64,000 bases of DNA from Gemmatimonadaceae bacterium (GCA_036560265.1 DATBRO010000268.1:8508-72507), one strand, 5' to 3'; shown: positions 1 to 64,000, numbered from the stretch's first letter. A program made the numbers and translations. Notes: generated by a model not told the origin, from the sequence alone.

Positions 1-1
1 G

Positions 2-148
2 TCGGGCCGAAACACGCAGGGCGTGCGTCTCGTGAACCTCGATGAGACGGACAAAGTGATCGACGTTGCGCGCGTTGTGCCGGACGACGAGGGCGAAGAG
101 GGGGAAGAGGCGCTCGAGCCGGTTGGGGCGGAGCCGGACGAAGAATAG
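2..148 (+). CDS. gyrA: DNA gyrase subunit A, C-terminal fragment (5' end outside window)
   Basis: Own translation of frame 2: SGRNTQGVRLVNLDETDKVIDVARVVPDDEGEEGEEALEPVGAEPDEE*. This has the GRNTQGV motif plus the acidic tail typical of GyrA C-termini. TAG at 146-148. Missing from the ORF track because no start lies in the window. Confidence 0.7.
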   Translation, partial: SGRNTQGVRLVNLDETDKVIDVARVVPDDEGEEGEEALEPVGAEPDEE

Positions 149-212
149 GTGGTAGGTGGTAGATGGTAGGTGGTGGTCCCTACCACCCACCACCTACGAG
201 CTACCACCTAGG
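146..212. repeat. Heptamer tandem repeat (TAGGTGG x4, one variant) plus its inverted copy, forming a hairpin between convergent genes
   Basis: The segment 146-173 reads TAGGTGG TAGGTGG TAGATGG TAGGTGG, followed by TGGT-ccc. The segment 181-210 reads taccacccaccacctacgagctaccaccta, the imperfect reverse complement. The gyrA stop (146-148) and the Nramp stop (208-210, minus strand) both lie inside the element. Confidence 0.85.
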
Positions 213-1401
213 ACCTCCAGAGCTTGGGCAGTTCACTGTAGACCGTGTACGCGCCCATGGCCGCCATGGCGGCCGCGACGAGGATGCCGCTCGCGATGAG
301 CCAAGCGGGATGACGGTATTCGCCCACGATCCGTGGCCGTCGTGACGCCGCGAGCATTGCGCCGAGCGAAAGCGGGAGAATCAGGGCATTCAGCGCCCCC
401 ACGGCCACGAGAACTTTCACGGGGCGGCCGACGATGAGAAACACGATCGTCGACACGACGATGAACGTGATCGTCACGGCTTTCCAGTGCTGCTCGATCG
501 GCCTGCTCAGCGAGCGAACGAACGAGACCGACGTGTACGCCGAACCGACGACTGAGGTGATCGCGGCGGCCCACATGACGATGCCGAAGACCCGGTAGCC
601 GACGGTGCCGGCGGCGCGCCGAAAGACGTCCGCGGAGGGATTCAGCGGATCGAGCGCGAAGCCGCGCGTGACGATCCCGAGCGCGCCGAGAAAGAGGACG
701 ATGCGCATGATCGACGCGACGCCGATCGCGAGCGACGCGGACCGCGTTACCGCCGGAACGTTCTCGCGGCCAATGATTCCGGCGTCGATCAATCGGTGCG
801 CGCCGGCGAACGTGATGTAGCCACCGACCGTGCCGCCGACGATCGTGACGATCGACAGGACATCGACGCGGCTGGGGAGCACCGTGGAGCGCAGCGCGGC
901 TCCGTACGGCGGATGCGACACGATCGCGACGTACAGCGCGAGCACGATCATGAGCACACCCAGAATTTGCGCGAAGCGATCCATCGCGCGCCCCGCTTCC
1001 GGTACGACGAACAGCGCTACGCCGATCACCGCGCTGAGCACCGCTCCGACGCGAGCATCCATGCCGAGGAGCGCCTGAAGCCCCAACGCGCATCCCGCGA
1101 TGTTGCCGATGTTGAACGCGAGCCCGCCGGTGGCGACGAGCACGGCGAGCACCCAACCCAGACCCGGTGCGACGTCGTTCGCGACATCCTGGGCGCGCCG
1201 CGCGCTCACGGTGAGCACACGCCAGATGTTGAGTTGCGCGACCAGGTCAACGACGATCGAAACGAGAATGGCAAATGCGAAGCTCGCGCCGAGCCGTTCG
1301 GTGAACACCGCGGTCTGCGTCAGGAACCCAGGTCCAATGGCGGACGTCGCCATCAAGAAGGCCGCGCCCACGAGCGTCGACCGCAGTGCTTTACCGTCCA
1401 T
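208..1401 (-). CDS. mntH: Nramp-family divalent metal (Mn2+/Fe2+) transporter
   Basis: 397 aa polytopic membrane protein. The N-terminus AIGPGFLTQTAVFT and overall layout resemble the Nramp/MntH family. ATG at 1399-1401. Confidence 0.8.
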   Translation of the reverse strand: MDGKALRSTLVGAAFLMATSAIGPGFLTQTAVFTERLGASFAFAILVSIVVDLVAQLNIWRVLTVSARRAQDVANDVAPGLGWVLAVLVATGGLAFNIGNIAGCALGLQALLGMDARVGAVLSAVIGVALFVVPEAGRAMDRFAQILGVLMIVLALYVAIVSHPPYGAALRSTVLPSRVDVLSIVTIVGGTVGGYITFAGAHRLIDAGIIGRENVPAVTRSASLAIGVASIMRIVLFLGALGIVTRGFALDPLNPSADVFRRAAGTVGYRVFGIVMWAAAITSVVGSAYTSVSFVRSLSRPIEQHWKAVTITFIVVSTIVFLIVGRPVKVLVAVGALNALILPLSLGAMLAASRRPRIVGEYRHPAWLIASGILVAAAMAAMGAYTVYSELPKLWRS

Positions 1402-1453
1402 GGCGCAAATGATACTTTAGGCCACCTTCGCGTCCATCCACGCGCCGAGCGAT

Positions 1454-2731
1454 GTGATGACCACTCCTGCCTCCGCCCGTCAGCAGTCTCCGCCGTCGGT
1501 CTTTACGCCGTTGACGGAAGTTTCTCCAGAAGCCGCGCACGAACCATCGCCGGAGGCGCGCGACGCGCTGCGGCGCGACCAGTCGGAGCTGCAGCGCGAA
1601 GTGATTCTCTGGCAGCGGTGGGTGCGGTACCTCGCCGTCCTCGTGCTGTGTGCCGCAGCGGTGATGCTGAGCGGACGACGCGAGGAGCTCGCCCGACTCC
1701 CGCTGCTCATCGTTGCGGTCGGTTACGTCGCGTGTGTGTTCCTCAGCGGATACGCGGTGCGGCACGCGCCGGCGCTGACGACGGCCCAGTGGCTTCCCGC
1801 AGTGCTCGTGACAGCCGATCTCATCACGATCGGAACGATCATTTTCATCACCTCGCCGCCGCTGCTGAGCTATCGCTTTCTCATTCTCGCCTTGCTCTCG
1901 GTTCAGTTTGCGGCCTTCTACTTCGGATGGGGACTCGGCGTGTACGCGACGCTCCTGTCCGCCGGGATCTACGTGCTGCTTGCGCACGTTGTGCCGCCAC
2001 TCGTTCCGGGGCCGCGGCCGCACGGAATACTCAATGTGGCGCTCTTCGGCGTCGTCGCGGCGGTGCTCACCTACACGTTCGGCAGCTTCCGCGCGCGCAT
2101 GAACCAACTGCGACTCTTCTGCAAGGTGATCGAAGAGGGCGATCTGACGAGCGCTCTCGATCTCACCGGCGCGAAGTATCCCGACGATCTCACATTGCTG
2201 GCACGCAGCTTCGACGCCATGCGCAACGGTCTCGCGGAACAGATCGGGACCGATCCGCTCACCGGCTGCCTCAATCGGCGGGCCCTCGAGGCGCGTCTCA
2301 AGGCGGATTGGCGCCTCGCCAAACGGCGTGGCACGCACATCGCGCTCGCGGCAATCGACCTCGATCGTTTCAAGCAGATCAACGACACGCGCGGCCATCC
2401 TGTCGGTGACATCGTGCTCCAGCAGCTCGCGGGCATCATGAAGGGAACGGCGCGCGATACCGACGCGGTGGCGCGTTTCGGCGGCGACGAGTTCGTCATT
2501 CTTCTCCCGGACACCGGTTGGCAAGGCGCGCTCACCTTCGCGGAACGCCTCCGCCGGCGCGTCGACGACTTCACGTTCGGGCCTCCGGGCTCACCGATGA
2601 CGATCACGATCTCGGTGGGAGTCGCTCTCGCCCGTGGCACTGACCCGATCTCGCCGGAAGAGCTGTTGAAAGAGGCGGACCGATCGCTGTACAAGGCGAA
2701 GCAGCAGGGGCGCAATCGGGTCTTCGCGTAA
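1454..2731 (+). CDS. Membrane-anchored diguanylate cyclase (GGDEF domain)
   Basis: Several N-terminal TM helices, then RFGGDEFVILLP with an RDTD I-site five residues upstream. GTG at 1454 is followed immediately by ATG at 1457. Confidence 0.85.
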   Translation: MMTTPASARQQSPPSVFTPLTEVSPEAAHEPSPEARDALRRDQSELQREVILWQRWVRYLAVLVLCAAAVMLSGRREELARLPLLIVAVGYVACVFLSGYAVRHAPALTTAQWLPAVLVTADLITIGTIIFITSPPLLSYRFLILALLSVQFAAFYFGWGLGVYATLLSAGIYVLLAHVVPPLVPGPRPHGILNVALFGVVAAVLTYTFGSFRARMNQLRLFCKVIEEGDLTSALDLTGAKYPDDLTLLARSFDAMRNGLAEQIGTDPLTGCLNRRALEARLKADWRLAKRRGTHIALAAIDLDRFKQINDTRGHPVGDIVLQQLAGIMKGTARDTDAVARFGGDEFVILLPDTGWQGALTFAERLRRRVDDFTFGPPGSPMTITISVGVALARGTDPISPEELLKEADRSLYKAKQQGRNRVFA

Positions 2732-2744
2732 GTAGTTTCCCTGA

Positions 2745-3701
2745 GTGACTGCCACGGCTTCTGATCTCGTTACCGCCGCTGATATCGAGTCGGCCGCGCG
2801 TACGCTCGACGGAGTCACGGTCCGCACGCCACTTCTGCCCGCGCCTTTTCTTGGCGACGGCATCTGGCTCAAGCCCGAGATGCTGCAACGCGGCGGCGCG
2901 TTCAAACTGCGCGGCGCGTACAACTTTCTCAGCCGCCTTGCCCCAAGCGTGCGGGCTCGTGGCGTCGTAGCACCTTCATCGGGCAATCACGCGCAGGCCG
3001 TCGCGCTCGCCGCGAAACTGCTCGGCGCGCCATCCATCGTCGTGATGCCCACGACCGTGACGGCGGCGAAGCGCGCCGGCGCCGAGCGGCTGGGTGCTCG
3101 AGTCGAGCTGGCGGGCACGACGACGGCCGATCGCATGCAGCGCGCGCTCGAGATCGTGCGCAAAGAGGGCGCGACGCTCGTCCCGCCATACGACGACCCG
3201 CTGATCATTGCCGGCCAGGGAACGGTTGGCCTCGAGATCGTGCAAGACCTTCCCGACGTCGCGACGGTCCTCGTGCCGGTCGGCGGCGGCGGCCTGAGCG
3301 CGGGAGTTGCGGCGGCCGTGAAGCTGCGCCGCCCGAAGGCCCGTGTCATTGGCGTCGAGCCGGCCGGCGCGCCGAAACTTTCCCGCGCCCGCGAGGCCGG
3401 GACGCCGGTGAGGCTCGATCGCACCTCCAGCATCGCCGACGGTCTCCTCGCGGTGGAGATCGGGCATCTGACCTTTGCGCATCATCAGCGGTACATCGAC
3501 GATGTCGTGCTGGTCGACGACGCCGCGATGCGCCGCGCGATGCGCGCGCTTCTCGATCGGGCGAAGCTGGTCTCGGAGCCCAGCGGTGCGATCACGGTCG
3601 CGGCGGTGATGGAGCGCGCGGTACAAGTGTCCACGCCGGCCGTGCTCGTACTGAGCGGCGGCAACATCGAATGGGACGGCCTGTCAGCAACGATGGGATG
3701 A
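2745..3701 (+). CDS. PLP-dependent threonine/serine dehydratase (short, no ACT regulatory domain)
   Basis: FKLRGAYNF (PLP lysine) and SSGNHAQAVA motifs; 318 aa; GTG start at 2745. Confidence 0.85.
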   Translation: MTATASDLVTAADIESAARTLDGVTVRTPLLPAPFLGDGIWLKPEMLQRGGAFKLRGAYNFLSRLAPSVRARGVVAPSSGNHAQAVALAAKLLGAPSIVVMPTTVTAAKRAGAERLGARVELAGTTTADRMQRALEIVRKEGATLVPPYDDPLIIAGQGTVGLEIVQDLPDVATVLVPVGGGGLSAGVAAAVKLRRPKARVIGVEPAGAPKLSRAREAGTPVRLDRTSSIADGLLAVEIGHLTFAHHQRYIDDVVLVDDAAMRRAMRALLDRAKLVSEPSGAITVAAVMERAVQVSTPAVLVLSGGNIEWDGLSATMG

Positions 3702-5170
3702 CCGCGCTCGCACACGTCGTCGTCGCGGACGACGATCCCCGTGAATCGGGAGTGCTCTCATGGCTGCTGCGAGAGCGCGGCTACGACGTGTCCACGGTGA
3801 ACGCTGGTGAGGCGTTGATCGAGGTGTTGCGCACGAGCTCTCCCGACCTCGTTTTGCTCGATGCCAACGGCCGCGCGGGGTCGATCGACGACACGCTCCG
3901 AAGGGTGCGATCGGCGGAGGGAGGCCGGGACGTCCCCGTGATCGTCGCGGGGGTCTCGCACGCCAACGACGCGGCGGCCGTACTGCTGCAAGGCGCCGAT
4001 GACTGGCTCCCGAAGCCGCTGCGCGTGGCCGAGCTCCTCGCGCGAATCGGAGCACAGCTTCGCGCTCGCGCCGAAGTGCGTCTGATGCGCGAAGTGATCC
4101 TGAGCCGGGAAGAGGAACTGCAGCGCGCGCAGGACGACATCGCGACGACGCGCCAGCTGGTCGAAATCCTGAACGAAGTGACGGCGGAGCTGACCGCCGC
4201 CGAGATCTATCGCGTCCTCGCGCGCCGCGTCGCGCGCGCGCTCGACCTGCGGCATTGCTCGGTAGTCCTCGCATCGTCCGGCGACGCCACAGGCACCGTC
4301 GTCGCGACGTATGACGATCCGTCGATAACGGATCTCCAGGTGCAGATCGCCCGCTACCCGGAATTGATGAACGCGCTCCGAACGGGACGCGCGGTGCTGG
4401 TGGCGGACGTCCTCCAGGATCCGATGTTCTCGGAAGTCCGCGAGCTCTGGAAGCGCGAAGGGCGGACGGCGCCCGTCCGTTCGGTGCTCGCGATTCCGTT
4501 CGCGCTCGACCGCCGACGCGCGGGCGTCTTCTTTCTTCGCACCGAGCGCGGCGAGCGCTCGCTCAGCGCGGACGACGCGGATTTCGCGGAGGTCGTGATT
4601 CGTGCCGCGGTGGCCGCCATTCGACGCGCCCAGGCGCTGGAATCGACGCGCGCGGACAACCGGCGTCTCGAGGAGCTCGCGACGACTGACGCCCTCACGA
4701 GACTATTGAACCGACGCGCGCTGCTGGAGCGCCTCAGCGTCGAGGTCGATCGCGCGCGGCGATTCAAGCAGCAGCTCTCGCTGTTGATGGTGGACCTCGA
4801 TCACTTCAAGTCCGTCAACGATCAGCACGGGCATTTGGTCGGCGACGATATTTTGCGACAGATGGGAACGCTCCTCGCCGGCGCGGTGCGCACCATCGAC
4901 GTCGTGGCCCGCTATGGCGGAGAGGAGTTCGTCCTCATCCTACCGGAGACGTCGATCGAAGGTGCCGCTGTCTTCGGGGAGCGTCTGCGGGAGCGGGTCA
5001 ACGAGCATCCGTTCGATCTCGGCGGCGAGCGCAGTCTCCATTTGACGTGCAGCGTGGGCGTTGCCACTTTTCCCTCTCCTCGGGTGGCCTCGACCGAAGA
5101 TCTATTCGCCCGTGCGGACGAAGCCCTCTACCGAGCCAAATCCGGCGGCCGCAACCAAGTGTGCACCTGA
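3698..5170 (+). CDS. Response-regulator receiver - GAF - GGDEF diguanylate cyclase
   Basis: HVVVADDDP...DLVLLD receiver, central GAF-like region, C-terminal RYGGEEFVLILP with an RTID I-site. The ATG at 3698 overlaps the dehydratase stop (ATGA, 3698-3701). Confidence 0.85.
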   Translation: MTALAHVVVADDDPRESGVLSWLLRERGYDVSTVNAGEALIEVLRTSSPDLVLLDANGRAGSIDDTLRRVRSAEGGRDVPVIVAGVSHANDAAAVLLQGADDWLPKPLRVAELLARIGAQLRARAEVRLMREVILSREEELQRAQDDIATTRQLVEILNEVTAELTAAEIYRVLARRVARALDLRHCSVVLASSGDATGTVVATYDDPSITDLQVQIARYPELMNALRTGRAVLVADVLQDPMFSEVRELWKREGRTAPVRSVLAIPFALDRRRAGVFFLRTERGERSLSADDADFAEVVIRAAVAAIRRAQALESTRADNRRLEELATTDALTRLLNRRALLERLSVEVDRARRFKQQLSLLMVDLDHFKSVNDQHGHLVGDDILRQMGTLLAGAVRTIDVVARYGGEEFVLILPETSIEGAAVFGERLRERVNEHPFDLGGERSLHLTCSVGVATFPSPRVASTEDLFARADEALYRAKSGGRNQVCT

Positions 5171-6249
5171 TGAATCGCTGTCCAAAGTGCGGCACGGAGT
5201 ACCCCGACGATGCCAAATTCTGCACGAAAGACGGCTCGCGGTTGCTGGCCAAGGGCGACGCACCTGGTGCGGCCTCTCCGCTAGCGGTCAGCGGGCCACG
5301 GGCGACCGCCGGGCCGAGTCGCGGCGAGCCCAAGCCCGCGCCGGGCTACACGAATCTCGTGGGGCAGACGCTCGACAAGCGCTACAAAATCGAGCGCAAG
5401 CTCGGCGAAGGCGGCATGTCGTTCGTCTATCTTGCCACCGACATCGCGACGCAGGCCCAGTTCGCGATCAAGGTCCTGTCGGAAGCACTATCCCAGGATG
5501 CCAATGCCATGGCGCGGCTGCGCCGGGAGGCCGCGCTGGGCATGCGACTCGCGCATCCGAACGTATGTCACATCATGCGGCTGGGCGAGACGGAGGATCG
5601 TCTCGTCTACGTCGTCATGCCGTACGTGAATGGCGAGATTCTCGCCGACCGCAATAACCGGCTGGGGCACATCCCGCTGGCCGATACCGTGAAATTCGTG
5701 AAGGACATGTCCGCCGGCCTCTTCGTCGCCCACGAGCTGAATATTCTGCATCGCGACCTGAAGCCCGAGAACGTGATGATTTGCCGCGCCGCCGACGGAA
5801 CGGAGCACGCCGTGGTCATGGACTTCGGACTCGCGAAGCAGCGCAAAGCGGAGGGCGAGCTCCAAAAGCTCACCGCCACCGGGATCATCCTGGGAACGCC
5901 GGAATTCATGAGCCCCGAGCAGCTCCGCGGCAAGCCACTCGATCCGCGCACCGACATCTACTCGCTCGCGCTCATGACATACGAGATGCTCACGGGCAAG
6001 CTGCCCTTCCAGGGACGCACGCAGCAGGAAATGATGATCGCCCGGCTCCGTAGCGATCCGGTGCCGATCCGCCGCATGCGTCCGGATTTCGATATTCCCG
6101 AGGCTGTGGAGAAGGTCCTCGCGAAAGCCATGCAGAGAAACCCGGACGATCGTTACCAAACGGTGGTCGAATTCGGCGACGCGCTCGCGACGGCCGCGGG
6201 CGGCGTTCCGGCGGAGAGCGGATTGCTCGGCAAGCTTTTCGGGCGCTAG
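5170..6249 (+). CDS. Ser/Thr protein kinase with N-terminal zinc-ribbon
   Basis: MNRCPKCGTEYPDDAKFCTKDG zinc ribbon; Hanks motifs HRDLKPEN, DFGLA, GTPEFMSPE. The ATG at 5170 shares one base with the upstream TGA (5168-5170). Confidence 0.85.
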   Translation: MNRCPKCGTEYPDDAKFCTKDGSRLLAKGDAPGAASPLAVSGPRATAGPSRGEPKPAPGYTNLVGQTLDKRYKIERKLGEGGMSFVYLATDIATQAQFAIKVLSEALSQDANAMARLRREAALGMRLAHPNVCHIMRLGETEDRLVYVVMPYVNGEILADRNNRLGHIPLADTVKFVKDMSAGLFVAHELNILHRDLKPENVMICRAADGTEHAVVMDFGLAKQRKAEGELQKLTATGIILGTPEFMSPEQLRGKPLDPRTDIYSLALMTYEMLTGKLPFQGRTQQEMMIARLRSDPVPIRRMRPDFDIPEAVEKVLAKAMQRNPDDRYQTVVEFGDALATAAGGVPAESGLLGKLFGR

Positions 6250-6286
6250 AGGAACACCGGGGCAATCGCGGTTTAGGTTTTGGAGT

Positions 6287-7417
6287 ATGCGACGGATTCT
6301 GTTGGCGCTGAGCGTCGTCACCGCGGCGTGCGGCAACGCCGCGACCGGAGAGCCAAGCAGTGGCGACACCACACGTGTCGATGCGCTCGGCGGGTTATTG
6401 CGGGTGCCGGCCGGGTTCAAGGTGGACTATTTCGCGCGCAATGTCTCGGAAGCGCGCTTCATGGCGCTGGCGCCCGACGGTGCGGTCTACGTCTCGCAAC
6501 CTCCGAGCGGTACCGTGCTTCGCCTCGTCGATCAGAACGGCGACGGCGTCGCCGAGAGCCGAGTCGTTGCGGTCAGCGGGCTGACGTACCCGCACGGACT
6601 CGCCTTCCACAAGGGTTTTCTCTACGTCGCGAACACAGATGGCGTCGTGCGCGTTCAGCTCGGGGCAGACGGGCGCTCGAGCGGCACTCCGCAATACGTC
6701 AATCATTACAGCGCCTACGGAGGGCACTCGACGCGCACCATCGTCTTCGGCGCGGACAGCGCCATGTATGTGTCGATCGGATCGACGTGCAACCTCTGCG
6801 TCGAGACGGCGGTCGGACGCGCGGGCGTGATGCGCTTCAACGAAGACGGCAGCGGTGGCCGCGTCTACGCAACCGGCCTGCGCAACGCGGTCGGAGTCGC
6901 CGTGCACGCGCCGACCGGTAAGCTGTGGGTCGTCACGAACGAGCGGGACAACCTGACGCCCGATCACGAGAATCTTCCGCCGGAGGAGATCGACGTCCTT
7001 CAGGATGGCGGCGACTACGGATGGCCGTACTGCCACTCGGCGCGCATCCCCAATCCCGAGTACAATGACGCGGCGCGCTGCGCGCAGACGATCGTGCCCG
7101 CGCTCGGCATGCAAGCTCACTCGGCTCCGCTCGGGATCACCTTCCTGGAACGCGCGACGAATTTTCCCGACGACTATCGAGCGGATGCCGTCGTCGCGTT
7201 TCACGGATCGTGGAACCGATCGCACCCCACCGGCACGAAAGTCGTGCGCGTCCGGGTCGAGAACGGCTCGCCGCAACGCGTGGAGGACTTCGTGACGGGC
7301 TGGCAGCGCACGGATGGAAGCCGGTGGGGGCGGCCCGTCGACGTGCTCGTATACCGCGACGGCTCGCTGTTGGTGTCGGACGACGCCAGCGGCACGATCT
7401 ATCGGGTATATCGCTGA
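6287..7417 (+). CDS. PQQ-dependent sugar (sorbosone/glucose) dehydrogenase-like beta-propeller lipoprotein
   Basis: Lipobox VVTAAC. DGGDYGWPYCH and the overall pattern fit the sorbosone dehydrogenase family. GGAG lies upstream of the ATG at 6287. Confidence 0.7.
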   Translation: MRRILLALSVVTAACGNAATGEPSSGDTTRVDALGGLLRVPAGFKVDYFARNVSEARFMALAPDGAVYVSQPPSGTVLRLVDQNGDGVAESRVVAVSGLTYPHGLAFHKGFLYVANTDGVVRVQLGADGRSSGTPQYVNHYSAYGGHSTRTIVFGADSAMYVSIGSTCNLCVETAVGRAGVMRFNEDGSGGRVYATGLRNAVGVAVHAPTGKLWVVTNERDNLTPDHENLPPEEIDVLQDGGDYGWPYCHSARIPNPEYNDAARCAQTIVPALGMQAHSAPLGITFLERATNFPDDYRADAVVAFHGSWNRSHPTGTKVVRVRVENGSPQRVEDFVTGWQRTDGSRWGRPVDVLVYRDGSLLVSDDASGTIYRVYR

Positions 7418-7422
7418 CCGCA

Positions 7423-8355
7423 GTGACCGGGAAAGCCGTTTTTGTGGCGCTGGCAATGGGGTTGTGCGTCCGTCCGGCGTGGGGACAGTGGGGTGAGTGG
7501 GCCGCCGATTCGCTCCTGGCGATGGGACGGCTCGCGTCGGCGGAATCCGCTTATTACGCGGCGGCGAGGGCGCGTCCTCGCGATCCCGTCGCGCGCACCG
7601 CGCTCGGCAAATTTCTGGCGGCTCGAGGCGGAACGCGAGTCGGCGCCGTTCTGCTCGAGGAAGCACGATTCTTCGGTGGCGACTCGATCGCGCTCGCGCG
7701 CGCGCTCGTGCCCCTCTACGAACGACTCGGCGACTTTGCCGCCATCGATTCGCTGCGGCCGAACGTCCTGACGCCGTCGGAGCGAAGGAGGGCCCGTTGG
7801 CTCACGGAGCGCCCCCCACAAGCATCGTTTCGAGATACCATCGTTCTCCTGAGCTATCGTCCGATCGCCGATGGGCAGGGGCTCGGCACCCTGTTACTGC
7901 GTCTGGGAAAAACCCAACTGCCGGCCGTGATCGATCCTCGAGCGACAGGACTCGTCGTTCCGGCCGCCGTACGGCGCGAGCTTCGCACCTTCGGAAATGA
8001 GCGGGGCAGCACCGTCGCGGTGGCGGACGCGTTGCGAATCGGCGGCATCGTCTTCTCCAATGTTCCTGCGACGATCGGGGCGCCGGACGACAAAGTACGG
8101 ATCGGATTCGACGTTCTGTCGCCCTACGCGCCATCCTTCGATCCGAGGCGCGGCGTCCTGGTGCTGCGCCGCGTAACCAGGCGCTCGCAACCGCAGCCCG
8201 GGCTGCGCGTCCCAGCGCTCTTTGACCGCAACGGCGTGCGGCTACTCATCGGCGAACATTGGCAGCCCACCACTGCTTCCATGCCGGCGATGCTGCTCGC
8301 CACGCGCGCGTGGATGTGGGACGGAAAGTATGGAGATATTGTCCTGCTGCCGTAG
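7423..8355 (+). CDS. Secreted hypothetical protein
   Basis: The in-frame GTG at 7423 sits just after the upstream stop and gives a signal-peptide-like VTGKAVFVALAMGLCVRPAWGQ. The earlier part of the track ORF (7210-) overlaps the dehydrogenase gene. No family recognised. Confidence 0.5.
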   Translation: MTGKAVFVALAMGLCVRPAWGQWGEWAADSLLAMGRLASAESAYYAAARARPRDPVARTALGKFLAARGGTRVGAVLLEEARFFGGDSIALARALVPLYERLGDFAAIDSLRPNVLTPSERRRARWLTERPPQASFRDTIVLLSYRPIADGQGLGTLLLRLGKTQLPAVIDPRATGLVVPAAVRRELRTFGNERGSTVAVADALRIGGIVFSNVPATIGAPDDKVRIGFDVLSPYAPSFDPRRGVLVLRRVTRRSQPQPGLRVPALFDRNGVRLLIGEHWQPTTASMPAMLLATRAWMWDGKYGDIVLLP

Positions 8356-8369
8356 TGTGTTGAAGCGTC

Positions 8370-8430
8370 ACGCATCACGCGTCACCACGAGTCACGAGTC
8401 ATGCATCAGCACGAGTCATGCGTGATGCGT
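8370..8430. terminator. Hairpin between convergent genes (stem acgcatcacgc / gcgtgatgcgt) enclosing CACGAGT heptamer repeats
   Basis: The 11-nt arms at 8370-8380 and 8420-8430 are exact reverse complements. The loop contains cacgagt cacgagt ... cacgagt. No U-tract is present. Confidence 0.45.
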
Positions 8431-8449
8431 CAGTCACTCGGCTCCTTGT

Positions 8450-8899
8450 TCAACGAAGGTGTTGCATCTCCACCATGAGGCACCGGTCCTGAATCACGTC
8501 GATGCCCGCGCGCGCCAGCCGCTCGGCCGACTCTTCATTGCGGATTCCAAGTTGGAACCAGACGGACTTCGGATGCTTGCTGATGATGTCATCGACGTGT
8601 GGGGGAATGTCTCGGGGTCGCCGAAAGACGTTCACCATGTCGACATCGCCCGGAATGTCAGCTAGCCGGCGGTACACGCGCTCTCCAAGAATCTCGGTCG
8701 CGTCGGGGTAGTAGACGGGAACGGGCACGATCTCGAGTCCCACACGTTTCGCGTACGCCGCCACGTAGTACGCCGGCTGCCCCGATTCCACCTTGATGCC
8801 GAGTACGGCGATGCGACGCGTGTCATGAAGGACGCGACGGATTCCCTCGTCGTCCTCGATGAGATGAGACCGCCAATCCGTGGCTGTGGGCGTGGTCAT
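8450..8899 (-). CDS. CoA-binding domain protein (YccU/YneT-like)
   Basis: RRIAVLGIKVESGQPAYYVAAY...VNVFRRPRDIPPHV...VWFQLGIRNEE is the CoA_binding_2 pattern. I prefer the internal ATG at 8897-8899 (MTTPTATDW) over the track start at 9025. Confidence 0.75.
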   Translation of the reverse strand: MTTPTATDWRSHLIEDDEGIRRVLHDTRRIAVLGIKVESGQPAYYVAAYAKRVGLEIVPVPVYYPDATEILGERVYRRLADIPGDVDMVNVFRRPRDIPPHVDDIISKHPKSVWFQLGIRNEESAERLARAGIDVIQDRCLMVEMQHLR

Positions 8900-8930
8900 G
8901 CTCCAGGGCTCTGCGAGGATCGTGCTCGAC

Positions 8931-9029
8931 GAGTGGAAGGAGGAAGAAGGAGGAAGCGACAGCGACCGTTTAGAATGTAGCTTCGTGCGAGACTCCTTTC
9001 CTTCTATCTCCTCCTCCGTCCTCATCCTC
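8931..9029. repeat. Purine-rich tract and downstream pyrimidine-rich complement in a divergent promoter region
   Basis: The segment 8931-8960 reads gagtggaaggaggaagaaggaggaagcgac. The segment 8991-9029 reads gactcctttccttctatctcctcctccgtcctcatcctc. The two arms can pair in several registers. Confidence 0.6.
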
Positions 9030-9045
9030 TTTTTCCTGTTTCACG

Positions 9046-10194
9046 ATGAAAATGCTCGTACTCGGCGCGGGGCTGCAGGGCTCCGCGTGCGCCTATGATC
9101 TCTTGCAGAATAAAGACGTGGAGGAAGTGCGTCTCGCGGACATCAAGATCAACGAGCTTCCGCCGTTTCTCGCGCCGTACTCCGGCCATCGCCTGATCCC
9201 CACGCCGCTCGACGTCCGCGACAGCGATGCCGTGTTCGGGCTGATGCGCGACAGCGATGCCGTCATGAGCGCGCTGCCGTACTACTTCAATTACGACATG
9301 GCCGTGTGCGCGGTGGACGCGGGCGTCCACTTCTGCGACCTGGGGGGCAACACCGAAATCGTTTTCAAACAGAAGACGCTTCACGAGCGCGCGAAGTCGG
9401 AAGAGGTTTCGGTCATTCCGGACTGCGGTCTCGCGCCAGGCATGGTGAACATCCTCGCGGAGTACGGCATTCAGCAACTGGACAAGGTAGACGCCGTGCG
9501 CATCTACGTCGGTGGACTGCCGCAGAATCCGGAGCCGCCCCTCAAGTACCAGATCGTCTACTCACTCGAGGGGGTTCTGGACTACTACACGACCCTCTCA
9601 TGGGTGCTGCGTGGCGGGAAGCGCACGCGCGTCAAGGCGCTGTCGGAGCGCGAGGAGGTCGAGTTCCCTCAGCCCATCGGGACGCTCGAAGCATTCCATA
9701 CGGCGGGTGGACTGTCGACGATGGCGTTTCGCTACGAGGGGCGAATCCCGACGATGGAATACAAGACCCTCCGCTACCCCGGACATGCCGCGCTGATGGA
9801 GGCGATTCGCGACCTCGGCCTACTCGATCTCGACCCCGTCGACGTCAAGGGACATCACGTGGTGCCGCGCGACGCCTTCATCGCTACCGTCGGCCCACGT
9901 CTGAGAAAGCCGAACAGCAAGGATCTCGTGGCGCTGCGTGTAACGACGCTAGGAACCAAAGGCGGCAAAGCCAAGACTGTCGCGTGGGAACTGTTGGACT
10001 ACTTCGACGCCGAGCATGACATCAGCGCCATGGAGCGCACAACGGGATTCTCGTTGGCCATCACCGGGATGATGCAAATGCGCCAGCAGGTCGCGGCCGC
10101 GGGCGTCCTCACTCCTGACGAAGCGATGCCGCCCGAGCTTTACGTAGCCGAGCTGGCGAAGCGCGGCATCAGCGTTCGCCGGATTGAAGGCTAA
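9046..10194 (+). CDS. Saccharopine dehydrogenase-family NAD(P) oxidoreductase
   Basis: MKMLVLGAGLQGSACAYDLL Rossmann N-terminus; length and C-terminal domain fit the saccharopine dehydrogenase family. Confidence 0.75.
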   Translation: MKMLVLGAGLQGSACAYDLLQNKDVEEVRLADIKINELPPFLAPYSGHRLIPTPLDVRDSDAVFGLMRDSDAVMSALPYYFNYDMAVCAVDAGVHFCDLGGNTEIVFKQKTLHERAKSEEVSVIPDCGLAPGMVNILAEYGIQQLDKVDAVRIYVGGLPQNPEPPLKYQIVYSLEGVLDYYTTLSWVLRGGKRTRVKALSEREEVEFPQPIGTLEAFHTAGGLSTMAFRYEGRIPTMEYKTLRYPGHAALMEAIRDLGLLDLDPVDVKGHHVVPRDAFIATVGPRLRKPNSKDLVALRVTTLGTKGGKAKTVAWELLDYFDAEHDISAMERTTGFSLAITGMMQMRQQVAAAGVLTPDEAMPPELYVAELAKRGISVRRIEG

Positions 10195-11816
10195 TCGCGA
10201 TAGAAGTTCGCGAGCGTCGGGCCCATGCGATCCATCGTCGCCTTCGCATTCCAGCGGTCCCGCCCGTTGTAGATGAACGCAAATGCAAGCACTTCGCCGT
10301 TCAACGCGGTGACGTAGCCGGCGAGCGACGCCACCGTGTTCGTCGTTCCGGTTTTCGCGTGCAGGTTTCCCTGCGCGGGCGTGGAACGCATGCGACGCTG
10401 GAGAAGCTCCGACTCGCCAGCGACGGGCATGGAGGCGTGGAACACGGAACCCCAGGGAGCGCGATGCGCGTAGGACAGGAGCTGGACCATGGCGCGCGCC
10501 GTCACCGAGTCGGCTTCAGACAGACCGCTGCCGTCCGCCACGCGGACGTCCTCCTTGTTCGCTCCTGCCTTGGCCGCAAGAAAATCCCGCAGCGTTTCGA
10601 GTCCCGCTGCCGCAGATCCGGCGCGACCACTCTGATGCGCGGCGTCCCGAAAGAGCAGCTCCGCGAAATGGTTGATGCTCTCGCGGTTCATGTAAGACAC
10701 GATGTTCGCGAGTGGCAGCGAGCGAACCTCCGCGACGGGCGAAGCGTCGGTCGGCGTGACGCCGGTGCGCAAGTGCCCAGCGACCTCGACGCCCGCTTTG
10801 AGCAGTGATGCTTGCAGCGCGCCGGCCGCGAACGCGGGTGGCTCCTGGACGACGAGCGAGTATCGGCGAGGGGCCGAGCTCGCGCCGATCGAGCCGCTGA
10901 CCACGACGCCGTCGCCGGCGCGATGCGCGGAGATTCGTCCTCCGCTGCCGCCGACGACGCGAACGTTGTTCGTCACGGGAATCGAGGTGGACGCCGGATC
11001 CAACTCGACCACGGCTTTGCCATCCGCCGGACGCGCGACGATCCAAACGAGGTTTTCGTTGAGGGAAAGCGCGGACACGGGCGCGGCGTACGACGACATG
11101 AGATAGCTGTTCTTCCAGCCCGACGGAATGCGCTCCGAGTCGAACGCGCTCTCGTCGGCCACGATGTCGCCGCGAATTGTGCGGATGCCCGCTCCTGCGA
11201 CTTGCCGCGCGAGGGCGTCCATCGGGGACTCACCCTGCCAGAACCGCAACGAGAGCGTCGGATCGCCGCCCCCGCGCAGGTACAGGTTGCCGTCGAGCAC
11301 GCCAGCATTCACCTGATGGTCACGCAGCACCGCCGTTTCGAACGTGTGCTCGGGGCCGAGCTTCTCGAGCGCCACCGCCGTCGTCAGCAACTTCATGGTG
11401 GACGCCGGCTTCAGCAGAAGGTCGGGCTGCTCGGAGTACAAGGTGTCGCCGCGTGTGACCGAGACGACGATGACGCCCCAATCTCCGCCCCGTGTACGGG
11501 CGTGCAGGATGCCTCCAAGATCCGTCGCCAACGCCAACGCGGTGCGCGGCGACGTCCATGCCGGCCCAACCGGCGCGGTCGCGCGCGCCGTCCGAACAGG
11601 CGTGCGACGCGGTCGGCCGTGACGTGCAGGTGTGCGACGCTTTTGTGGAACCGTCGCCTTGTTCGACCCTTCCCCAACGGCGCGAACCGACGACGCCACA
11701 TCCCTCTCGGTCCCCTGCGGCAGGACGTCAGAGAATGGCGAAAATCCAAGCAAGGTCAGCGGCGCTCCAATGAGAAGCGCGCGACGGAGTAGTCCGCAAG
11801 CGGAGTCAGCCCGCAT
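10191..11816 (-). CDS. dacB: D-alanyl-D-alanine carboxypeptidase/endopeptidase, PBP4 (S13 family)
   Basis: SxxK motif in ASTMKLLTT; C-terminal KTGTT-type motif (AKTGTTN); about 540 aa with a signal sequence. Confidence 0.8.
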   Translation of the reverse strand: MRADSACGLLRRALLIGAPLTLLGFSPFSDVLPQGTERDVASSVRAVGEGSNKATVPQKRRTPARHGRPRRTPVRTARATAPVGPAWTSPRTALALATDLGGILHARTRGGDWGVIVVSVTRGDTLYSEQPDLLLKPASTMKLLTTAVALEKLGPEHTFETAVLRDHQVNAGVLDGNLYLRGGGDPTLSLRFWQGESPMDALARQVAGAGIRTIRGDIVADESAFDSERIPSGWKNSYLMSSYAAPVSALSLNENLVWIVARPADGKAVVELDPASTSIPVTNNVRVVGGSGGRISAHRAGDGVVVSGSIGASSAPRRYSLVVQEPPAFAAGALQASLLKAGVEVAGHLRTGVTPTDASPVAEVRSLPLANIVSYMNRESINHFAELLFRDAAHQSGRAGSAAAGLETLRDFLAAKAGANKEDVRVADGSGLSEADSVTARAMVQLLSYAHRAPWGSVFHASMPVAGESELLQRRMRSTPAQGNLHAKTGTTNTVASLAGYVTALNGEVLAFAFIYNGRDRWNAKATMDRMGPTLANFYRD

Positions 11817-11858
11817 GCGACTCAGGAGGGCAACTCGCGTTCCAGCATCGGAATGCGA

Positions 11859-13145
11859 TTAAACCTTGAGAACGATGTTTCGGCGGTAGAGCACCGTGAG
11901 AATCGCGTACCAGAACAGCACGAACGTGAGCGCAAACGCAAGCGAAGCGTTGACGGGGGACAGCCAGGACGCGAACACGCTTTGGTAGATCGCGGACTCG
12001 AGCGAGATCCGCTGGCCGTGATATTCGACCTTGATGATCGAATAAATGAGCCGTGCCATGACCGCAGACCCTACGAACGCAACCATCGGGTTCACGCCGT
12101 ACACCACAAACGGCTTGGTCCACCAACGCCAGTTTTGCAGGTCCACGAGCCACATGATGGTCGCGAGCGCAACGCATGCCATTCCCGCGGTGAAGACCAC
12201 ATAGGAGCCGGTCCAAAGATTCTTGTTGATCGGGAAGGACCAGTGCCACATGAGTCCAACCATCATCGCGATCGCGCCGGCGGCGAACAGTCCGCACACG
12301 CGCTCGAACAACGGGCGGCGTTGCGCGATCCAGCGTCCCGCAAGGTTTCCAAGCAACGCGGTGCAGATGGCGCCGATCGTCGACAGCGGCCCCTCGGGAT
12401 CCCACGTGACGCCGTTCACCCAGAGATGGTTGCCAAGACCGAAACGGCTCCAGTCCAGCAGGACGCGATCCCAGTACGCGGCCATCGACGTTTCCGGTTT
12501 ACCCAGCAGGAGCGCCCCCGGCGTGCCGTTCGCTCCGGGCACTGGCGGCACCGTCATCACGAACCAGTAGACGAACAGCAGCACGGCGGTGACGATCATC
12601 TGCGTGCGCACTTTCGCGCGCGACGCGATGAGCGCAGAAACGATGTATGCGAGTCCGATGCGTTGCAGCACACCAAGGATGCGCCAGTGCAGCAGACGAT
12701 CCACGATGCGAGCGGCAAAGCTCGGGTCGCGCACGCCTTCGACGGCGCCCCAGGTGAAGAACGGGAATCCGTTGATGAGGAAGCCGAAGAGAAAGATCAG
12801 CGCGCCACGCCTCAGAATCTGGCGCGTGATCGCGCCCTCGTCGTCGCCGCGCACCCGCCGTGCATCGAGCGAGAGTTGTGTGGTGATGCCGACGATGAAG
12901 AGGAAGAACGGAAAGATCAGATCTGTCGGCGTCCAGCCGTGCCACGGCGCATGTTCCAGCGGCGGATAGATGGCACTCCAGGTCCCGGGATTGTTGACGA
13001 GCAGCATCCCCGCCACCGTGAGCCCGCGAAACACGTCGAGCGACAGCAGCCGCTCGCGCGTGTTCGGCGCCGCGGTGCCCGACGTGGGTCCGGCGTTACC
13101 GCGCGGTGTTTGTGCTTCGACCGGAGGTGCGAGCGTCGCGCTCAT
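11859..13145 (-). CDS. Heparan-alpha-glucosaminide N-acetyltransferase-like membrane acyltransferase (DUF1624/DUF5009 type)
   Basis: RLLSLDVFRGLTVAGMLLVNNPG N-terminal signature, then about 10 TM helices. Confidence 0.65.
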   Translation of the reverse strand: MSATLAPPVEAQTPRGNAGPTSGTAAPNTRERLLSLDVFRGLTVAGMLLVNNPGTWSAIYPPLEHAPWHGWTPTDLIFPFFLFIVGITTQLSLDARRVRGDDEGAITRQILRRGALIFLFGFLINGFPFFTWGAVEGVRDPSFAARIVDRLLHWRILGVLQRIGLAYIVSALIASRAKVRTQMIVTAVLLFVYWFVMTVPPVPGANGTPGALLLGKPETSMAAYWDRVLLDWSRFGLGNHLWVNGVTWDPEGPLSTIGAICTALLGNLAGRWIAQRRPLFERVCGLFAAGAIAMMVGLMWHWSFPINKNLWTGSYVVFTAGMACVALATIMWLVDLQNWRWWTKPFVVYGVNPMVAFVGSAVMARLIYSIIKVEYHGQRISLESAIYQSVFASWLSPVNASLAFALTFVLFWYAILTVLYRRNIVLKV

Positions 13146-13223
13146 ACAGCTCCATGTTGCAAGAAAAAGGCGTCCGACACACTAGTGGACGCTCGGCATC
13201 GCCTACACGAAACGTCGAGTCCG

Positions 13224-14060
13224 CTAGGCGCCGGAGGCAGGGCGCCAATCCACCTGGGCGCTCGCGGCCGAATCCTCGGCGCCGTGCGACTGCCACTTGA
13301 AGAATATGACGGAAATGACGGCGAAAAGGACCAAGCCGCCCAGAATCCACATGATGAGACCGCCGAGCAGTTGATCGTCGAGTGGCGTGAGACCGGCGAT
13401 GCGCGGAGCTGCAGCGTACGCGGGATAGAGCAGCGTGCCCCCATACGTGATGTACACCGCAACGACCGACATGGGGATCGTCGTGAGAAAGAGATACAGC
13501 ATCTGTAGCGGGTAGGACAGCCGCGGCAGTTCCGGCAGCGGGCTGAGAATCGGCCACCATAACATCACGGCCGCCGCCATGAACATGAGATGTTGCACGA
13601 TGTGCAGGCCGTGATGCGCCATTGCCGCGTTGTAGAGCGGCGGCGTATGCCAGGCAGCCAACACGATATTGAAGGTGGCGAAGCACACCTTCGGTTTCGT
13701 GAGTGCGCTGGCGATGCGGGCGACGATGGGATTCCGAAGGAGCGGCCGCAGCATCCATCCCGGGGTCCCGGCGATGAGCAGCGGCGGCACGAGGATGGTG
13801 AGCAGGAGATGCTGCACCATGTGCGCGCTGAACAGATAGTAGTCGCTCAGGTCGTGCAGCCAGCCGTTGAGACAGAAGAAGATGACGGTGAGGCCGGCGT
13901 AGAAGCAAGAACGGCGGAAATGGGCAGTGCGGCGAGCCGCCAATTCGTACACTGCGGCAAATGCCACCAGCCCAGCAACAGTACTCCAATGAACCGTAAA
14001 GCTGTTCCAAGCGATGCTCGCTCCGACATGCAACAGCGGAAAAACGGAGAGCGTTGGCAT
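13224..14060 (-). CDS. ctaG: Cytochrome c oxidase assembly factor CtaG (caa3 type)
   Basis: Polytopic membrane protein with SAHMVQHLLL and HIVQHLMF motifs. It is last in the oxidase operon. GGAGG lies upstream of the ATG at 14058-14060. Confidence 0.7.
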   Translation of the reverse strand: MPTLSVFPLLHVGASIAWNSFTVHWSTVAGLVAFAAVYELAARRTAHFRRSCFYAGLTVIFFCLNGWLHDLSDYYLFSAHMVQHLLLTILVPPLLIAGTPGWMLRPLLRNPIVARIASALTKPKVCFATFNIVLAAWHTPPLYNAAMAHHGLHIVQHLMFMAAAVMLWWPILSPLPELPRLSYPLQMLYLFLTTIPMSVVAVYITYGGTLLYPAYAAAPRIAGLTPLDDQLLGGLIMWILGGLVLFAVISVIFFKWQSHGAEDSAASAQVDWRPASGA

Positions 14061-14075
14061 CAGACCTCCCCGACC

Positions 14076-14441
14076 TCAGCCCGCGCGAATCGCCAAATGC
14101 CCGAACAGAAAAAGCAAGATGACCATCGTGAGGATCGCAATGATCAACGGCCCGGTGAACAGGGCACGGAACAGCTTGTGGTCGTACTTCAGGTGCATGT
14201 AGAACATCACGACGATCGCGAACTTCACGGCCGACATCGTGAGGAGCACCGGCACGAAGAGCCGCGAGGCGACGAACGATGGCACGTAGTAGACCCAGAC
14301 TTCGACCACGGTGATGACCGAGAGGATCAACGCGACCCACTTGTACGTGCCCCAATTGGGATGCTCGTGCACCTCTCCCATCGAAGCGTGGTCCGCGTGA
14401 CTGGCGGAGGCGTGTCCTGAGTCGTGGGTGTCGTGAGCCAT
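14076..14441 (-). CDS. Cytochrome c oxidase subunit IV (prokaryotic small subunit)
   Basis: Three-TM small protein directly after subunit III. The internal ATG at 14439-14441 (MAHDTHDSGH...) lies 6 nt after the ctaE stop. Confidence 0.65.
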   Translation of the reverse strand: MAHDTHDSGHASASHADHASMGEVHEHPNWGTYKWVALILSVITVVEVWVYYVPSFVASRLFVPVLLTMSAVKFAIVVMFYMHLKYDHKLFRALFTGPLIIAILTMVILLFLFGHLAIRAG

Positions 14442-14446
14442 CGTCG

Positions 14447-15130
14447 CTAGCGGATGAGGTAGACGAGCGTGAAAATCGCGATCCAAACCACGTCGACGAA
14501 GTGCCAGTACAGCGCGGAAATGTCAACGATGAGCGCGTCCTTCGGGCCTAACCCGCGTCTGACGTCGATGGCGAGCAGCGTGAGGAGCCAGAGGACGCCG
14601 ACGGTCACGTGTGCGCCGTGAAATCCCGTCAGCGTGAAAAAAGAGGATCCGAACAGGTTCTGGCGAATCGTCAGCCCTTCGTGCACGAACGAAGTGAACT
14701 CGAACGCCTGGAAGCCGAGGAACGTCGCGCCCAGGATCGCGGTCATCAGGAGCCACAGCTTGGATGACGCGAGTGCTCGGCCCCACGCGCCGGTGCCTGC
14801 CCAACCCGGCTTGTCCTTGTTCTCGACGGCGGCGAGCGCCAGGACCATCGCCAGCGACGACATCAGCAGCACGAACGTCGAGACGGACGTCACCGGAATG
14901 TTGAGAATCGGCTTCAACGTCGTCGCGCACTGCGGCGGATTGCATACCTCATGCGGGAACGGGCCCGTGACGCTCCGCCCCTTGTAGACGAGGTACGTTG
15001 AGATGAGCGACGTGAAGAGCATGCACTCCGAGCCGATGAAGGCCCAGATCGCGATCTTGCGATGATCGAGCCCTGTGGTCGTCGGCGGATGGCCGTGACC
15101 CACGACGTCGGCGGTGGCCGCGGTGGCCAT
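14447..15130 (-). CDS. ctaE: Cytochrome c oxidase subunit III
   Basis: The conserved Cox3 C-terminus (FFTLTGFHGAHVTVG...YWHFVDVVW). The ATG at 15128-15130 overlaps the ctaD stop (TAATG). Confidence 0.9.
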   Translation of the reverse strand: MATAATADVVGHGHPPTTTGLDHRKIAIWAFIGSECMLFTSLISTYLVYKGRSVTGPFPHEVCNPPQCATTLKPILNIPVTSVSTFVLLMSSLAMVLALAAVENKDKPGWAGTGAWGRALASSKLWLLMTAILGATFLGFQAFEFTSFVHEGLTIRQNLFGSSFFTLTGFHGAHVTVGVLWLLTLLAIDVRRGLGPKDALIVDISALYWHFVDVVWIAIFTLVYLIR

Positions 15131-16989
15131 TAGTGCTCGTCCTCCAGCGGGGTGAGAAGCCATCTATAGAGACTCAGCGTCATCAGGAAAGCAAACGTGA
15201 TGATTCCAGCGATCGCGAACGGCGTCTTTCCTAAGTGAATCAGCAGCAGGCTCGCGAACATGAACGTCATGAAGAGCGCGACGAACAGCGGCCAGATCGA
15301 CGGATTCGGCATTGGAATCCCGAGCTCTTTGGCGGACGGAACGCGGCCGCCGGCAGGCGCGCCGGGCTCGGCTGACTTGCGATCCCACAGGGGATACCGC
15401 GATGTCACCGTCGGGATCGTCGCAAAGTTGTACTCCGGAGGCGGCGAGGGAATCGACCACTCGAGCGTCGGCGCGCCCCACGGGTCGTTCCCCGCGACGG
15501 CGCCGCGCTTCCGACTCGACCAGAGATTCCACACGAAAATCATCACCGACACGGCCTGGATGTACGCGCCGATGGAGCTCATGAGGTTGAACACCTCGAG
15601 TCCCTGACCGGCGTCGTAAACCCACGTGCGGCGCGGCATTCCCATCAGACCCGACCAGTGCATCGGCATGAACGTCAGATTCATTCCGATGAACGCCAGC
15701 CAGAAGTGCCACGTGCCGAGCTTCTCGCTCAGCATCCGGCCGGTCAGCTTGGGATAGTAGTAATACACGCCTCCGAACAGCCCCATCATCGAGCCACCGA
15801 ATAGCACGTAGTGAAAGTGAGCGACGATGAAGTACGTGTCGGTCTGTTGGAGGTCCGCGGGTGGCGAGGCGTGCATCACGCCGGAGATGCCGCCGATCGT
15901 GAAGAGGCCGACGAGCCCGATGGCGAACTTCATCGCGGTAGTGAACCGAAGGTCGCCGCCCCACATCGTGAAGATCCAGTTGAAGATTTTCACGCCCGTC
16001 GGAATGCCGATGAGCATCGTCGTCACCGCGAACAACGTGTCCGCGATCGGACCCATACCGACGGCGAACATGTGGTGCGCCCAGACGCCAAAGCCGAGGA
16101 ACGCAATCAGTATCCCGGAATACACCATCACCGGATAGCCGAAAAGCGGCTTGCGCGAGAACGTCGGCAGAATCTCCGACACGAGGCCGAACGCGGGCAG
16201 GACCAGGATGTAGACCTCCGGGTGTCCGAAGATCCAGAACAGGTGCTGCCAGAGCAGCGGATCGGCGCCGGCGGCGGCCTCATAGAACTGCGTTCCGAAG
16301 AACCGATCGAACTGCAGGAAGACGAGCGCGATCGTGATCACGGGGAAGGCGAGCACCAAGAGAAACTGGACGATGAACGCCATCCAAGTGAAGATCGGCA
16401 TGCGCATGAAGTGCATGCCCGGCGCTCGCAAGTTGATGACCGTCGTGATGAAGTTGAACGCGGCCGCGAGCGACGACACGCCGAGGATCTGAAGGCCGAG
16501 CATCCAGAAGTCGATGTTGAGTCCCGGCGAATACGTGCTGGTGAGAGGGACGTAGCCGAACCAGCCACCGTCGGGCGCGGCCTTGATCAGCCACGACGCG
16601 TTCATGAAGATCGAGCCGAAGAGATACACCCAGTAGCTGAACGCGTTGAGTCGCGGGAACGCGACGTCCCGCGCGCCGATCTGCAGCGGGATGAGCAGAT
16701 TGAAGAACGCCGCCGACAGCGGCATGATGACCAGGAAGATCATCGTCGTGCCGTGCATCGTGAACAGCTGGTTATACGTCTCGGCTGACACGAAACGACC
16801 GTTCGGTCCCTGCAGCTGGATGCGAATCATCATCGCCTCCAGGCCGCCGATGAGGAACCAGAGGAGCGCGGTGTAGAGGTACAGCGCACCGATGCGCTTG
16901 TGATCAACCGTTGTGAGCCAGCTCCAGACTCCACTCTCCGATTTGTATCCGGTGTGTGGAAGAGCCGGGGCGGTTGCGGCAGTTGCCAT
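15130..16989 (-). CDS. ctaD: Cytochrome c oxidase subunit I
   Basis: WFFGHPEVYILVLPAFG-type and HHMF motifs; 619 aa with the classic 12+ TM heme-copper oxidase layout. Confidence 0.95.
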   Translation of the reverse strand: MATAATAPALPHTGYKSESGVWSWLTTVDHKRIGALYLYTALLWFLIGGLEAMMIRIQLQGPNGRFVSAETYNQLFTMHGTTMIFLVIMPLSAAFFNLLIPLQIGARDVAFPRLNAFSYWVYLFGSIFMNASWLIKAAPDGGWFGYVPLTSTYSPGLNIDFWMLGLQILGVSSLAAAFNFITTVINLRAPGMHFMRMPIFTWMAFIVQFLLVLAFPVITIALVFLQFDRFFGTQFYEAAAGADPLLWQHLFWIFGHPEVYILVLPAFGLVSEILPTFSRKPLFGYPVMVYSGILIAFLGFGVWAHHMFAVGMGPIADTLFAVTTMLIGIPTGVKIFNWIFTMWGGDLRFTTAMKFAIGLVGLFTIGGISGVMHASPPADLQQTDTYFIVAHFHYVLFGGSMMGLFGGVYYYYPKLTGRMLSEKLGTWHFWLAFIGMNLTFMPMHWSGLMGMPRRTWVYDAGQGLEVFNLMSSIGAYIQAVSVMIFVWNLWSSRKRGAVAGNDPWGAPTLEWSIPSPPPEYNFATIPTVTSRYPLWDRKSAEPGAPAGGRVPSAKELGIPMPNPSIWPLFVALFMTFMFASLLLIHLGKTPFAIAGIITFAFLMTLSLYRWLLTPLEDEH

Positions 16990-17012
16990 TCTTTAAGTCT
17001 CCGGGTTCCGCG

Positions 17013-18293
17013 TTACTTCAGCGCCTGTAGATAGGCGACAATATCGGCGATTTGCTGATCGGTGAAACCGATCGTCAACGTCGATTTCACGATCGGATCG
17101 TACTGTCCCTTTCCCATCGTGGGCATCTGAATGCCCGGCTTCATCGCACGCGAGTTCTTGATCCACGCCGCGAGATGCCGGGTGTCGTTCGGAAAGAGTC
17201 CGGCCGCGATCGTGAGTCGGCTGCCAACGTGCGTGAGGTCGGGTCCCGTCTGTGCTTGCATCGTCGGCACACCCTTGATCGTGTGACAGCCGGTGCACAA
17301 GCCGGTGGCAACCAGCATCCCGCCGCGTGATGCATCGCCGACCAACGTCGTGTCGAACGTCAGGCCGGGCGGCAACGGCGTCTGAGGGATCGCATGGTGC
17401 GGCATCCGCTCACGAGCGAACGAGACGAATCCAGCCTGCACGGGCGCCGGCTGCGCCTGCGTCTGCGTCGCAGTAGCCGTCGTCGTTTTCGTCGGCGCCT
17501 TCGTCGCCTTCGTCGCATTCGCGGGAGGTGGTGTCGGCGGAGCTCCGAGCGCCGGAATCACGAGAGCCGGGCTTTGCTGGTGCGCGATCCAGCTCGCAAA
17601 CTCTTCCGAGGTCACGGTGAAGGCCTTGAAGCGCATGTTCGCGTGCGAGGTGCCGCAGTATTCGGCACAGAAGCCGTTGAATGCCTCTTCCGTCGTAGAA
17701 TCCGGCGTGAACCAGATGTGGTTCGTGCGATTGTTGACGAGATCGCGCTTCCCGCCAAGCGCCGGGATCCAGAACGAGTGAATGACGTCGTGCGTCTTCA
17801 GCGCGAAGCTCACCGTTCGGCCGATCGGCAGGTACAGCTCGTTCGCGGTGGCGACACCGTACTGGGGATAACGGAACTCCCACCACCATTGATGACCCGT
17901 GACTTCCACTTGGAGGGCGTCCGCGCGCGCGGCACCCTGCGTCTTGAAGATTGTTTGGACCGTGGGAACGGCGATGATCGCAAGCACCACTGCGGGAATC
18001 ACGGTCCAGAGAATCTCGAGCCTCGTGTTCCCGTGCACCTGCTCGGGCTGGTGGGGCTTGCCCGGTCGGCTGCGATACTTGACGATCGCCCAGAGCAGCA
18101 TGCCTTCCGTAAAAATGAAGACGATGGTGCCCAGCCAGATCAGCAGCTCGAACAGGCTGCCGACGTCGCGGTTGAAATCCGTGCGGTGATGAAAAACTGA
18201 ATTCGGGTTCTGCACGCACCCCGCGATCAGCGAGGCGACTGCGGCCGTCAGCGCGGCTGTTACAAGCCTGCGCAGGCGGGATTCAGCGGGCAT
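17013..18293 (-). CDS. ctaC: Cytochrome c oxidase subunit II with fused C-terminal cytochrome c domain (caa3 type)
   Basis: CuA site CAEYCGTSHANM, a Thr/Ala/Pro-rich linker, and a CTGCHTIKG heme-c motif. I prefer the ATG at 18291-18293 (MPAESRLRRL...). Confidence 0.9.
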   Translation of the reverse strand: MPAESRLRRLVTAALTAAVASLIAGCVQNPNSVFHHRTDFNRDVGSLFELLIWLGTIVFIFTEGMLLWAIVKYRSRPGKPHQPEQVHGNTRLEILWTVIPAVVLAIIAVPTVQTIFKTQGAARADALQVEVTGHQWWWEFRYPQYGVATANELYLPIGRTVSFALKTHDVIHSFWIPALGGKRDLVNNRTNHIWFTPDSTTEEAFNGFCAEYCGTSHANMRFKAFTVTSEEFASWIAHQQSPALVIPALGAPPTPPPANATKATKAPTKTTTATATQTQAQPAPVQAGFVSFARERMPHHAIPQTPLPPGLTFDTTLVGDASRGGMLVATGLCTGCHTIKGVPTMQAQTGPDLTHVGSRLTIAAGLFPNDTRHLAAWIKNSRAMKPGIQMPTMGKGQYDPIVKSTLTIGFTDQQIADIVAYLQALK

Positions 18294-18412
18294 GCGGTAT
18301 CCTGTTACCGGCTGGTTTCGGAGTGTCCAATCGCGCGGCGGACACTCGGGATGAAAGGACCCGAAGAGCAGGGGCAAGGTAATCGCCCCAGGCGCAAGGC
18401 GGGAGGCATTGT

Positions 18413-18829
18413 CTAGGCTTCGTGCTTTTCGCCCTTGGCTTCGTGGTTTTCGTCCTTGGCTTCGTGCTTTTCGTCCTTGGCTTCGTGCTTCGCGATCGTC
18501 TGCGTGACCGCGATCTCCAACTGCTGTTTGATCGAGGCCAGGCCCTCGCGCATCGTCCGTACGCGAATCTGCTCGCTCGAGCCGCGGCTGATTTGCATGT
18601 TGATCGACGTCACCAAGTCGGAGATCAAACCGAACTGACCCTTGAGCTTGCCGGCCAGAACGGGCATCTGGCGCTTGAGGTTCATCAGAATGTGGCTGGC
18701 CGGCTGGCTTCGTTTGATCTGTAGCGCGTATTGCTCGACGAGGCCATGAATGCGCGTTTGGATCACGATGGCATCGTCGAGTGTCGTCATCTTGGCCTGG
18801 CCTGCGCCATCGAGCTTGATTCCCGCCAT
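18413..18829 (-). CDS. Hypothetical protein with His/Glu/Lys-rich C-terminal tandem repeat
   Basis: 138 aa with no recognisable family. It ends in HEAKDEK HEAKDEN HEAKGEK HEA, encoded by a 21-nt tandem repeat. Confidence 0.55.
   Translation of the reverse strand: MAGIKLDGAGQAKMTTLDDAIVIQTRIHGLVEQYALQIKRSQPASHILMNLKRQMPVLAGKLKGQFGLISDLVTSINMQISRGSSEQIRVRTMREGLASIKQQLEIAVTQTIAKHEAKDEKHEAKDENHEAKGEKHEA
18416..18490. repeat. 21-nt tandem repeat, about 3.6 copies (ggcttcgtgcttttcgtcctt)
   Basis: Units at 18416-18436, 18437-18457 and 18458-18478, with a partial fourth. The units differ by 1-2 nt. Confidence 0.9.
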
Positions 18830-18837
18830 GCCGAATT

Positions 18838-19902
18838 CTACTTCACCCTTTCGAGCTTGGGATTCTCGCGCTGCTGACGACCGGCTCGCGCCTGAGGCTT
18901 GCCGTCGACGGCGACGACGTCCGTGGTGAAATCGAAAGTCCCCCTATAGGCCGCCGCTCCGATTCCGTACGCGTCGACCGGAGCCTTCTCGTCCTCGAAC
19001 TCCTGCACTTTCTCGACGTCGAAGCCGCCGGACACCACGATATGCACGTCCCCGAATCCCTCGCTGTCGAGCGCATTTCGCACGTTCCACACGAGTTGCG
19101 GGTTCACCCCCGTCGGCCGGAAATGGCCGAGCTGCGACAGCAGCGAGCGGTCCACCATGTGCTCGGACGTATCGAGCCGGACGCCCCAGAGCCGGTCCCC
19201 GAGAGCGCGAGCGACTTCCACGGACGTGCGCGCGACGTCGTTCTCGTAGTCGACGAGCGCCAGAAGTTGGACGTCCTCGTCGAGCTGTTTTGCGAGCTGC
19301 TTCGTGGCCGCGACGGTATCGCCGCCGAATGCGGCGATGAGCGCGTGCGGAATGGTCCCGGACACTTTGCCACTCCAGAGCGCTCCCTGCGCGGCTGTGG
19401 AGACCTCTTTGGCGCCCGCGATCATAGCCGCGAACCCGTCACCCGGCTGCATGAGAAAGTGTCCGTCCCGCGCTCCGAGGAACAACACCGGCTTTGGGCG
19501 CGCCGTGTCGACGAGCTCGCGGACGTTGGTGCACACACGCGTGCGATGTCCGAGCACGCCGAGGTACAGCGTCTCGAGATGCGCGAACGCGGCGTACTCC
19601 CCTTCGATCGTCATGACGGTGTCCCACGCGTCGACGAGATCGCCTTCGTACAGGGCGTTCACCGTGAGGCTGCTCCAATCTTCGACGCCGCTTTTGAGAA
19701 TCGCGATGGACTCGTCGATCCCCGAGAGCCAGCCGTCCTGCTTCGCGGTGACTTGTAGCAGAACCCGTGGATTCTTCTTCGCGCCCCGCAACACTCGCTG
19801 GACGAGAGCCGCGTAGCGATCGGAGTATTCGCCTGCCCTGATCTGATCCGCGGGAAGCCGGAAGACCGACGGATCCAACCGCTTGCGACGACGCGGGCTC
19901 AT
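18838..19902 (-). CDS. Nicotinate/quinolinate phosphoribosyltransferase-family protein (short NAPRT-like)
   Basis: C-terminal TIM-barrel-like pattern (VRLDTSE...IVVSGGF...DAYGIG). The ATG at 19900-19902 overlaps the aspartase stop (ATGA). The track ORF extension to 20448 is an out-of-frame overlap with the aspartase gene. Confidence 0.65.
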   Translation of the reverse strand: MSPRRRKRLDPSVFRLPADQIRAGEYSDRYAALVQRVLRGAKKNPRVLLQVTAKQDGWLSGIDESIAILKSGVEDWSSLTVNALYEGDLVDAWDTVMTIEGEYAAFAHLETLYLGVLGHRTRVCTNVRELVDTARPKPVLFLGARDGHFLMQPGDGFAAMIAGAKEVSTAAQGALWSGKVSGTIPHALIAAFGGDTVAATKQLAKQLDEDVQLLALVDYENDVARTSVEVARALGDRLWGVRLDTSEHMVDRSLLSQLGHFRPTGVNPQLVWNVRNALDSEGFGDVHIVVSGGFDVEKVQEFEDEKAPVDAYGIGAAAYRGTFDFTTDVVAVDGKPQARAGRQQRENPKLERVK

Positions 19903-21764
19903 TGCCGGTTTTCGCCCGTCATCGCGTCCGGATTGAGCAGGCGGTCGAGCGCCTCGCGCGAGAGAATACCGCGCTCGAGCACGAGCTCGTAGACGCCCCG
20001 GCCGCTCTCCAGCGCCTCCTTCGCGATGACGGTAGCGCTCTCGTATCCGATCGCCGGCACCAGCGCGGTCACGATGCCGATGGACTGTTCGACGAACTGA
20101 CGCATGCGCGCGGGGTTCGGCGTGATCCCTTCGATGCACCGCTGCCGAAGCACGACGCAGCCGCGGCACAGCGTGTCGATGCTTCGCAACAGGCGATACG
20201 CGATGACCGGCTCGAACACGTTGAGCTGGAGCTGACCGGCTTCCGCCGCGAGCGTCACGGTCACATCGCCGCCGATCACGTCGAAGCACACCTGATTCAC
20301 CACTTCGGGGATCACCGGATTTACCTTGCCGGGCATGATCGAGGATCCGGGTTGCATGGGCGGCAGATTGATCTCGCCGAAACCGGCGCGCGGGCCCGAG
20401 CTGAGCAACCGGAGATCGTTGCAGATCTTCGAGAGTTTCACGGCGCACCGTTTCAATACGCCCGACAGCTGCACGAAAGCGCCCGTGTCCGCGGTCGCTT
20501 CTACGAGATCGGGCGCGGTGATCAGCACGAGACCGGTGAGGCGCGACAGATGCGAGCGGACGCGCTCCGCGTAGCCCACGGGAGCATTGATTCCCGTGCC
20601 GATCGCCGTCGCGCCCATGTTGATTTCGCGAATCAACGCCTGTGCTTCGGCGAGACGCTCCACGTCCTCGAGGATCGTGTGTCCGAACGCGGTGAACTCC
20701 TGCCCGAGCGTCATCGGCACGGCGTCCTGCAGCTGCGTGCGCCCCATCTTGATGTGCGGCGCGAATTCCTCGCCCTTGTGCAGGAACGCCGCGGCCAGCG
20801 CCGACATCGCCGTCCGCAACGACTCGATGCTGACGTGCAGCGCGATCTTCACCGCGGTCGGATACACGTCGTTCGTCGACTGACTGAGATTGACGTGGTT
20901 GTTGGGATGCACCGACTGGTACTCGCCGCGCGGACGCCCCATGAGCTCGAGCGCGCGATTCGCGATCACTTCGTTGGCATTCATGTTCGTGGACGTGCCG
21001 GCGCCGCCTTGAAGCGCGTCCACGAGGAAGTGCTCGTGATGCCGTCCCGCGCGGATCTCCTCGCTGGCCCGCACGATCGTGTCGGCGATGGTTCGATCGA
21101 GCAGGCCGAGCTCCGCGTTCGCAAGCGCCGCGGCGGCCTTCACGGCCGCGAGCGCTTCGACCAGCGAAGGAAACTCCCGAATCGCCACGCCGGTAATGGG
21201 GAAGTTCTCGAGCGCGCGCAGCGTCTGTATGCCGTACAGCGCGTCGTCGGGCACGTCACGCTCGCCGAGAAGGTCCTTCTCGCGCCTGGTGCGCGAACCC
21301 GTAAAACCCACGGTGCGGCCGCGTCCGACGAGCGTCGCATCCGTCGCGGCGAGGCGCTGCGAGATCGCGCGAGCAGCGCGTCCGACCAACGCGGCGTACA
21401 GTTGCGGGTGGTCCTTGATCATCCCACCGAGTTGATCGGCCGTGAGCAGAAATGCGTCGGTGCGCTGAAGTGCCCGCGCACTCGTCCCATGCGCCGAATC
21501 GTCGAGGAGCACGCCTTCGCCGACGGCCTCACCGGCGCCGAGTGTCACGAGCCGCACTGGTCGGCTGTTCACGCTCTTTTCGATCGCGACGGCACCCGAC
21601 GTCAGAATGGCCATGAATCGACGCGGCGCGCCCTCTTGAAAGAGGATGTCGTCCGTCTCGAACGTCTTGGCCTGGACGAGCTTCGCCAGTTGATGAAGCA
21701 ACGTCTCCGTCACGCCTTCCAGAAAGTGCGCCTGCCGGAGTTGGTCGCGTATCGTGGCTGACAT
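19899..21764 (-). CDS. aspA: Cyclic-nucleotide-binding-like (CAP effector) domain fused to aspartate ammonia-lyase
   Basis: About 150 N-terminal residues have a CAP_ED pattern (FLEGVTETLLHQLA...FQEGAP...GEAVGEGVLL). A class-II lyase follows, with GSSIMPGKVNPVIPEVVNQVCFDVIGGD, which matches AspA rather than FumC by eye. ATG at 21762-21764. Confidence 0.85.
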   Translation of the reverse strand: MSATIRDQLRQAHFLEGVTETLLHQLAKLVQAKTFETDDILFQEGAPRRFMAILTSGAVAIEKSVNSRPVRLVTLGAGEAVGEGVLLDDSAHGTSARALQRTDAFLLTADQLGGMIKDHPQLYAALVGRAARAISQRLAATDATLVGRGRTVGFTGSRTRREKDLLGERDVPDDALYGIQTLRALENFPITGVAIREFPSLVEALAAVKAAAALANAELGLLDRTIADTIVRASEEIRAGRHHEHFLVDALQGGAGTSTNMNANEVIANRALELMGRPRGEYQSVHPNNHVNLSQSTNDVYPTAVKIALHVSIESLRTAMSALAAAFLHKGEEFAPHIKMGRTQLQDAVPMTLGQEFTAFGHTILEDVERLAEAQALIREINMGATAIGTGINAPVGYAERVRSHLSRLTGLVLITAPDLVEATADTGAFVQLSGVLKRCAVKLSKICNDLRLLSSGPRAGFGEINLPPMQPGSSIMPGKVNPVIPEVVNQVCFDVIGGDVTVTLAAEAGQLQLNVFEPVIAYRLLRSIDTLCRGCVVLRQRCIEGITPNPARMRQFVEQSIGIVTALVPAIGYESATVIAKEALESGRGVYELVLERGILSREALDRLLNPDAMTGENRQ

Positions 21765-21889
21765 GCGCCGCAAGGTATCAATAGCCGGCGGCCACAGGGA
21801 GGGAGCCGACTTGGAAGCGCGTTCGGCAGACTTGCTCGCTGCCCATTGCCCGCGTATCTCACACCCGTACCCCGAAAGAGGAGTGCATT

Positions 21890-23101
21890 GTGTCACCGAC
21901 CCGTCGCGACTTTCTCGGCGCCGGCGCGGCAGCAGCCGCCGGTTTGGCCCTGCCGACTCTGGCGAACGCGCTTCCTACGATCGTCGTTCGCGATCGGTCG
22001 GCGCCGCGGAAGCCCTTTGCGGGCAAGCCGATAGTGATCTCATCGGCCAACGGATTCCGCAGCAAACACGCCGACGGCAGACCGGCGATCCAGGTCGCAT
22101 ACGACCTGTTGACGAAGGGTGCCGATCCGCTCGACGCAGCGGTGGCCGGCGTCCAGATCGTGGAGCTGGATCCAACCGATCAGTCTGTGGGCCTTGGGGG
22201 CCTTCCGAATGAAGACGGGGTCGTCCAGCTCGACGCGAGCTGCATGCACGGCCCGTCGAAGCGCGCGGGCGCGATCGGATGCCTCGAGGACATCGCCACT
22301 CCGGCCGCTGTCGCGAAGGCGGTCATGGACCACACCGATCATATCTTCCTCGTCGGCGCCGGCGCGAAAAAGTTCGCGCTCGAGATGGGATTCAAAGAGC
22401 AGAATCTGCTGACCGAAGAAAGCCGGCAGGAATGGCTGCGCTGGAAGTCGCGCCTGAATCCGAACGACAACTGGCTCGATCTTCCCAAGGTACAACCCAG
22501 GCCGATACCGAACGCGCCGAGGCCGACGCCAAGCTCTCCACCGGGACTGGGCGATGACCAGCTGCTCCACGTCTACTACGACGAGCACTGCGTCCCGCAC
22601 ACGTACGGAACGATCAACATGGATGCGGTCGACGCGAACGGCGACATCGCATCCGTGACGACGACGAGCGGTCTCTCGTGGAAGCTGCCGGGGCGCGTCG
22701 GCGACTCTCCGATCATCGGCGCCGGTCAGTACTGCGACAACGACGTCGGAGCGGCGGGATCGACAGGCCGTGGCGAAGCCAACATCAAGGTGTGCGGAGC
22801 ATTCCTCGCCGTGGAATTCATGCGCCAGGGCATGTCGCCGGAGCAAGCGCTCATCAAGGTGATGGAACGCGTCATCGCCATGACCGAGCGCCGGCTGCTC
22901 GACGAGAACGGCCACCCGTATTTCGATCTCAACTATTACGCCGTGAACAAGAAGGGCGAGTACGCTGGTGCGTCGGCGTACGAAGGCGCGCGCTTCGCTG
23001 TTTGCGATGCGAAGGGCGCACGCGTCGAGAACTGCGCTTTTCTCTTCAAGGGACGCGTACCGACCAAGACTGCGCCCGACGCGGCGTACGTGAAGCCGTG
23101 A
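21890..23101 (+). CDS. Tat-exported N4-(beta-N-acetylglucosaminyl)-L-asparaginase / isoaspartyl peptidase (Ntn hydrolase, asparaginase-2 family)
   Basis: Twin-arginine signal SPTRRDFLGAGAAAAAGLALP. Autoprocessing and active-site region HTYGTINMDAVD...TTTSGLSWKLPGRVGDSPIIGAG. GTG at 21890 with AGAGGAG upstream. Confidence 0.8.
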   Translation: MSPTRRDFLGAGAAAAAGLALPTLANALPTIVVRDRSAPRKPFAGKPIVISSANGFRSKHADGRPAIQVAYDLLTKGADPLDAAVAGVQIVELDPTDQSVGLGGLPNEDGVVQLDASCMHGPSKRAGAIGCLEDIATPAAVAKAVMDHTDHIFLVGAGAKKFALEMGFKEQNLLTEESRQEWLRWKSRLNPNDNWLDLPKVQPRPIPNAPRPTPSSPPGLGDDQLLHVYYDEHCVPHTYGTINMDAVDANGDIASVTTTSGLSWKLPGRVGDSPIIGAGQYCDNDVGAAGSTGRGEANIKVCGAFLAVEFMRQGMSPEQALIKVMERVIAMTERRLLDENGHPYFDLNYYAVNKKGEYAGASAYEGARFAVCDAKGARVENCAFLFKGRVPTKTAPDAAYVKP

Positions 23102-23111
23102 TCCCGTCGTA

Positions 23112-24179
23112 GTGAGGGATTACTCGTCCCTCCGCGCGAGGTTGCTCGCCGCCGCGTTATTGGTGGCAAGCACGTTCGCGGTTGCCGTGATCGGCTACCG
23201 CCTCATCGGCGGCGATCAAGCCACGTGGATGCAGGCCGCCTACATGGCTGCGAACGCGCTCACGACCACCGGATTCCGGGAAGCGATCGACGTCTCGCAC
23301 AGCGCGGGCGGTCAGGCGTTCACGGTCGTGTTGATGATCTTCGGGGCGGGCGTGCTGGTGTACTCCACGTCCATCATTACCGCGTTCGTAGTTGAAGGAG
23401 ATCTCACCGAGGGATTCAGGAGGCGCCGGATGCGGCGACTAATTGACGCAATGTCGGGCCACTACATTGTCTGCGGCGCGGGCGCGACCGGCTGGGCCGT
23501 CGTCCGCGAGCTGGTGAACACGGAGCGCCCCGTCGTCGTGATCGATCAGGATGCGGAGCGGATCCGTCGCATCGAAGTGGAGTTCCCGAGCGTTCCGGTC
23601 GTGATCCACGACTTCACCGACGACCAGGCGCTGCTCCAGGCCGGGATCAATCGCGCGTCCGGCATCGTGATCTGCACGACGGCCGACAAAGACCTGCTGG
23701 TCACTACCATCACGGCGCGGCAATTGAATCCCAACCTGCGCATCGTGGCGCGAGCGGCCAACGATCGCGTCGCGACGCGCCTGCGACAGGCGGGCGCCGA
23801 TGCGGTCGTATCTCCCGCGCTCATCGGCGGCATGCGCATGGCGAGCGAGCTCATTCGTCCGGGCGTCGTCAGCTTCCTCGACACGATGTTGCGCGACAAG
23901 AACCGGAACTTGCGCGTCGAAGAAGTGCCCGTCCCTCCCACCTCGCCCTTCGTCGGTCGGACGCTGGGCGAGCTGAACACGCACTCCCGCACCAACTGCC
24001 TGCTGCTCGCGACGCGCTCGGCCGATGACAACTACATCTATAACCCGCCTGACGACGAGCGGCTCGAACCGGGCATGTTGTTGATCGTCATGGGCGATCC
24101 GCGGGACGTCCGCGCGCTCAGCGCGGTATGCGAAGGCTCGTCCGTGTCAGTCGCCACGTCGGCATCGGCTCCGGTGTGA
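23112..24179 (+). CDS. Two-TM ion channel with RCK (TrkA-N/TrkA-C) domains
   Basis: TM1 - pore-helix-like segment - TM2, then the YIVCGAGATGWAVVREL Rossmann motif and a C-terminal TrkA-C-like segment. GTG start at 23112. Confidence 0.7.
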   Translation: MRDYSSLRARLLAAALLVASTFAVAVIGYRLIGGDQATWMQAAYMAANALTTTGFREAIDVSHSAGGQAFTVVLMIFGAGVLVYSTSIITAFVVEGDLTEGFRRRRMRRLIDAMSGHYIVCGAGATGWAVVRELVNTERPVVVIDQDAERIRRIEVEFPSVPVVIHDFTDDQALLQAGINRASGIVICTTADKDLLVTTITARQLNPNLRIVARAANDRVATRLRQAGADAVVSPALIGGMRMASELIRPGVVSFLDTMLRDKNRNLRVEEVPVPPTSPFVGRTLGELNTHSRTNCLLLATRSADDNYIYNPPDDERLEPGMLLIVMGDPRDVRALSAVCEGSSVSVATSASAPV

Positions 24180-25261
24180 TCGACGCCGGTCGGTTCTTCG
24201 TTCCCGGCCCGACCGAAGTGCGGCCGGAGATTCTCGAGGCGATGCGACGCCCCATGATCTTTCATCGCAGTCGCGAGATGGAAGATCTGATGCGCCGCGT
24301 GAACACTCGGCTCCGGCCCATCTTCGGCACACGCCGGCCGGTGCACATCCTCACGGCGTCCGGAACCGGAGCGATGGAGCTCGCCATTCGCGGCGGCACC
24401 GTTCGCCGCGTGCTCTCGATCGTGCACGGCGACTTCGGCGAGCGCTTCGCGCGGATGGCGGAGGCTTGTGGCCGAAGCGTCGTGCGGCTCAAGGCTCAAC
24501 CAGGAGACGTCGTGGCGCTCGACGCCGTACATGACGCGCTGCGCGGTGGCGACTTCGATACGGTCACGGCCACTCACAGCGAGACCGCCACGGGAGTGCT
24601 GGCGGACATTGCCGGAATCGCGAATCTCGTACGGGAACACTCCGGCGCGCTGCTGCTCGTCGACGCCGTATCGAGCGCAGGTGCCACGCCATTCTCGATG
24701 GATGCGTGGGGAGTCGACGCCGTCGTCTCTGCGTCGCAAAAAGCGCTGGCGCTGCCGCCAGGGCTCGCCTTCGCGGCCGTGTCCGACCAGTTCGTGGACC
24801 GCGCGAAATCGCTCAAGGATCGCGGGGTCTACCTCGACGTGATTCGCTACGAGGAGTTCGCGGCGAAATCACAGAGCCCGACGACGCCCGCGATTTCTCT
24901 CCTATTCGCGCTCGACCGGCAGCTCGCCGACATCGAGCTGGAAACGCTGGAATCGCGTTACGCGCGCCACGCGGCGATGTCGGCGGCCTGCGCGGCCTGG
25001 GTGTCGCACGCCGAATCCGCGGCGCTCGGCGTCTCGCTGCTCGTGCGCGCGGCGCATCGCTCGCCCTCCGTGACCTGCATTCGGATCGACGGAACGAACG
25101 TGGAGTTGCTGCGACGCATGCGCGAGCAAGGATACGAGTTGGGCGGCGGCCAGGCCGAGTTGGCAAAGACGACCTTTCGCATCGGCCACATGGGCGACCA
25201 CACCGTGGCCGGACTCGAGGCGATGCTCGAGGTCTTGGAGAGAGTGCTGAGAGCCCTGTAG
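24176..25261 (+). CDS. Class V aminotransferase (serine-pyruvate / alanine-glyoxylate type)
   Basis: FVPGPTEVRPEILEAM N-terminus and SASQKALALPPGL (PLP lysine). The GTG at 24176 overlaps the channel gene stop (GTGA). The earlier track start at 24128 lies inside the channel gene. Confidence 0.75.
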   Translation: MIDAGRFFVPGPTEVRPEILEAMRRPMIFHRSREMEDLMRRVNTRLRPIFGTRRPVHILTASGTGAMELAIRGGTVRRVLSIVHGDFGERFARMAEACGRSVVRLKAQPGDVVALDAVHDALRGGDFDTVTATHSETATGVLADIAGIANLVREHSGALLLVDAVSSAGATPFSMDAWGVDAVVSASQKALALPPGLAFAAVSDQFVDRAKSLKDRGVYLDVIRYEEFAAKSQSPTTPAISLLFALDRQLADIELETLESRYARHAAMSAACAAWVSHAESAALGVSLLVRAAHRSPSVTCIRIDGTNVELLRRMREQGYELGGGQAELAKTTFRIGHMGDHTVAGLEAMLEVLERVLRAL

Positions 25262-25354
25262 AGGGGAACAGGGAAGAGGGGCGGGGACAGGCCGAACTGT
25301 CCTTGTTCCCTCTCCCAATTCCCTGTAGCGCACCGCGCCCTACATTCCGTTTCA

Positions 25355-27862
25355 ATGACGGAATCCGCTCACACGGCTCTGGACCTTTACGATGCCGCCG
25401 CCATCGAACGCAAATGGCAGGCGCGCTGGGAACGCGACGGAACGAATCACACCGACGTGGATGCCGGCGTGCGTCCGTACTACACGCTCATGATGTTCCC
25501 GTATCCGTCCGCGGAAGGGCTGCACGTCGGCAATCTGTTCGCCTTCACCGGGAACGACATTCACGGACGCTACCAGCGTCAACACGGCCACACCGTGTTC
25601 GAGCCGATGGGATACGACGCGTTCGGCATCCACTCGGAGAACTACGCGCTGAAGGTCGGCGTGAATCCCATGGAGCTGATTCCGCGGAACATCGACAACT
25701 TCCGGCGCCAGCTGAAGCGCGCCGGACTGATGATCGACTGGCGGTACGAGCTCTCCACGACGGACCCACGCTACTACAAGTGGACGCAGTGGCTGATTCT
25801 TCAGCTCTACAAGCGCGGACTCGCGTACAAGAAGCGCGCGGCGGTCAACTGGTGTCCCAACGACAAGACGGTGCTGGCGAACGAGCAGGTGATCAACGGC
25901 GTGTGCGAACGCTGCGGCGCCAAAGTCGAGCAGCGGTTGCTCGAGCAATGGTTCTTCCGCATCACCGACTACGCCGGCCGTCTGCTGGAAAACCTCGATC
26001 ATCTCGATTGGTCCGAAAGCACGAAATCCGCGCAGCGCAACTGGATCGGCCGCTCGGAGGGCGCGGAGATCGTTTTTCGCCTCCACGACTACCTGGAATT
26101 CGCGGGCGCGGCGACGGTGATGCGCACGAGCACGAGCGAGATGAGCGCATTGCCGCCGACCGACATTCGCGTCTTCACGACCCGGCCCGACACGGTTTTC
26201 GGCGCCACGTACCTCGTCCTCGCACCGGAGCATCCGCTCGTCGAGCGAATCACGACGGACGAGGAGCGAACGAGCGTCGATGACTATCGCGCGCGAACTG
26301 CGCGCCAGGACCTCGTCGCGCGCAAGGTGACGAAAGAAAAGACCGGCGTCTTTACCGGCGCCTATGCGATGAATCCCGCGAACGGCCAGCCGATACCGAT
26401 CTGGATCGCGGACTATGTCCTGATGGAATACGGCACGGGCGCGATCATGGCCGTTCCCGGGCACGACGAGCGCGACTTCGAGTTCGCGAAGACGTTCGGG
26501 CTTCCCATCGTGCGCGTCGTAGCCGGCCCGCGTGAAAACGAGCGCACGCCCCTGACCGGGGCGTACACGGACTCGGAAGATCCGGCACAGCTCGTGAATT
26601 CCGGCCGGTTCAACGGCCTCGTCGTCTCCAAGGCGAAAGCGGCGATCGTCGAGTGGCTGGCAGAGCACGATCGCGGACGTGCCGTAGTGAACTACCGCCT
26701 GCACGACTGGTGCATCTCCCGGCAACGCTACTGGGGACCGCCGATTCCGTTCATCTACTGCGACAAATGCGGAGTCGTTCCGGTACCGGAATCCGATCTG
26801 CCGGTGAAGCTGCCGATAGTCGAGGATTTCCAGCCCGACGACTCCGGCATTTCCCCGCTCGCGCGCGTCGAGAGCTGGTATCGGGTGAAGTGCCCGTCGT
26901 GCGGCGGGCAGGGCCGCCGTGAGACCGACGTCTCGGACACCTTCCTCGACAGCTCGTGGTATTACCTGCGTTATCCCAGCGCGGGCCGCGACGACGTCGC
27001 GTTCGATCCGGTCCTCACCGACAAGTGGCTGCCCGTCGATTCGTACATCGGCGGGAACGAGCACGCCGTGCTGCATCTGCTCTACTCCCGATTCGTGACG
27101 ATGGTGCTGCACGACGCCGGCATGCTGCCGTTCGACGAGCCGTTCGTGAAATTCCGCGCGCACGGGACGATCGTGCGCGACGGCGCAAAGATGTCGAAGA
27201 GCCGCGGCAACGTCGTCAATCCGGACGAGTACATCGAGGAGTGGGGCGCGGACGCGTTCCGCACGTATCTCATGTTCCTCGGCCCGTACGAAGAGGGCGG
27301 CGACTTTCAGGACCGCGGCATCTCGGGGGTGAGGCGGTTCCTCGACCGCCTTTGGGTGTCCGCGCTCGAGGCGCAGCGCTCCGGCGCTGCCGACGTCGCC
27401 GTGCTGCGCAAGCTGCACAAGACAATTCGAAAAGTGACGGAGGACATTCCGAAGCTGAGCTACAACACGGCGATCGCGGCGATGATGGAGTACATGAATG
27501 TCCTCCGGGCAGGCGAGCGCACGCCGCACGTTGCTGAAACGGAGCCACTGATACAGCTCGTGGCTCCGTTCGCGCCGCACGTCGCGGAGGAGCTATGGGA
27601 GCGCTTCGGGCACAAGCGCACGATCTTCGACTGCGGCTGGCCGTCGTTCGATCCGGAGCTGGCCGCCGACGAGCTGGTCACCATGGCCGTACAAGTGAAT
27701 GGAAAAACCCGCGGCACGATTCAGGTCGCGCCCGAAGCGACCCAGGAAGACGCGCTCGCCGCGGCCATGGCCGAGCTTGCGATCGCTCGATTCGTGACCG
27801 CCGACCCGGCGCGGGTGATCTTCGTGAAGGGGCGCCTGCTGAATATCGTCGTGAAAGACTAG
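25355..27862 (+). CDS. leuS: Leucine--tRNA ligase
   Basis: 835 aa with a HIGH-type motif (PYPSAEGLHVGN) and KMSKS present. Confidence 0.95.
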   Translation: MTESAHTALDLYDAAAIERKWQARWERDGTNHTDVDAGVRPYYTLMMFPYPSAEGLHVGNLFAFTGNDIHGRYQRQHGHTVFEPMGYDAFGIHSENYALKVGVNPMELIPRNIDNFRRQLKRAGLMIDWRYELSTTDPRYYKWTQWLILQLYKRGLAYKKRAAVNWCPNDKTVLANEQVINGVCERCGAKVEQRLLEQWFFRITDYAGRLLENLDHLDWSESTKSAQRNWIGRSEGAEIVFRLHDYLEFAGAATVMRTSTSEMSALPPTDIRVFTTRPDTVFGATYLVLAPEHPLVERITTDEERTSVDDYRARTARQDLVARKVTKEKTGVFTGAYAMNPANGQPIPIWIADYVLMEYGTGAIMAVPGHDERDFEFAKTFGLPIVRVVAGPRENERTPLTGAYTDSEDPAQLVNSGRFNGLVVSKAKAAIVEWLAEHDRGRAVVNYRLHDWCISRQRYWGPPIPFIYCDKCGVVPVPESDLPVKLPIVEDFQPDDSGISPLARVESWYRVKCPSCGGQGRRETDVSDTFLDSSWYYLRYPSAGRDDVAFDPVLTDKWLPVDSYIGGNEHAVLHLLYSRFVTMVLHDAGMLPFDEPFVKFRAHGTIVRDGAKMSKSRGNVVNPDEYIEEWGADAFRTYLMFLGPYEEGGDFQDRGISGVRRFLDRLWVSALEAQRSGAADVAVLRKLHKTIRKVTEDIPKLSYNTAIAAMMEYMNVLRAGERTPHVAETEPLIQLVAPFAPHVAEELWERFGHKRTIFDCGWPSFDPELAADELVTMAVQVNGKTRGTIQVAPEATQEDALAAAMAELAIARFVTADPARVIFVKGRLLNIVVKD

Positions 27863-28398
27863 AACCGCGCGCCCAGCGTGATCGGAATGGTCAGCATCGG
27901 TTTCCCTTCCGTCAGCACGTAATGAAGCCGGACGTCTGCAATCCCGATGAAGAACGTGAGTGGTACCTCCAACCCGAAGCCGGCATTGACGCCCGGCTTC
28001 GTCCCATTGTCCGTCATACGGTAGACCGCAATTCCACCGAGAACGAATGCACTCGATGACTTGCTGGTGTTGCGCGCTAGGAGCGAAGCTCCGAGCGACA
28101 TGATGTTCATGTCGCGAAATGCCGCGGGCGCGCTCGATTTGCGATCATAACGTTGATAGATCAGCTCGAGGCGAAACGAGTAGGGCTGCTCTGCCGCCGA
28201 GAAATCAACGAGTCCGGAAACCGAATAGCCGGCGGCGTGCGTGTCAGCCAGTTTGCCCATCGGTATCGCGATGCCACCGCCGAAGCCGCCGGATGCGCCG
28301 ATCGTGGGCGCCGCCGGCGGCACCGTTTGCTGAGCGCCTGCGCGAGACGCTGAAACCGCGACGCAAGCGATCATGAGGAGACAGGCGGAACGATGCAT
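27859..28398 (-). CDS. Small outer-membrane beta-barrel protein
   Basis: Signal peptide MHRSACLLMIACVAVSASRAGAQ, alternating amphipathic strands, and a terminal aromatic residue (…TLGARF). Confidence 0.6.
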   Translation of the reverse strand: MHRSACLLMIACVAVSASRAGAQQTVPPAAPTIGASGGFGGGIAIPMGKLADTHAAGYSVSGLVDFSAAEQPYSFRLELIYQRYDRKSSAPAAFRDMNIMSLGASLLARNTSKSSSAFVLGGIAVYRMTDNGTKPGVNAGFGLEVPLTFFIGIADVRLHYVLTEGKPMLTIPITLGARF

Positions 28399-28419
28399 GT
28401 CGAGTTTCTGGGCTGAAGG

Positions 28420-29571
28420 TTACGAGAGTATCCCGCTGACCCACTCGCCGGCGAAGTATCCCGCGACCGCGACTCCGAGGCCTACCACGAACATATCGAG
28501 TCCGGAACGGAAGACGCTGCGCCCCGTGAACACCGAACGCGCGGCCCCGACAATCCAGTGCGACAACATTGCGACGACGAACGCGCTCACGATCGCCGTC
28601 TGACCCTGCCAGAAGAAGAACGGGAACACGGGGATCAGCGCCCCCACGGCCGTCGCAGCACCGGTGACCCATCCCTCGCGCAGCGGCGACATGCGTGGCG
28701 CTCCAATCCCCAGCTCTTCCTGAACCTGTTCGTCGAGCATTCGCTGCGGGTCGGCCATGACTTGCGTCGCCAATCGTCGAGCCGCATCAGCGTCCATTCC
28801 CTTGGCTTCGTAGATGAGCGCCAGCTCGTCACGCTCGACTTCGGGCATGAGGGCGATCTCGTCGCGCTCCATCGCGATCTCGTGTGCGTACACCTCCTGT
28901 TCGCTCTTCGCGGCGAGAAACCCGCTGCTTCCCATGGAAAGCGCGTCGGCAATCATGCCCGCGACGCCCGCAACGATCACGGTGTGATGCTGCGTGGAAA
29001 CCGACGCGCCGATGACGCCGGCCACCAAGCCGAAATTCGCGGTGAGGCCGTCGTTGAATCCGTACACCACGTTCCGCAGGAACCCGCCGGACTCGGTCCG
29101 GTGCCACGGTTCGCCCGTGCGTCCGGAGATCTGATTGAGAGTTTCTGCGTGTTCGGCTGACTCTCGCGCGAGCGTGAGCGCTTCACCTTTCCCAGCAACG
29201 CCGGTGGCCGTACTGCGGTGCATGTCGAGGTAGTCTTTGACTTCACGTCCCTCTTCAGCGAGCAACATCGGGAGAAGGAATCGAGGGCCGAAGCGTTTGC
29301 CCAGAAGGGCCAGCAGACGCGTGCGCGCGCTCGGCCGATGGGCCCTCAGACGGCGCCCGTGCTGCGCCAGCAACTTCTCCCAAATCTGGACGTGCTTGTC
29401 CTCGACTTCGGCCAACCGCAGGTAGATGGACTTCTTGTGCGCGTCCGTTTCCGCGGATGCGAGCACCCGGTACAGGAACGCGGCGTCGGCCTCGTCCTGC
29501 CAATGATGCTCGAACGCGTGAAGGTCGGGTGCGCGGTTGTCGGGTTCGGTCGTGGGAGCGGTGGCGGTCAC
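28420..29571 (-). CDS. Erythrin(ferritin-like)-VIT1/CCC1 fusion iron transporter (MbfA-like)
   Basis: The N-terminus has a rubrerythrin/ferritin-like helix pattern (EADAAFLYRVLA...LAEVEDKHV). The C-terminus has VIT1 motifs (VYGFNDGLTANFGLVAGV). GTG start at 29569-29571. Confidence 0.75.
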   Translation of the reverse strand: MTATAPTTEPDNRAPDLHAFEHHWQDEADAAFLYRVLASAETDAHKKSIYLRLAEVEDKHVQIWEKLLAQHGRRLRAHRPSARTRLLALLGKRFGPRFLLPMLLAEEGREVKDYLDMHRSTATGVAGKGEALTLARESAEHAETLNQISGRTGEPWHRTESGGFLRNVVYGFNDGLTANFGLVAGVIGASVSTQHHTVIVAGVAGMIADALSMGSSGFLAAKSEQEVYAHEIAMERDEIALMPEVERDELALIYEAKGMDADAARRLATQVMADPQRMLDEQVQEELGIGAPRMSPLREGWVTGAATAVGALIPVFPFFFWQGQTAIVSAFVVAMLSHWIVGAARSVFTGRSVFRSGLDMFVVGLGVAVAGYFAGEWVSGILS

Positions 29572-29698
29572 GCTAGGAAGATAACGCTCTAGGCTCTCGG
29601 TCCCCGGCGCACGGCGAACGGCGGTAAACCGTCAGGGTGCCCACTTGTGTCCTACCGGGCAGAACCTCCAGAACCCCAACCGCATTCCGAGGTCCAAA

Positions 29699-30631
29699 AT
29701 GCACAGCAGACTGCTTCTCGCGCTGGGTGTCGCGGCGACCGCCGCGTGGCCGAGCATCGCGACTGCCCAAGCCGAAGCGCGCACCTACCGCATGGAGCCA
29801 CGCGCTTTCGGCTTTTCATTCGATGACGAGCAAAACCGCGCCGTCATCGGCATCACCACGTCGACCGGTAGCGCTCGCGACACCCTCGGAGTGCTCGTGA
29901 GCTCCGTGACCGCCGGTGGCCCTGCCGAGAAAGGGGGAATCGAAGAAGGCAATCGCCTCGCGGCGATCAACGGCGTGAATCTCAAGCTCGCCCCGGCCGA
30001 CGCCGATGATTGGGACATGTCCAGCGTGATGAGTCGCCGTCTCACCCGGGAGCTCGGCAAGGTCAAGCCGGGCGACGAGGTCGAGCTCCGCGTCTATAGC
30101 GGAGGACAAACCCGCACTGTGAAGGTAAAGACGGTTGCGTACGACAGCCTGTATCGCACCGCGCGCCGCGTGCGCGACGACCGCGACAGCCGGGCGGCAC
30201 TCGGAGTGAGTCTCGGCTCGAGCGGCAGCAAGCGCGACACGCTTGGCGTGCTCGTGATGTGGGCTGACGACGACGGACCGGCGGTCAAGGCGGGGATCGA
30301 GGAAGGGAATCGCATCGCCGCGATCAACAACGTTGACGTGCGCGTCGGTCGTGAGGACGCCGGTGACGAAATGGTCTCGCACGCCAAGGTGCAGCGGTTG
30401 CAACGCGAGCTCGAGAAACTGAAACCTGGCGACGAGGTGGAGCTGCGGGTCTACGGCGAGGGAAGGACGCGCGCAGTGAAGGTGAAGACGGTCGCGTTGT
30501 CGTCGCTTTCGCGAGGCCGATCCATGTTCATGGGCGATGTCTTCGCGGCGCCTCGCATTGCCCCGATGACGCCAATGCCGCCGATGCCCCCGATAATGCA
30601 ACGACTGAGAATCACGCGGGTCTCGATGTAA
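29699..30631 (+). CDS. Secreted protein with two tandem PDZ-like domains
   Basis: Signal peptide MHSRLLLALGVAATAAWPSIATAQA. Two roughly 105-aa repeats each carry GIEEGNR(L/I)AAIN and KPGDEVELRVY. Confidence 0.7.
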   Translation: MHSRLLLALGVAATAAWPSIATAQAEARTYRMEPRAFGFSFDDEQNRAVIGITTSTGSARDTLGVLVSSVTAGGPAEKGGIEEGNRLAAINGVNLKLAPADADDWDMSSVMSRRLTRELGKVKPGDEVELRVYSGGQTRTVKVKTVAYDSLYRTARRVRDDRDSRAALGVSLGSSGSKRDTLGVLVMWADDDGPAVKAGIEEGNRIAAINNVDVRVGREDAGDEMVSHAKVQRLQRELEKLKPGDEVELRVYGEGRTRAVKVKTVALSSLSRGRSMFMGDVFAAPRIAPMTPMPPMPPIMQRLRITRVSM

Positions 30632-30711
30632 CGCGCTCGAATGCGAAACGCACGACCGGAGGGGACCACCAAGCCTTAACCTTGTGTAGCGTCGGCCGAT
30701 ACTGAAGCTTC

Positions 30712-32664
30712 ATGGAGCGTGTTGCAACCCCTCCGGCCGTGACCGTCTCGCCACCATTCAGAAACCTGCCGTCTCTCGGCGATGTGTTTCGCATTGCGTT
30801 CGAGCAATCGGCCGCGGGCATTTCGGTTGCAGCGCCATCCGGAGAGTATCTGCACGCGAACCTGGCGTTCTGCGAGTTCGTCGGCTACTCGGTAGACGAG
30901 CTGCGGCGGCTCCGCATGAGCGATCTGATGCATCACGACGATCGCGGGCGCGCAACCGAGCTACGGGACCGGATGCTCCGCGGCGACGTGATGGAGGCGC
31001 GCTGGGAGCGGCGCTACATCCACAAATCCGGCCTCGCCATGTGGGCCCTGCTCACGACGACGCTGGTGCGCGACGAGCACGGAGATCCCGCGTATTTCGT
31101 CTCGCAGGTTATCGACATCAGCGATCGAAAGCTCGCCGAGGAGGCACTGCAACGCGCCGAGGCGCGGTCCAGGGCGCTCATCGGCGCGATGCAGGACGTC
31201 ATTCTCGTGCTCGATCGCGAGGGGACGTACCTGGACATCGCGCCGAGCGCGAGCGATCGGTTGTTCTTGCCGGCGACGGAGCTGATCGGGCGCCGGCTGC
31301 ACGACGTTTTTTCGCGCGACCAGGCCGACTACTTTCTCAAACACATCCATCAGGCGCTCGACACGAATGCGCCGGTGGAGATGGCCTACGATCTCGAGAT
31401 TCGCGGTGAGCGAATCTATTTCGAAGCGACTATCTCTCCACTCCCGGAGGACCGGGTCGTTCTGATCGCGCGCGATGTGACGGAGCGCCTGAAGACCGAG
31501 CAGGCGTTGCGCGAGAGCGAGGATCAGCTGCGCCAGGCCCAGAAGATGGAAGCGGTTGGACAGCTCGCCGGTGGAATCGCGCACGACTTCAACAATCTCC
31601 TCATGGCAATCATGAGCAACGCGGAGCTCGCCGCGCTGGAGCTGGCCGCCGACTCTCCCGCCGGGTCCCACATCGACGAGATCAAGAGCGCTTCCCGGCG
31701 CGCGCGTTCGCTCACGCAGCAGCTGCTCGCTTTCAGTCGAAAGCAAATGCTGCAGCCCCGGGTGCTCGACATGAATGCCGTGGTCGGCGAAGCGGAGCAG
31801 ATTCTCCGCCGGCTCATCGGCGAGAACATCGCGATGTCGGTGGCCCTCGAACCGTCGCTCGGGCAAGTGCGCGCCGATCCGGGACAGCTCGCTCAGGTGC
31901 TGGTGAACCTCGCCGTCAACGCACGCGACGCGATGCCCCGAGGCGGACAGCTCACGATCGAGTCCATGAATCGAGACGTGGGTGCCGCGGAGACACGCGC
32001 GCATCGCGGCCTCAAGGAAGGGCGGTACGTCGCTCTGCAGGTTCGTGACAGTGGCGTCGGCATGGACGCGGAGACCAAGGCCCGCATCTTCGAGCCTTTT
32101 TTTACGACGAAGCCCCCGGGGCAGGGAACGGGGCTGGGGCTGTCCACCGTGTACGGCATCGTGAAACAGTCCGGAGGTTACATCGCGGTGGACAGCGTCC
32201 AAGGATCGGGGACCACGTTCACGATTCTGCTACCACGCGTGTTCGAGGCGTGGGAGCCGGCGGTCGTGGTGGCGCAACCGGTGCCGGCCACGGCGTCACA
32301 CGGAACAGTGCTGCTGGTTGAAGACGAAGCCGCCGTGCGCGAAGCGACGAAGCGCATGCTGCGCAAATACGGGTTCAACGTGATCGAGGCCAAGCACGGC
32401 CAGGATGCGCTGCTCCTTTGGGAGCGCGAGGGGAAGTCCGTGGACGTCGTGCTGACCGACGTCGTGATGCCGGCGATGGGTGGGGCGGAACTGGCACGCA
32501 CCCTCCGCGAGACCAACCCACGTCTGCGCGTGGTCTTCATGTCGGGATACACCCAAGGGACGCTCGAGCTGTCGTCGATGGACGAGGCGGCCACGCGTTT
32601 TTTACCGAAGCCGTTTACCGCCGATCAGCTCGTGGGCACGCTGAGAGATCTGATCGCCGAGTAG
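30712..32664 (+). CDS. Hybrid sensor histidine kinase (PAS-PAS-HisKA-HATPase-receiver)
   Basis: Two PAS-like segments, H-box [13 protein letters not shown] boxes ([16 protein letters not shown]), and a C-terminal receiver (VLLVEDE...VLTDVVMP). Confidence 0.9.
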
Positions 32665-32665
32665 G

Positions 32666-34633
32666 TCAGAACTCGACCTGCGCCCCTAGCTCCACGACGC
32701 GATTCGGGGGAATCCCGAAGAACTCCGTCGCCGACTTCGCGTTTCGTTGCAGGAAGATGAACAGCTTCTTGCGCCAACGCGCCATGTTCATGTCCATGTC
32801 TTCCGGCGCGGTTCGCGTCCCGGCGCGCGTTCCGCGCCTGCGGTCCGAGACAATGACGCGCTCGCGACCGAGATAGAAGGTGGTGTCGTTCTGTTTTGCC
32901 TTCAGCCCGGCCTGACGGAGACGGTAGAGAATCTCGGGAACGTCGGGTGTTTCCATGAATCCGTAACGGGCGCTCACACGAAAGAAGCCCTGCTCCAACT
33001 TCTCGAGCGTGAGCCGCTCTTCCGATGGGATCTCGGGGATCTCCTCCGTCTTGATCGACATCAGCACCACCTGCTCGTGCAGCACTTTGTTGTGCTTGAG
33101 ATGATGCAGAAGCACGAGCGGAACGCCATCTGGTGTCGATGTCATGAAAACCGCGGTGCCCGGAACGCGCGGCGGCTTCTTTCTCGCGACGTCGGTCAAG
33201 AACAAATCCATCGGGAGCGAGCCGGCCTGCAAAATCCGCGTCAACATGGTGCGCCCTGTCTTCCACGTGCTCATCAACGTGAAGATGAACAGCGCAATGG
33301 CGAGCGTCACCCATCCGCCGCTCGCGACCTTTATCGCGTTGGCGGCAAAAAACGCCAGGTCAATGAAGAGAAAGAAGACCAGGAATGCCATCACCGTGGA
33401 CATGGGCCAGTGCCAGCGCTGTCGCGCAACAACGCTATACAGAATGGTGGTGATTCCAAACGCTCCTGTGACAGCAATGCCGTACGCTGCGCTCAGGTTG
33501 TCTGACGTTTGGAACGCAAGCACTAGCATCACGCATCCAATTGCAAGCAGCTTGTTGACCTCGGGCACAAAAATCTGTCCCGCCTGCTTGTACGACGTGT
33601 GGATGATGGTGAGTCGCGGTGAATAGCCTAGTTGCATGCTCTGCTGTGCGAGCGAAAATGCTCCCGAGATCATGGCCTGCGAGGCGACGATCGCGGCCGC
33701 GGCGGCGATGAAGACGAGCGGGTAGAGCAGGCTGCGTGGCGCAAGCAGATAGAATGGATTGACGGCGGCGCTCGCGTCACGCAGCACCAGCGCGCCCTGC
33801 CCGTAATAGTTGAGTAGCAGGGCCGGCAAGGCGACCGCAAACCAGGCGACGCGAATGGGTCGCTTCCCGAAGTGGCCCATGTCCGCGTACAGCGCTTCGC
33901 CGCCCGTGATCGCCAGTACGACGGCGCCGAGCACGAAAAACCCGTTCCGCCCGTTGTTCGCGAAGAACAAGACCGCGTGGTGTGGACTCAGAGCTGCCAG
34001 AATGTGCGGCTCTCTGACGATCTCCATGATGCCGAGGGTTCCGATGACGACAAACCACAACAGCGTGATGGGTCCGAACGAGCCGCCAACACGCGCCGTG
34101 CCGAACTGCTGGACAGAGAACAAGCCGATCAGAATCCCGAGCGTGATCACAATGACATACGGCTCGAACGTTGGGGTAGCGACCTTCAAACCTTCGATCG
34201 CGCTGAGCACCGAGATCGCCGGTGTGATCATGCCGTCGCCGAGGAGGAGCGCAGTACCGAACAGTCCGAGAAGAACGAGAATGGCGCGCTTACGATGGTC
34301 CTCCTCTCGACGTTCTTGCTGGAGCACGAGCGCGAGCAACGCGAGAATGCCGCCTTCGCCACGATTGTCCGCTCTCACTACCAGCACGAGGTACTTGATG
34401 CTGATGACCAAGATCAGCGCCCACGTGATCAGCGACAGCAGTCCGTAGACGTTCTCCTGCGTCGGCGCGTACGCATGGTGTCCCGTGAAGCCTTCGCGGA
34501 ACGCGTATAGTGGGCTCGTACCGATGTCGCCGTAGACGATGCCGAGCGCTGTGAGCGACAGGATAGCCAGGCGCCTGCCCGTGGGTCGCGCTTCCACGTG
34601 CTCCCGTTGCGGCGGGAGCTGCGGCATCACCAT
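32666..34633 (-). CDS. kup: KUP/HAK/KT potassium uptake transporter
   Basis: ALGIVYGDIGTSPLY signature, 12 TM helices and a cytoplasmic C-domain. I set the start at the ATG 34631-34633 because a strong terminator (34714-34748) lies inside the N-terminal extension of the track ORF. Confidence 0.85.
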   Translation of the reverse strand: MVMPQLPPQREHVEARPTGRRLAILSLTALGIVYGDIGTSPLYAFREGFTGHHAYAPTQENVYGLLSLITWALILVISIKYLVLVVRADNRGEGGILALLALVLQQERREEDHRKRAILVLLGLFGTALLLGDGMITPAISVLSAIEGLKVATPTFEPYVIVITLGILIGLFSVQQFGTARVGGSFGPITLLWFVVIGTLGIMEIVREPHILAALSPHHAVLFFANNGRNGFFVLGAVVLAITGGEALYADMGHFGKRPIRVAWFAVALPALLLNYYGQGALVLRDASAAVNPFYLLAPRSLLYPLVFIAAAAAIVASQAMISGAFSLAQQSMQLGYSPRLTIIHTSYKQAGQIFVPEVNKLLAIGCVMLVLAFQTSDNLSAAYGIAVTGAFGITTILYSVVARQRWHWPMSTVMAFLVFFLFIDLAFFAANAIKVASGGWVTLAIALFIFTLMSTWKTGRTMLTRILQAGSLPMDLFLTDVARKKPPRVPGTAVFMTSTPDGVPLVLLHHLKHNKVLHEQVVLMSIKTEEIPEIPSEERLTLEKLEQGFFRVSARYGFMETPDVPEILYRLRQAGLKAKQNDTTFYLGRERVIVSDRRRGTRAGTRTAPEDMDMNMARWRKKLFIFLQRNAKSATEFFGIPPNRVVELGAQVEF

Positions 34634-34713
34634 GCTGGGCCGCGGCTCGCGGGGCGGTGGCGAATCCGAAATCGGTGGCGGTGGAGCTTGGTCGACCAAA
34701 CGGCCTCGCAAAC

Positions 34714-34748
34714 GAAAAAAACGGGTCGCGGCGGTGGCCGCGACCCGG
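34714..34748 (-). terminator. Rho-independent terminator of the PadR gene
   Basis: The minus strand reads CGGGTCGCGGC-cacc-GCCGCGACCCG followed by TTTTTTT. The stem is a perfect 11 bp. Confidence 0.8.
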
Positions 34749-34779
34749 GCGTACAATCTATGGCGGGGCGGTTCGCCGT

Positions 34780-35397
34780 CTAGCCGTCGCCGTTTTTCTC
34801 CAGTTGCTCCAACTCGGCTGCGGCGCGATCTAGGATCTCCCGGATACGCTGAAGCTTGGCGCTGTCGTTCACATTTTTCGACGCGTGTCCGTACGCCGAG
34901 CGTGCCACACGACGAAAGGCGGTATTCACCTCCATCATGGGCGCATCGAGGAATCCCTCCATGAACCGCGCGATGCGATCGAAGATCGAATCGACCGTGG
35001 TGCTGTGCTCCTTGAGGTAGGCGCTCCCCTCGGGCGTGATCTCGTAAACTTTGCGCCCCCCCTCGTCCTGGGCTGCCTTTGCATAGCCAAGATCCTCGAG
35101 CATTGTCAGCGTTGGATAGACCGTCCCCGGGCTTGGCGAATACGCGCCCCCGAACCTGTCTTCCAGCTCCTTGATGACCTCGTAGCCGTGCCGCGGCTTT
35201 TCCTCGAGCAACCGCAAGATCACGTACTTGAGATCGCCTTGCTCGAACACCCGTCCCATGCGACCGCGGTGCCGGCCGCGCGGCCCCCAGAACTCAGCGG
35301 AGAAGCCATCGAATCCGCCCCATCCCCAACGTCCTCGACCGGACGCGCACCACGAGTCGTTTCCGAGCGGAATCCCGAACGCGAAAGCACGAAACAT
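34780..35397 (-). CDS. PadR-family transcriptional regulator
   Basis: GDLKYVILRLLEEKPRHGYEVIKELEDRFGGAYSPSPGTVYPTLTMLEDLGY winged helix. The ATG at 35395-35397 is preceded by GGAGGG. Confidence 0.85.
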   Translation of the reverse strand: MFRAFAFGIPLGNDSWCASGRGRWGWGGFDGFSAEFWGPRGRHRGRMGRVFEQGDLKYVILRLLEEKPRHGYEVIKELEDRFGGAYSPSPGTVYPTLTMLEDLGYAKAAQDEGGRKVYEITPEGSAYLKEHSTTVDSIFDRIARFMEGFLDAPMMEVNTAFRRVARSAYGHASKNVNDSAKLQRIREILDRAAAELEQLEKNGDG

Positions 35398-35421
35398 GGA
35401 CCCTCCTTCGATATTACGAAG

Positions 35422-35460
35422 ATATGTCGTCTTGACGATATATCTAACTTGGATATATCG
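35422..35460. promoter_or_regulatory. Two overlapping inverted repeats in the PadR/CsbD divergent region (candidate operator)
   Basis: ATATGTCGTC-tt-GACGATATAT (35422-35443) matches 9 of 10 positions. CGATATATC-n7-GATATATCG (35436-35460) matches 9 of 9. Confidence 0.5.
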
Positions 35461-35550
35461 CAAGTGGGCCCGGGCTTGTCAGTTGGGATGGGCTAGTCGG
35501 CCTGTCACTTGCCTCCTGAAACAGAGTCGAACCTGTTCAGGAGAACTTGT

Positions 35551-35751
35551 ATGACAGATGATCTTCGGGACGAAGGACTCAAGGACGAGATCAAGGGCAC
35601 TGTCGAGGAAGCCGAGGGACGCCTCCGCAATGCGGTCGGTGGTCTGACAGGTGATACGAGTGAGCAGATCAAGGGGAAGGGCCAAGAGCTGAAAGGGAAA
35701 GTGCAGCGCAAAATCGGCGAGGCCGAATCGGACGCGGACCGGGACCTTTAA
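35551..35751 (+). CDS. CsbD-family general stress protein
   Basis: MTDDLRDEGLKDEIKGTVEEAEGRLRNAVGGLTGDTSEQIKGKGQELKGKVQRKIGEA is the CsbD pattern. AGGAG lies upstream of the ATG at 35551. Confidence 0.8.
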   Translation: MTDDLRDEGLKDEIKGTVEEAEGRLRNAVGGLTGDTSEQIKGKGQELKGKVQRKIGEAESDADRDL

Positions 35752-35767
35752 GGCGAATCCGCGCACG

Positions 35768-35812
35768 AAACGCGGGCGGCGCGACGTGGCCTCGCCCGCG
35801 TTTCCTTTTCTC
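35768..35812 (+). terminator. Rho-independent terminator after csbD-like gene
   Basis: AAACGCGGGCG (35768-35778) and CGCCCGCGTTT (35793-35803) form a perfect 11-bp stem, followed by ccttttctcc. Confidence 0.7.
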
Positions 35813-35836
35813 CTTCCGAACCCGCGCTAGCTGGGG

Positions 35837-36859
35837 TCAAGCGCTCGCGCTCGCGAGCGGTTGCTCCGTGTCGCGCATCTTCCTGGCGAGCCGTGGCCGG
35901 GAGATGCCGAGCATTCGTGCGGCAGCGGAACGGTTGCCGTTCGTGAGCCGCAGCGCGATCTCGATCGCCTCGCGCTCGACCGCGGCGAGCGTCTTGCCGG
36001 TGCGCGGGATGCGGATTTCGCCGACGGAATCAGAGCCGCTGGCGGAGGTGCGGCGCAGAATGAGGAGATGCTCCGGCTGAATCGTACGCTCGTCCCCACT
36101 GAGAATCGCCGCGCGCTCGATGACGTTGCGGAGCTCGCGAACGTTGCCGGGCCACCGATGCGAGTAGAGCGCCTCGAGCGAAGCCGGCGACAGCACTTTG
36201 ACCCGGCCGCTCTCATTGACGGATTCCGCCAGACACTGACGCGCGATGAGCGCGATGTCGTCCTTGCGGTCACGGAGTGGCGGGAGCGAGATCGTGAAGA
36301 CGTTGAGTCGATAGTACAAGTCTTCTCGAAACGCGCCGGTCGAAACTGCCTGCTCGAGTAGCGGATTTGCCGCCGCCATCAAGCGGCAGCGAATGTCGAC
36401 TTCTTCGGTGCCGCCGAGCAGGCGAACCTTTCTCGATTCGAGCACGCGGAGCAGCTTGGGCTGGAGCCCAAGGGGCATGTGATGGACTTCGTCGAGAAAG
36501 AGCGTTCCAGCGCCCGCGAGCTCGAACAGGCCGCCCTTCCGCTTGCGTGCATCGGTGAATGCGCCACGCTCGTGCCCGAACAGCTCTGACTCGAGCAAGT
36601 TTTCCGGAATGGCCGCGCAGTTCACGGCGACGAACGGCTGTTCCGCGTGCGCTCCGGCGTAATGGATTCCGCGGGCAAAGAGCTCTTTCCCAGCGCCGGT
36701 CTCGCCGAGGAGCAGGACCGTTGTTCGCGGGGAATTTGCGACGCGTCGCGCGAGCTCCAGGGCTTCGGACAGGGCCGGGCTCCGCCCCACGATGTTCTGA
36801 AAGCCGATATCGGAGGACAGCGAGACGTGCGATGGACGCGCGGCCGCCACTTCCGTCAT
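35837..36859 (-). CDS. Sigma-54-dependent transcriptional activator (bEBP) without an N-terminal sensory domain
   Basis: Walker [12 protein letters not shown], sigma-54 contact loop ERGAFTDA (GAFTGA variant), [10 protein letters not shown], and a C-terminal Fis-type HTH ([16 protein letters not shown]). Only about 25 residues precede the AAA+ core. Confidence 0.9.
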
Positions 36860-37929
36860 TGCACCGCCGCTGCTGACGTGCCGCCGCTCACCCGATCAGC
36901 CAATCCCGAACGCAAGCGCACCTGGAGTCCGGCGATCATTCCACCGAAACCCGCCATGCGAGCCAGCTCGAGAGATCGACGCCACGATTCCTTGGCGCGC
37001 GGCAGCTCGCCGCAGTCGCGGCAGGCGTCGCCGAGGTCGGTGAGAATCTCGACGCGGAGCTCCACGTCTTCTCCCATCTGACTGAGCGCGAGCGCGCGTT
37101 CCAGAAGCGTGATCGCGTGCGGTGACGCGCGCTCTCGCACGCGCGCGACGCGCGACAGCAGCCGCAGCGCCGCCGCCCTCCGCGTACTGTCCCGCCGTTG
37201 TTCGGCGATGCCGTACGCACGGGTTGCCGCGGCATCGGCTTGATCCAACTTGCTGGTGGCGAGGAAGAGCGCGGCCCGGTTTTCTTCGACGATTGCTTCG
37301 GACGCGATGTCGTTCAGCGTATTCGCGAGCTCCAACGCGCGCTCCAGGACGTCGTGGGCGCGCGCATAGGACGCTTCCCGCGTGTACAGCACGCCGAGGT
37401 TGTTGAGCACCCAGAGAACCGCGTCGCGCTCCTCTTCCTGCTCGAATGCCGCGAGCGCCAACCGGAAGTGCGCCACGGCCTCGTCAGTGCGGCCCTGCAC
37501 GTCGGCGACGACCCCGAGATTCTGTTGCACCATGCCGGAAAGGCGTCGGTCACCCAAGCGGTGCGCGAGGCGCGCCGCTTCTCCGTACCACCGCTCCGCC
37601 GCATTGAGATCGCCGCGGTACTGGGCGATCGTCCCCAAACAATTCAGCGCATGGGCGCGCCCCCCCCGATAGGCGATGGCGTCGGCGACCGCCAAACTCT
37701 GGGCGTACAGGTCGGACGCCGCTGAATGGTTGCCGCGATCGCGCAGTATCGATCCCTTCCACCGGAGAACGTCAGCCAACGCATCACTGGGTCCAACTGG
37801 CAGCAGCAGAGCGAGAGCGTGATCGCAGGCATCGATCGCGTGATCCGGATCCGCACCGCGCCACGCGCTGAGCGCTTCACGAGCCAGCGATCTGGCCTGA
37901 TCCAATGGGTGGTCGCGCTCGGCGACCAT
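36856..37929 (-). CDS. Tetratricopeptide-repeat protein
   Basis: Repeated 34-40 aa helical units (A..Y..AL.....GD....A......G) across 357 aa. The stop overlaps the bEBP ATG (ATGA at 36856-36859). Confidence 0.75.
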
Positions 37930-38003
37930 AAGGCACTCCGCTCTCTCTCTGCTGTGTTTTCCCTGAAATTGCTGGGCGCGGGGGCATCCCCGCGCCGCTC
38001 AGC

Positions 38004-38660
38004 TTAGTACGCGCCGTCCGGATTCGCTTCGCCTGAAGGATCCGCTTCGCCTGAAGCCAGTATCCAACCGGAGAAATGGCCAACGTTGAACGTGGCCGTG
38101 TGCGTGAAGAGGCTCAGGAACGCCGGGACCGTTTCGGTCACAATGGCCAAGCCATCCGCGTTCAACTCGAGGTTGTCGCCCTCGAAGTGAGCACCGCTGA
38201 GTAGCGACGAGCCCAGCAAGCCAACGTCGGTACCATCTGTATTCTGCGTCAGCGACACCTTCTTGCTGAACGTCAAATGCGGCTCGAAACGATACGCGAC
38301 GGGCGCTCCCGCAAGAGCCGTTACCGTGATCGTCTCTGTCGAGCTAAGCGCGCCATAGGGAATTACGATCGTGAGACCCACCTCTGAATTCGACGATACG
38401 GCACCACCGGGACCGGCCGTAAACGACCAGCTCACGTCGGCCGGAAGAGGCGTCGTGCGATGGACGGGCGGAATCAGAAGGCCAGTCAGCGTGTTGACGG
38501 TTCCGCCGATTACGCCGCCGAGGCCCAGCAGATTCTGCGGGGTTGATCCCACTCCCTGAATCGAGGGCGCGGTGGGAGCGACGTCGCTACAAGCGGTGCC
38601 AACCAGGGCCACGGCGACCGCAATCCCAATGAACACGCTGACGCTCTTCCTCATTTCCAT
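38004..38660 (-). CDS. Secreted lipoprotein of unknown function
   Basis: Lipobox in MEMRKSVSVFIGIAVAVALVGTACSD. The mature part is Gly/Thr/Ser-rich and beta-strand-like. The C-terminus has GEADPSGEANPDG from an 18-nt direct repeat. GGAG precedes the ATGs at 38660 and 38654. Confidence 0.7.
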   Translation of the reverse strand: MEMRKSVSVFIGIAVAVALVGTACSDVAPTAPSIQGVGSTPQNLLGLGGVIGGTVNTLTGLLIPPVHRTTPLPADVSWSFTAGPGGAVSSNSEVGLTIVIPYGALSSTETITVTALAGAPVAYRFEPHLTFSKKVSLTQNTDGTDVGLLGSSLLSGAHFEGDNLELNADGLAIVTETVPAFLSLFTHTATFNVGHFSGWILASGEADPSGEANPDGAY

Positions 38661-38693
38661 CTCCGGTTATGCGGAAAGTTGCGTGTCTTCTAT

Positions 38694-38710
38694 AGCAACC
38701 TCTGGTCCAG
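38694..38710 (-). promoter_or_regulatory. Candidate sigma-54 (-24/-12) promoter
   Basis: The minus strand reads CTGGACCAGAGGTTGCT, against the consensus YTGGCACGrNNNTTGCW. The invariant GG and GC have canonical spacing. The GC lies about 35 nt upstream of the lipoprotein ATG. Confidence 0.6.
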
Positions 38711-38843
38711 ATCGGCATATAGCGTTACAGCAACGGCTTACGAAATAATGACATTTGTGATCCACGCACTATTGTAACGTTCCATTACATACCCCGCCAG
38801 ATGACATATAACATAACGTTGCAGCTATAACGGATCAGCCCGG

Positions 38844-38870
38844 AACAAAACGGCCCCAACTAGGGGGCCG
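38844..38870 (-). terminator. Rho-independent terminator of the efflux operon
   Basis: The minus strand reads CGGCCCC-ctagt-TGGGGCCG followed by TTTTGTT, about 40 nt after the permease stop. Confidence 0.7.
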
Positions 38871-38910
38871 CAAAGATCGAGAACTTGGGCGCTTTACGCT
38901 GTGACGCGCG

Positions 38911-40131
38911 CTACTCGTATCGCAGCGCGATGATCGGATCCATGACTGCGGCACGGCGTGCTGGCCAGACGCCGAAGATCAGGCCGACCGCCGCCGAGAA
39001 CATGAAAGCCAGGGCGATCGCGCCGATCGAGATCTTCACGTTCCACGCGAACGCTTTGCTCATCGCTGTCGCTCCACCGCTCCCGACGACGATGCCGATG
39101 ATTCCGCCGAGGCAGCACAGCACAACTGCTTCGATCATGAACTGCAACAGGATGTTCGAGCGCGTCGCGCCGAGCGCCTTGCGAATGCCGATCTCCCGAG
39201 TGCGTTCGGTGACCGATACGAGCATGATGTTCATGATTCCGATGCCGCCGACGAGCAGACTCACGGCCGCGATGCCGGACAGCAAGTACGTGAACACCTG
39301 CGTCGTCTCACCGAGCGTGTTCAGGAAATCCGCTTGGCTGCGCATCTGGAAATCATCCGGCTGATTCTGCCGAAGACGGTGCTCGCGGCGGAGCGCTTTC
39401 TGAATGTCCGCCATTGCGTCGGGGATTTTCTCCTCGGTCGCCGCTAGCACGCTTATCGAGCGCAGACGATCGGTCCCGAACACGCGGAACCGGCCCGTGT
39501 TGAGCGGAATCAGAATCTGCTCGTCGGGATTGCCGAAGGGCGATGCTTGGCCCTTCGATTCGAGCACGCCCACGACGAGAAACTGGATGCCGCGGATGCG
39601 GATGTTCTCGCCCAAGAGTGCGTCGGTCGCCTCGAGCCCCATGTTGGTCGCAACCGCGGGTCCGACGACGGCGACGCGTTGTTTGGCCTCGTCTTCGTTG
39701 CGCGTGAACATCCGGCCAGCCATCAGCTTGTACCTGCGCACCTCGAGATAATTCGCGCTCGTTGCCACGACTGACGCGCTGCCGTTCTTGTTCTGCCACG
39801 TGACTTGGAGATTGCGGTTCATCTCCGGCTGGACTGCGGTCACGTTCTCCGCGCGGTCCTCGATGGCCTTGGCGTCATCCATCGTGAGCTTGGTATTCTG
39901 ATCAGCGATGACGATCCCCATCCCACGCTGTTGACCGGGCGTCACCGTCAGCAGCGTGGTGCCGAGCGACGCGATGCGCTCTTTGACGGCGGTCTGAGCG
40001 CCGGTGCCGAGAGCGACCATCGCGATCACGGCCGCGACGCCGATGACGATGCCAAGCATCGTCAGGAGCGAACGCAGTTTATTCGCCCGAAGTGCGCCAA
40101 GCGCGACGGAGATGATTTCGCCGAGGAGCAT
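38911..40131 (-). CDS. MacB/FtsX-type ABC transporter permease (no fused ATPase)
   Basis: N-terminal TM helix (ALRANKLRSLLTMLGIVIGVAAV), a roughly 220-aa periplasmic domain, then a three-TM FtsX module (ERTREIGIRKALGA). I prefer the ATG at 40129-40131, 16 nt after the adaptor stop. Confidence 0.85.
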   Translation of the reverse strand: MLLGEIISVALGALRANKLRSLLTMLGIVIGVAAVIAMVALGTGAQTAVKERIASLGTTLLTVTPGQQRGMGIVIADQNTKLTMDDAKAIEDRAENVTAVQPEMNRNLQVTWQNKNGSASVVATSANYLEVRRYKLMAGRMFTRNEDEAKQRVAVVGPAVATNMGLEATDALLGENIRIRGIQFLVVGVLESKGQASPFGNPDEQILIPLNTGRFRVFGTDRLRSISVLAATEEKIPDAMADIQKALRREHRLRQNQPDDFQMRSQADFLNTLGETTQVFTYLLSGIAAVSLLVGGIGIMNIMLVSVTERTREIGIRKALGATRSNILLQFMIEAVVLCCLGGIIGIVVGSGGATAMSKAFAWNVKISIGAIALAFMFSAAVGLIFGVWPARRAAVMDPIIALRYE

Positions 40132-40147
40132 GACGCGGTCGCTTGGG

Positions 40148-41866
40148 TTACCGCGGGCCACCGCCGCCCCCGCCCGGTCGCCCGCCGCCTCCAGGACCGC
40201 CACCGCCCTGGTTCATGCCGGGAACGCCACCCATGCCCTGTCGAAACCGATCGTTCTGCTGTTGACGCTGCGCCTGGAGCGCGAGCGAAGTGAGAAGCGC
40301 GACCTGTTCGCCCTCTCCGAGTCCGTTGATGACCTCAGTGTAGTCGAAATTTCCGGCGCCGAGCATCACCATGCGCGGCTCGAAGCTCTTGCCCTTCGCG
40401 ACGAAAACAAGTCCGGGACGAACGCGCAGCCCACTACCGCCACGCTCGGTGTTCCCGAGCTGGAGCTGCGGCTGTTGAGCGCCGCTCCCTGCTGGCGGAG
40501 CAGTGCCCTGCGCGCGCATCTCGCGGAAGCGGCAGGCGCCCGCGACTCGAGCATCGACGCCGAGCGCGGCGTAGATCTTTTGCGACTCCTCGCGCATCGC
40601 GTTGCGGTCGATCTCACCGCTCCGCATGCGGTCGCGCAGCGCATCGAGCTTCTTCGCTTCGGCAGGCTTCTTGTCCATCGCGGTCTTCACGGCCGCGCAA
40701 TCCTTGTCCGAGACTTCGGGCATCTGGAAGCCGCCACCCCCTCGACCGTCTTGCTGCGCGCCGAGCGCGACCTCGCCCGGTGAGGTAGTTGAGCGCTGCG
40801 CCGTCGTAGAGGCGCCACTCGAGTTCCCGCCGCGCATCCCGCCCCCACCGCCCCCCCCGCCCCCCCCGCCACTCCCCATCCCACCGCGGCCGCCCATCGC
40901 GCGGAGCTGCGCCTGGACGCTGTCCGGATTCAGCCCGAGCAGTGGTGCCGTGGCGACCGCTTCGCGCATGGTCTTCACCGCGTCGTTCGGTACGGCAAGC
41001 ACGTTCTTCCGCTCTTCGATCGTGACCGACACCTCGCCGTTCATTCCGGGCTTGAGCGCGCCGTCGAGGTTACTCAGCGTCACGAGCACGGGGAACATCG
41101 TGACTCCCTGCTGCACCACGGCTTGCGGCTCGATTTTTTCGACGACTCCGCTGAAACGGCGATCCGGATACGCGTCCACGATGACAGTCGCCACCTGCCC
41201 CGCACGGATCTGGCCGATGTCGGTTTCATTGAACTGCGCGCGCATCCGGACGCGACCCAAGTCGGCCATCTTGATCAGCGTCGTGCCGCCACCGAACGCG
41301 CCGGTCGCGGAGGTGATGACCATCCCCTGTGAAACGGTCTTCTCGATGACGGTCCCGGCGACAGGCGCGGTCACCGTCGCGTCCTCGAGCCGCTGCTTGG
41401 CGAGATCGAGGTTCGCCCGCGCGCGAACTACGGACGCGACGGCGTTCGCGTAGTCCAGTGCGGACGCTTCGTGCTCCTGCGCCGTGATGACGCGGGATTT
41501 GAACATCTCGTCCGAGCGGCGCTTCTGCGAGATCGAGACCTCCAGCTTCGCCTCGGCGGCCTTCACGTCCGCGTCCGCCTGGTTGTACTGATTTCGCACG
41601 TCTCGCGTATCGATCTGCGCAATGAGAGCGCCGGGTTTGACCTGTGTGCCGGTTTCCACCAGCATCCGCGTGATCAACCCCGACGCCTTCGACTTGACCT
41701 CCACGATGTTGATCGGCTCAACCACGCCATTGGCTTGCGCGTCGATGATGATGTCGCGCCGCGTGATCGGAGCAGTCGTAACCGACGGCGTCTTGGCTTT
41801 GTTGCGGCTGCACGCCGGAGCGAGCGCGATCGCGACAAGCGCGACGAAGAACAGAGAGCGCTTCAT
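40148..41866 (-). CDS. Periplasmic adaptor (membrane fusion protein, HlyD/MacA family) with a long low-complexity insertion
   Basis: Lipobox LAPAC, then lipoyl and coiled-coil hairpin features (APVAGTVIEK). An insertion of about 180 aa contains a run of 11 Gly, and the tail is Gly-rich. Confidence 0.85.
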   Translation of the reverse strand: MKRSLFFVALVAIALAPACSRNKAKTPSVTTAPITRRDIIIDAQANGVVEPINIVEVKSKASGLITRMLVETGTQVKPGALIAQIDTRDVRNQYNQADADVKAAEAKLEVSISQKRRSDEMFKSRVITAQEHEASALDYANAVASVVRARANLDLAKQRLEDATVTAPVAGTVIEKTVSQGMVITSATGAFGGGTTLIKMADLGRVRMRAQFNETDIGQIRAGQVATVIVDAYPDRRFSGVVEKIEPQAVVQQGVTMFPVLVTLSNLDGALKPGMNGEVSVTIEERKNVLAVPNDAVKTMREAVATAPLLGLNPDSVQAQLRAMGGRGGMGSGGGGGGGGGGGMRGGNSSGASTTAQRSTTSPGEVALGAQQDGRGGGGFQMPEVSDKDCAAVKTAMDKKPAEAKKLDALRDRMRSGEIDRNAMREESQKIYAALGVDARVAGACRFREMRAQGTAPPAGSGAQQPQLQLGNTERGGSGLRVRPGLVFVAKGKSFEPRMVMLGAGNFDYTEVINGLGEGEQVALLTSLALQAQRQQQNDRFRQGMGGVPGMNQGGGGPGGGGRPGGGGGGPR

Positions 41867-41868
41867 GA

Positions 41869-43197
41869 TCAGGACAAGTCGCGGCCGATGATCGCTTCGA
41901 TCTGGGCGCGCGCGATCCGATAGTCCTGACGGGCCTGGATCAGCGCGGCGCGGGCCTGGTTGAGCTGCGATTGAGACGTGAGAAGGTCCAGCAGCGTCGA
42001 GGCGCCGAGCGAATACCGCTGCTGCTGGACGCGAAGATCTTCCTGCGCTGCCAGCACCGATGCCTGCTGAATACGAATGCGCTCTTCCGCGGTGCGCAGC
42101 GCGCCGAGCTGCTGCACGAGGCTCTGCTGCGCGGCGAGGCGGGCGTCGCGGAATTGTGCCTCGGCGTTGTCTTGCGCCACCCGCGCGCGGACCTGCTGAT
42201 CCTCGCGGCTGAAGTTGTTGAAGAGCGGATAATTCAATCGAACATTGAAGCTTTGACCGTACGCATACGGGCCAAAATTCACTTGATAGCTGCTGTCCTG
42301 GCGATTGCCGTTGTAGTTGTACGACAGCGTGATCGTCGGCAGGTACGTCGATTTTGCCGAGCGTGCCGCGGCATTGGCCGCGCGCAGCTGCATGCTGGCT
42401 TCCTGCACCGCCGGGCCCTCGAGTGCCATGCGATCGAGCGACGCGCTGTCGACGTGCGTGATCGGTAGATCCACGGTGTCCGCGGGATTCGCGGTAACGA
42501 CGAACGGAGTGCCGACGAGTCGTGTGAGCGAGGCGCTCGCCACGCGAACGCCGTTCTCGGCGGTGATCAGCGCCAGTCGCGCGTTGCCGACCTGGATGAG
42601 CGATCGCAGCGAGTCGGACATCGTCGCTGCGCCGGCCTGGACCCGCGCGACCGCGGCCGCCAACTGCGCCTGGGCCTGCTCCAGCTGCGCGCGAGCCGCG
42701 GCTTCAGATTCGCGGGCGGCGAGGATGTTCGCGTACTGCGTTTTCACCTGTAGCGCGATAGTGAACCGTTGCGCGACCTCGTTGGCTTCGGCGGCGTCTT
42801 CGTCCGCCTTGCGCGCGTTCAAGTCGCTGAACCGGCGGAACCCATCGAAGAGCTCGAGGTTCGCCCCCAATCCCGCCGAGTACTGCCAGGGAGAGAATGG
42901 CGTCGTCACCGGTCCGCGGAGCGGATCGAAGCGCTGTCCACTCTGCTTGCTCTGGGCCATGCTCGCGGAAACGCTCGGCAGAAACGCGCCGTAGGCGGAG
43001 CGGACCGCGGACGCCGTCGTGCGCAGTTGCCCGCGGGCCTGTACGGCCGCCGGCGCATTGCGTTGTGCGAGCGAGACGGCCTCCTGTAGGGAAATCGGAT
43101 GCAGAGAGTCCTGCGAGACCATCGTCGCGGTGCTTTGTGCGGCCGCGACGCTCAGTGGAGCGATTGTCGAAAGGACGAGCAACTGCCTCAACATCAT
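41869..43197 (-). CDS. TolC-family outer membrane efflux protein
   Basis: Signal peptide MMLRQLLVLSTIAPLSVAAAQS and two repeats of the TolC coiled-coil/beta pattern. The track ORF extension to 43494 overlaps the upstream gene. Confidence 0.85.
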   Translation of the reverse strand: MMLRQLLVLSTIAPLSVAAAQSTATMVSQDSLHPISLQEAVSLAQRNAPAAVQARGQLRTTASAVRSAYGAFLPSVSASMAQSKQSGQRFDPLRGPVTTPFSPWQYSAGLGANLELFDGFRRFSDLNARKADEDAAEANEVAQRFTIALQVKTQYANILAARESEAAARAQLEQAQAQLAAAVARVQAGAATMSDSLRSLIQVGNARLALITAENGVRVASASLTRLVGTPFVVTANPADTVDLPITHVDSASLDRMALEGPAVQEASMQLRAANAAARSAKSTYLPTITLSYNYNGNRQDSSYQVNFGPYAYGQSFNVRLNYPLFNNFSREDQQVRARVAQDNAEAQFRDARLAAQQSLVQQLGALRTAEERIRIQQASVLAAQEDLRVQQQRYSLGASTLLDLLTSQSQLNQARAALIQARQDYRIARAQIEAIIGRDLS

Positions 43198-43199
43198 CG

Positions 43200-43601
43200 T
43201 CACCTGCACGCGTTCGTCGTTTTCTTCGCAATCGAGTCGCGCCGCGCCTTCTCCAGACTGTCGCGGCGCTCCATCTCTTTTCTGCGGAGCTCGAGCTTCG
43301 CCTGCTGCCCGGGCGTGAGGATCTGCAGCATCTGCTGATGCGCGACCTTCTTGATGGAATCGAGCTGTGGTCTCACGGGCCGCATGACCGCGCCGATCTG
43401 GCAATTTCGCTCGTCGAGGAGTGAATCCATCGTCGAACGCTGTGCCTCTGACAGTGCGAGGTCGTCGTACATGCGATTGCGAGAGGGTCCCCAATGCCCC
43501 TTCTCATGACCGAGCACACGATCGGCCGAGAAGCCGAGCACGCCGCCCACGAGAACGGCACCGAGCAGAAACATCAGAGCTTGTTGCTTGGAACGCTGCA
43601 T
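43200..43601 (-). CDS. Spy/CpxP/ZraP-family periplasmic protein (LTXXQ motifs)
   Basis: N-terminal TM/signal sequence and two LTXXQ-type motifs (LSEAQ, LTPGQ) in a helical 133-aa protein. Confidence 0.6.
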   Translation of the reverse strand: MQRSKQQALMFLLGAVLVGGVLGFSADRVLGHEKGHWGPSRNRMYDDLALSEAQRSTMDSLLDERNCQIGAVMRPVRPQLDSIKKVAHQQMLQILTPGQQAKLELRRKEMERRDSLEKARRDSIAKKTTNACR

Positions 43602-43614
43602 CGATCAGATCCTT

Positions 43615-43992
43615 TTAACGGTTCGTCATGAGATAACGGAACGTGGCCTCACGATGCTCCTGCAGCACGGGGCGGACGGCGGTTTCAACGGGCAGCGCTG
43701 TCGGCGTGAGCATCGCTTCGTAGGCCCCGTCCTGCTGCACCTGGTGGTCGCGGAACAGTGCGACGCCGGCGGCGAGCAGTACCACAGCCGCGGCGACGAG
43801 CGCGGGCCGCATCCAGCGGTCGAGCTCGTCCCACCATGTGATGCTATGCGATGTCTCGGTCAGCCGGGAGAGAATCCTGGCCTCGAGGCTGCGCCAATAG
43901 CCGTCGCCGGCAGGCGCGGCGTACAGCTGACGCAGCCCACGGGTGACGTCATCATCGCCGCGATCAGTGTGCAGCTTCAGATCATCGCTCAT
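43615..43992 (-). CDS. Putative anti-sigma factor (single-pass membrane protein)
   Basis: Its ATG overlaps the sigma-factor stop (ATGA at 43989-43992). One TM helix (PALVAAAVVLLAAGVALF). No recognisable family. Confidence 0.45.
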   Translation of the reverse strand: MSDDLKLHTDRGDDDVTRGLRQLYAAPAGDGYWRSLEARILSRLTETSHSITWWDELDRWMRPALVAAAVVLLAAGVALFRDHQVQQDGAYEAMLTPTALPVETAVRPVLQEHREATFRYLMTNR

Positions 43993-44585
43993 GTATCACT
44001 CCGTACGTCGTTCAACAGGCGCCGCAGAGCGGCGCGCGCATGATGCAGGTCCGATCGGGCCGTCCCCTCGGGGATTCCGAGCATCGAGCCGATCTCGCCG
44101 TGTGTGTACCCCTCCACATCGTGCAGCACAATCACCGCACGTTGCCGGTCCGTGAGATGGGTCAGCGCGTCGGCAAGGCGCCGCCGCAGCTCATCCGACT
44201 CTCCCGGATCCCGGAAGGGCAGGGCAACAGTTTCCGGCAGCTCCTCCGCGTCGCGAACTTTGCGCCGCCGAACTAGATCCAACGCGGCGTTCGCCACGAT
44301 GCGATTGAGCCAGGCGCCGAAGGGCTGATCGGAGCGGAACCGGTCCAGCGCGCGATACGCGTGGAGAAATCCGTCTTGAACTGCGTCCTCGGCATCTTCG
44401 TGCGAGAACACGATCGCCCGCGCCACTGCGTATGCCCGCCGCTTGTGCAAGCGGACCAACTCGGCGAACGCCGTCTCACTGCCCTTTTGCGCAGCGATGA
44501 CGTAGTCGCGCTCGGTCGTACCCTTCGCCTCGTCAGTCGACATCCACAGCGACGGGAGCGGTCGTAACGCGATCGCGGCGGTCAT
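43989..44585 (-). CDS. ECF-type RNA polymerase sigma-70 family factor
   Basis: Region 2 (FAELVRLHKRRAYAVARAIV...DAVQDGFLHAYRAL) and region 4 (LTDRQRAVIVLHDVEGYTHGEIGSMLGIPEGTARSDLHHAR). GGAGAG precedes the ATG at 44583-44585. The ATG at 44541-44543 is an alternative. Confidence 0.85.
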   Translation of the reverse strand: MTAAIALRPLPSLWMSTDEAKGTTERDYVIAAQKGSETAFAELVRLHKRRAYAVARAIVFSHEDAEDAVQDGFLHAYRALDRFRSDQPFGAWLNRIVANAALDLVRRRKVRDAEELPETVALPFRDPGESDELRRRLADALTHLTDRQRAVIVLHDVEGYTHGEIGSMLGIPEGTARSDLHHARAALRRLLNDVRSDT

Positions 44586-44614
44586 GCTCTCCGGAAAGAA
44601 TTGTCCTACCAGAA

Positions 44615-44641
44615 GTACGCACCGCCGCCCGGGTACGTTGG
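44615..44641 (-). promoter_or_regulatory. Candidate ECF-type promoter (CCAAC-N17-CGTAC)
   Basis: The minus strand reads CCAAC gtacccgggcggcggtg CGTAC, about 30 nt upstream of the sigma-factor ATG. It has the AAC/CGT layout typical of autoregulated ECF promoters. Confidence 0.3.
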
Positions 44642-44688
44642 AGGGGCGATTGAGGATAAGGGAGGGAGGAGGAAGGCTGGTCCATCCT

Positions 44689-45324
44689 CTATCCTCCATC
44701 CGCCGCCCTCGGAATGCTCGGTTCGCTGGCCGCGGGAGTGCCAAGAAGTCCGAGGGACTCGGCGGCGCCACTCATCGCGTCCACCACGAACTGGATATGC
44801 GCGTCGAGATCGACGCCGAGCTCCTGTGCGCCGGTCAGCACGTCCTCGCGATTGACTCCACGCGCGAAGGCCTTGTCCTTCATCTTCTTTTTGACTGAGC
44901 GCGCATCCACCTCGAGTATGCTTCGCGAGGGCCGCACGAGAGCCGTGGCGGTCACCAAACCGGTGAGCTCGTCGACAGCGAACAGGGCCCTGGCCATGCG
45001 AGATTCCCGGGAAACGCCGCTATACGTGGCGTGGCCGAGTATCGCCTGGAGTATGTCCTCGGGCCAGCCGCGCCCGCGAAGGACACCAACGCCGTGCGCT
45101 GGATGACCCTCCGTCGGCGAATGCTCGCTGTTCGGGTAGCGCTCATAGTCGAAGTCATGGATGAGACCTGCGAGCCCCCAACGCTCCGGGTCCTCCCCAA
45201 ACTTGGTCGCGTACGCGCGCATCGCCGCCTCGACGGCGAGCATGTGCTTGCGGAGCGAGTCGCTCTGCGTGTACTCGTGCTGGAGGGCGAGCGCTTCTTC
45301 GCGGGACGGTAGGCTAGTCGGCAT
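44689..45324 (-). CDS. HD-domain metal-dependent phosphohydrolase
   Basis: MPTSLPSREEALALQHEYTQSDSLRKHMLAVEAAMRAYA...GLIHDFDYE (HD motif). ATG at 45322-45324. Confidence 0.8.
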   Translation of the reverse strand: MPTSLPSREEALALQHEYTQSDSLRKHMLAVEAAMRAYATKFGEDPERWGLAGLIHDFDYERYPNSEHSPTEGHPAHGVGVLRGRGWPEDILQAILGHATYSGVSRESRMARALFAVDELTGLVTATALVRPSRSILEVDARSVKKKMKDKAFARGVNREDVLTGAQELGVDLDAHIQFVVDAMSGAAESLGLLGTPAASEPSIPRAADGG

Positions 45325-46140
45325 ATGTTGAATATGGCCCATCTGCGTTCGGTCACCATCCGCAAGCAGACGTCCAGCGCGTTCCCCTTCAACGTGCCGG
45401 CCGTTCGCACGATGCCCGAGCTTTCGTTCGACATGCCCGTCACGTTTTTCGTTGGCGAAAACGGGTCGGGGAAGAGCACGCTGCTCGAAGGCATCGCCGC
45501 GTCTGCGGGGCTGCCGACCATCGGGAGCAAGGAAGTCACCGACGATCAGACTCTGGCCGCCCAACGCGCCCTAGGTCAGGCGCTCAAGCTGGTGTGGAAC
45601 AAACGCAGCAAGAAGGGATTCTTCCTTCGCGCCGAAGATTTCTTCGGCTTCACGAAACAACTCGCGCAGATGCGCGCCGACATGCTGCAACGCATGGCCG
45701 AGATCGAAGAGGAGTACACAGACCGGTCGGACTACGCCAAGGGCCTCGCGAAAGGCCCAATGGCATCGTCGCTGGCCGACATGGAGCGGCGGTACGGCAT
45801 CGATCTCGATGCCAACTCACATGGGCAGAGCTTTCTGCGACTCTTTCAGTCGCGATTCGTCGAAGGCGGACTGTATCTCCTGGACGAACCGGAAGCGCCG
45901 CTGTCCCCGCAGAGTCAGCTCGGCCTCATGGCGATGATGACGGACATGGTCGCGCGAGATGGCCAGTTCATCGTCGCGACACACTCGCCGATTTTGCTGG
46001 CGTTTCCAGGGGCGCGAATCTTCAGCTTCGACAGTGTGCCGATTCGGCAAGTCGACTATGCGTCGCTCGAGCACGTGACGCTGACACGGGAATTTCTGAA
46101 TGCGCCGGAGCGCTACTTACGACACCTCAAAGAAACGTGA
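45325..46140 (+). CDS. Stand-alone AAA/ABC-like ATPase
   Basis: Walker A GENGSGKST, HGQSFL (signature-like), and Walker B LYLLDEPEAPLS. 271 aa with no transmembrane partner adjacent. Confidence 0.75.
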   Translation: MLNMAHLRSVTIRKQTSSAFPFNVPAVRTMPELSFDMPVTFFVGENGSGKSTLLEGIAASAGLPTIGSKEVTDDQTLAAQRALGQALKLVWNKRSKKGFFLRAEDFFGFTKQLAQMRADMLQRMAEIEEEYTDRSDYAKGLAKGPMASSLADMERRYGIDLDANSHGQSFLRLFQSRFVEGGLYLLDEPEAPLSPQSQLGLMAMMTDMVARDGQFIVATHSPILLAFPGARIFSFDSVPIRQVDYASLEHVTLTREFLNAPERYLRHLKET

Positions 46141-46144
46141 AAGC

Positions 46145-46294
46145 TCAGTGCGTCGCGGCCGGTGCTTCGCTGTGTCCCGCGTAATGCGCGTTGGTCAGGC
46201 GCACGATGGTGTACAGAATGCCGAACAGCACAATCGCGCCGAGGATGAGCCCCATGAACGCCGCGCGGGCGTCGGCCTTGTGGTCGGAATGCAT
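46145..46294 (-). CDS. Possible 49-aa single-TM protein (below ORF-track cutoff)
   Basis: Own translation: MHSDHKADARAAFMGLILGAIVLFGILYTIVRLTNAHYAGHSEAPAATH*. There is a strong G/C third-position bias. It lies 17 nt after the PPIase stop, with no clear SD. Confidence 0.4.
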   Translation of the reverse strand: MHSDHKADARAAFMGLILGAIVLFGILYTIVRLTNAHYAGHSEAPAATH

Positions 46295-46313
46295 TAGTGA
46301 TCTCGGTAGAGAA

Positions 46314-46784
46314 TCATTTGGTGTCGGCGACGCGCACTTTGTTCATGACATCATTCTGCCGAATCTGCTTCATGGCGTCGAGCCCTTTCACGATTTTGCC
46401 AAACACGGTGTGGACGCCGTTGAGATGCTTGGTGTTCGCCTCGCTCAGCACCATGAAAAACTGACTGCCGCCTGTGTCCTTGCCCGCGTGGGCCATAGAA
46501 AGCGCGCCCACTTCGTGTGTTCGTTTATTGCCCGCGGTCTCGCATTTGATCTTGTAGCCCGGACCGCCGGTTCCGACGCGGCGATCGCCCTCGGGCAAGT
46601 CGCGCGACAGCGGATCGCCTCCCTGCACGACAAAGTCCGGAATGACGCGATGAAACTTGACGCCGTCGTAAAAACCCGAGTTCGCGAGCTTCTCGAAGTT
46701 CGCGACCGTGTTCGGAGCGTCCTTGTCGTACATGTCGGCGACGATGGTGCCGCGGTTGGTTTCGAAGGTGGCTTGTTTTGGCAT
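46314..46784 (-). CDS. ppiB: Cyclophilin-type peptidyl-prolyl cis-trans isomerase
   Basis: [34 protein letters not shown] and [18 protein letters not shown] motifs. Confidence 0.9.
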
Positions 46785-46794
46785 GCCAATAATC

Positions 46795-46846
46795 TAGGGA
46801 CTAGGGATTAGGGATTAGGGACTAGGGACTAGGGACTAGGGACTAG
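46795..46846. repeat. Heptamer tandem array TAGGGA(C/T) x7 plus a terminal TAG
   Basis: tagggac tagggat tagggat tagggac tagggac tagggac tagggac tag. The array fills the spacer between the TonB_C-like gene (stop at 46829-46831, inside the array) and the PPIase start (46784). Confidence 0.95.
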
Positions 46847-47296
46847 TGGTGCTCTCGTCGCCGAGAACTTGTACACGCGCGGCACTTTGCAGCCGGCCAG
46901 GAGCGCGGGCGAAAAGCGCCATTTCGAGAGCACGCTCTTCAGGTCGTCCGCGAACCACGGATTCGATGCTTCGACGATCTTGAACGTCTTCATGCTCGCC
47001 CGGCCGAAGGTATCCACTAGGACATCGACTTTTATTACCGCTCCCTTCTTGTCGACCTGGCTCCGCACGGCGATAGGCATCTTTTGAAATGGGACCGGGC
47101 TCCGACGGATTGGAGAGGGCAGCCGATCGACGTCGAGGTCGGGCTTGGCGGCGGCTCTTTTCCGCGCTTCGACACAGTCGCCGTAGGACACGCCGCTGCC
47201 GCCGCCCATCGGCCGCGCAGCCACCTCTTCGAGGCCGGGATCGTGGCGACAAGCGACGAGCATCGAGAAGCCGGCAATTCGACAAAAGTGTTTCAC
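46829..47296 (-). CDS. Lipoprotein with TonB C-terminal-like domain
   Basis: Lipobox FSMLVAC. The C-terminus has KGAVIKVDVLVDTFGRA...LKSVLSKWRFSPALLAGCKVPRVYKF, which resembles TonB_C. GTG start at 47294-47296. Confidence 0.55.
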   Translation of the reverse strand: MKHFCRIAGFSMLVACRHDPGLEEVAARPMGGGSGVSYGDCVEARKRAAAKPDLDVDRLPSPIRRSPVPFQKMPIAVRSQVDKKGAVIKVDVLVDTFGRASMKTFKIVEASNPWFADDLKSVLSKWRFSPALLAGCKVPRVYKFSATRAPLVPSP

Positions 47297-47297
47297 G

Positions 47298-47999
47298 CTA
47301 AACCCGGGATGACGGGCAGAGATCGCTCACCACGCACTTCTCGCATAACGGTTTGCGTGCGTCGCAGATCTCGCGGCCGTGTGAGATGAGGAGATGCGCG
47401 AGCATCGTCCATTGCTCGCGGGGAAAGAGCGTCATCAGGTCCTGCTCGATTTTGACGGGCTCAGTTTCCCGACTCAATGCTAATCGCTGGCTCAACCGCG
47501 CCACATGCGTGTCGACAACGACGCCTTCATTGCGACCGAACGCGTTTCCAAGGACGACGTTCGCCGTCTTCCGGCCGACGCCGGGAAGCTTCACCAGCTG
47601 CTCCATCGTTTCCGGGACGGCACCGGCGAGAGCCTCCGAGACCGCGCGCGACATTCCCAAAAGACTTTTGGTTTTGTTCCGGAAGAATCCGGTGCTCTTG
47701 ATCATCTCCTGAAGATCCTCAGGATTCGCCTCCGACATCGCCTTCGGATCGGGATATTTCGCGAACAGCGCCGGTGTCACCATGTTGACGCGCTTGTCGG
47801 TGCACTGTGCGCTCAAAATCGTCGCGACGAGCAGCTCATAGGGATTACGATGGTCGAGGGCGCACTTCGCGTCGGGATACTCCGCCGCAAGACGACGGTA
47901 GATCTCGGGCGCGCGCTCGGCCGCCGGTGCGAAGCGCTTGCTCTTGCGCGGCGCCGTCTTGCGGACGACCGCTTTCTTGCGCGCGGGCTTCCGCTTCAT
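47298..47999 (-). CDS. nth: Endonuclease III (DNA glycosylase/AP lyase)
   Basis: LVATILSAQCTDKRVN, the HhH-GPD motif LPGVGRKTANVVL, and a C-terminal 4Fe-4S cluster motif CDARKPLCEKCVVSDLC. The ATG at 47997-47999 overlaps the polX stop (ATGA). Confidence 0.9.
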   Translation of the reverse strand: MKRKPARKKAVVRKTAPRKSKRFAPAAERAPEIYRRLAAEYPDAKCALDHRNPYELLVATILSAQCTDKRVNMVTPALFAKYPDPKAMSEANPEDLQEMIKSTGFFRNKTKSLLGMSRAVSEALAGAVPETMEQLVKLPGVGRKTANVVLGNAFGRNEGVVVDTHVARLSQRLALSRETEPVKIEQDLMTLFPREQWTMLAHLLISHGREICDARKPLCEKCVVSDLCPSSRV

Positions 48000-49717
48000 T
48001 GCCTGCGTCGTTTGGCAAACGCCACGACATCGGATGCGTCGCCCGTGTTCAGGACGTCGCCGCGCTCCAACCATCCTTTGCGCGCCATCGCGACTCCAAG
48101 CTCAGTCCAGTCCAATGCGGCCTGCGAATGCGCGTCCGGTCCAATCTCGATCGCGACGTTGAGCTCTTTGGCGCGCCGGAGATGTCGCCAGTCGAGGTCC
48201 AGACGTTTCGGGTCCGCGTTGACCTCAACGGCGACCCCCACCTCGGCCGCCTTCTGCAGCACGGCTTCGACGTCGAGTGCGTACGCATCTCGCGACAACA
48301 ATAACCGTCCAGTCGGATGCGCGAGGATCGTCGTGTGGGGATCGTCCATTGCGTGAAGCACGCGCTCCGTCATGGCGTGTCCGTCCATCTTGAAGCGCGA
48401 GTGGATGGAGGCGATGACGTAGTCAAAACGACCAAGCAGCTCTTCGTCGTAATCCAGACGACCGTCGGCAAGAATGTCCGCCTCGACTCCCTTGAGCACG
48501 CGAAACCCGGTAAGCGTCGCATTGAGCGCGTCGATCTCATCGTGTTGCTCGAGCATCAACTCCCGGGACACGCCGGAAGCATAGAAGGCCGCCTGCGAAT
48601 GATCCGAGATCCCGATGTAGCTCCAGCCTTTCTTTCGCGCCGCTTCCGCCATCTCGGCGATGCCAGCCTTGCCGTCGGAGTAGCGCGAGTGACAGTGCAG
48701 TACACCGCGAAGGTCTTCCGGTTCGATCAGCCGCGGTAGAGCGCCGACCGCACCGGCTTCGACTTCGCCGACGTCCTCACGCAGCTCGGGCGCGATCCAA
48801 GGAAGGCCGGCGGCCGCATACACTGCGGCCTCGTCGTCGCATACGACCGCGCGGTCCTGCGAATCGACAAGAGAATCCCCAACGAGGCGCATACCGCGCG
48901 TTGTCATCCGCTCCTGCACACGCTGTACGTGTGCGCTGCTCCCGGTGGTGCGCCAAAAGGCAACCGCGAAATCGGCGGAAGCTACGCAATACAAATCGAG
49001 CTTCGTGCCGTCGATGTAGCGAATCGTCGCGAAACCACCCGCGCCGGACGCCGATTTGACGCCGGCGATACGGGTGAAGGATTGAGCCACCTGCTCCGGC
49101 CAGGCGCACGCCGCAACGATGTCGACGTCACCGATGACCTCGCGACGTCGCCGAATCGAGCCCGCGATTTCGGCGCGCGCGACGTGCGGATGTGACCTCA
49201 CTGACGCGAGCAGCGCATTTGCTTGCGCGACCGCGTGCGGATAGAGGGTGAACACGGCGGCGTCTCGACTGAACGCGATGCCGGCGAGGATCTTTCGCGC
49301 CATTTTCGGACCCATGCCTTTGACGTTCGCGAGGCGACCGTCCTGTGCCGCCGACTCAAGGTCCGCAAGCGAAGCGATGCCGAGCTCCTGGTGCAGCTTG
49401 TGGATCTTCTCGACGCCGAGTCCAGGTACACCCATCAATTCGAGCAGTCCTTCTGGCGTCGCTTCGCGGAGCTGCTCGAGATACCGCGACTCGCCCGTCT
49501 CCACGAGATCGCGGACGACGGCGAGCGTCGCCGGTCCCAGTCCACGAACCTTGCTCAGCTCACCGGAGCGAAGCAGCGGCGCCAAGTCATCCGTACCGAG
49601 AGCCAGCAGGCTGCGCGCCGCCATCTGATACGCGCGTGACTTGAACCGGTTCTCGCCCGCCAGCTCCAGAAAAGCCGCGATCTGCGAGAGAACTTGCGCG
49701 GCGCTTCTCGAGTCCAT
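47996..49717 (-). CDS. polX: Family X DNA polymerase with C-terminal PHP phosphoesterase domain
   Basis: N-terminal HhH/8-kDa-like region and Pol-beta-like core (GSIRRRREVIGDVDIV). PHP motifs follow (GVLHCHSRYSDG, ISDHS). Confidence 0.85.
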   Translation of the reverse strand: MDSRSAAQVLSQIAAFLELAGENRFKSRAYQMAARSLLALGTDDLAPLLRSGELSKVRGLGPATLAVVRDLVETGESRYLEQLREATPEGLLELMGVPGLGVEKIHKLHQELGIASLADLESAAQDGRLANVKGMGPKMARKILAGIAFSRDAAVFTLYPHAVAQANALLASVRSHPHVARAEIAGSIRRRREVIGDVDIVAACAWPEQVAQSFTRIAGVKSASGAGGFATIRYIDGTKLDLYCVASADFAVAFWRTTGSSAHVQRVQERMTTRGMRLVGDSLVDSQDRAVVCDDEAAVYAAAGLPWIAPELREDVGEVEAGAVGALPRLIEPEDLRGVLHCHSRYSDGKAGIAEMAEAARKKGWSYIGISDHSQAAFYASGVSRELMLEQHDEIDALNATLTGFRVLKGVEADILADGRLDYDEELLGRFDYVIASIHSRFKMDGHAMTERVLHAMDDPHTTILAHPTGRLLLSRDAYALDVEAVLQKAAEVGVAVEVNADPKRLDLDWRHLRRAKELNVAIEIGPDAHSQAALDWTELGVAMARKGWLERGDVLNTGDASDVVAFAKRRRQ

Positions 49718-49726
49718 GCTGAAAAA

Positions 49727-49749
49727 TAGGGACTAGGGACTAGTCCCTA
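49727..49749. repeat. TAGGGAC TAGGGAC TAG TCCCTA, a second locus of the TAGGGAC heptamer, ending in a 16-nt perfect palindrome
   Basis: tagggactagtcccta (49734-49749) is its own reverse complement. The upstream gene's stop (49747-49749) lies inside it, and the polX ATG is 9 nt away. Confidence 0.9.
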
Positions 49750-50205
49750 CTTCTCGCCCTCGACGCCCGCGTGGTAACGCAAGCGTTCGACCAGCTCGTG
49801 CAGCTGCTTCTCGGTAAGCTCCACCTCCTGCGCGGCGCCCTCCTCGTCCAGCAGCCCGGCGCGCATCGAAATGGAGACCTGGTTCAGGTACCGAATCTTC
49901 GAAAGGATCTCGTCGGTGGCGCGTCTCAGCTCGAAGTACCGCCGCCGCTCCGCGATGGCGCGCCGATAACGGAGCGCGAGCTCGGGCGGCGTAAGGCGTT
50001 GCGCGAGCGCGACGACCTCATCGCGACTGCGGCCGCCCATGGCGCCGCGATCGGGAAGTCCGGAGTCGGCGAGCTTCTCATCGGCGAACCAGAGCCGGCC
50101 GACATACTCGATTCCATCGAACGCGATGCGACACGACACGTCCAGTCGCCTGCCATCGTGCTCGATGGTCGCGATGTGCGGCTGGATGATATCGTGGAGT
50201 GGCAT
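49747..50205 (-). CDS. Hypothetical protein
   Basis: 152 aa from the ATG at 50203-50205 (MPLHDIIQPH...), 2 nt after the hydrolase stop. No family recognised. G/C third-position bias supports coding. Confidence 0.5.
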   Translation of the reverse strand: MPLHDIIQPHIATIEHDGRRLDVSCRIAFDGIEYVGRLWFADEKLADSGLPDRGAMGGRSRDEVVALAQRLTPPELALRYRRAIAERRRYFELRRATDEILSKIRYLNQVSISMRAGLLDEEGAAQEVELTEKQLHELVERLRYHAGVEGEK

Positions 50206-50207
50206 GG

Positions 50208-51107
50208 CTACGGCTGCGTACTGTCCCACTCGAGAAAACTCTCGATCGCGCCGAAAAGCGCGGCGGGCTGTTCGACATACGGTACATGCCCGCAATTCTC
50301 GAGCACGACGAGCCGTGCTCCCATGTGTTTGGCCAAGGCTTCGGAGGATGCGAGGGGGATCGGATCCTGCCGGCCGTGCACGACGAGCGTCGATTCAAAA
50401 TAGGACGCCAAGCTTTCGTCGGCGGAGAGATCGAAATCGCCAAGGCTATCCCAGACAGATTGTTGCACGCGCGCCGTGACGCGGAACGGCGTGAGGTCCT
50501 GCGCGGATCGCGGATCAGCGAAGTAGCCAGCGACGCTCAGCTCGAAGTTCCTCTGTCGGTACGCATCCAGATCCCGTTCGCGGAGGTGGGATTCCGCGAG
50601 CTCGGCGCGGAGCCGCTCGACATCGGGGCTCTGTTGTCGTCGAGCAAACTCCTGCTCGAATTGCCTCCGATACTGTCGGGAGATTGGCGCGGGGTCAATG
50701 AGCAGAAGCGGGGGACCATGACGCTTCGCCCGAATGCTCTCCGCCGCATAGAGCAGCGCCAGCATGCCCCCCCACGAATAGCCGACGATGGGCGACCATT
50801 CGAGGTCGAATTCGCCGATCACTGCGGCGAGATCCCGCACGTGTGTCTGCCACGTGATCGGCTCTTGGCTGCCGGTCTTCGAGCGGCCGCCGCCACGCTG
50901 ATCGTAGAAGAGGAGCTCGCGCCCGCCGTGTACGTCGGTAAGCGCGAGCATCTGCGGCAAGAGGTAGTCGTGATGCGCTCCGGGTCCGCCGTGAAGAACG
51001 ACCATGGGCGGCTTGCCCCGCGCGCCGTACTTCGCCCAGTAGAGCGGAACCTCAGTCGACCGCGTCACGCCGTATGATGTGGGCGGAGGAATGGGTCGAG
51101 GCGCCAT
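50208..51107 (-). CDS. Alpha/beta hydrolase (proline iminopeptidase-like)
   Basis: VVLHGGPGAHHDY, the YDQRGGGRS motif, and the nucleophile elbow GYSWGG. Confidence 0.75.
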   Translation of the reverse strand: MAPRPIPPPTSYGVTRSTEVPLYWAKYGARGKPPMVVLHGGPGAHHDYLLPQMLALTDVHGGRELLFYDQRGGGRSKTGSQEPITWQTHVRDLAAVIGEFDLEWSPIVGYSWGGMLALLYAAESIRAKRHGPPLLLIDPAPISRQYRRQFEQEFARRQQSPDVERLRAELAESHLRERDLDAYRQRNFELSVAGYFADPRSAQDLTPFRVTARVQQSVWDSLGDFDLSADESLASYFESTLVVHGRQDPIPLASSEALAKHMGARLVVLENCGHVPYVEQPAALFGAIESFLEWDSTQP

Positions 51108-51175
51108 TCAAGAAAAAGTACTCGGCAGCGGCTTTGCCGCTGGTCCGTGCTCGGCGGCGGTGCGCGCCGGTCGTG

Positions 51176-53896
51176 CTATCGCGCGAGCCAGTAGTTGATC
51201 TTGATAAGGAAAATGTTGTCCGGATGCGCGGAAAAGAGCTCCTGACGATCGCGCGCGAAATCGAAGTTGCCGACGCCGACGGCCGCGTCCTGCTGACGCG
51301 ACTGAGTCCACACCACGAAGAGGGTCGACCCCGGACGATATTCCCACCTATAGACGGCGTTACCGCGCAACGACCGACTGTTGAAGTCCGGATTGGCAAT
51401 CGTGAACGCGGCCGCGGGACCGGCACCGTCCGGATCGATGGTATACTGCGTGATGCGTCCCTGTGCGTTCGCCGTCTGGGTGAGGGTGCCTTTGTCCCGG
51501 CCGAACAAGCTCTTCTTCAGTGAACGGGGCTGGTCGAATTCCTTGAAGGCGAAGTAGTGACCGCTCGCGATGAAGGGCTGAGTGAAGAGCTCGAGCGTCA
51601 TCGTCGGAGAGAACGTCCAATTCACGCGGGTATCGAGCGACAGCACGCGCTGGTCGAGTCCCGCCAGGATATAGCGTCGTCCGAAGAACGTCGTCGCGGT
51701 AACGTCGTCGACGGACCTGACGAATTGCTGCACCGATTGCGACGTACTGTAGCTCGGCCCCAGCGAGAGCAGCACGTTCGGCCTCGGGCGATAGTCCACA
51801 TTGATGGCAGGCGAGAAACCCCATCCGCCTTCGGCGTTCCACCCGTAGTTGGGAAAGAGACCGAAGGAGAATGCCTTGCGCGAATCGGAATTGATGTTGA
51901 GCGCCACGAAGTCGTTCGCCGGCTTCATGGAGACGGGACCGCCGCGAAGCTGCTTGTCGTCGAGCGAAGCTGGATGATGGATGACGAAGCCCGACAGGTT
52001 CCAGAAGTTGAGCGTCCTTCCACCCAAGAAGTAGTGAAACTGCCGGTCGATGAGATCCCCCTCCCAGTCGTACCGCTGCTGCGCGCCGAGGATCGTGAAC
52101 AGGTTGCGATACCACGTCGTCGGTTTGTTCCAGTTGCGCAGGACGTTGGCGTTCATCCAGTAGTAGTCCGCGTCGCGTTGGAAAGCGATGTCGTTCACTT
52201 CATAACCGGTCGTGCGCGTGTTGGCCTGCGCTTCCCAATTGAGGTCGCCGCCGTCTTTCGCAATCCGGAGGTACGCCGCGAGTCCGTGCAGCGACGTCGC
52301 CGAAGGGTCATACGAGCCCGGGTCCCTGTCGGGCCGCTGGAGATACCGCGCGGGCGAACGTTGAACGCGCCCAATCGCGATCGAGTCGCCACCGACATTG
52401 GACAGCGCGACCTGGCTCATGATGTCGTACGTCCTGTTCTTGAACGTGTACAACATGTCCGCGCCGACCATCTCCGCATGCCTGTTCATACGCTTCGCGA
52501 AGACGGTGTCGAGCGACCGCGCGACGGAGGTCCCGATGGCCCCGACGACAAGATTCCCGTTCAGAAAGTCGCGCTTGAGGCGACCCACGATGTAGTTGGC
52601 GGGCGGCTCCACCAGTTGGTCGAAGCGCGCCTGCGACAGCGAGTCGAATACGGCGGCGTGTTCGCGGCGCGTGTACGCGTTCATCAGGCCGATCGTATAG
52701 CCCTTCTTCGTGCGGCCGGTGAGCTTTGCGGCGCCGACGATCGTGGAGTTGTCGGGCGTGTCGACGAACTGTCCCCTCCCATAGGCGAGGTCGTTGCCGG
52801 TCGGGGCGCGTCCGATGCGACGCGAGTAAAAGGACTCGATGGAAGAGACGTTGCTGCAGAAATAGCAACTGAAGGACCCGAACCCAAAGACTCCCGAGCC
52901 CTCGACGAAGAAGGGGCGCTTTTCCTGGAAGAACGTTTCGTACTGACTGAGGTTCACGACGGCGGGATCGACCTCGACCTGACCGAAGTCGGGATTCAGG
53001 GTTGCCGAGAGCTGCAGGTTCGAGGTGACCGAGTATTTGAGGTCGGCTCCGGCGCGCGCATTCTGCAAGCTGCCGTCGTTGAACGGGTCCTTGCTGCTCT
53101 CCGGACGCACGTACTTCGATCGCGTGACCACGTACGGCAGCAGCTCGAAATGGCGTGGCGCGCTTCCGATTCGGATGCCTTCGAGGTGGCCGAATCGCGC
53201 AGGGCCGCCGGCCTCGTTCTTATGCCAGAACGACCACATCGATTCCTCGTTGCGGCGATGGATGAAGCGGCGAATCTGAAGTCCCCACGTCTGCTCCGGA
53301 TCGCGCGAGAACCGCAGCTGGGAAAACGGGATGCGCATCTCCGCGACCCAGCCCAACGAATCGATGCGGGTCGCCGCTTCCCATATACCGTCCCAGGAGC
53401 CGTCCGGGTTCGACGCACCGATGCCGAGCGCGTCGAACTTCGATCCGGACGGGTTCACCTGGAAGAACGCGCGGCCAAGGTGATCGTGGTACGCGTCGAT
53501 CACGACCTGGAAGTAATCCGATTGCATGTCGGCGTCGCGTCGGACGAGCCGAGTTCTGATCGCGCCCGGCGTCCTGTCGAACATGCGGGCGCCGATATAC
53601 AGCGCGTCTTCGTCGAACAGGATATGGACTTCGGTGCGCTCGGTTGCGGGCTTGCCTTCGTCCGGATCGAATTGCGTGAACTCCGTGATCGGTACTCCCG
53701 CGCTCCAGGCAACTTCGTCGAGTCGGCCGTCCAACACGATCGGACCGGATCGCGGAACGGCGCGGGTAGCGGGGACTGGGACTTCGTGGCCGTTCCGCGA
53801 TATGGCGGACGCTGCAGCTTGGCTGAACGCGACCGCGGGGGAGAGCGGGCCAACGACAACTGCGGTCAGGACGAGGGCGCGCAGTCTGCTCAGCAT
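51176..53896 (-). CDS. Large secreted CBM9-like / DUF5916-type beta-rich protein
   Basis: Signal peptide, then IVLDGRLDEVAWSAGVPITEFTQFDPDEGKPATERTEVHILFDEDALYIGARMFD, typical of carbohydrate-binding-family-9-like proteins with a DUF5916 barrel. 906 aa. Confidence 0.65.
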   Translation of the reverse strand: MLSRLRALVLTAVVVGPLSPAVAFSQAAASAISRNGHEVPVPATRAVPRSGPIVLDGRLDEVAWSAGVPITEFTQFDPDEGKPATERTEVHILFDEDALYIGARMFDRTPGAIRTRLVRRDADMQSDYFQVVIDAYHDHLGRAFFQVNPSGSKFDALGIGASNPDGSWDGIWEAATRIDSLGWVAEMRIPFSQLRFSRDPEQTWGLQIRRFIHRRNEESMWSFWHKNEAGGPARFGHLEGIRIGSAPRHFELLPYVVTRSKYVRPESSKDPFNDGSLQNARAGADLKYSVTSNLQLSATLNPDFGQVEVDPAVVNLSQYETFFQEKRPFFVEGSGVFGFGSFSCYFCSNVSSIESFYSRRIGRAPTGNDLAYGRGQFVDTPDNSTIVGAAKLTGRTKKGYTIGLMNAYTRREHAAVFDSLSQARFDQLVEPPANYIVGRLKRDFLNGNLVVGAIGTSVARSLDTVFAKRMNRHAEMVGADMLYTFKNRTYDIMSQVALSNVGGDSIAIGRVQRSPARYLQRPDRDPGSYDPSATSLHGLAAYLRIAKDGGDLNWEAQANTRTTGYEVNDIAFQRDADYYWMNANVLRNWNKPTTWYRNLFTILGAQQRYDWEGDLIDRQFHYFLGGRTLNFWNLSGFVIHHPASLDDKQLRGGPVSMKPANDFVALNINSDSRKAFSFGLFPNYGWNAEGGWGFSPAINVDYRPRPNVLLSLGPSYSTSQSVQQFVRSVDDVTATTFFGRRYILAGLDQRVLSLDTRVNWTFSPTMTLELFTQPFIASGHYFAFKEFDQPRSLKKSLFGRDKGTLTQTANAQGRITQYTIDPDGAGPAAAFTIANPDFNSRSLRGNAVYRWEYRPGSTLFVVWTQSRQQDAAVGVGNFDFARDRQELFSAHPDNIFLIKINYWLAR

Positions 53897-53996
53897 TTTG
53901 GGCGGCTCGAGGGCGTGACGGACTGCCGAATGAACGATTAGACGCAGGTCAGGGCGAAAAGGTTGCGCTGGCGTCGTACTGCTCGGCGTCCTTCAG

Positions 53997-55280
53997 CTAC
54001 CCTCTTTTCCCTAACCTCACCCGGAGCGTTTTCCGCTCACCGCCGCGCAGCACCACGAGCTCGACTTCGTCGCCCGGCTGGTGCGAGTACAGCGCGTCGG
54101 AGTAGCTCTGCAGGTCTGTCACCTCTTTGCCCCCGAGCTCGACGACGATGTCGCCGGCCCTGAGGCCAGCAGAATCGGCGGGGCTGCCGGCGCGGACGCC
54201 GGTCAGGCGCAACCCCTTCACGTCGGGGGCGCTCATGTCGGGAATGGAACCGAGGTACACGCTGGACCCCGTTCGCGCGCCCGCCATCGGAGCCGGTGCG
54301 GCACCTCGAACGAACGTGAGCCGATCCGTTCTGCGATCGAGCTCCCGTACGATCCGTTCGGCAAGGGTGATCACGCGCGCTTCACCGGCGGCGTTGATCT
54401 TGTCCGCATCGTCCGTGGCCCGGTGATAGTCCTCGTGCAGATTCGTGAAGAAATGCAGGACGGGGATGTTGCGGGCGAAAAACGAGCTGTGGTCCGAAGG
54501 CCCGAAGCCGTCGCCGATGCCGTGCAGGTGGAGCCCGACACTCGAGTTGGCGCTGTCGAGGAGCGACGGAAGCTCGCGCGCCGACGCAACGCCGTAGACG
54601 ATGAGACTGTCGCCCCTCATACGGCCGACCATGTCGAAGTTCAGCATCGCGTCGATGCTGTCGAGCGGCACTGGAGAGTGCTCGACGAAGTACTGTGAGC
54701 CGAGGAGGCCGAGCTCTTCCCCGCTGAAGTTCACGAAGAGGACGGAGCGCCGGGTCGGGCGCGCGCTGAGCAATCGCGCGAGCTCGAGGACGGCCGCGGT
54801 GCCGGATGCGTTGTCATCCGCGCCATTCCGAATTGCGTCACCGGCGCCCGGATCGAGCGCGCCTGCCGGGGATCGTCCGAGATGATCGATATGCGCGCCG
54901 ATGACGATGGTCCGGCCACGTAACGCCGGGTCGCTGCCCGGAAGCAGGGCCACGACGTTCTGCGTTTGCACAGCCGCGAGACCACCGGCATGCGAGAACA
55001 TGGCCGACCGCGCCTGAAACGGTTGCAGATAACCCGGCGAAATCGGTCGCAAGCCCAATGCGCCGTAGCGACGCGCGGCGAACGCGGCCGCGGAGTCGTT
55101 GCCTGGCGTCCCCGTGCCGCGCCCTTCGAGCGCGTCGCTAGCGAGATAGACGATGTCGGCACGCACGCGCGCGGAATCGGGTCCGGAACCTGTGCGGGAA
55201 TTCCCGAGAGAGACGGTGGTGCACCCGAGAAGGGCCGCGATGAACAAGCAGGCCAGGGCGGTGATCGAACGCGTGTGCAT
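53997..55280 (-). CDS. M28-family aminopeptidase with C-terminal PDZ domain
   Basis: GAHIDHLG, GADDNASGTAAVLELARLL, FSGEELGLLGS, and a C-terminal PDZ (GLRAGDIVVELGGKEV). Confidence 0.85.
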   Translation of the reverse strand: MHTRSITALACLFIAALLGCTTVSLGNSRTGSGPDSARVRADIVYLASDALEGRGTGTPGNDSAAAFAARRYGALGLRPISPGYLQPFQARSAMFSHAGGLAAVQTQNVVALLPGSDPALRGRTIVIGAHIDHLGRSPAGALDPGAGDAIRNGADDNASGTAAVLELARLLSARPTRRSVLFVNFSGEELGLLGSQYFVEHSPVPLDSIDAMLNFDMVGRMRGDSLIVYGVASARELPSLLDSANSSVGLHLHGIGDGFGPSDHSSFFARNIPVLHFFTNLHEDYHRATDDADKINAAGEARVITLAERIVRELDRRTDRLTFVRGAAPAPMAGARTGSSVYLGSIPDMSAPDVKGLRLTGVRAGSPADSAGLRAGDIVVELGGKEVTDLQSYSDALYSHQPGDEVELVVLRGGERKTLRVRLGKRG

Positions 55281-55390
55281 GGACGAATTCTAAGCGCGCG
55301 ATTCTGGCGTGGCTCGTGTCCCGCTTCTAACTTCTAGATCCCTCCAGAAATCCCCCCCCGGCGACTCCGCTGCGGGACCTGGCGCACCAT

Positions 55391-56902
55391 ATGGATCACT
55401 CCGCGACTTTCGCGCGACACTTCGCTCGCCTCGTCTCGTTGTTGATGCACGAGTTCGGGAACGTGGACGAGCAGAAGATGTCGCTGCGCGCGCTCGTCAC
55501 GGTGAACAAGAACGGCTCCATCGTGCTGGTCGCGCAAGACTGGCAGGTGTTCTGCAACGATCAGCCGGTGCCGGGAGCACTCACTGGAGTGCTGGATGTC
55601 GCTTCCCAAATGGCGGCGCACTCGCTGCTGAAGCTCGAGATCGCCGCCGGTTCGAGTCCTGCCGACTTGCTGGGCATCGCGCGCATCGTCGCCAGCGACG
55701 CGTCGCCGGGAGACGGCGGCGCGCAGGTGACGCAGAAGCTCGCGGCGCTCGGCGCGAAGACGCTCAAATTCACGACCGTCGCTCCCGTCGTCGCGGCGGT
55801 CTCCGCGGAAGGGCCGGCACTGCCCGTACCGATAAACGACGGCGGCACTTCAGGCGCGGCGAGCGATGCGGCGCCATCGCTTTCGCAGCTCACGCCCGAG
55901 ATGTCGAGGGTGTCACCCGAGGAGTTATTGGCGTCGCTCGATTCCGCGAAAACGTCGGACGCGTGCACAAAAGCCTTGGACGATCTGGTACTCGTCGCCG
56001 AACATTCGCTGCGTATCGGGAAGACGGCGAGCGTCGGAGACATTCTTCACGGGATCGTCATCCGGGACGCGAAACTCGCCGATGGAGAGCTGAAGCGCGC
56101 GTACGTCCTGACCATTCGGCGCATGTCGAAGCCGGCCCTGTTGCGCGCGGTCGCGTCGCTCATTCCGAAGATGCCGGCACGAAAGCAATACTGCTACGAG
56201 GTGCTCGAGCGCACGGGCGAAGATGGCGCCGACGCGCTCATCGAGCTGATCACGCAGGCACCCACCGCCGATGACCGGAAGACGCTCTTCGAAGTGCTGC
56301 GCGAGCTCAGGGACGCGGTGCCTGCGCTCACGAGGATGCTGGGTGATTCGCGATGGTTCGTCGTGCGCAACGCCGCCGATCTGCTTGGCGAGATGGTCGC
56401 GACCGACGCGGAGGGAGCGCTCGTTGCGCTGCTCCGGCACTCAGACGATCGCGTACGGCGCTCCGCGACGAACGCGCTGCTGCGGCTCGGCACTCCGGCG
56501 GCGATCAAGGGGATCTACGATGCCGTCAGCGACTCATCGCCCGAAGTCCGAATGCAGGCGACCGCGGCGATCGCGACGAGAAAGGACAGGAGGACCTCGA
56601 CGACCTTGATCCGTGCCATCGAAGAGGAGCAGGACGAAGGCGTGCAGGTCGCGATGATCACGGCTCTCGGAAAGGTTGGCACGCCGGACGCCGTACAAAA
56701 GCTCATCAAGATGGCGCAGTCCGAAGGAAGATTGTTCCGAAAGAAAACGAAGAGTTTTCGCGTCGCTGCCGTTCAGGCGCTGGGCGAAGCCAAAACGCCC
56801 GCTGCGCTCGCGGCGCTCAGAGAGCTGGCCACGGGCAAGGACAAGGACGTGCGCGACACGGCGACAAGGGTACTGCACGCCAGAGTCCCTACCTCGCAGT
56901 AA
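55391..56902 (+). CDS. HEAT-repeat protein
   Basis: The C-terminal half has repeated D..VR..A...LG..G...A...L units (HEAT_2/PBS-lyase type). The N-terminal half is unassigned. Confidence 0.65.
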   Translation: MDHSATFARHFARLVSLLMHEFGNVDEQKMSLRALVTVNKNGSIVLVAQDWQVFCNDQPVPGALTGVLDVASQMAAHSLLKLEIAAGSSPADLLGIARIVASDASPGDGGAQVTQKLAALGAKTLKFTTVAPVVAAVSAEGPALPVPINDGGTSGAASDAAPSLSQLTPEMSRVSPEELLASLDSAKTSDACTKALDDLVLVAEHSLRIGKTASVGDILHGIVIRDAKLADGELKRAYVLTIRRMSKPALLRAVASLIPKMPARKQYCYEVLERTGEDGADALIELITQAPTADDRKTLFEVLRELRDAVPALTRMLGDSRWFVVRNAADLLGEMVATDAEGALVALLRHSDDRVRRSATNALLRLGTPAAIKGIYDAVSDSSPEVRMQATAAIATRKDRRTSTTLIRAIEEEQDEGVQVAMITALGKVGTPDAVQKLIKMAQSEGRLFRKKTKSFRVAAVQALGEAKTPAALAALRELATGKDKDVRDTATRVLHARVPTSQ

Positions 56903-57959
56903 AGTCGGTCTTGCCGTTCACCATGCGACAGACTTCAGCGATCAACTCGGCGGTGTGATCGACGTCGTCGAGGCTCACCATCTCGTTGGGCGAATGCATG
57001 TAGCGGTTCGGAATCGACACGAGCGCCGTCGCAACGCCCTCCTGCGCGATGTGGATGGCGTCGGCGTTGGTAGAGGTATCGCGACCAACCGCGTGCACGC
57101 TGAACGGAATGTTCTTCGTCTTCGCCGCGCCGCGAAGCAGCTCGAAAACAACGGGTGACAGCAGAGCGCCGCGGCCGAAAACCGGCCCGCCACCGAGACG
57201 GTGATCGCCGATCTCTTTCTTTTCCATGTTGGGACTATCGGTCGCATGCGTGACGTCCACGACGATCGCCATCCTCGGGCGAATCGCGTTCGTCGCCACG
57301 AGAGCACCGCCGCCGTGCCACGCGATTTCCTCCTGAGTGGTCGCGGCCGCGACGACGCGAGCCGGCCCAGGATTCTCCGCGTAGCGCCGCAGCGCCTCCA
57401 AAGCCGCAAAGGCGCCGATGCGGTCATCGATCGAGCGCGATACGATCCGATTTCCCGGGAAATCGTGCGCGCGGGAATCGATCACGCCGGGATCTCCCAC
57501 GGAGATTCTGGCGTCAGCGTCCGCGCGATTCTTCGCGCCGATGTCGACCCAGAGATCGGTGAACTTCACCGCCTGGTCGCGATCGCCGTTCTTCATGACG
57601 TGGACCGGCTTGCGGCCGACGACGCCGATCACGTCCCCCGAGCCGGCGATGAATCGAATCCGCTGGCCCACCAGCACCTGCGCGTCCCAGCCGCCGATCG
57701 GCGAGATGTACAGGAACCCATCGTCGTCGATGTACTGCACGATCACACCGATCTCATCGATGTGACCATCGATCAGAATCGTGGGACTGCCTGAAGGATT
57801 GATTTCGGCGAGACAATTTCCCGCCACGTCGATGCTCACCTTTTCCGCAAACGTCTGGGCCTCTGAGCGCCAGGACCGCCCCGCCAGCGTTTCGAAGCCA
57901 GAGGGTCCCGGTGCATCGAGCAGTCTCTTCAGGAACGCGATCGCTGCTGAGCTCAGCAT
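56889..57959 (-). CDS. M42-family metallo-aminopeptidase (FrvX/CelM type)
   Basis: LLDAPGPSGFE, GHIDEIG, SIDDRIGAFAALEAL, and the TTQEE motif. Confidence 0.85.
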   Translation of the reverse strand: MLSSAAIAFLKRLLDAPGPSGFETLAGRSWRSEAQTFAEKVSIDVAGNCLAEINPSGSPTILIDGHIDEIGVIVQYIDDDGFLYISPIGGWDAQVLVGQRIRFIAGSGDVIGVVGRKPVHVMKNGDRDQAVKFTDLWVDIGAKNRADADARISVGDPGVIDSRAHDFPGNRIVSRSIDDRIGAFAALEALRRYAENPGPARVVAAATTQEEIAWHGGGALVATNAIRPRMAIVVDVTHATDSPNMEKKEIGDHRLGGGPVFGRGALLSPVVFELLRGAAKTKNIPFSVHAVGRDTSTNADAIHIAQEGVATALVSIPNRYMHSPNEMVSLDDVDHTAELIAEVCRMVNGKTDFTAR

Positions 57960-57965
57960 CGTGTC

Positions 57966-58403
57966 TTACCGCTCCGTGTGGACTGGAAAAACGACAAAAC
58001 TCAGCAGGAAGAAAAGCAACCCACCGACGAACCATCGGGCATCGTCGGTCAGCGCGTAGTAGGCGATACCGAACCAAGCCATCATCTGGCCGAGCAACCA
58101 TCCCTCCAAGACCTCCGGAATGCGAGAGGCCGCCCGGCGGCGTTTTGCGAAGCGACTGTGCCAAATCTTCATGTCGATGATTTGTACGAGTGCATATAAC
58201 CAGGTCATCACGCCGATAACGCGAAGCTTTGCAACGAGATGAGTGCCGCGAGGGAGGAGGCCGAGGCTAAATGCGACCCATACGAGCAGACCGACGAACA
58301 GCGTGAGGCCGAGTAGCAGAGACCGCAGCTTCGGGAGCCGTTCAGGGGTAAGCCAGCCGTTGGAAGGCGGGCTGGAAGTCGTTGTAAGGGAATGCTCTGA
58401 CAC
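57966..58403 (-). CDS. Small integral membrane protein (hypothetical)
   Basis: Four predicted TM helices in the C-terminal 145 aa of the track ORF. The start is assigned tentatively to the GTG at 58401-58403. The upstream part of the track ORF looks non-coding. Confidence 0.45.
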   Translation of the reverse strand: MSEHSLTTTSSPPSNGWLTPERLPKLRSLLLGLTLFVGLLVWVAFSLGLLPRGTHLVAKLRVIGVMTWLYALVQIIDMKIWHSRFAKRRRAASRIPEVLEGWLLGQMMAWFGIAYYALTDDARWFVGGLLFFLLSFVVFPVHTER

Positions 58404-58535
58404 GGTGTGACTCAAGTTACGGCCCGCCAGACTGGAGTCAGGCAATATACCGGGCGTTCGTCGTTCTGTCGGAACAGACTCAAGTAGATTAAAATGACTG
58501 CGGATGCTTCGGAGCAAAAACTTCCTGGAGGGGAC

Positions 58536-58769
58536 ATGAATTGGAAGAAGGCTGTCTTTCTTGGTGGCGCAGTTCTCCTGCTTGCCGCGTGTGATCGCGC
58601 GACAGCGCCGAATGCGCTGGTCCGAGAGGGTGGCCCTGCCGCCGCCGCGAAAGCGACGGCGTCCAAGCCCGCCCCAGGCCCCCGAACGGACGCCGATTTG
58701 GGCGGCTGCGAGGGCTATTTCGTCCGCGAAGGTGGTCGCGATTCGACCTGCACTCCCGCAGCGCCATAG
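58536..58769 (+). CDS. Small lipoprotein (77 aa)
   Basis: MNWKKAVFLGGAVLLLAACD lipobox. GGAGGGG precedes the ATG at 58536. Confidence 0.6.
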   Translation: MNWKKAVFLGGAVLLLAACDRATAPNALVREGGPAAAAKATASKPAPGPRTDADLGGCEGYFVREGGRDSTCTPAAP

Positions 58770-58795
58770 GCGAAAAAAGCTCGCTAAAAAATAAA

Positions 58796-58830
58796 ATGAC
58801 CGCCGCGAACCGCGGCGGTCATTTCTTTTC
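58796..58830. terminator. Bidirectional rho-independent terminator
   Basis: ATGACCGCCGCG-aac-CGCGGCGGTCAT is a perfect 12-bp stem. It is flanked by aaaaaataaa on the left and ttcttttcc on the right, between convergent genes. Confidence 0.85.
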
Positions 58831-58852
58831 CGGGCATTCAATAGGGCGAAAA

Positions 58853-59602
58853 TCAGCCGGGCAATCGCGTCCAGATCACCACGACGCCGCAGGCCGGGTT
58901 TCCCAGGCGGCTATTCATTTCGGGCGGCAAACCGGCTGGCCCACCATACACCTCGAGCGCTTCCACGTCGCCGAGCGGCACGTCGTCGATATTGAGGCCC
59001 GGGGCCCGTACGCCGTCGATCCAGATGTCCGGCGGGCAATCGCGCCCTCCACCGCTGCGACTACTGCGGAGCGTGGAACGACCCCCCATGCGGTCGGGGG
59101 TCAGCCGCATTCCCGGAATGCGTCGCATGATGTCGCTGAGTCGCTGCACCCGCTTCGCTTCGATCTCCTTCCGGTCGAGAAAGTGCCCGATGCCCGCGTG
59201 GCGATGGCGATAGAAAGACGCCAGCTGGATCTCCGCCATCGCGTCGGCGCGCGTCGTCACACCGGGCAGGTCCTGCGGCAGCAGCGTGAGCACGACGTTG
59301 AGCGAGTCGTTGCGGCCGGCAACCAGCTGGACGGCGATATCAAGAGGCTCGAAGCCCAGTCGGCGAACGACCAGCTTCACCTTCCCGGGAGAAAGGTCGG
59401 CGAGGGCAAATCGGCCCGAGCTGTCCGAGATCGAGAGAACGCCGGACGTGGACAGGCGCGCCATGGAGACGGGTGTGCCACCGGTGTCACGCACTGTTCC
59501 GAAGAGGCCGGCCCGAGTGGACTGCGCGAGACCGCTGGATGGAAGCGTCGCTAGCAAGAACAGCGGAGTCCAGAACAAGCCGATACACCCACGATATGTC
59601 AT
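58853..59602 (-). CDS. Carboxypeptidase-regulatory-like domain plus TonB-dependent-receptor plug-like domain protein (no barrel)
   Basis: GTVRDTGGTPVSMARLS...SGRFALADLSPGKVKLVVRRLGF (CarbopepD_reg) followed by a plug-like region (RLSDIMRRIPGMRL...VEALEVYGG). ATG at 59600-59602. Confidence 0.65.
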   Translation of the reverse strand: MTYRGCIGLFWTPLFLLATLPSSGLAQSTRAGLFGTVRDTGGTPVSMARLSTSGVLSISDSSGRFALADLSPGKVKLVVRRLGFEPLDIAVQLVAGRNDSLNVVLTLLPQDLPGVTTRADAMAEIQLASFYRHRHAGIGHFLDRKEIEAKRVQRLSDIMRRIPGMRLTPDRMGGRSTLRSSRSGGGRDCPPDIWIDGVRAPGLNIDDVPLGDVEALEVYGGPAGLPPEMNSRLGNPACGVVVIWTRLPG

Positions 59603-59742
59603 GACCCACCTCACGCCCGGCAAGAGCGGAGCAGCAAAAAGCACCTCACCTCGCACTATGCCGTGCGACGCGTGGAAGGGCAAGGCGTATGCTAGCGGTT
59701 AGGTTTCTGCATTCACACCGGCAGCCTGCGAAGGAGACCCGA

Positions 59743-61593
59743 ATGTCCCGCGTGCAGTCCCTGCTTCCCGTCCTTGCGATCGGTTCGCAGCTGCTCGCTC
59801 AAGCTTCGACGCCGCAACAACGAAACGTCGTATCCGTGCCGATCTCGGACGTCCGTTACGAGGTGACGTTCACGCGCGCCACGGCGGCCGACCGTCGGAT
59901 GCACGTCGTGATGACGTTCAACGCCGAAGGCAGCGATGCGATCCTGCTCTCGCTTCCGGCGTGGACACCGGGGTCGTACGAAATCGACAACTTCGCGCGC
60001 TGGCTCATCGGCTTCTCGGCCATCGCAGGGCAGCGTCCGTTGCAGTGGGACAAGCTGGACTACGACACGTGGCGCATTCGCAGGGACGTCGTCTCGACGG
60101 GAGCGCGGGGGGAGCCGGTGACCGTGACGTTCGACTATCGCGCCGACACGCTCGACAACGCGATGTCCTGGGCACGTCCGGACTTCCTCCTGTTCAATGG
60201 GACGAACGTGTTCATGTACGCGGAAGGACGTCCGCTGAGTTTTCCGGCGCGTGTGACGATTCGCACCGAGGCCGACTGGAAGGTGACGACGTCGATGACG
60301 CGCGTGGCAAGCGCCAGTGCAGCGGGAGGCGGGACGACGTTCAGCGCGACGAACTACCACGATCTCGTGGACATGCCGTTTTTCGTCGGACGATTCGACG
60401 TCGACAGCGCCCAGGTCGTCGGGAAATGGATGCGTTTCGCCACGTATCCAACGGGCGCCGTGCAGGGGGCGGCGCGCGCGTTGGTGTGGGATCAGCTGCG
60501 CAAAGCGGTGCCGACCGAGGTCGCGGTATTCGGCGAGGTTCCCTGGGACTCGTACTCGATCATGCAGATCGTGGACTCGAGCTATCAGGGAGCGAGCGGC
60601 CTCGAACACTCGGCGTCGCACGTGGACGTACTCTCGCCCGTGTATGTCGGCAGTGAGTTCCAGCCGTCCCTCTACGCGCACGAGATCTTCCATGCGTGGA
60701 ACGTGAAGCGGCTGCGGCCGGCGGACATGTGGCCGTACCGCTACGACGCCGCGATGCCGACACCGTGGCTGTGGGTGAGTGAGGGCATCACGGACTATTA
60801 CGCGGACCTTGCGGAAGTGCGCGGTGGCATCGTTTCCGACAGTGGCTTCTACGCGCTCACGGCAGGCAAGATCAACGAAGTCGACGCGGGGATCCCGGTA
60901 GCGCTGGAGGACGCGTCGCTGAGCACATGGGTGCACCCGATCGACGGCACGGGCTACATCTATTATCCGAAGGGATCGCTCGCCGGCTTCATGCTCGACG
61001 TCATGATTCGCGATGCCAGCGACAATCGCCGGTCGCTCGACAACGTGCTGCGCGATCTGTATGCGACGACGTACAAGCAGGGCCGCGGCTTTACACGCGA
61101 TGATTGGTGGACCACGGTCAGTCGCGCAGCGGGTGGACGGTCGTTCGCCGACTTCGATCGCAAGTACGTCGATGGTCGCGAGCCGTATCCCTGGAGCGAG
61201 ATTCTCCCGCTCGCCGGGTTACGCGCGAATGTCGCGCGCGCGCCGCGGTTGGGCATAGCGACGACGCAGGACGCGCGAGGCGTCGTGATCGAGCAGGTGG
61301 ATCCGACGGGCGCCGCGGGCGCGGCCGGCGCCCGAGCTGGCGACTACCTGCTGTCGGTCAACGACATCTCCGTCGAAGATCAGAGCTTCGGGCCGAAGTT
61401 CCGGATGATGTTCGCCAGCGCGAAAGAGGGTCAGCCGCTCACGCTCAAAGTGCGTCGGGGTGAGGAGACGCTGACCCTGAACGGCGCAATACAGCTTGCT
61501 CCGGGCGAGATGACGATCGTGGCAGAGCCGAATGCCTCGCCAAAAGCCGTGCGGATTCGCAATGGCATCTTGCGAGGCACGACGGATCGATAG
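59743..61593 (+). CDS. M61-family glycyl aminopeptidase with C-terminal PDZ domain
   Basis: Zinc motif YAHEIFHAWN, a C-terminal PDZ (GARAGDYLLSVNDISV), and a signal peptide. AAGGAG precedes the ATG at 59743. Confidence 0.8.
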   Translation: MSRVQSLLPVLAIGSQLLAQASTPQQRNVVSVPISDVRYEVTFTRATAADRRMHVVMTFNAEGSDAILLSLPAWTPGSYEIDNFARWLIGFSAIAGQRPLQWDKLDYDTWRIRRDVVSTGARGEPVTVTFDYRADTLDNAMSWARPDFLLFNGTNVFMYAEGRPLSFPARVTIRTEADWKVTTSMTRVASASAAGGGTTFSATNYHDLVDMPFFVGRFDVDSAQVVGKWMRFATYPTGAVQGAARALVWDQLRKAVPTEVAVFGEVPWDSYSIMQIVDSSYQGASGLEHSASHVDVLSPVYVGSEFQPSLYAHEIFHAWNVKRLRPADMWPYRYDAAMPTPWLWVSEGITDYYADLAEVRGGIVSDSGFYALTAGKINEVDAGIPVALEDASLSTWVHPIDGTGYIYYPKGSLAGFMLDVMIRDASDNRRSLDNVLRDLYATTYKQGRGFTRDDWWTTVSRAAGGRSFADFDRKYVDGREPYPWSEILPLAGLRANVARAPRLGIATTQDARGVVIEQVDPTGAAGAAGARAGDYLLSVNDISVEDQSFGPKFRMMFASAKEGQPLTLKVRRGEETLTLNGAIQLAPGEMTIVAEPNASPKAVRIRNGILRGTTDR

Positions 61594-61672
61594 GTGGTGG
61601 GAGGTGGGAGGTGGGAGGTGGGAGGTGGGAGGTGGGCCTGGATCGCACCTCCGACCTCCAGTTCTCACCTAG
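61591..61672. repeat. TAGGTGG + (GAGGTGG) x5 tandem heptamers followed by a partial inverted copy
   Basis: taggtgg tgg, then gaggtgg x5 (61601-61635). The downstream arm is cacctcc gacctcc ... cacctag (61646-61672). The peptidase stop (61591-61593) is the first TAG. Confidence 0.9.
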
Positions 61673-62285
61673 GTTTTCTCAGCTCGAGGCGCTGATAGTA
61701 CCCCGAAATCTCGCGGGGCTCGTTCAGGATCGTCGCCTTGATCGCCTTGGCAACGGCGTTGAGCGCTTCGGTTTCGATGCTCGGAATAGAGACGCCGGCC
61801 GTCTTCTCGATGATGCGCTGATAGCTCAGCGGCTGTGGCGATGTGACGAGGAGGAGGTAGGTCTGCGTCGTGGCTGGCACTGGTGGCGGTCCCGCGCCCC
61901 GGGAAGGTGCGCGCACTCCTCCGGGATTGCGCAGGGCGCTGTCCGGTTGCTGTCGCCCGCGTTGCGCCGGGTTGCGAAACGTGTCGCTCTGCACGAGCAG
62001 GTCGGGAATCCGGAAGGAGATTTGATGCGCTCCCGCAGTCAGTTTGTTGGTCGTGAGCGAATCCGGCGGATAGAGAAGTGTCGCGCTGTGGCCAGGTGCA
62101 ACGAGCACGAGCGCGGCGTATTCCTGGTCCATCTCGATCCATGCTGATCGCGGCGGGTGCATGGTGTCGACCGCAGTGATTCGCGGATGCGCGGATCCTT
62201 CCGCGAGCGGTCCGGCGATCGGCGTGCTCGCGCACGCCAGCACGAACGTACCGATCATGACCCAACTCACGACACCAATTCGCAC
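61665..62285 (-). CDS. Lipoprotein of unknown function
   Basis: VRIGVVSWVMIGTFVLACAS lipobox (GTG start at 62283-62285; the ATG at 62258 is an alternative). 206 aa, no family recognised. Confidence 0.5.
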   Translation of the reverse strand: MRIGVVSWVMIGTFVLACASTPIAGPLAEGSAHPRITAVDTMHPPRSAWIEMDQEYAALVLVAPGHSATLLYPPDSLTTNKLTAGAHQISFRIPDLLVQSDTFRNPAQRGRQQPDSALRNPGGVRAPSRGAGPPPVPATTQTYLLLVTSPQPLSYQRIIEKTAGVSIPSIETEALNAVAKAIKATILNEPREISGYYQRLELRKPR

Positions 62286-62389
62286 GCATTACCTCACGGT
62301 GCTAGCGTACAACATCATGACACCTGTGACGGCCGTCGTCCCCAAAGCTACAGCGTTGTCGGTTTTTGGCATTCCCAGGACTTGATCTG

Positions 62390-64000
62390 ATGCGCATTCG
62401 TCGTGTGGGTATCGTTGGCGCGGGAACGATGGGCGCGGGCATCGGCGCGCTGGCTGCGTCCGCCGGCGTTCCGGTCGTGCTGCTGGACATCCCAGCGAAG
62501 GACGGCGATGCCAACGCTCCCGCGAAGAAAGGGCTCGAGCGCCAACTGAAATCGCGTCCGCCCGCGTTCATGGATCCGGACCGCGCGGCGTTGATTCGCG
62601 TCGGCAACACGCGCGACGATCTAGCGTTGCTTGGCGATTGCGACTTGGTGATCGAAGCGATCATCGAACAGCTCGAGCCAAAACGCGAGCTGTATGCGCG
62701 GCTCGAATCGGTCATCAAGCCGGCCGCGATCGTGGCCTCGAACACGTCTGGCATTCCGATGAAGCACCTCGTCGAGGGCCGCAGCAGGGGCTTTCGCCAA
62801 CGATTTCTCGGGATGCACTTCTTCAATCCGCCCAGATACTTGCATCTGCTCGAGATCATCGCGGCGCCCGAGACGACTGACGCCACGCTCGATCGAGCAC
62901 GGCGTTTCAGCGAGCGAACGCTCGGTAAGGGGACGATTCGCGCGAAGGACGTACCTGGGTTCGTGGCGAATCGCCTCGGCGTATACGGAATGGTGCTCGC
63001 GCTGCGAATGATGGACGAATTCAAGCTGACGATCGACGAAGTGGACGCGCTCACCGGTCCGGTGTTGGGCCGCGCGAAGTCGGCGACGTTTCGCACCGCC
63101 GACCTCACGGGTCTGGACGTTCTCGATCACGTGGCGAAGGAGTTGACGCGCGCAACGGGCGAAGACTTCGAGCTTCCCGACTGGGTGAAGCAGATGATCT
63201 CGCGCGGACAGCTTGGAGAGAAAAGTGGCGCGGGTTTCTACAAGAAGGTGGGCAAGGAGATTCACACGCTCGACCGCAAAACGTTCGAGTACGCGTCGCA
63301 ACAGCGCGTGGACTCCAAGGAGCTTGGCGCGTTGTCGAAACTCTCCCTGCCCGACCGGCTGTCGCGCATTCGCGAGCTCGAAGGCACGTACGGCGAGTTC
63401 GCGCGCACGTATCTCTTGCGGCTGTCGCACTTCGTGTTAGAGCGCACGCCCGACGTCGCATACGACATTCCCAGCGTGGATCACGCGATGGAGTGGGGCT
63501 ACGCGTGGGAGGCGGGTCCGTTCGAGCAAATGGACATGCTGGGGCTGGATTTCCTCCGAGACGGCTTCAAGAAAGTGAAAGTCGCGGAACCGCAGCTGCT
63601 CCAAAAAGCAAAGAAGAGTTTTTACGCGGACGGCGGCGCGAGGGTTATGGCTTTCGATGGATCCATGACGCCCGTCGCTGAAATACCCGGGTCGATCGCG
63701 CTCGCCAGAGGACACGCGGAGAAGCGCATACTCGAAGAATCGAAGGACGCCAGCCTGCTCGATCTTGGCGACGGCGTGGCGTGTCTCGAATTCCACAGCA
63801 AGATGAACACCCTCGGCGCGGGCGTGCTCGCCGCCCTCCACGATGCGCTCGCGCGCGTCGAGCGGGACGGTCTCGTCGGGCTCGTGATCGGCAACGATGA
63901 TCCCCGCACGTTCACCGCGGGCGCCGATCTCACGAGCGTGAGCGCGTTGGTCCAGGCTGGCGACTGGAAACAGCTCGATGCCGCGGTGTCCGCGTTCCAG
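62390..64000 (+). CDS. 3-hydroxyacyl-CoA dehydrogenase / enoyl-CoA hydratase fusion (FadN type), 3' end outside window
   Basis: Own translation from the ATG at 62390: MRIRRVGIVGAGTMGAGIGALAASAGVPVVLLDI... (Rossmann), ASNTSGIPM, GMHFFNPPRYLHLLEII, KDVPGFVANRL. Crotonase-like LEFHSKMNTLGAGV follows late in the fragment. The frame stays open to 64000, and the ORF is absent from the track because no stop lies in the window. Confidence 0.85.
   Translation, partial: MRIRRVGIVGAGTMGAGIGALAASAGVPVVLLDIPAKDGDANAPAKKGLERQLKSRPPAFMDPDRAALIRVGNTRDDLALLGDCDLVIEAIIEQLEPKRELYARLESVIKPAAIVASNTSGIPMKHLVEGRSRGFRQRFLGMHFFNPPRYLHLLEIIAAPETTDATLDRARRFSERTLGKGTIRAKDVPGFVANRLGVYGMVLALRMMDEFKLTIDEVDALTGPVLGRAKSATFRTADLTGLDVLDHVAKELTRATGEDFELPDWVKQMISRGQLGEKSGAGFYKKVGKEIHTLDRKTFEYASQQRVDSKELGALSKLSLPDRLSRIRELEGTYGEFARTYLLRLSHFVLERTPDVAYDIPSVDHAMEWGYAWEAGPFEQMDMLGLDFLRDGFKKVKVAEPQLLQKAKKSFYADGGARVMAFDGSMTPVAEIPGSIALARGHAEKRILEESKDASLLDLGDGVACLEFHSKMNTLGAGVLAALHDALARVERDGLVGLVIGNDDPRTFTAGADLTSVSALVQAGDWKQLDAAVSAFQ

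Follow-up and report, generated by a model that had tools for sequence, protein, structure and literature searches.

We analyzed a stretch of 64,000 nucleotides of DNA from a soil Gemmatimonadaceae bacterium (hereafter, the window) and propose that three co-directional genes on its minus strand form a self-activating sigma-54 operon, with an activator gated in trans and a self-cleaving lipoprotein, which has been shortened from a four-gene cassette; for this explanation as a whole, our confidence somewhat outweighs our doubt. The three open reading frames (ORFs), whose products are a lipoprotein, a protein made up entirely of TPRs and a sensor-less sigma-54 activator (bEBP), coincide exactly with those of a preliminary description of the sequence, and the genes are considered real because homology searches returned many homologues for each. 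Every part is of a known kind, and the combination is undescribed in the literature searched, as the preliminary description had supposed. The features are as follows, in the direction of transcription.

38850..38871, minus strand: intrinsic terminator that follows the MacB-type permease gene upstream (scan: 8-bp stem with 7 G-C pairs, then TTTTGTT)
38773..38825, minus strand: candidate enhancer (UAS), two TGnAACGTTA copies (38814-38823 and 38775-38784) in an imperfect inverted repeat (repeat finder, families D1/D3, inverted repeat I1)
38756..38769, minus strand: second palindrome-like block, (T)GTG-N8-CAC(A), with the -24 element ~55 nt downstream (TGTG...TCAC columns invariant in the 7-ortholog alignment)
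38731..38741, minus strand: GTAAG-N3-TTG block between candidate enhancer and promoter (AA and TTG columns invariant in the 7-ortholog alignment)
38695..38709, minus strand: putative sigma-54 -24/-12 element TGGACCAGAGGTTGC, 34 nt before the annotated ATG of gene 1
38004..38660, minus strand: gene 1, predicted ZU5-fold lipoprotein, 218 aa (AlphaFold2, Foldseek and the Pfam matches of relatives)
38589-38591, minus strand: lipobox Cys24 of the gene 1 product, which ends the signal peptide
Lipoprotein residues 25-60: disordered linker (AlphaFold2 model)
38052-38480, minus strand: ZU5-like β-sandwich of the lipoprotein, residues 61-203
38070-38078, minus strand: H195-F196-S197 motif of the lipoprotein
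37975..37996, minus strand: G+C-rich intercistronic hairpin, GGCGCGGGG-AUGC-CCCCGCGCC, directly past the lipoprotein stop and without a U tract (spacer fold)
36856..37929, minus strand: gene 2, cytoplasmic all-TPR protein, 357 aa, a solenoid of 17 helices or ~8.5 repeats (Pfam, AlphaFold2)
35837..36859, minus strand: gene 3, sensor-less bEBP, 340 aa (Pfam)
36683-36706, minus strand: bEBP Walker A, GETGAGK, residues 52-58 (read from sequence)
36548-36565, minus strand: bEBP GAFTDA loop, residues 99-104 (read from sequence)
35873-35992, minus strand: bEBP Fis-type HTH (HTH_8, PF02954, residues 290-329, 3e-13)
35827..35836, minus strand: deletion scar ccccagctag, the last codons and stop of a lost TPR-HD-GYP gene (blastn against the related locus L043)
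35783..35802, no strand assigned: terminator-like hairpin where the bEBP gene and a CsbD-like gene converge (reported on the plus strand by the scan, with the complementary stem seen on the minus strand)

A spacer of 74 nt separates genes 1 and 2, and the stop codon of the TPR gene overlaps the start codon of the bEBP gene as ATGA, an overlap already claimed in the preliminary description and kept in 7/7 orthologs. Upstream, the terminator includes a GGGGCC-GTTTTGT block that is conserved in the ortholog alignment, which supports this terminator as the putative 5΄ boundary of the transcription unit, separating the operon from the upstream efflux genes; the hairpin at 35783..35802 marks its predicted 3΄ boundary. 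The stem of the intercistronic hairpin is shared by 6/7 orthologs, with compensatory changes, and may play a role in attenuation or transcript stabilisation.

The preliminary description had placed a sigma-54 promoter ahead of the first gene. We looked for a TGGCAC-N5-TTGCW-like element upstream of the gene, with exactly 10 bp between its GG and GC doublets. The sequence TGGACCAGAGGTTGCT at 38694-38709 on the minus strand agrees with the consensus at 9 of the 11 specified bases, has both doublets at exactly this distance and predicts a transcription start of gene 1 near 38684. The pattern match alone proves nothing, because TGG-N9-TGC occurs in the window at the chance frequency (30 found versus 31 expected) and is thus not rarer than chance. 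The weight of the element comes instead from the ortholog comparison, because all 11 specified bases of TGGACC-N5-TTGC are invariant in seven orthologous upstream regions that are otherwise 58% identical. Candidate elements were then scored by a weighted match to the consensus (maximum 20.5; 17.5 for the window element), and a score of at least 17.5 was found for 16 of 19 lipoprotein genes with an adjoining bEBP gene versus 2 of 13 TPR-HD-GYP-linked ones without it, the kinship of the loci being ignored, and for 1.5% of random 150-nt windows. Across these 32 related lipoprotein genes, predicted sigma-54-type elements are therefore almost confined to those adjoining a bEBP gene. Conservation of the element, the palindromes upstream of it and this correlation all support a sigma-54 promoter at the predicted position. 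Related elements elsewhere in the family include CGGCAT-N5-CTGCT and TGGCACG-N4-CTGCT, and the -24 hexamer of the window, TGGACC, deviates from the consensus TGGCAC.

Enhancer sites for bEBPs were expected ~70-150 bp upstream, and the conserved repeated palindromes lie at a suitable distance. In addition to the two TGnAACGTTA copies, a third, weaker copy of the repeat lies at 38719-38731, and the blocks GTAACGTTTTGTTAT and AAACGWTMC of the candidate UAS are conserved in seven orthologs. Other clades carry three CAAGAnTCTTG palindromes at the same place, such that the palindromes are conserved within a clade and differ between clades, and the recognition-helix region of the bEBP HTH differs likewise. 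This pattern suggests that the bEBP may bind the candidate UAS palindromes. The second block, at 38756..38769, resembles the TGT-N10-ACA sites of NifA-type activators. The GTAAG-N3-TTG block, of which similar versions are present at three other loci (L036, L038 and L015), may serve as an IHF-like site of DNA bending. A search for an RpoN box found none in the window or the fetched loci, and RpoN is present in the sole finished Gemmatimonadetes genome surveyed (PMC3372290, Table 1).

The product of gene 1 was initially described as a lipoprotein of unknown function; structure prediction, Foldseek and homologue alignment now point to a ZU5-fold domain with an HFS self-cleavage motif. Translation probably starts at the second ATG (38654, M3) rather than at the annotated one, because the homologues begin with MRK... 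and a GGAG lies 6 nt upstream of this second ATG. The N-terminus reads MRKSVSVFIGIAVAVALVGTAC|S, and all of 77 close homologues share Cys24, as do at least 90% of 150 diverse ones; typical LAAC, LAGC and LVSC lipoboxes are found in paralogues. With its signal peptide and lipobox, the protein is, as judged from its sequence, a bacterial lipoprotein. The window lipoprotein itself had no Pfam match (E up to 0.1) and no NCBIfam match. For most of residues 61-203, the AlphaFold2 pLDDT was above 90, and a Foldseek search of the PDB returned only ZU5 domains at ranks 1-18 (ankyrin, UNC5b and ZO-1; best E 2.4e-5, probability 1.00), with GAIN domains next. Among its 150 best relatives, 119 matched Pfam ZU5 (PF00791) at E up to 0.05, and 4/10 relatives examined exceeded the gathering score of 21 bits, with matches that span only model positions 2-37 of 97. 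On the AlphaFold2 and Foldseek results, the domain is modelled as a ZU5 fold. The family comprises ~1,100 clusters at 50% identity, and all genomic copies found were in Gemmatimonadota.

At the C-terminal end of this domain, H195, F196 and G198 are invariant in the 77 homologues, of which 71 have S and 6 have T at residue 197. HFSG was likewise read in 41/42 copies from genomic loci, down to 31% identity, the exception being a 96-aa fragment (L038). The autoproteolysis motif has been defined as H/S-F-S/T with a Ser, Thr or Cys nucleophile, located where the domain ends C-terminally and ahead of a long β-strand, as is also the case in PIDD, CARD8 and NLRP1, and both serine and threonine count as nucleophiles in ZU5/FIIND-type autoproteolysis (PMC3210808). 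In the lipoprotein, HFS immediately precedes a long β-strand (strand 188-203, AlphaFold2). As a sequence, the invariant HF[S/T]G matches the self-cleavage site of PIDD and Nup98, and self-cleavage of the lipoprotein most likely occurs between F196 and S197. In the AlphaFold2 model, HFS lies inside a continuous strand, not in a loop; many ZU5 domains, such as that of ankyrin, do not cleave. The likeness to the ZU5/FIIND/Nup98/GAIN group (PIDD, NLRP1, CARD8 and adhesion GPCRs) extends over the fold, the H-F-S/T motif before a long strand and the Pfam ZU5 matches of relatives, whereas only one strand and a short tail follow the predicted cleavage site here, with no UPA, CARD, death or toxin domain. 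Bacterial surface proteins with self-cleaving ZU5 domains have already been described, in which the domain is an N-terminal module of very large RHS or adhesin proteins (PMC3482391). In contrast, the domain here stands alone in a lipoprotein of ~200 residues, and its cleavage is predicted.

In the bEBP, the AAA+ core (Sigma54_activat, PF00158) covers residues 23-190 at 1.4e-63, AAA_lid_14 was also matched, and no Pfam domain precedes residue 23. The absence of an input domain, as stated in the preliminary description, applies to the window bEBP and to all of 21 bEBPs of its clade, which share the short architecture (337-352 aa). The canonical GAFTGA is replaced by GAFTDA (Asp at the fifth position), which is kept across the clade of the window; all clade bEBPs have an intact AAA+ core, in which the loop reads GAFTDA or GAFTGA, and an HTH. 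By sequence, the nearest solved relatives are NifA, ZraR, NtrC, FleQ and PspF. No NCBIfam equivalog cut-off was reached, and assignment as a PspF equivalog was rejected (TIGR02974, 246.8 bits versus a cut-off of 443.6; NF008622, 208 versus 529). No pspA-like gene was found in the neighbourhood of the operon.

The TPR protein matched Pfam TPR_12 at 9e-28, together with other TPR models, and its AlphaFold2 pLDDT was 92. Its closest structures are the peptide-binding TPR domains of LGN/Pins/GPSM2 (TM 0.7-0.76), with further matches to OGT, KLC and consensus TPR proteins; the top 50 structural matches contained no RRNPP protein. Orthologs are 67-81% identical. No defence-specific PADLOC model was matched at the locus, only generic TPR and bEBP-like (RtcR/PspF) models.

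Comparison with 41 other lipoprotein loci (42 including the window) altered the picture of a compact, self-contained triad. At 10 orthologous loci, a fourth, tightly coupled gene encodes a TPR-HD-GYP protein, a predicted c-di-GMP phosphodiesterase, and an eleventh contig (L044) ends inside a fourth ORF. When the window was aligned with L043 by blastn, positions 5251-6947 of L043 were missing from the window, i.e. essentially the whole TPR-HD-GYP ORF of 570 aa, and the flanks aligned at 86-88%. The deletion is clean, measures 1.7 kb and removes exactly the fourth ORF, and the scar retains the end of the lost gene. The sequence comparison thus indicates that the operon arose, probably recently, by deletion from a four-gene cassette ending in the TPR-HD-GYP gene. 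A genome may hold several paralogous cassettes, some of them in tandem pairs (e.g. L008 and L016). Many lipoprotein paralogues end six residues past the serine (HFS-GYIVAW-stop), and the tail beyond the conserved strand differs between gene-order classes.

According to the preliminary description, the TPR protein regulates the bEBP. This remains plausible, as a TPR-domain protein gene adjoins every one of the 21 clade bEBP genes, but it is not the only reading: six loci have the bEBP and TPR-HD-GYP genes without the free TPR protein, three have the lipoprotein and free TPR protein without a bEBP, and the lipoprotein gene is linked to a TPR-domain gene in 36 loci of the 41 (or of the 42 with the window), so that, on gene order, the lipoprotein is most often linked to a TPR domain, whether as a separate protein or joined to HD-GYP. 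The free TPR protein has three candidate partners, namely the bEBP, the TPR-HD-GYP protein and the lipoprotein.

We considered it unlikely, yet worth serious attention, that the free TPR protein mainly partners the TPR-HD-GYP enzyme, relieving or reinforcing autoinhibition of the phosphodiesterase by TPR-TPR contact, in which case the bEBP would be controlled otherwise, e.g. by c-di-GMP or its own level, and the TPR gene of the window would be an orphan remnant. Consistent with this, the free TPR protein is paralogous to the TPR half of the TPR-HD-GYP proteins (31-35% identical over ~190 residues), the two genes are tightly coupled at the 10 orthologous loci, and the six loci without the free TPR protein retain bEBP and enzyme; FleQ, whose AAA+ domains are among the nearest solved relatives of the bEBP, is a c-di-GMP-binding bEBP. 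However, the ATGA coupling of the TPR and bEBP genes is kept in all seven orthologs, the TPR gene of the window is intact despite the loss of the enzyme gene, and some loci pair the free TPR gene with a lipoprotein gene and have neither bEBP nor enzyme. By eye, the bEBP also shows FQN at the position of LFRS in FleQ, the arginine of which we take to be the c-di-GMP-binding residue. The nearest precedent is RcbA-RcbB of Vibrio vulnificus, in which the TPR protein RcbA acts in this way on the autoinhibition of the TPR-GGDEF enzyme RcbB; as there, the full four-gene cassette pairs a free TPR protein with a c-di-GMP enzyme fused to TPRs, here in one operon (PMC12282931); RcbB is a GGDEF cyclase, whereas the cassette enzyme is a predicted HD-GYP phosphodiesterase, deleted in the window, and the cassette also holds a bEBP and a ZU5 lipoprotein.

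A peptide-signalling circuit appears decidedly improbable. Here, cleavage at HF|S followed by unfolding or degradation would free a C-terminal peptide of 7-22 residues as the ligand of LGN-like TPR receptors, which would switch on the bEBP, together with the HD-GYP enzyme where the cassette is complete, in an autoinducing loop similar to Rap/NprR/PlcR (RRNPP) of Firmicutes. The frequent lipoprotein-TPR linkage, the multiple cassettes per genome, the invariant predicted cleavage site with its short remainder in many paralogues, the resemblance of the TPR fold to domains that bind extended peptides, a signal-precursor gene in first place in a probably self-activating operon and the tail that varies by gene-order class would all agree with such a circuit. 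On the other hand, the post-cleavage fragment is a nearly invariant core β-strand, without the diversification typical of signalling peptides; no peptide importer is encoded in the neighbourhood examined; and the folded domain of 145 residues far exceeds the needs of a pro-peptide. RRNPP systems (Rap, NprR, PlcR and PrgX) occur in Firmicutes, with HTH or phosphatase outputs. They share with our loci a cytoplasmic TPR protein beside an exported-protein gene, with a possibly releasable C-terminus, and several cassettes per genome; unlike them, the cassettes belong to a diderm phylum, have a bEBP and an HD-GYP enzyme as outputs, and encode a folded lipoprotein of ~200 residues in place of a pro-peptide. 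Membership in RRNPP was rejected because no RRNPP protein is among the 50 best structural matches to the TPR protein and because the adjoining gene has a folded product of 218 aa. In addition, cleaved ZU5/FIIND fragments normally remain associated (PMC3210808).

Finally, we gave very little credence to a secretion-coupled partner switch, in which the TPR protein would hold the lipoprotein precursor before export and be freed by export to act on the bEBP, such that operon expression would track export capacity or envelope state: it would explain the constant pairing of an exported-protein gene with a cytoplasmic TPR-domain gene, it fits the TPR-bEBP translational coupling, the 35-residue disordered linker of the lipoprotein could occupy the TPR groove, and the TPR chaperones IpgC and SicA, which bind type III secretion substrates, offer precedents (IpgC-MxiE and SicA-InvF), but Sec-exported lipoprotein precursors are expected to be too short-lived in the cytoplasm, the TPR-precursor contact is purely hypothetical, and the precedents rely on AraC-type activators and type III secretion, both absent here.

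The self-activating operon with a trans-gated bEBP most closely recalls PspF-PspA and HrpR/HrpS-HrpV, where the bEBP likewise consists of an AAA+ core and HTH only (~22 residues precede the core here) and a co-encoded cytoplasmic partner is the likely regulator; just as the psp promoter drives pspA, the operon of the putative sigma-54 promoter encodes the likely regulator. The partner here is an LGN-like TPR solenoid, unlike PspA, an ESCRT-III-like coiled coil, and HrpV, which is small and unrelated. Furthermore, the bEBP gene lies inside the operon that it would activate, whereas pspF is transcribed separately, and the product is a ZU5 lipoprotein rather than a system for secretion or membrane repair. 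Genes for a lipoprotein and a bEBP also form one functional unit in QseE-QseG-QseF of enterobacteria, where the target of QseG, in the periplasm, is a membrane histidine kinase that phosphorylates the receiver domain of QseF, which in turn activates sigma-54 promoters from upstream activating sequences (PMC6075780). In contrast, the operon of the window has no kinase, receiver domain or membrane-spanning transducer.

In the self-activating operon that we favour, sigma-54 RNA polymerase would bind the -24/-12 element, and the gene 3 bEBP would bind the palindromes 60-130 nt upstream and open the promoter by ATP hydrolysis. The resulting transcript would encode the ZU5-fold lipoprotein, the LGN-like TPR protein and the bEBP, and positive feedback would follow because the bEBP is encoded on the transcript that it would activate. 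The conserved hairpin past gene 1 would probably keep the lipoprotein in large excess over the regulators. Without an input domain, the bEBP would have to be gated in trans, and the likeliest gate is the translation-coupled TPR protein, which may act as an anti-activator or co-activator by protein contact. The lipoprotein would be exported and tethered at Cys24 via its flexible linker, and the F196-S197 bond would most likely be cut by the protein itself through an N-O acyl shift, with the last β-strand and acidic tail (22 residues) staying non-covalently held. The lipoprotein had been regarded as the only output of this regulation; this is doubtful, as predicted sigma-54-type elements also precede bEBP-less lipoprotein paralogues in related genomes.

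The three minus-strand ORFs reported in the preliminary description were all found in the window. They and their neighbors are arranged as follows.

38911–43494, minus strand: OEP, HlyD-type adaptor and MacB-type permease genes, immediately upstream of the cassette
38004–38660, minus strand: gene 1, lipoprotein (218 aa)
37975–37996, minus strand: intercistronic hairpin with a 9-bp G+C stem and no U tract, directly 3' of the lipoprotein stop
36856–37929, minus strand: gene 2, all-TPR protein (357 aa)
35837–36859, minus strand: gene 3, sensor-less sigma-54 activator (bEBP, 340 aa)
35509–35751, plus strand: CsbD-like small stress-protein gene, convergent with the bEBP gene

The all-TPR composition claimed for gene 2 was borne out by Pfam TPR_12 (9e-28), with repeats throughout. 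Likewise, gene 3 proved to be a bEBP without an input domain: PF00158 covers residues 23–190 and is accompanied by an AAA+ lid and a Fis-type HTH (residues 290–329), with no domain in residues 1–22. Walker A (GETGAGK, residues 52–58) and GAFTDA (99–104) can be read directly in the sequence. None of the NCBIfam equivalogs reached its cut-off for gene 3, and PspF, NifA, NtrC and others were all far below. The ATGA overlap of the TPR stop and bEBP start was also seen, and is present in 7/7 orthologs, with gaps of 45–240 nt in more distant clades. Gene 1 has two in-frame ATGs, M1 (38660) and M3 (38654). Because homologues begin with MRK and a GGAG lies 6 nt upstream of the second ATG, the only one for which it is well spaced, the true start is probably 38654. 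The intercistronic hairpin, which is kept with compensatory changes in 6/7 orthologs, may attenuate read-through or stabilize the upstream transcript. Rfam gave no match in the whole window, and thus the leader contains no riboswitch or small RNA of a known family. The convergent CsbD-like and bEBP genes have a terminator-like hairpin in common (35783–35802), and beyond the CsbD-like gene lie a PadR-family regulator and then a Kup potassium transporter, both on the minus strand. Upstream, the MacB-type permease has MacB_PCD and FtsX domains without a fused ATPase, and the HlyD-type adaptor contains long glycine runs. These efflux genes were rejected as members of the system because a terminator separates them from it and their synteny with it extends only to the ortholog group and one further locus, L008.

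A soil-metagenome contig (JGI 3300036854) carries the lipoprotein sequence, and every named homologue belongs to Gemmatimonadaceae. A pattern scan covering one genome per species yielded 40 loci, all from Gemmatimonadota, which a tblastn search sorted into five gene-order classes.

Class A: lipoprotein, TPR, bEBP, TPR-HD-GYP; the six closest orthologs (L002–L007) and L011, L016, L017, L019, L034, L036, L038 and L041
Class B: lipoprotein, bEBP, TPR-HD-GYP; six loci
Class C: lipoprotein, TPR-HD-GYP; about 14 gene pairs
Class D: lipoprotein, TPR
Class E: lipoprotein alone

The fourth protein carries TPR repeats followed by an HD_5/HD domain with HDVGK and HHERWDGHGYP motifs, and is therefore predicted to be an HD-GYP c-di-GMP phosphodiesterase. 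Loci reached via the TPR protein, with independent gene calls, gave the same picture: the order is lipoprotein, TPR, bEBP, TPR-HD, CsbD (opposite strand), PadR and Kup, and both downstream junctions are 4-nt overlaps or a 2-nt gap. The six orthologs share flanking synteny with the window (HlyD and MacB upstream; CsbD, PadR and Kup downstream). In the same slot downstream of HlyD and MacB, L008 (1992–6912) has two tandem lipoprotein/TPR-HD-GYP pairs, with neither a bEBP gene nor a sigma-54-like element.

These comparisons revise the earlier view of a compact three-gene module. L043, a contig from a sister sample, encodes a TPR protein 98% identical to that of the window, and, like the class A relatives, carries the TPR-HD-GYP gene. 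By blastn, window positions 40477–35835 correspond to L043 630–5250 and window positions 35836–33000 to L043 6948–9787, with flanks 86–88% identical. The 1,697 bp between them (L043 5251–6947), essentially the entire 570-aa TPR-HD-GYP ORF, are absent from the window, and the scar (ccccagctag, 35827–35836) represents the last codons and stop of that ORF. In L044, a contig that shares its sample with the lipoprotein-bearing contig L001, a fourth ORF begins by overlapping the bEBP stop and is cut by the contig end. Since the TPR-HD-GYP ORF is missing from the window between aligned flanks while its stop survives, the three-gene arrangement is, judging from these alignments, a derived state of a four-gene operon after a clean 1.7-kb deletion.

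The lipoprotein had no direct family match in Pfam or NCBIfam, and a profile search of PDB sequences returned nothing but noise and a signal-peptide match; its assignment required the fold and distant relatives. AlphaFold2, run with 77 homologues, predicted disorder in the first 60 residues and, with confidence, an all-beta domain spanning residues 61–203. In a Foldseek search of the PDB with this model, the best 18 matches were all ZU5 domains (ankyrin, UNC5b and ZO-1; best E 2.4e-5), followed by GAIN domains. Searching 1.84 billion representative proteins with a profile gave 1,096 clusters (E ≤0.001); among the best 150 of these, nearly all are 190–225 aa long and 119 matched Pfam ZU5 (E ≤0.05). 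Some relatives score above the ZU5 gathering score, but the match covers only the first third of the model. Three relatives of 376–388 aa (P0312, P0352 and P0363) contain two or three tandem ZU5-like stretches, nearly all others being single-domain proteins of about 200 aa. Cys24 comes after a hydrophobic signal sequence, and at least 90% of members retain it.

What stands out most in the lipoprotein is its C-terminus. H195, F196 and G198 are invariant in the 77 homologues; at position 197, 71 have Ser and 6 have Thr. Of 42 copies from genomic loci, with identities as low as 31%, 41 contain HFSG[YW]I[VL]A, and the remaining one is a 96-aa fragment (L038). The C-terminal peptide of the window lipoprotein is SGWILASGEADPSGEANPDGAY, and many paralogues end in HFSGYIVAW-stop. 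Across L002–L039, the tail after HFSGYIVA is ASGR[ED] or a longer acidic stretch where a bEBP gene or sigma-54 element is present, and a bare W/F or VD/MD in HD-GYP-only or lipoprotein-alone loci; this difference between gene-order classes may reflect ancestry only. PIDD and Nup98 cleave themselves at an HFS motif, and NLRP1 and CARD8 at SF|S; the motif lies at the ZU5 domain end, just before a long strand, and the nucleophile is Ser, Thr or Cys (PMC3210808). In bacteria, ZU5 domains that cleave themselves have been described as parts of giant toxins and adhesins (PMC3482391). From the motif and its position, we infer that the lipoprotein cleaves itself between F196 and S197. The stand-alone small ZU5 lipoproteins constitute a family of about 1,100 sequence clusters, and every genomic copy that was found is in Gemmatimonadota.

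We then considered the promoter. The window contains 30 instances of the bare pattern TGG-N9-TGC, where 31 would be expected; being at chance frequency, the pattern was rejected as promoter evidence in itself and replaced by a between-genome comparison. For the window and the six orthologs, the 240 nt preceding gene 1 were aligned. Mean identity was 58%, yet 11/11 specified bases of TGGACC-N5-TTGC were invariant. This supports the proposed –24/–12 element, TGGACCAGAGGTTGC (38695–38709, minus strand), 34 nt before the annotated ATG. Also invariant were the GGAG ribosome-binding site, the block GTAACGTTTTGTTAT and its partner AAACGWTMC, which together form an inverted repeat, a (T)GTG-N8-CAC(A) block and a GTAAG-N3-TTG block; the terminator of the upstream gene, placed at 38850–38871 by a terminator scan, was partly invariant. 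A repeat finder located TGnAACGTTA in the window at 38814–38823 and 38775–38784, with a weaker copy at 38719–38731. More distant clades have the promoter variants CGGCAT-N5-CTGCT and TGGCACG-N4-CTGCT and, at the equivalent place, three CAAGAnTCTTG palindromes; in the bEBPs of these clades the recognition-helix part of the HTH is different. A second sigma-54-like element, TGGAACGCGAGTTGC (11830–11844, minus strand), is probably a chance match because it lies only 13 nt upstream of the start of its ORF, a 541-aa Peptidase_S13 (D-Ala-D-Ala carboxypeptidase).

Upstream regions were further compared with the sigma-54 consensus by a simple weighted score. A score of at least 17.5 was reached by 16/19 lipoprotein genes with an adjacent bEBP gene versus 2/13 class C genes, these loci being related and hence not independent trials, and by 1.5% of 150-nt windows drawn at random from these loci. 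The association was the same in three sequence variants. Strong elements also precede three lipoprotein genes with no adjacent bEBP gene (L029_8097, L031 (2991) and L038_9851), which suggests that in some genomes the regulon extends beyond the operon, with bEBPs controlling unlinked lipoprotein paralogues. The L031 upstream region has AAGA..TCTT-like repeats as well. A search for an RpoN box in the window and 41 loci found none, which is uninformative at a 64-kb window size; RpoN is present in the single finished Gemmatimonadetes genome of one survey (PMC3372290, Table 1).

The TPR protein was modeled with a pLDDT of 92 as 17 helices, and its best structural match is the TPR domain of LGN/Pins/GPSM2 (TM 0.70–0.76), the groove of which binds extended peptides. 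The asparagines of its NxLG motifs (N96, N137, N177 and N217) are invariant among orthologs and, by analogy with LGN, could form a peptide-binding ladder. The protein has no signal peptide, its translation is coupled to that of the cytoplasmic bEBP, and it is paralogous to the TPR half of the HD-GYP protein (31–35% identity). All 21 bEBPs of the clade are 337–352 aa long and have a variable tail of about 20 residues, followed by FGFQNIVG, with which the conserved AAA+ core begins; GAFTDA is present in the window clade and GAFTGA in the others.

The best-supported model is that of a sigma-54 operon that would be switched on by its own bEBP from the upstream palindromes, giving positive feedback, with the hairpin at 37975–37996 probably tilting output to the lipoprotein over the regulators. 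Because a bEBP without an input domain sits in a positive loop, an external brake or key would be needed, for which the TPR protein is the obvious candidate. The earlier proposal that it regulates the bEBP could be retained in part: what favors it is genetic linkage only, and classes B and D each have one of the two without the other. The leading alternative has the free TPR protein act on the TPR-HD-GYP enzyme, as RcbA does on RcbB (PMC12282931). The window deletion, set against relatives that keep the predicted phosphodiesterase in 88% identical DNA, offers a possible natural comparison that separates the roles of the two TPR proteins. Bolder readings have the exported ZU5 protein contact TPR domains via a released C-terminal peptide, or via the precursor before export. 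Either would account for the consistent linkage of the lipoprotein gene to a TPR domain; however, the post-cleavage strand is near-invariant and no importer is encoded nearby, both of which speak against the peptide. In the fullest form, HF|S cleavage would free or expose the C-terminal strand and tail, and this peptide, or the pre-export precursor, would be read by LGN-like TPR receptors in the cytoplasm. We think it improbable that the lipoprotein is such a self-cleaving signal precursor or tethered ligand, with the receptors then switching the sigma-54 activator and, in the full cassette, the c-di-GMP phosphodiesterase. If true, a diderm phylum would have self-signalling circuits of a new class, based on the autoproteolytic domain family of the animal inflammasome sensors NLRP1 and CARD8, whose wider superfamily includes adhesion GPCRs. 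A role in defence was dropped, since the PADLOC matches were generic only.

The regulatory logic of the cassette resembles that of PspF-PspA and HrpRS-HrpV, although the bEBP falls below the PspF membership cut-off and the partner protein is unrelated. The literature searched yielded no description of the ZU5 lipoprotein, the TPR-bEBP pair or the cassette itself, in line with the preliminary description, which likewise did not recognise the arrangement; one survey of sigma-54 regulons does not mention Gemmatimonadota. Each part is of a known kind, namely a sigma-54 promoter, a bEBP, a TPR solenoid, a ZU5 domain and an HD-GYP enzyme. Together, on comparative sequence evidence, they make up a coherent, phylum-restricted signalling unit with a putative and unexpected eukaryote-like self-cleavage domain. 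Its value is that of a new, experimentally tractable cassette in a poorly studied phylum, and no long-standing question is touched. Through the invariant PIDD/Nup98-type motif of the family, a domain familiar chiefly from cell-death and inflammasome proteins of animals is connected with bacterial envelope and c-di-GMP signalling. Sensor-less sigma-54 activators are few, and in the known cases (PspF and HrpR/S) a partner in trans carries the signal. The Gemmatimonadota bEBP clade, always encoded beside a TPR-domain protein, would add a new testable case of such trans control.
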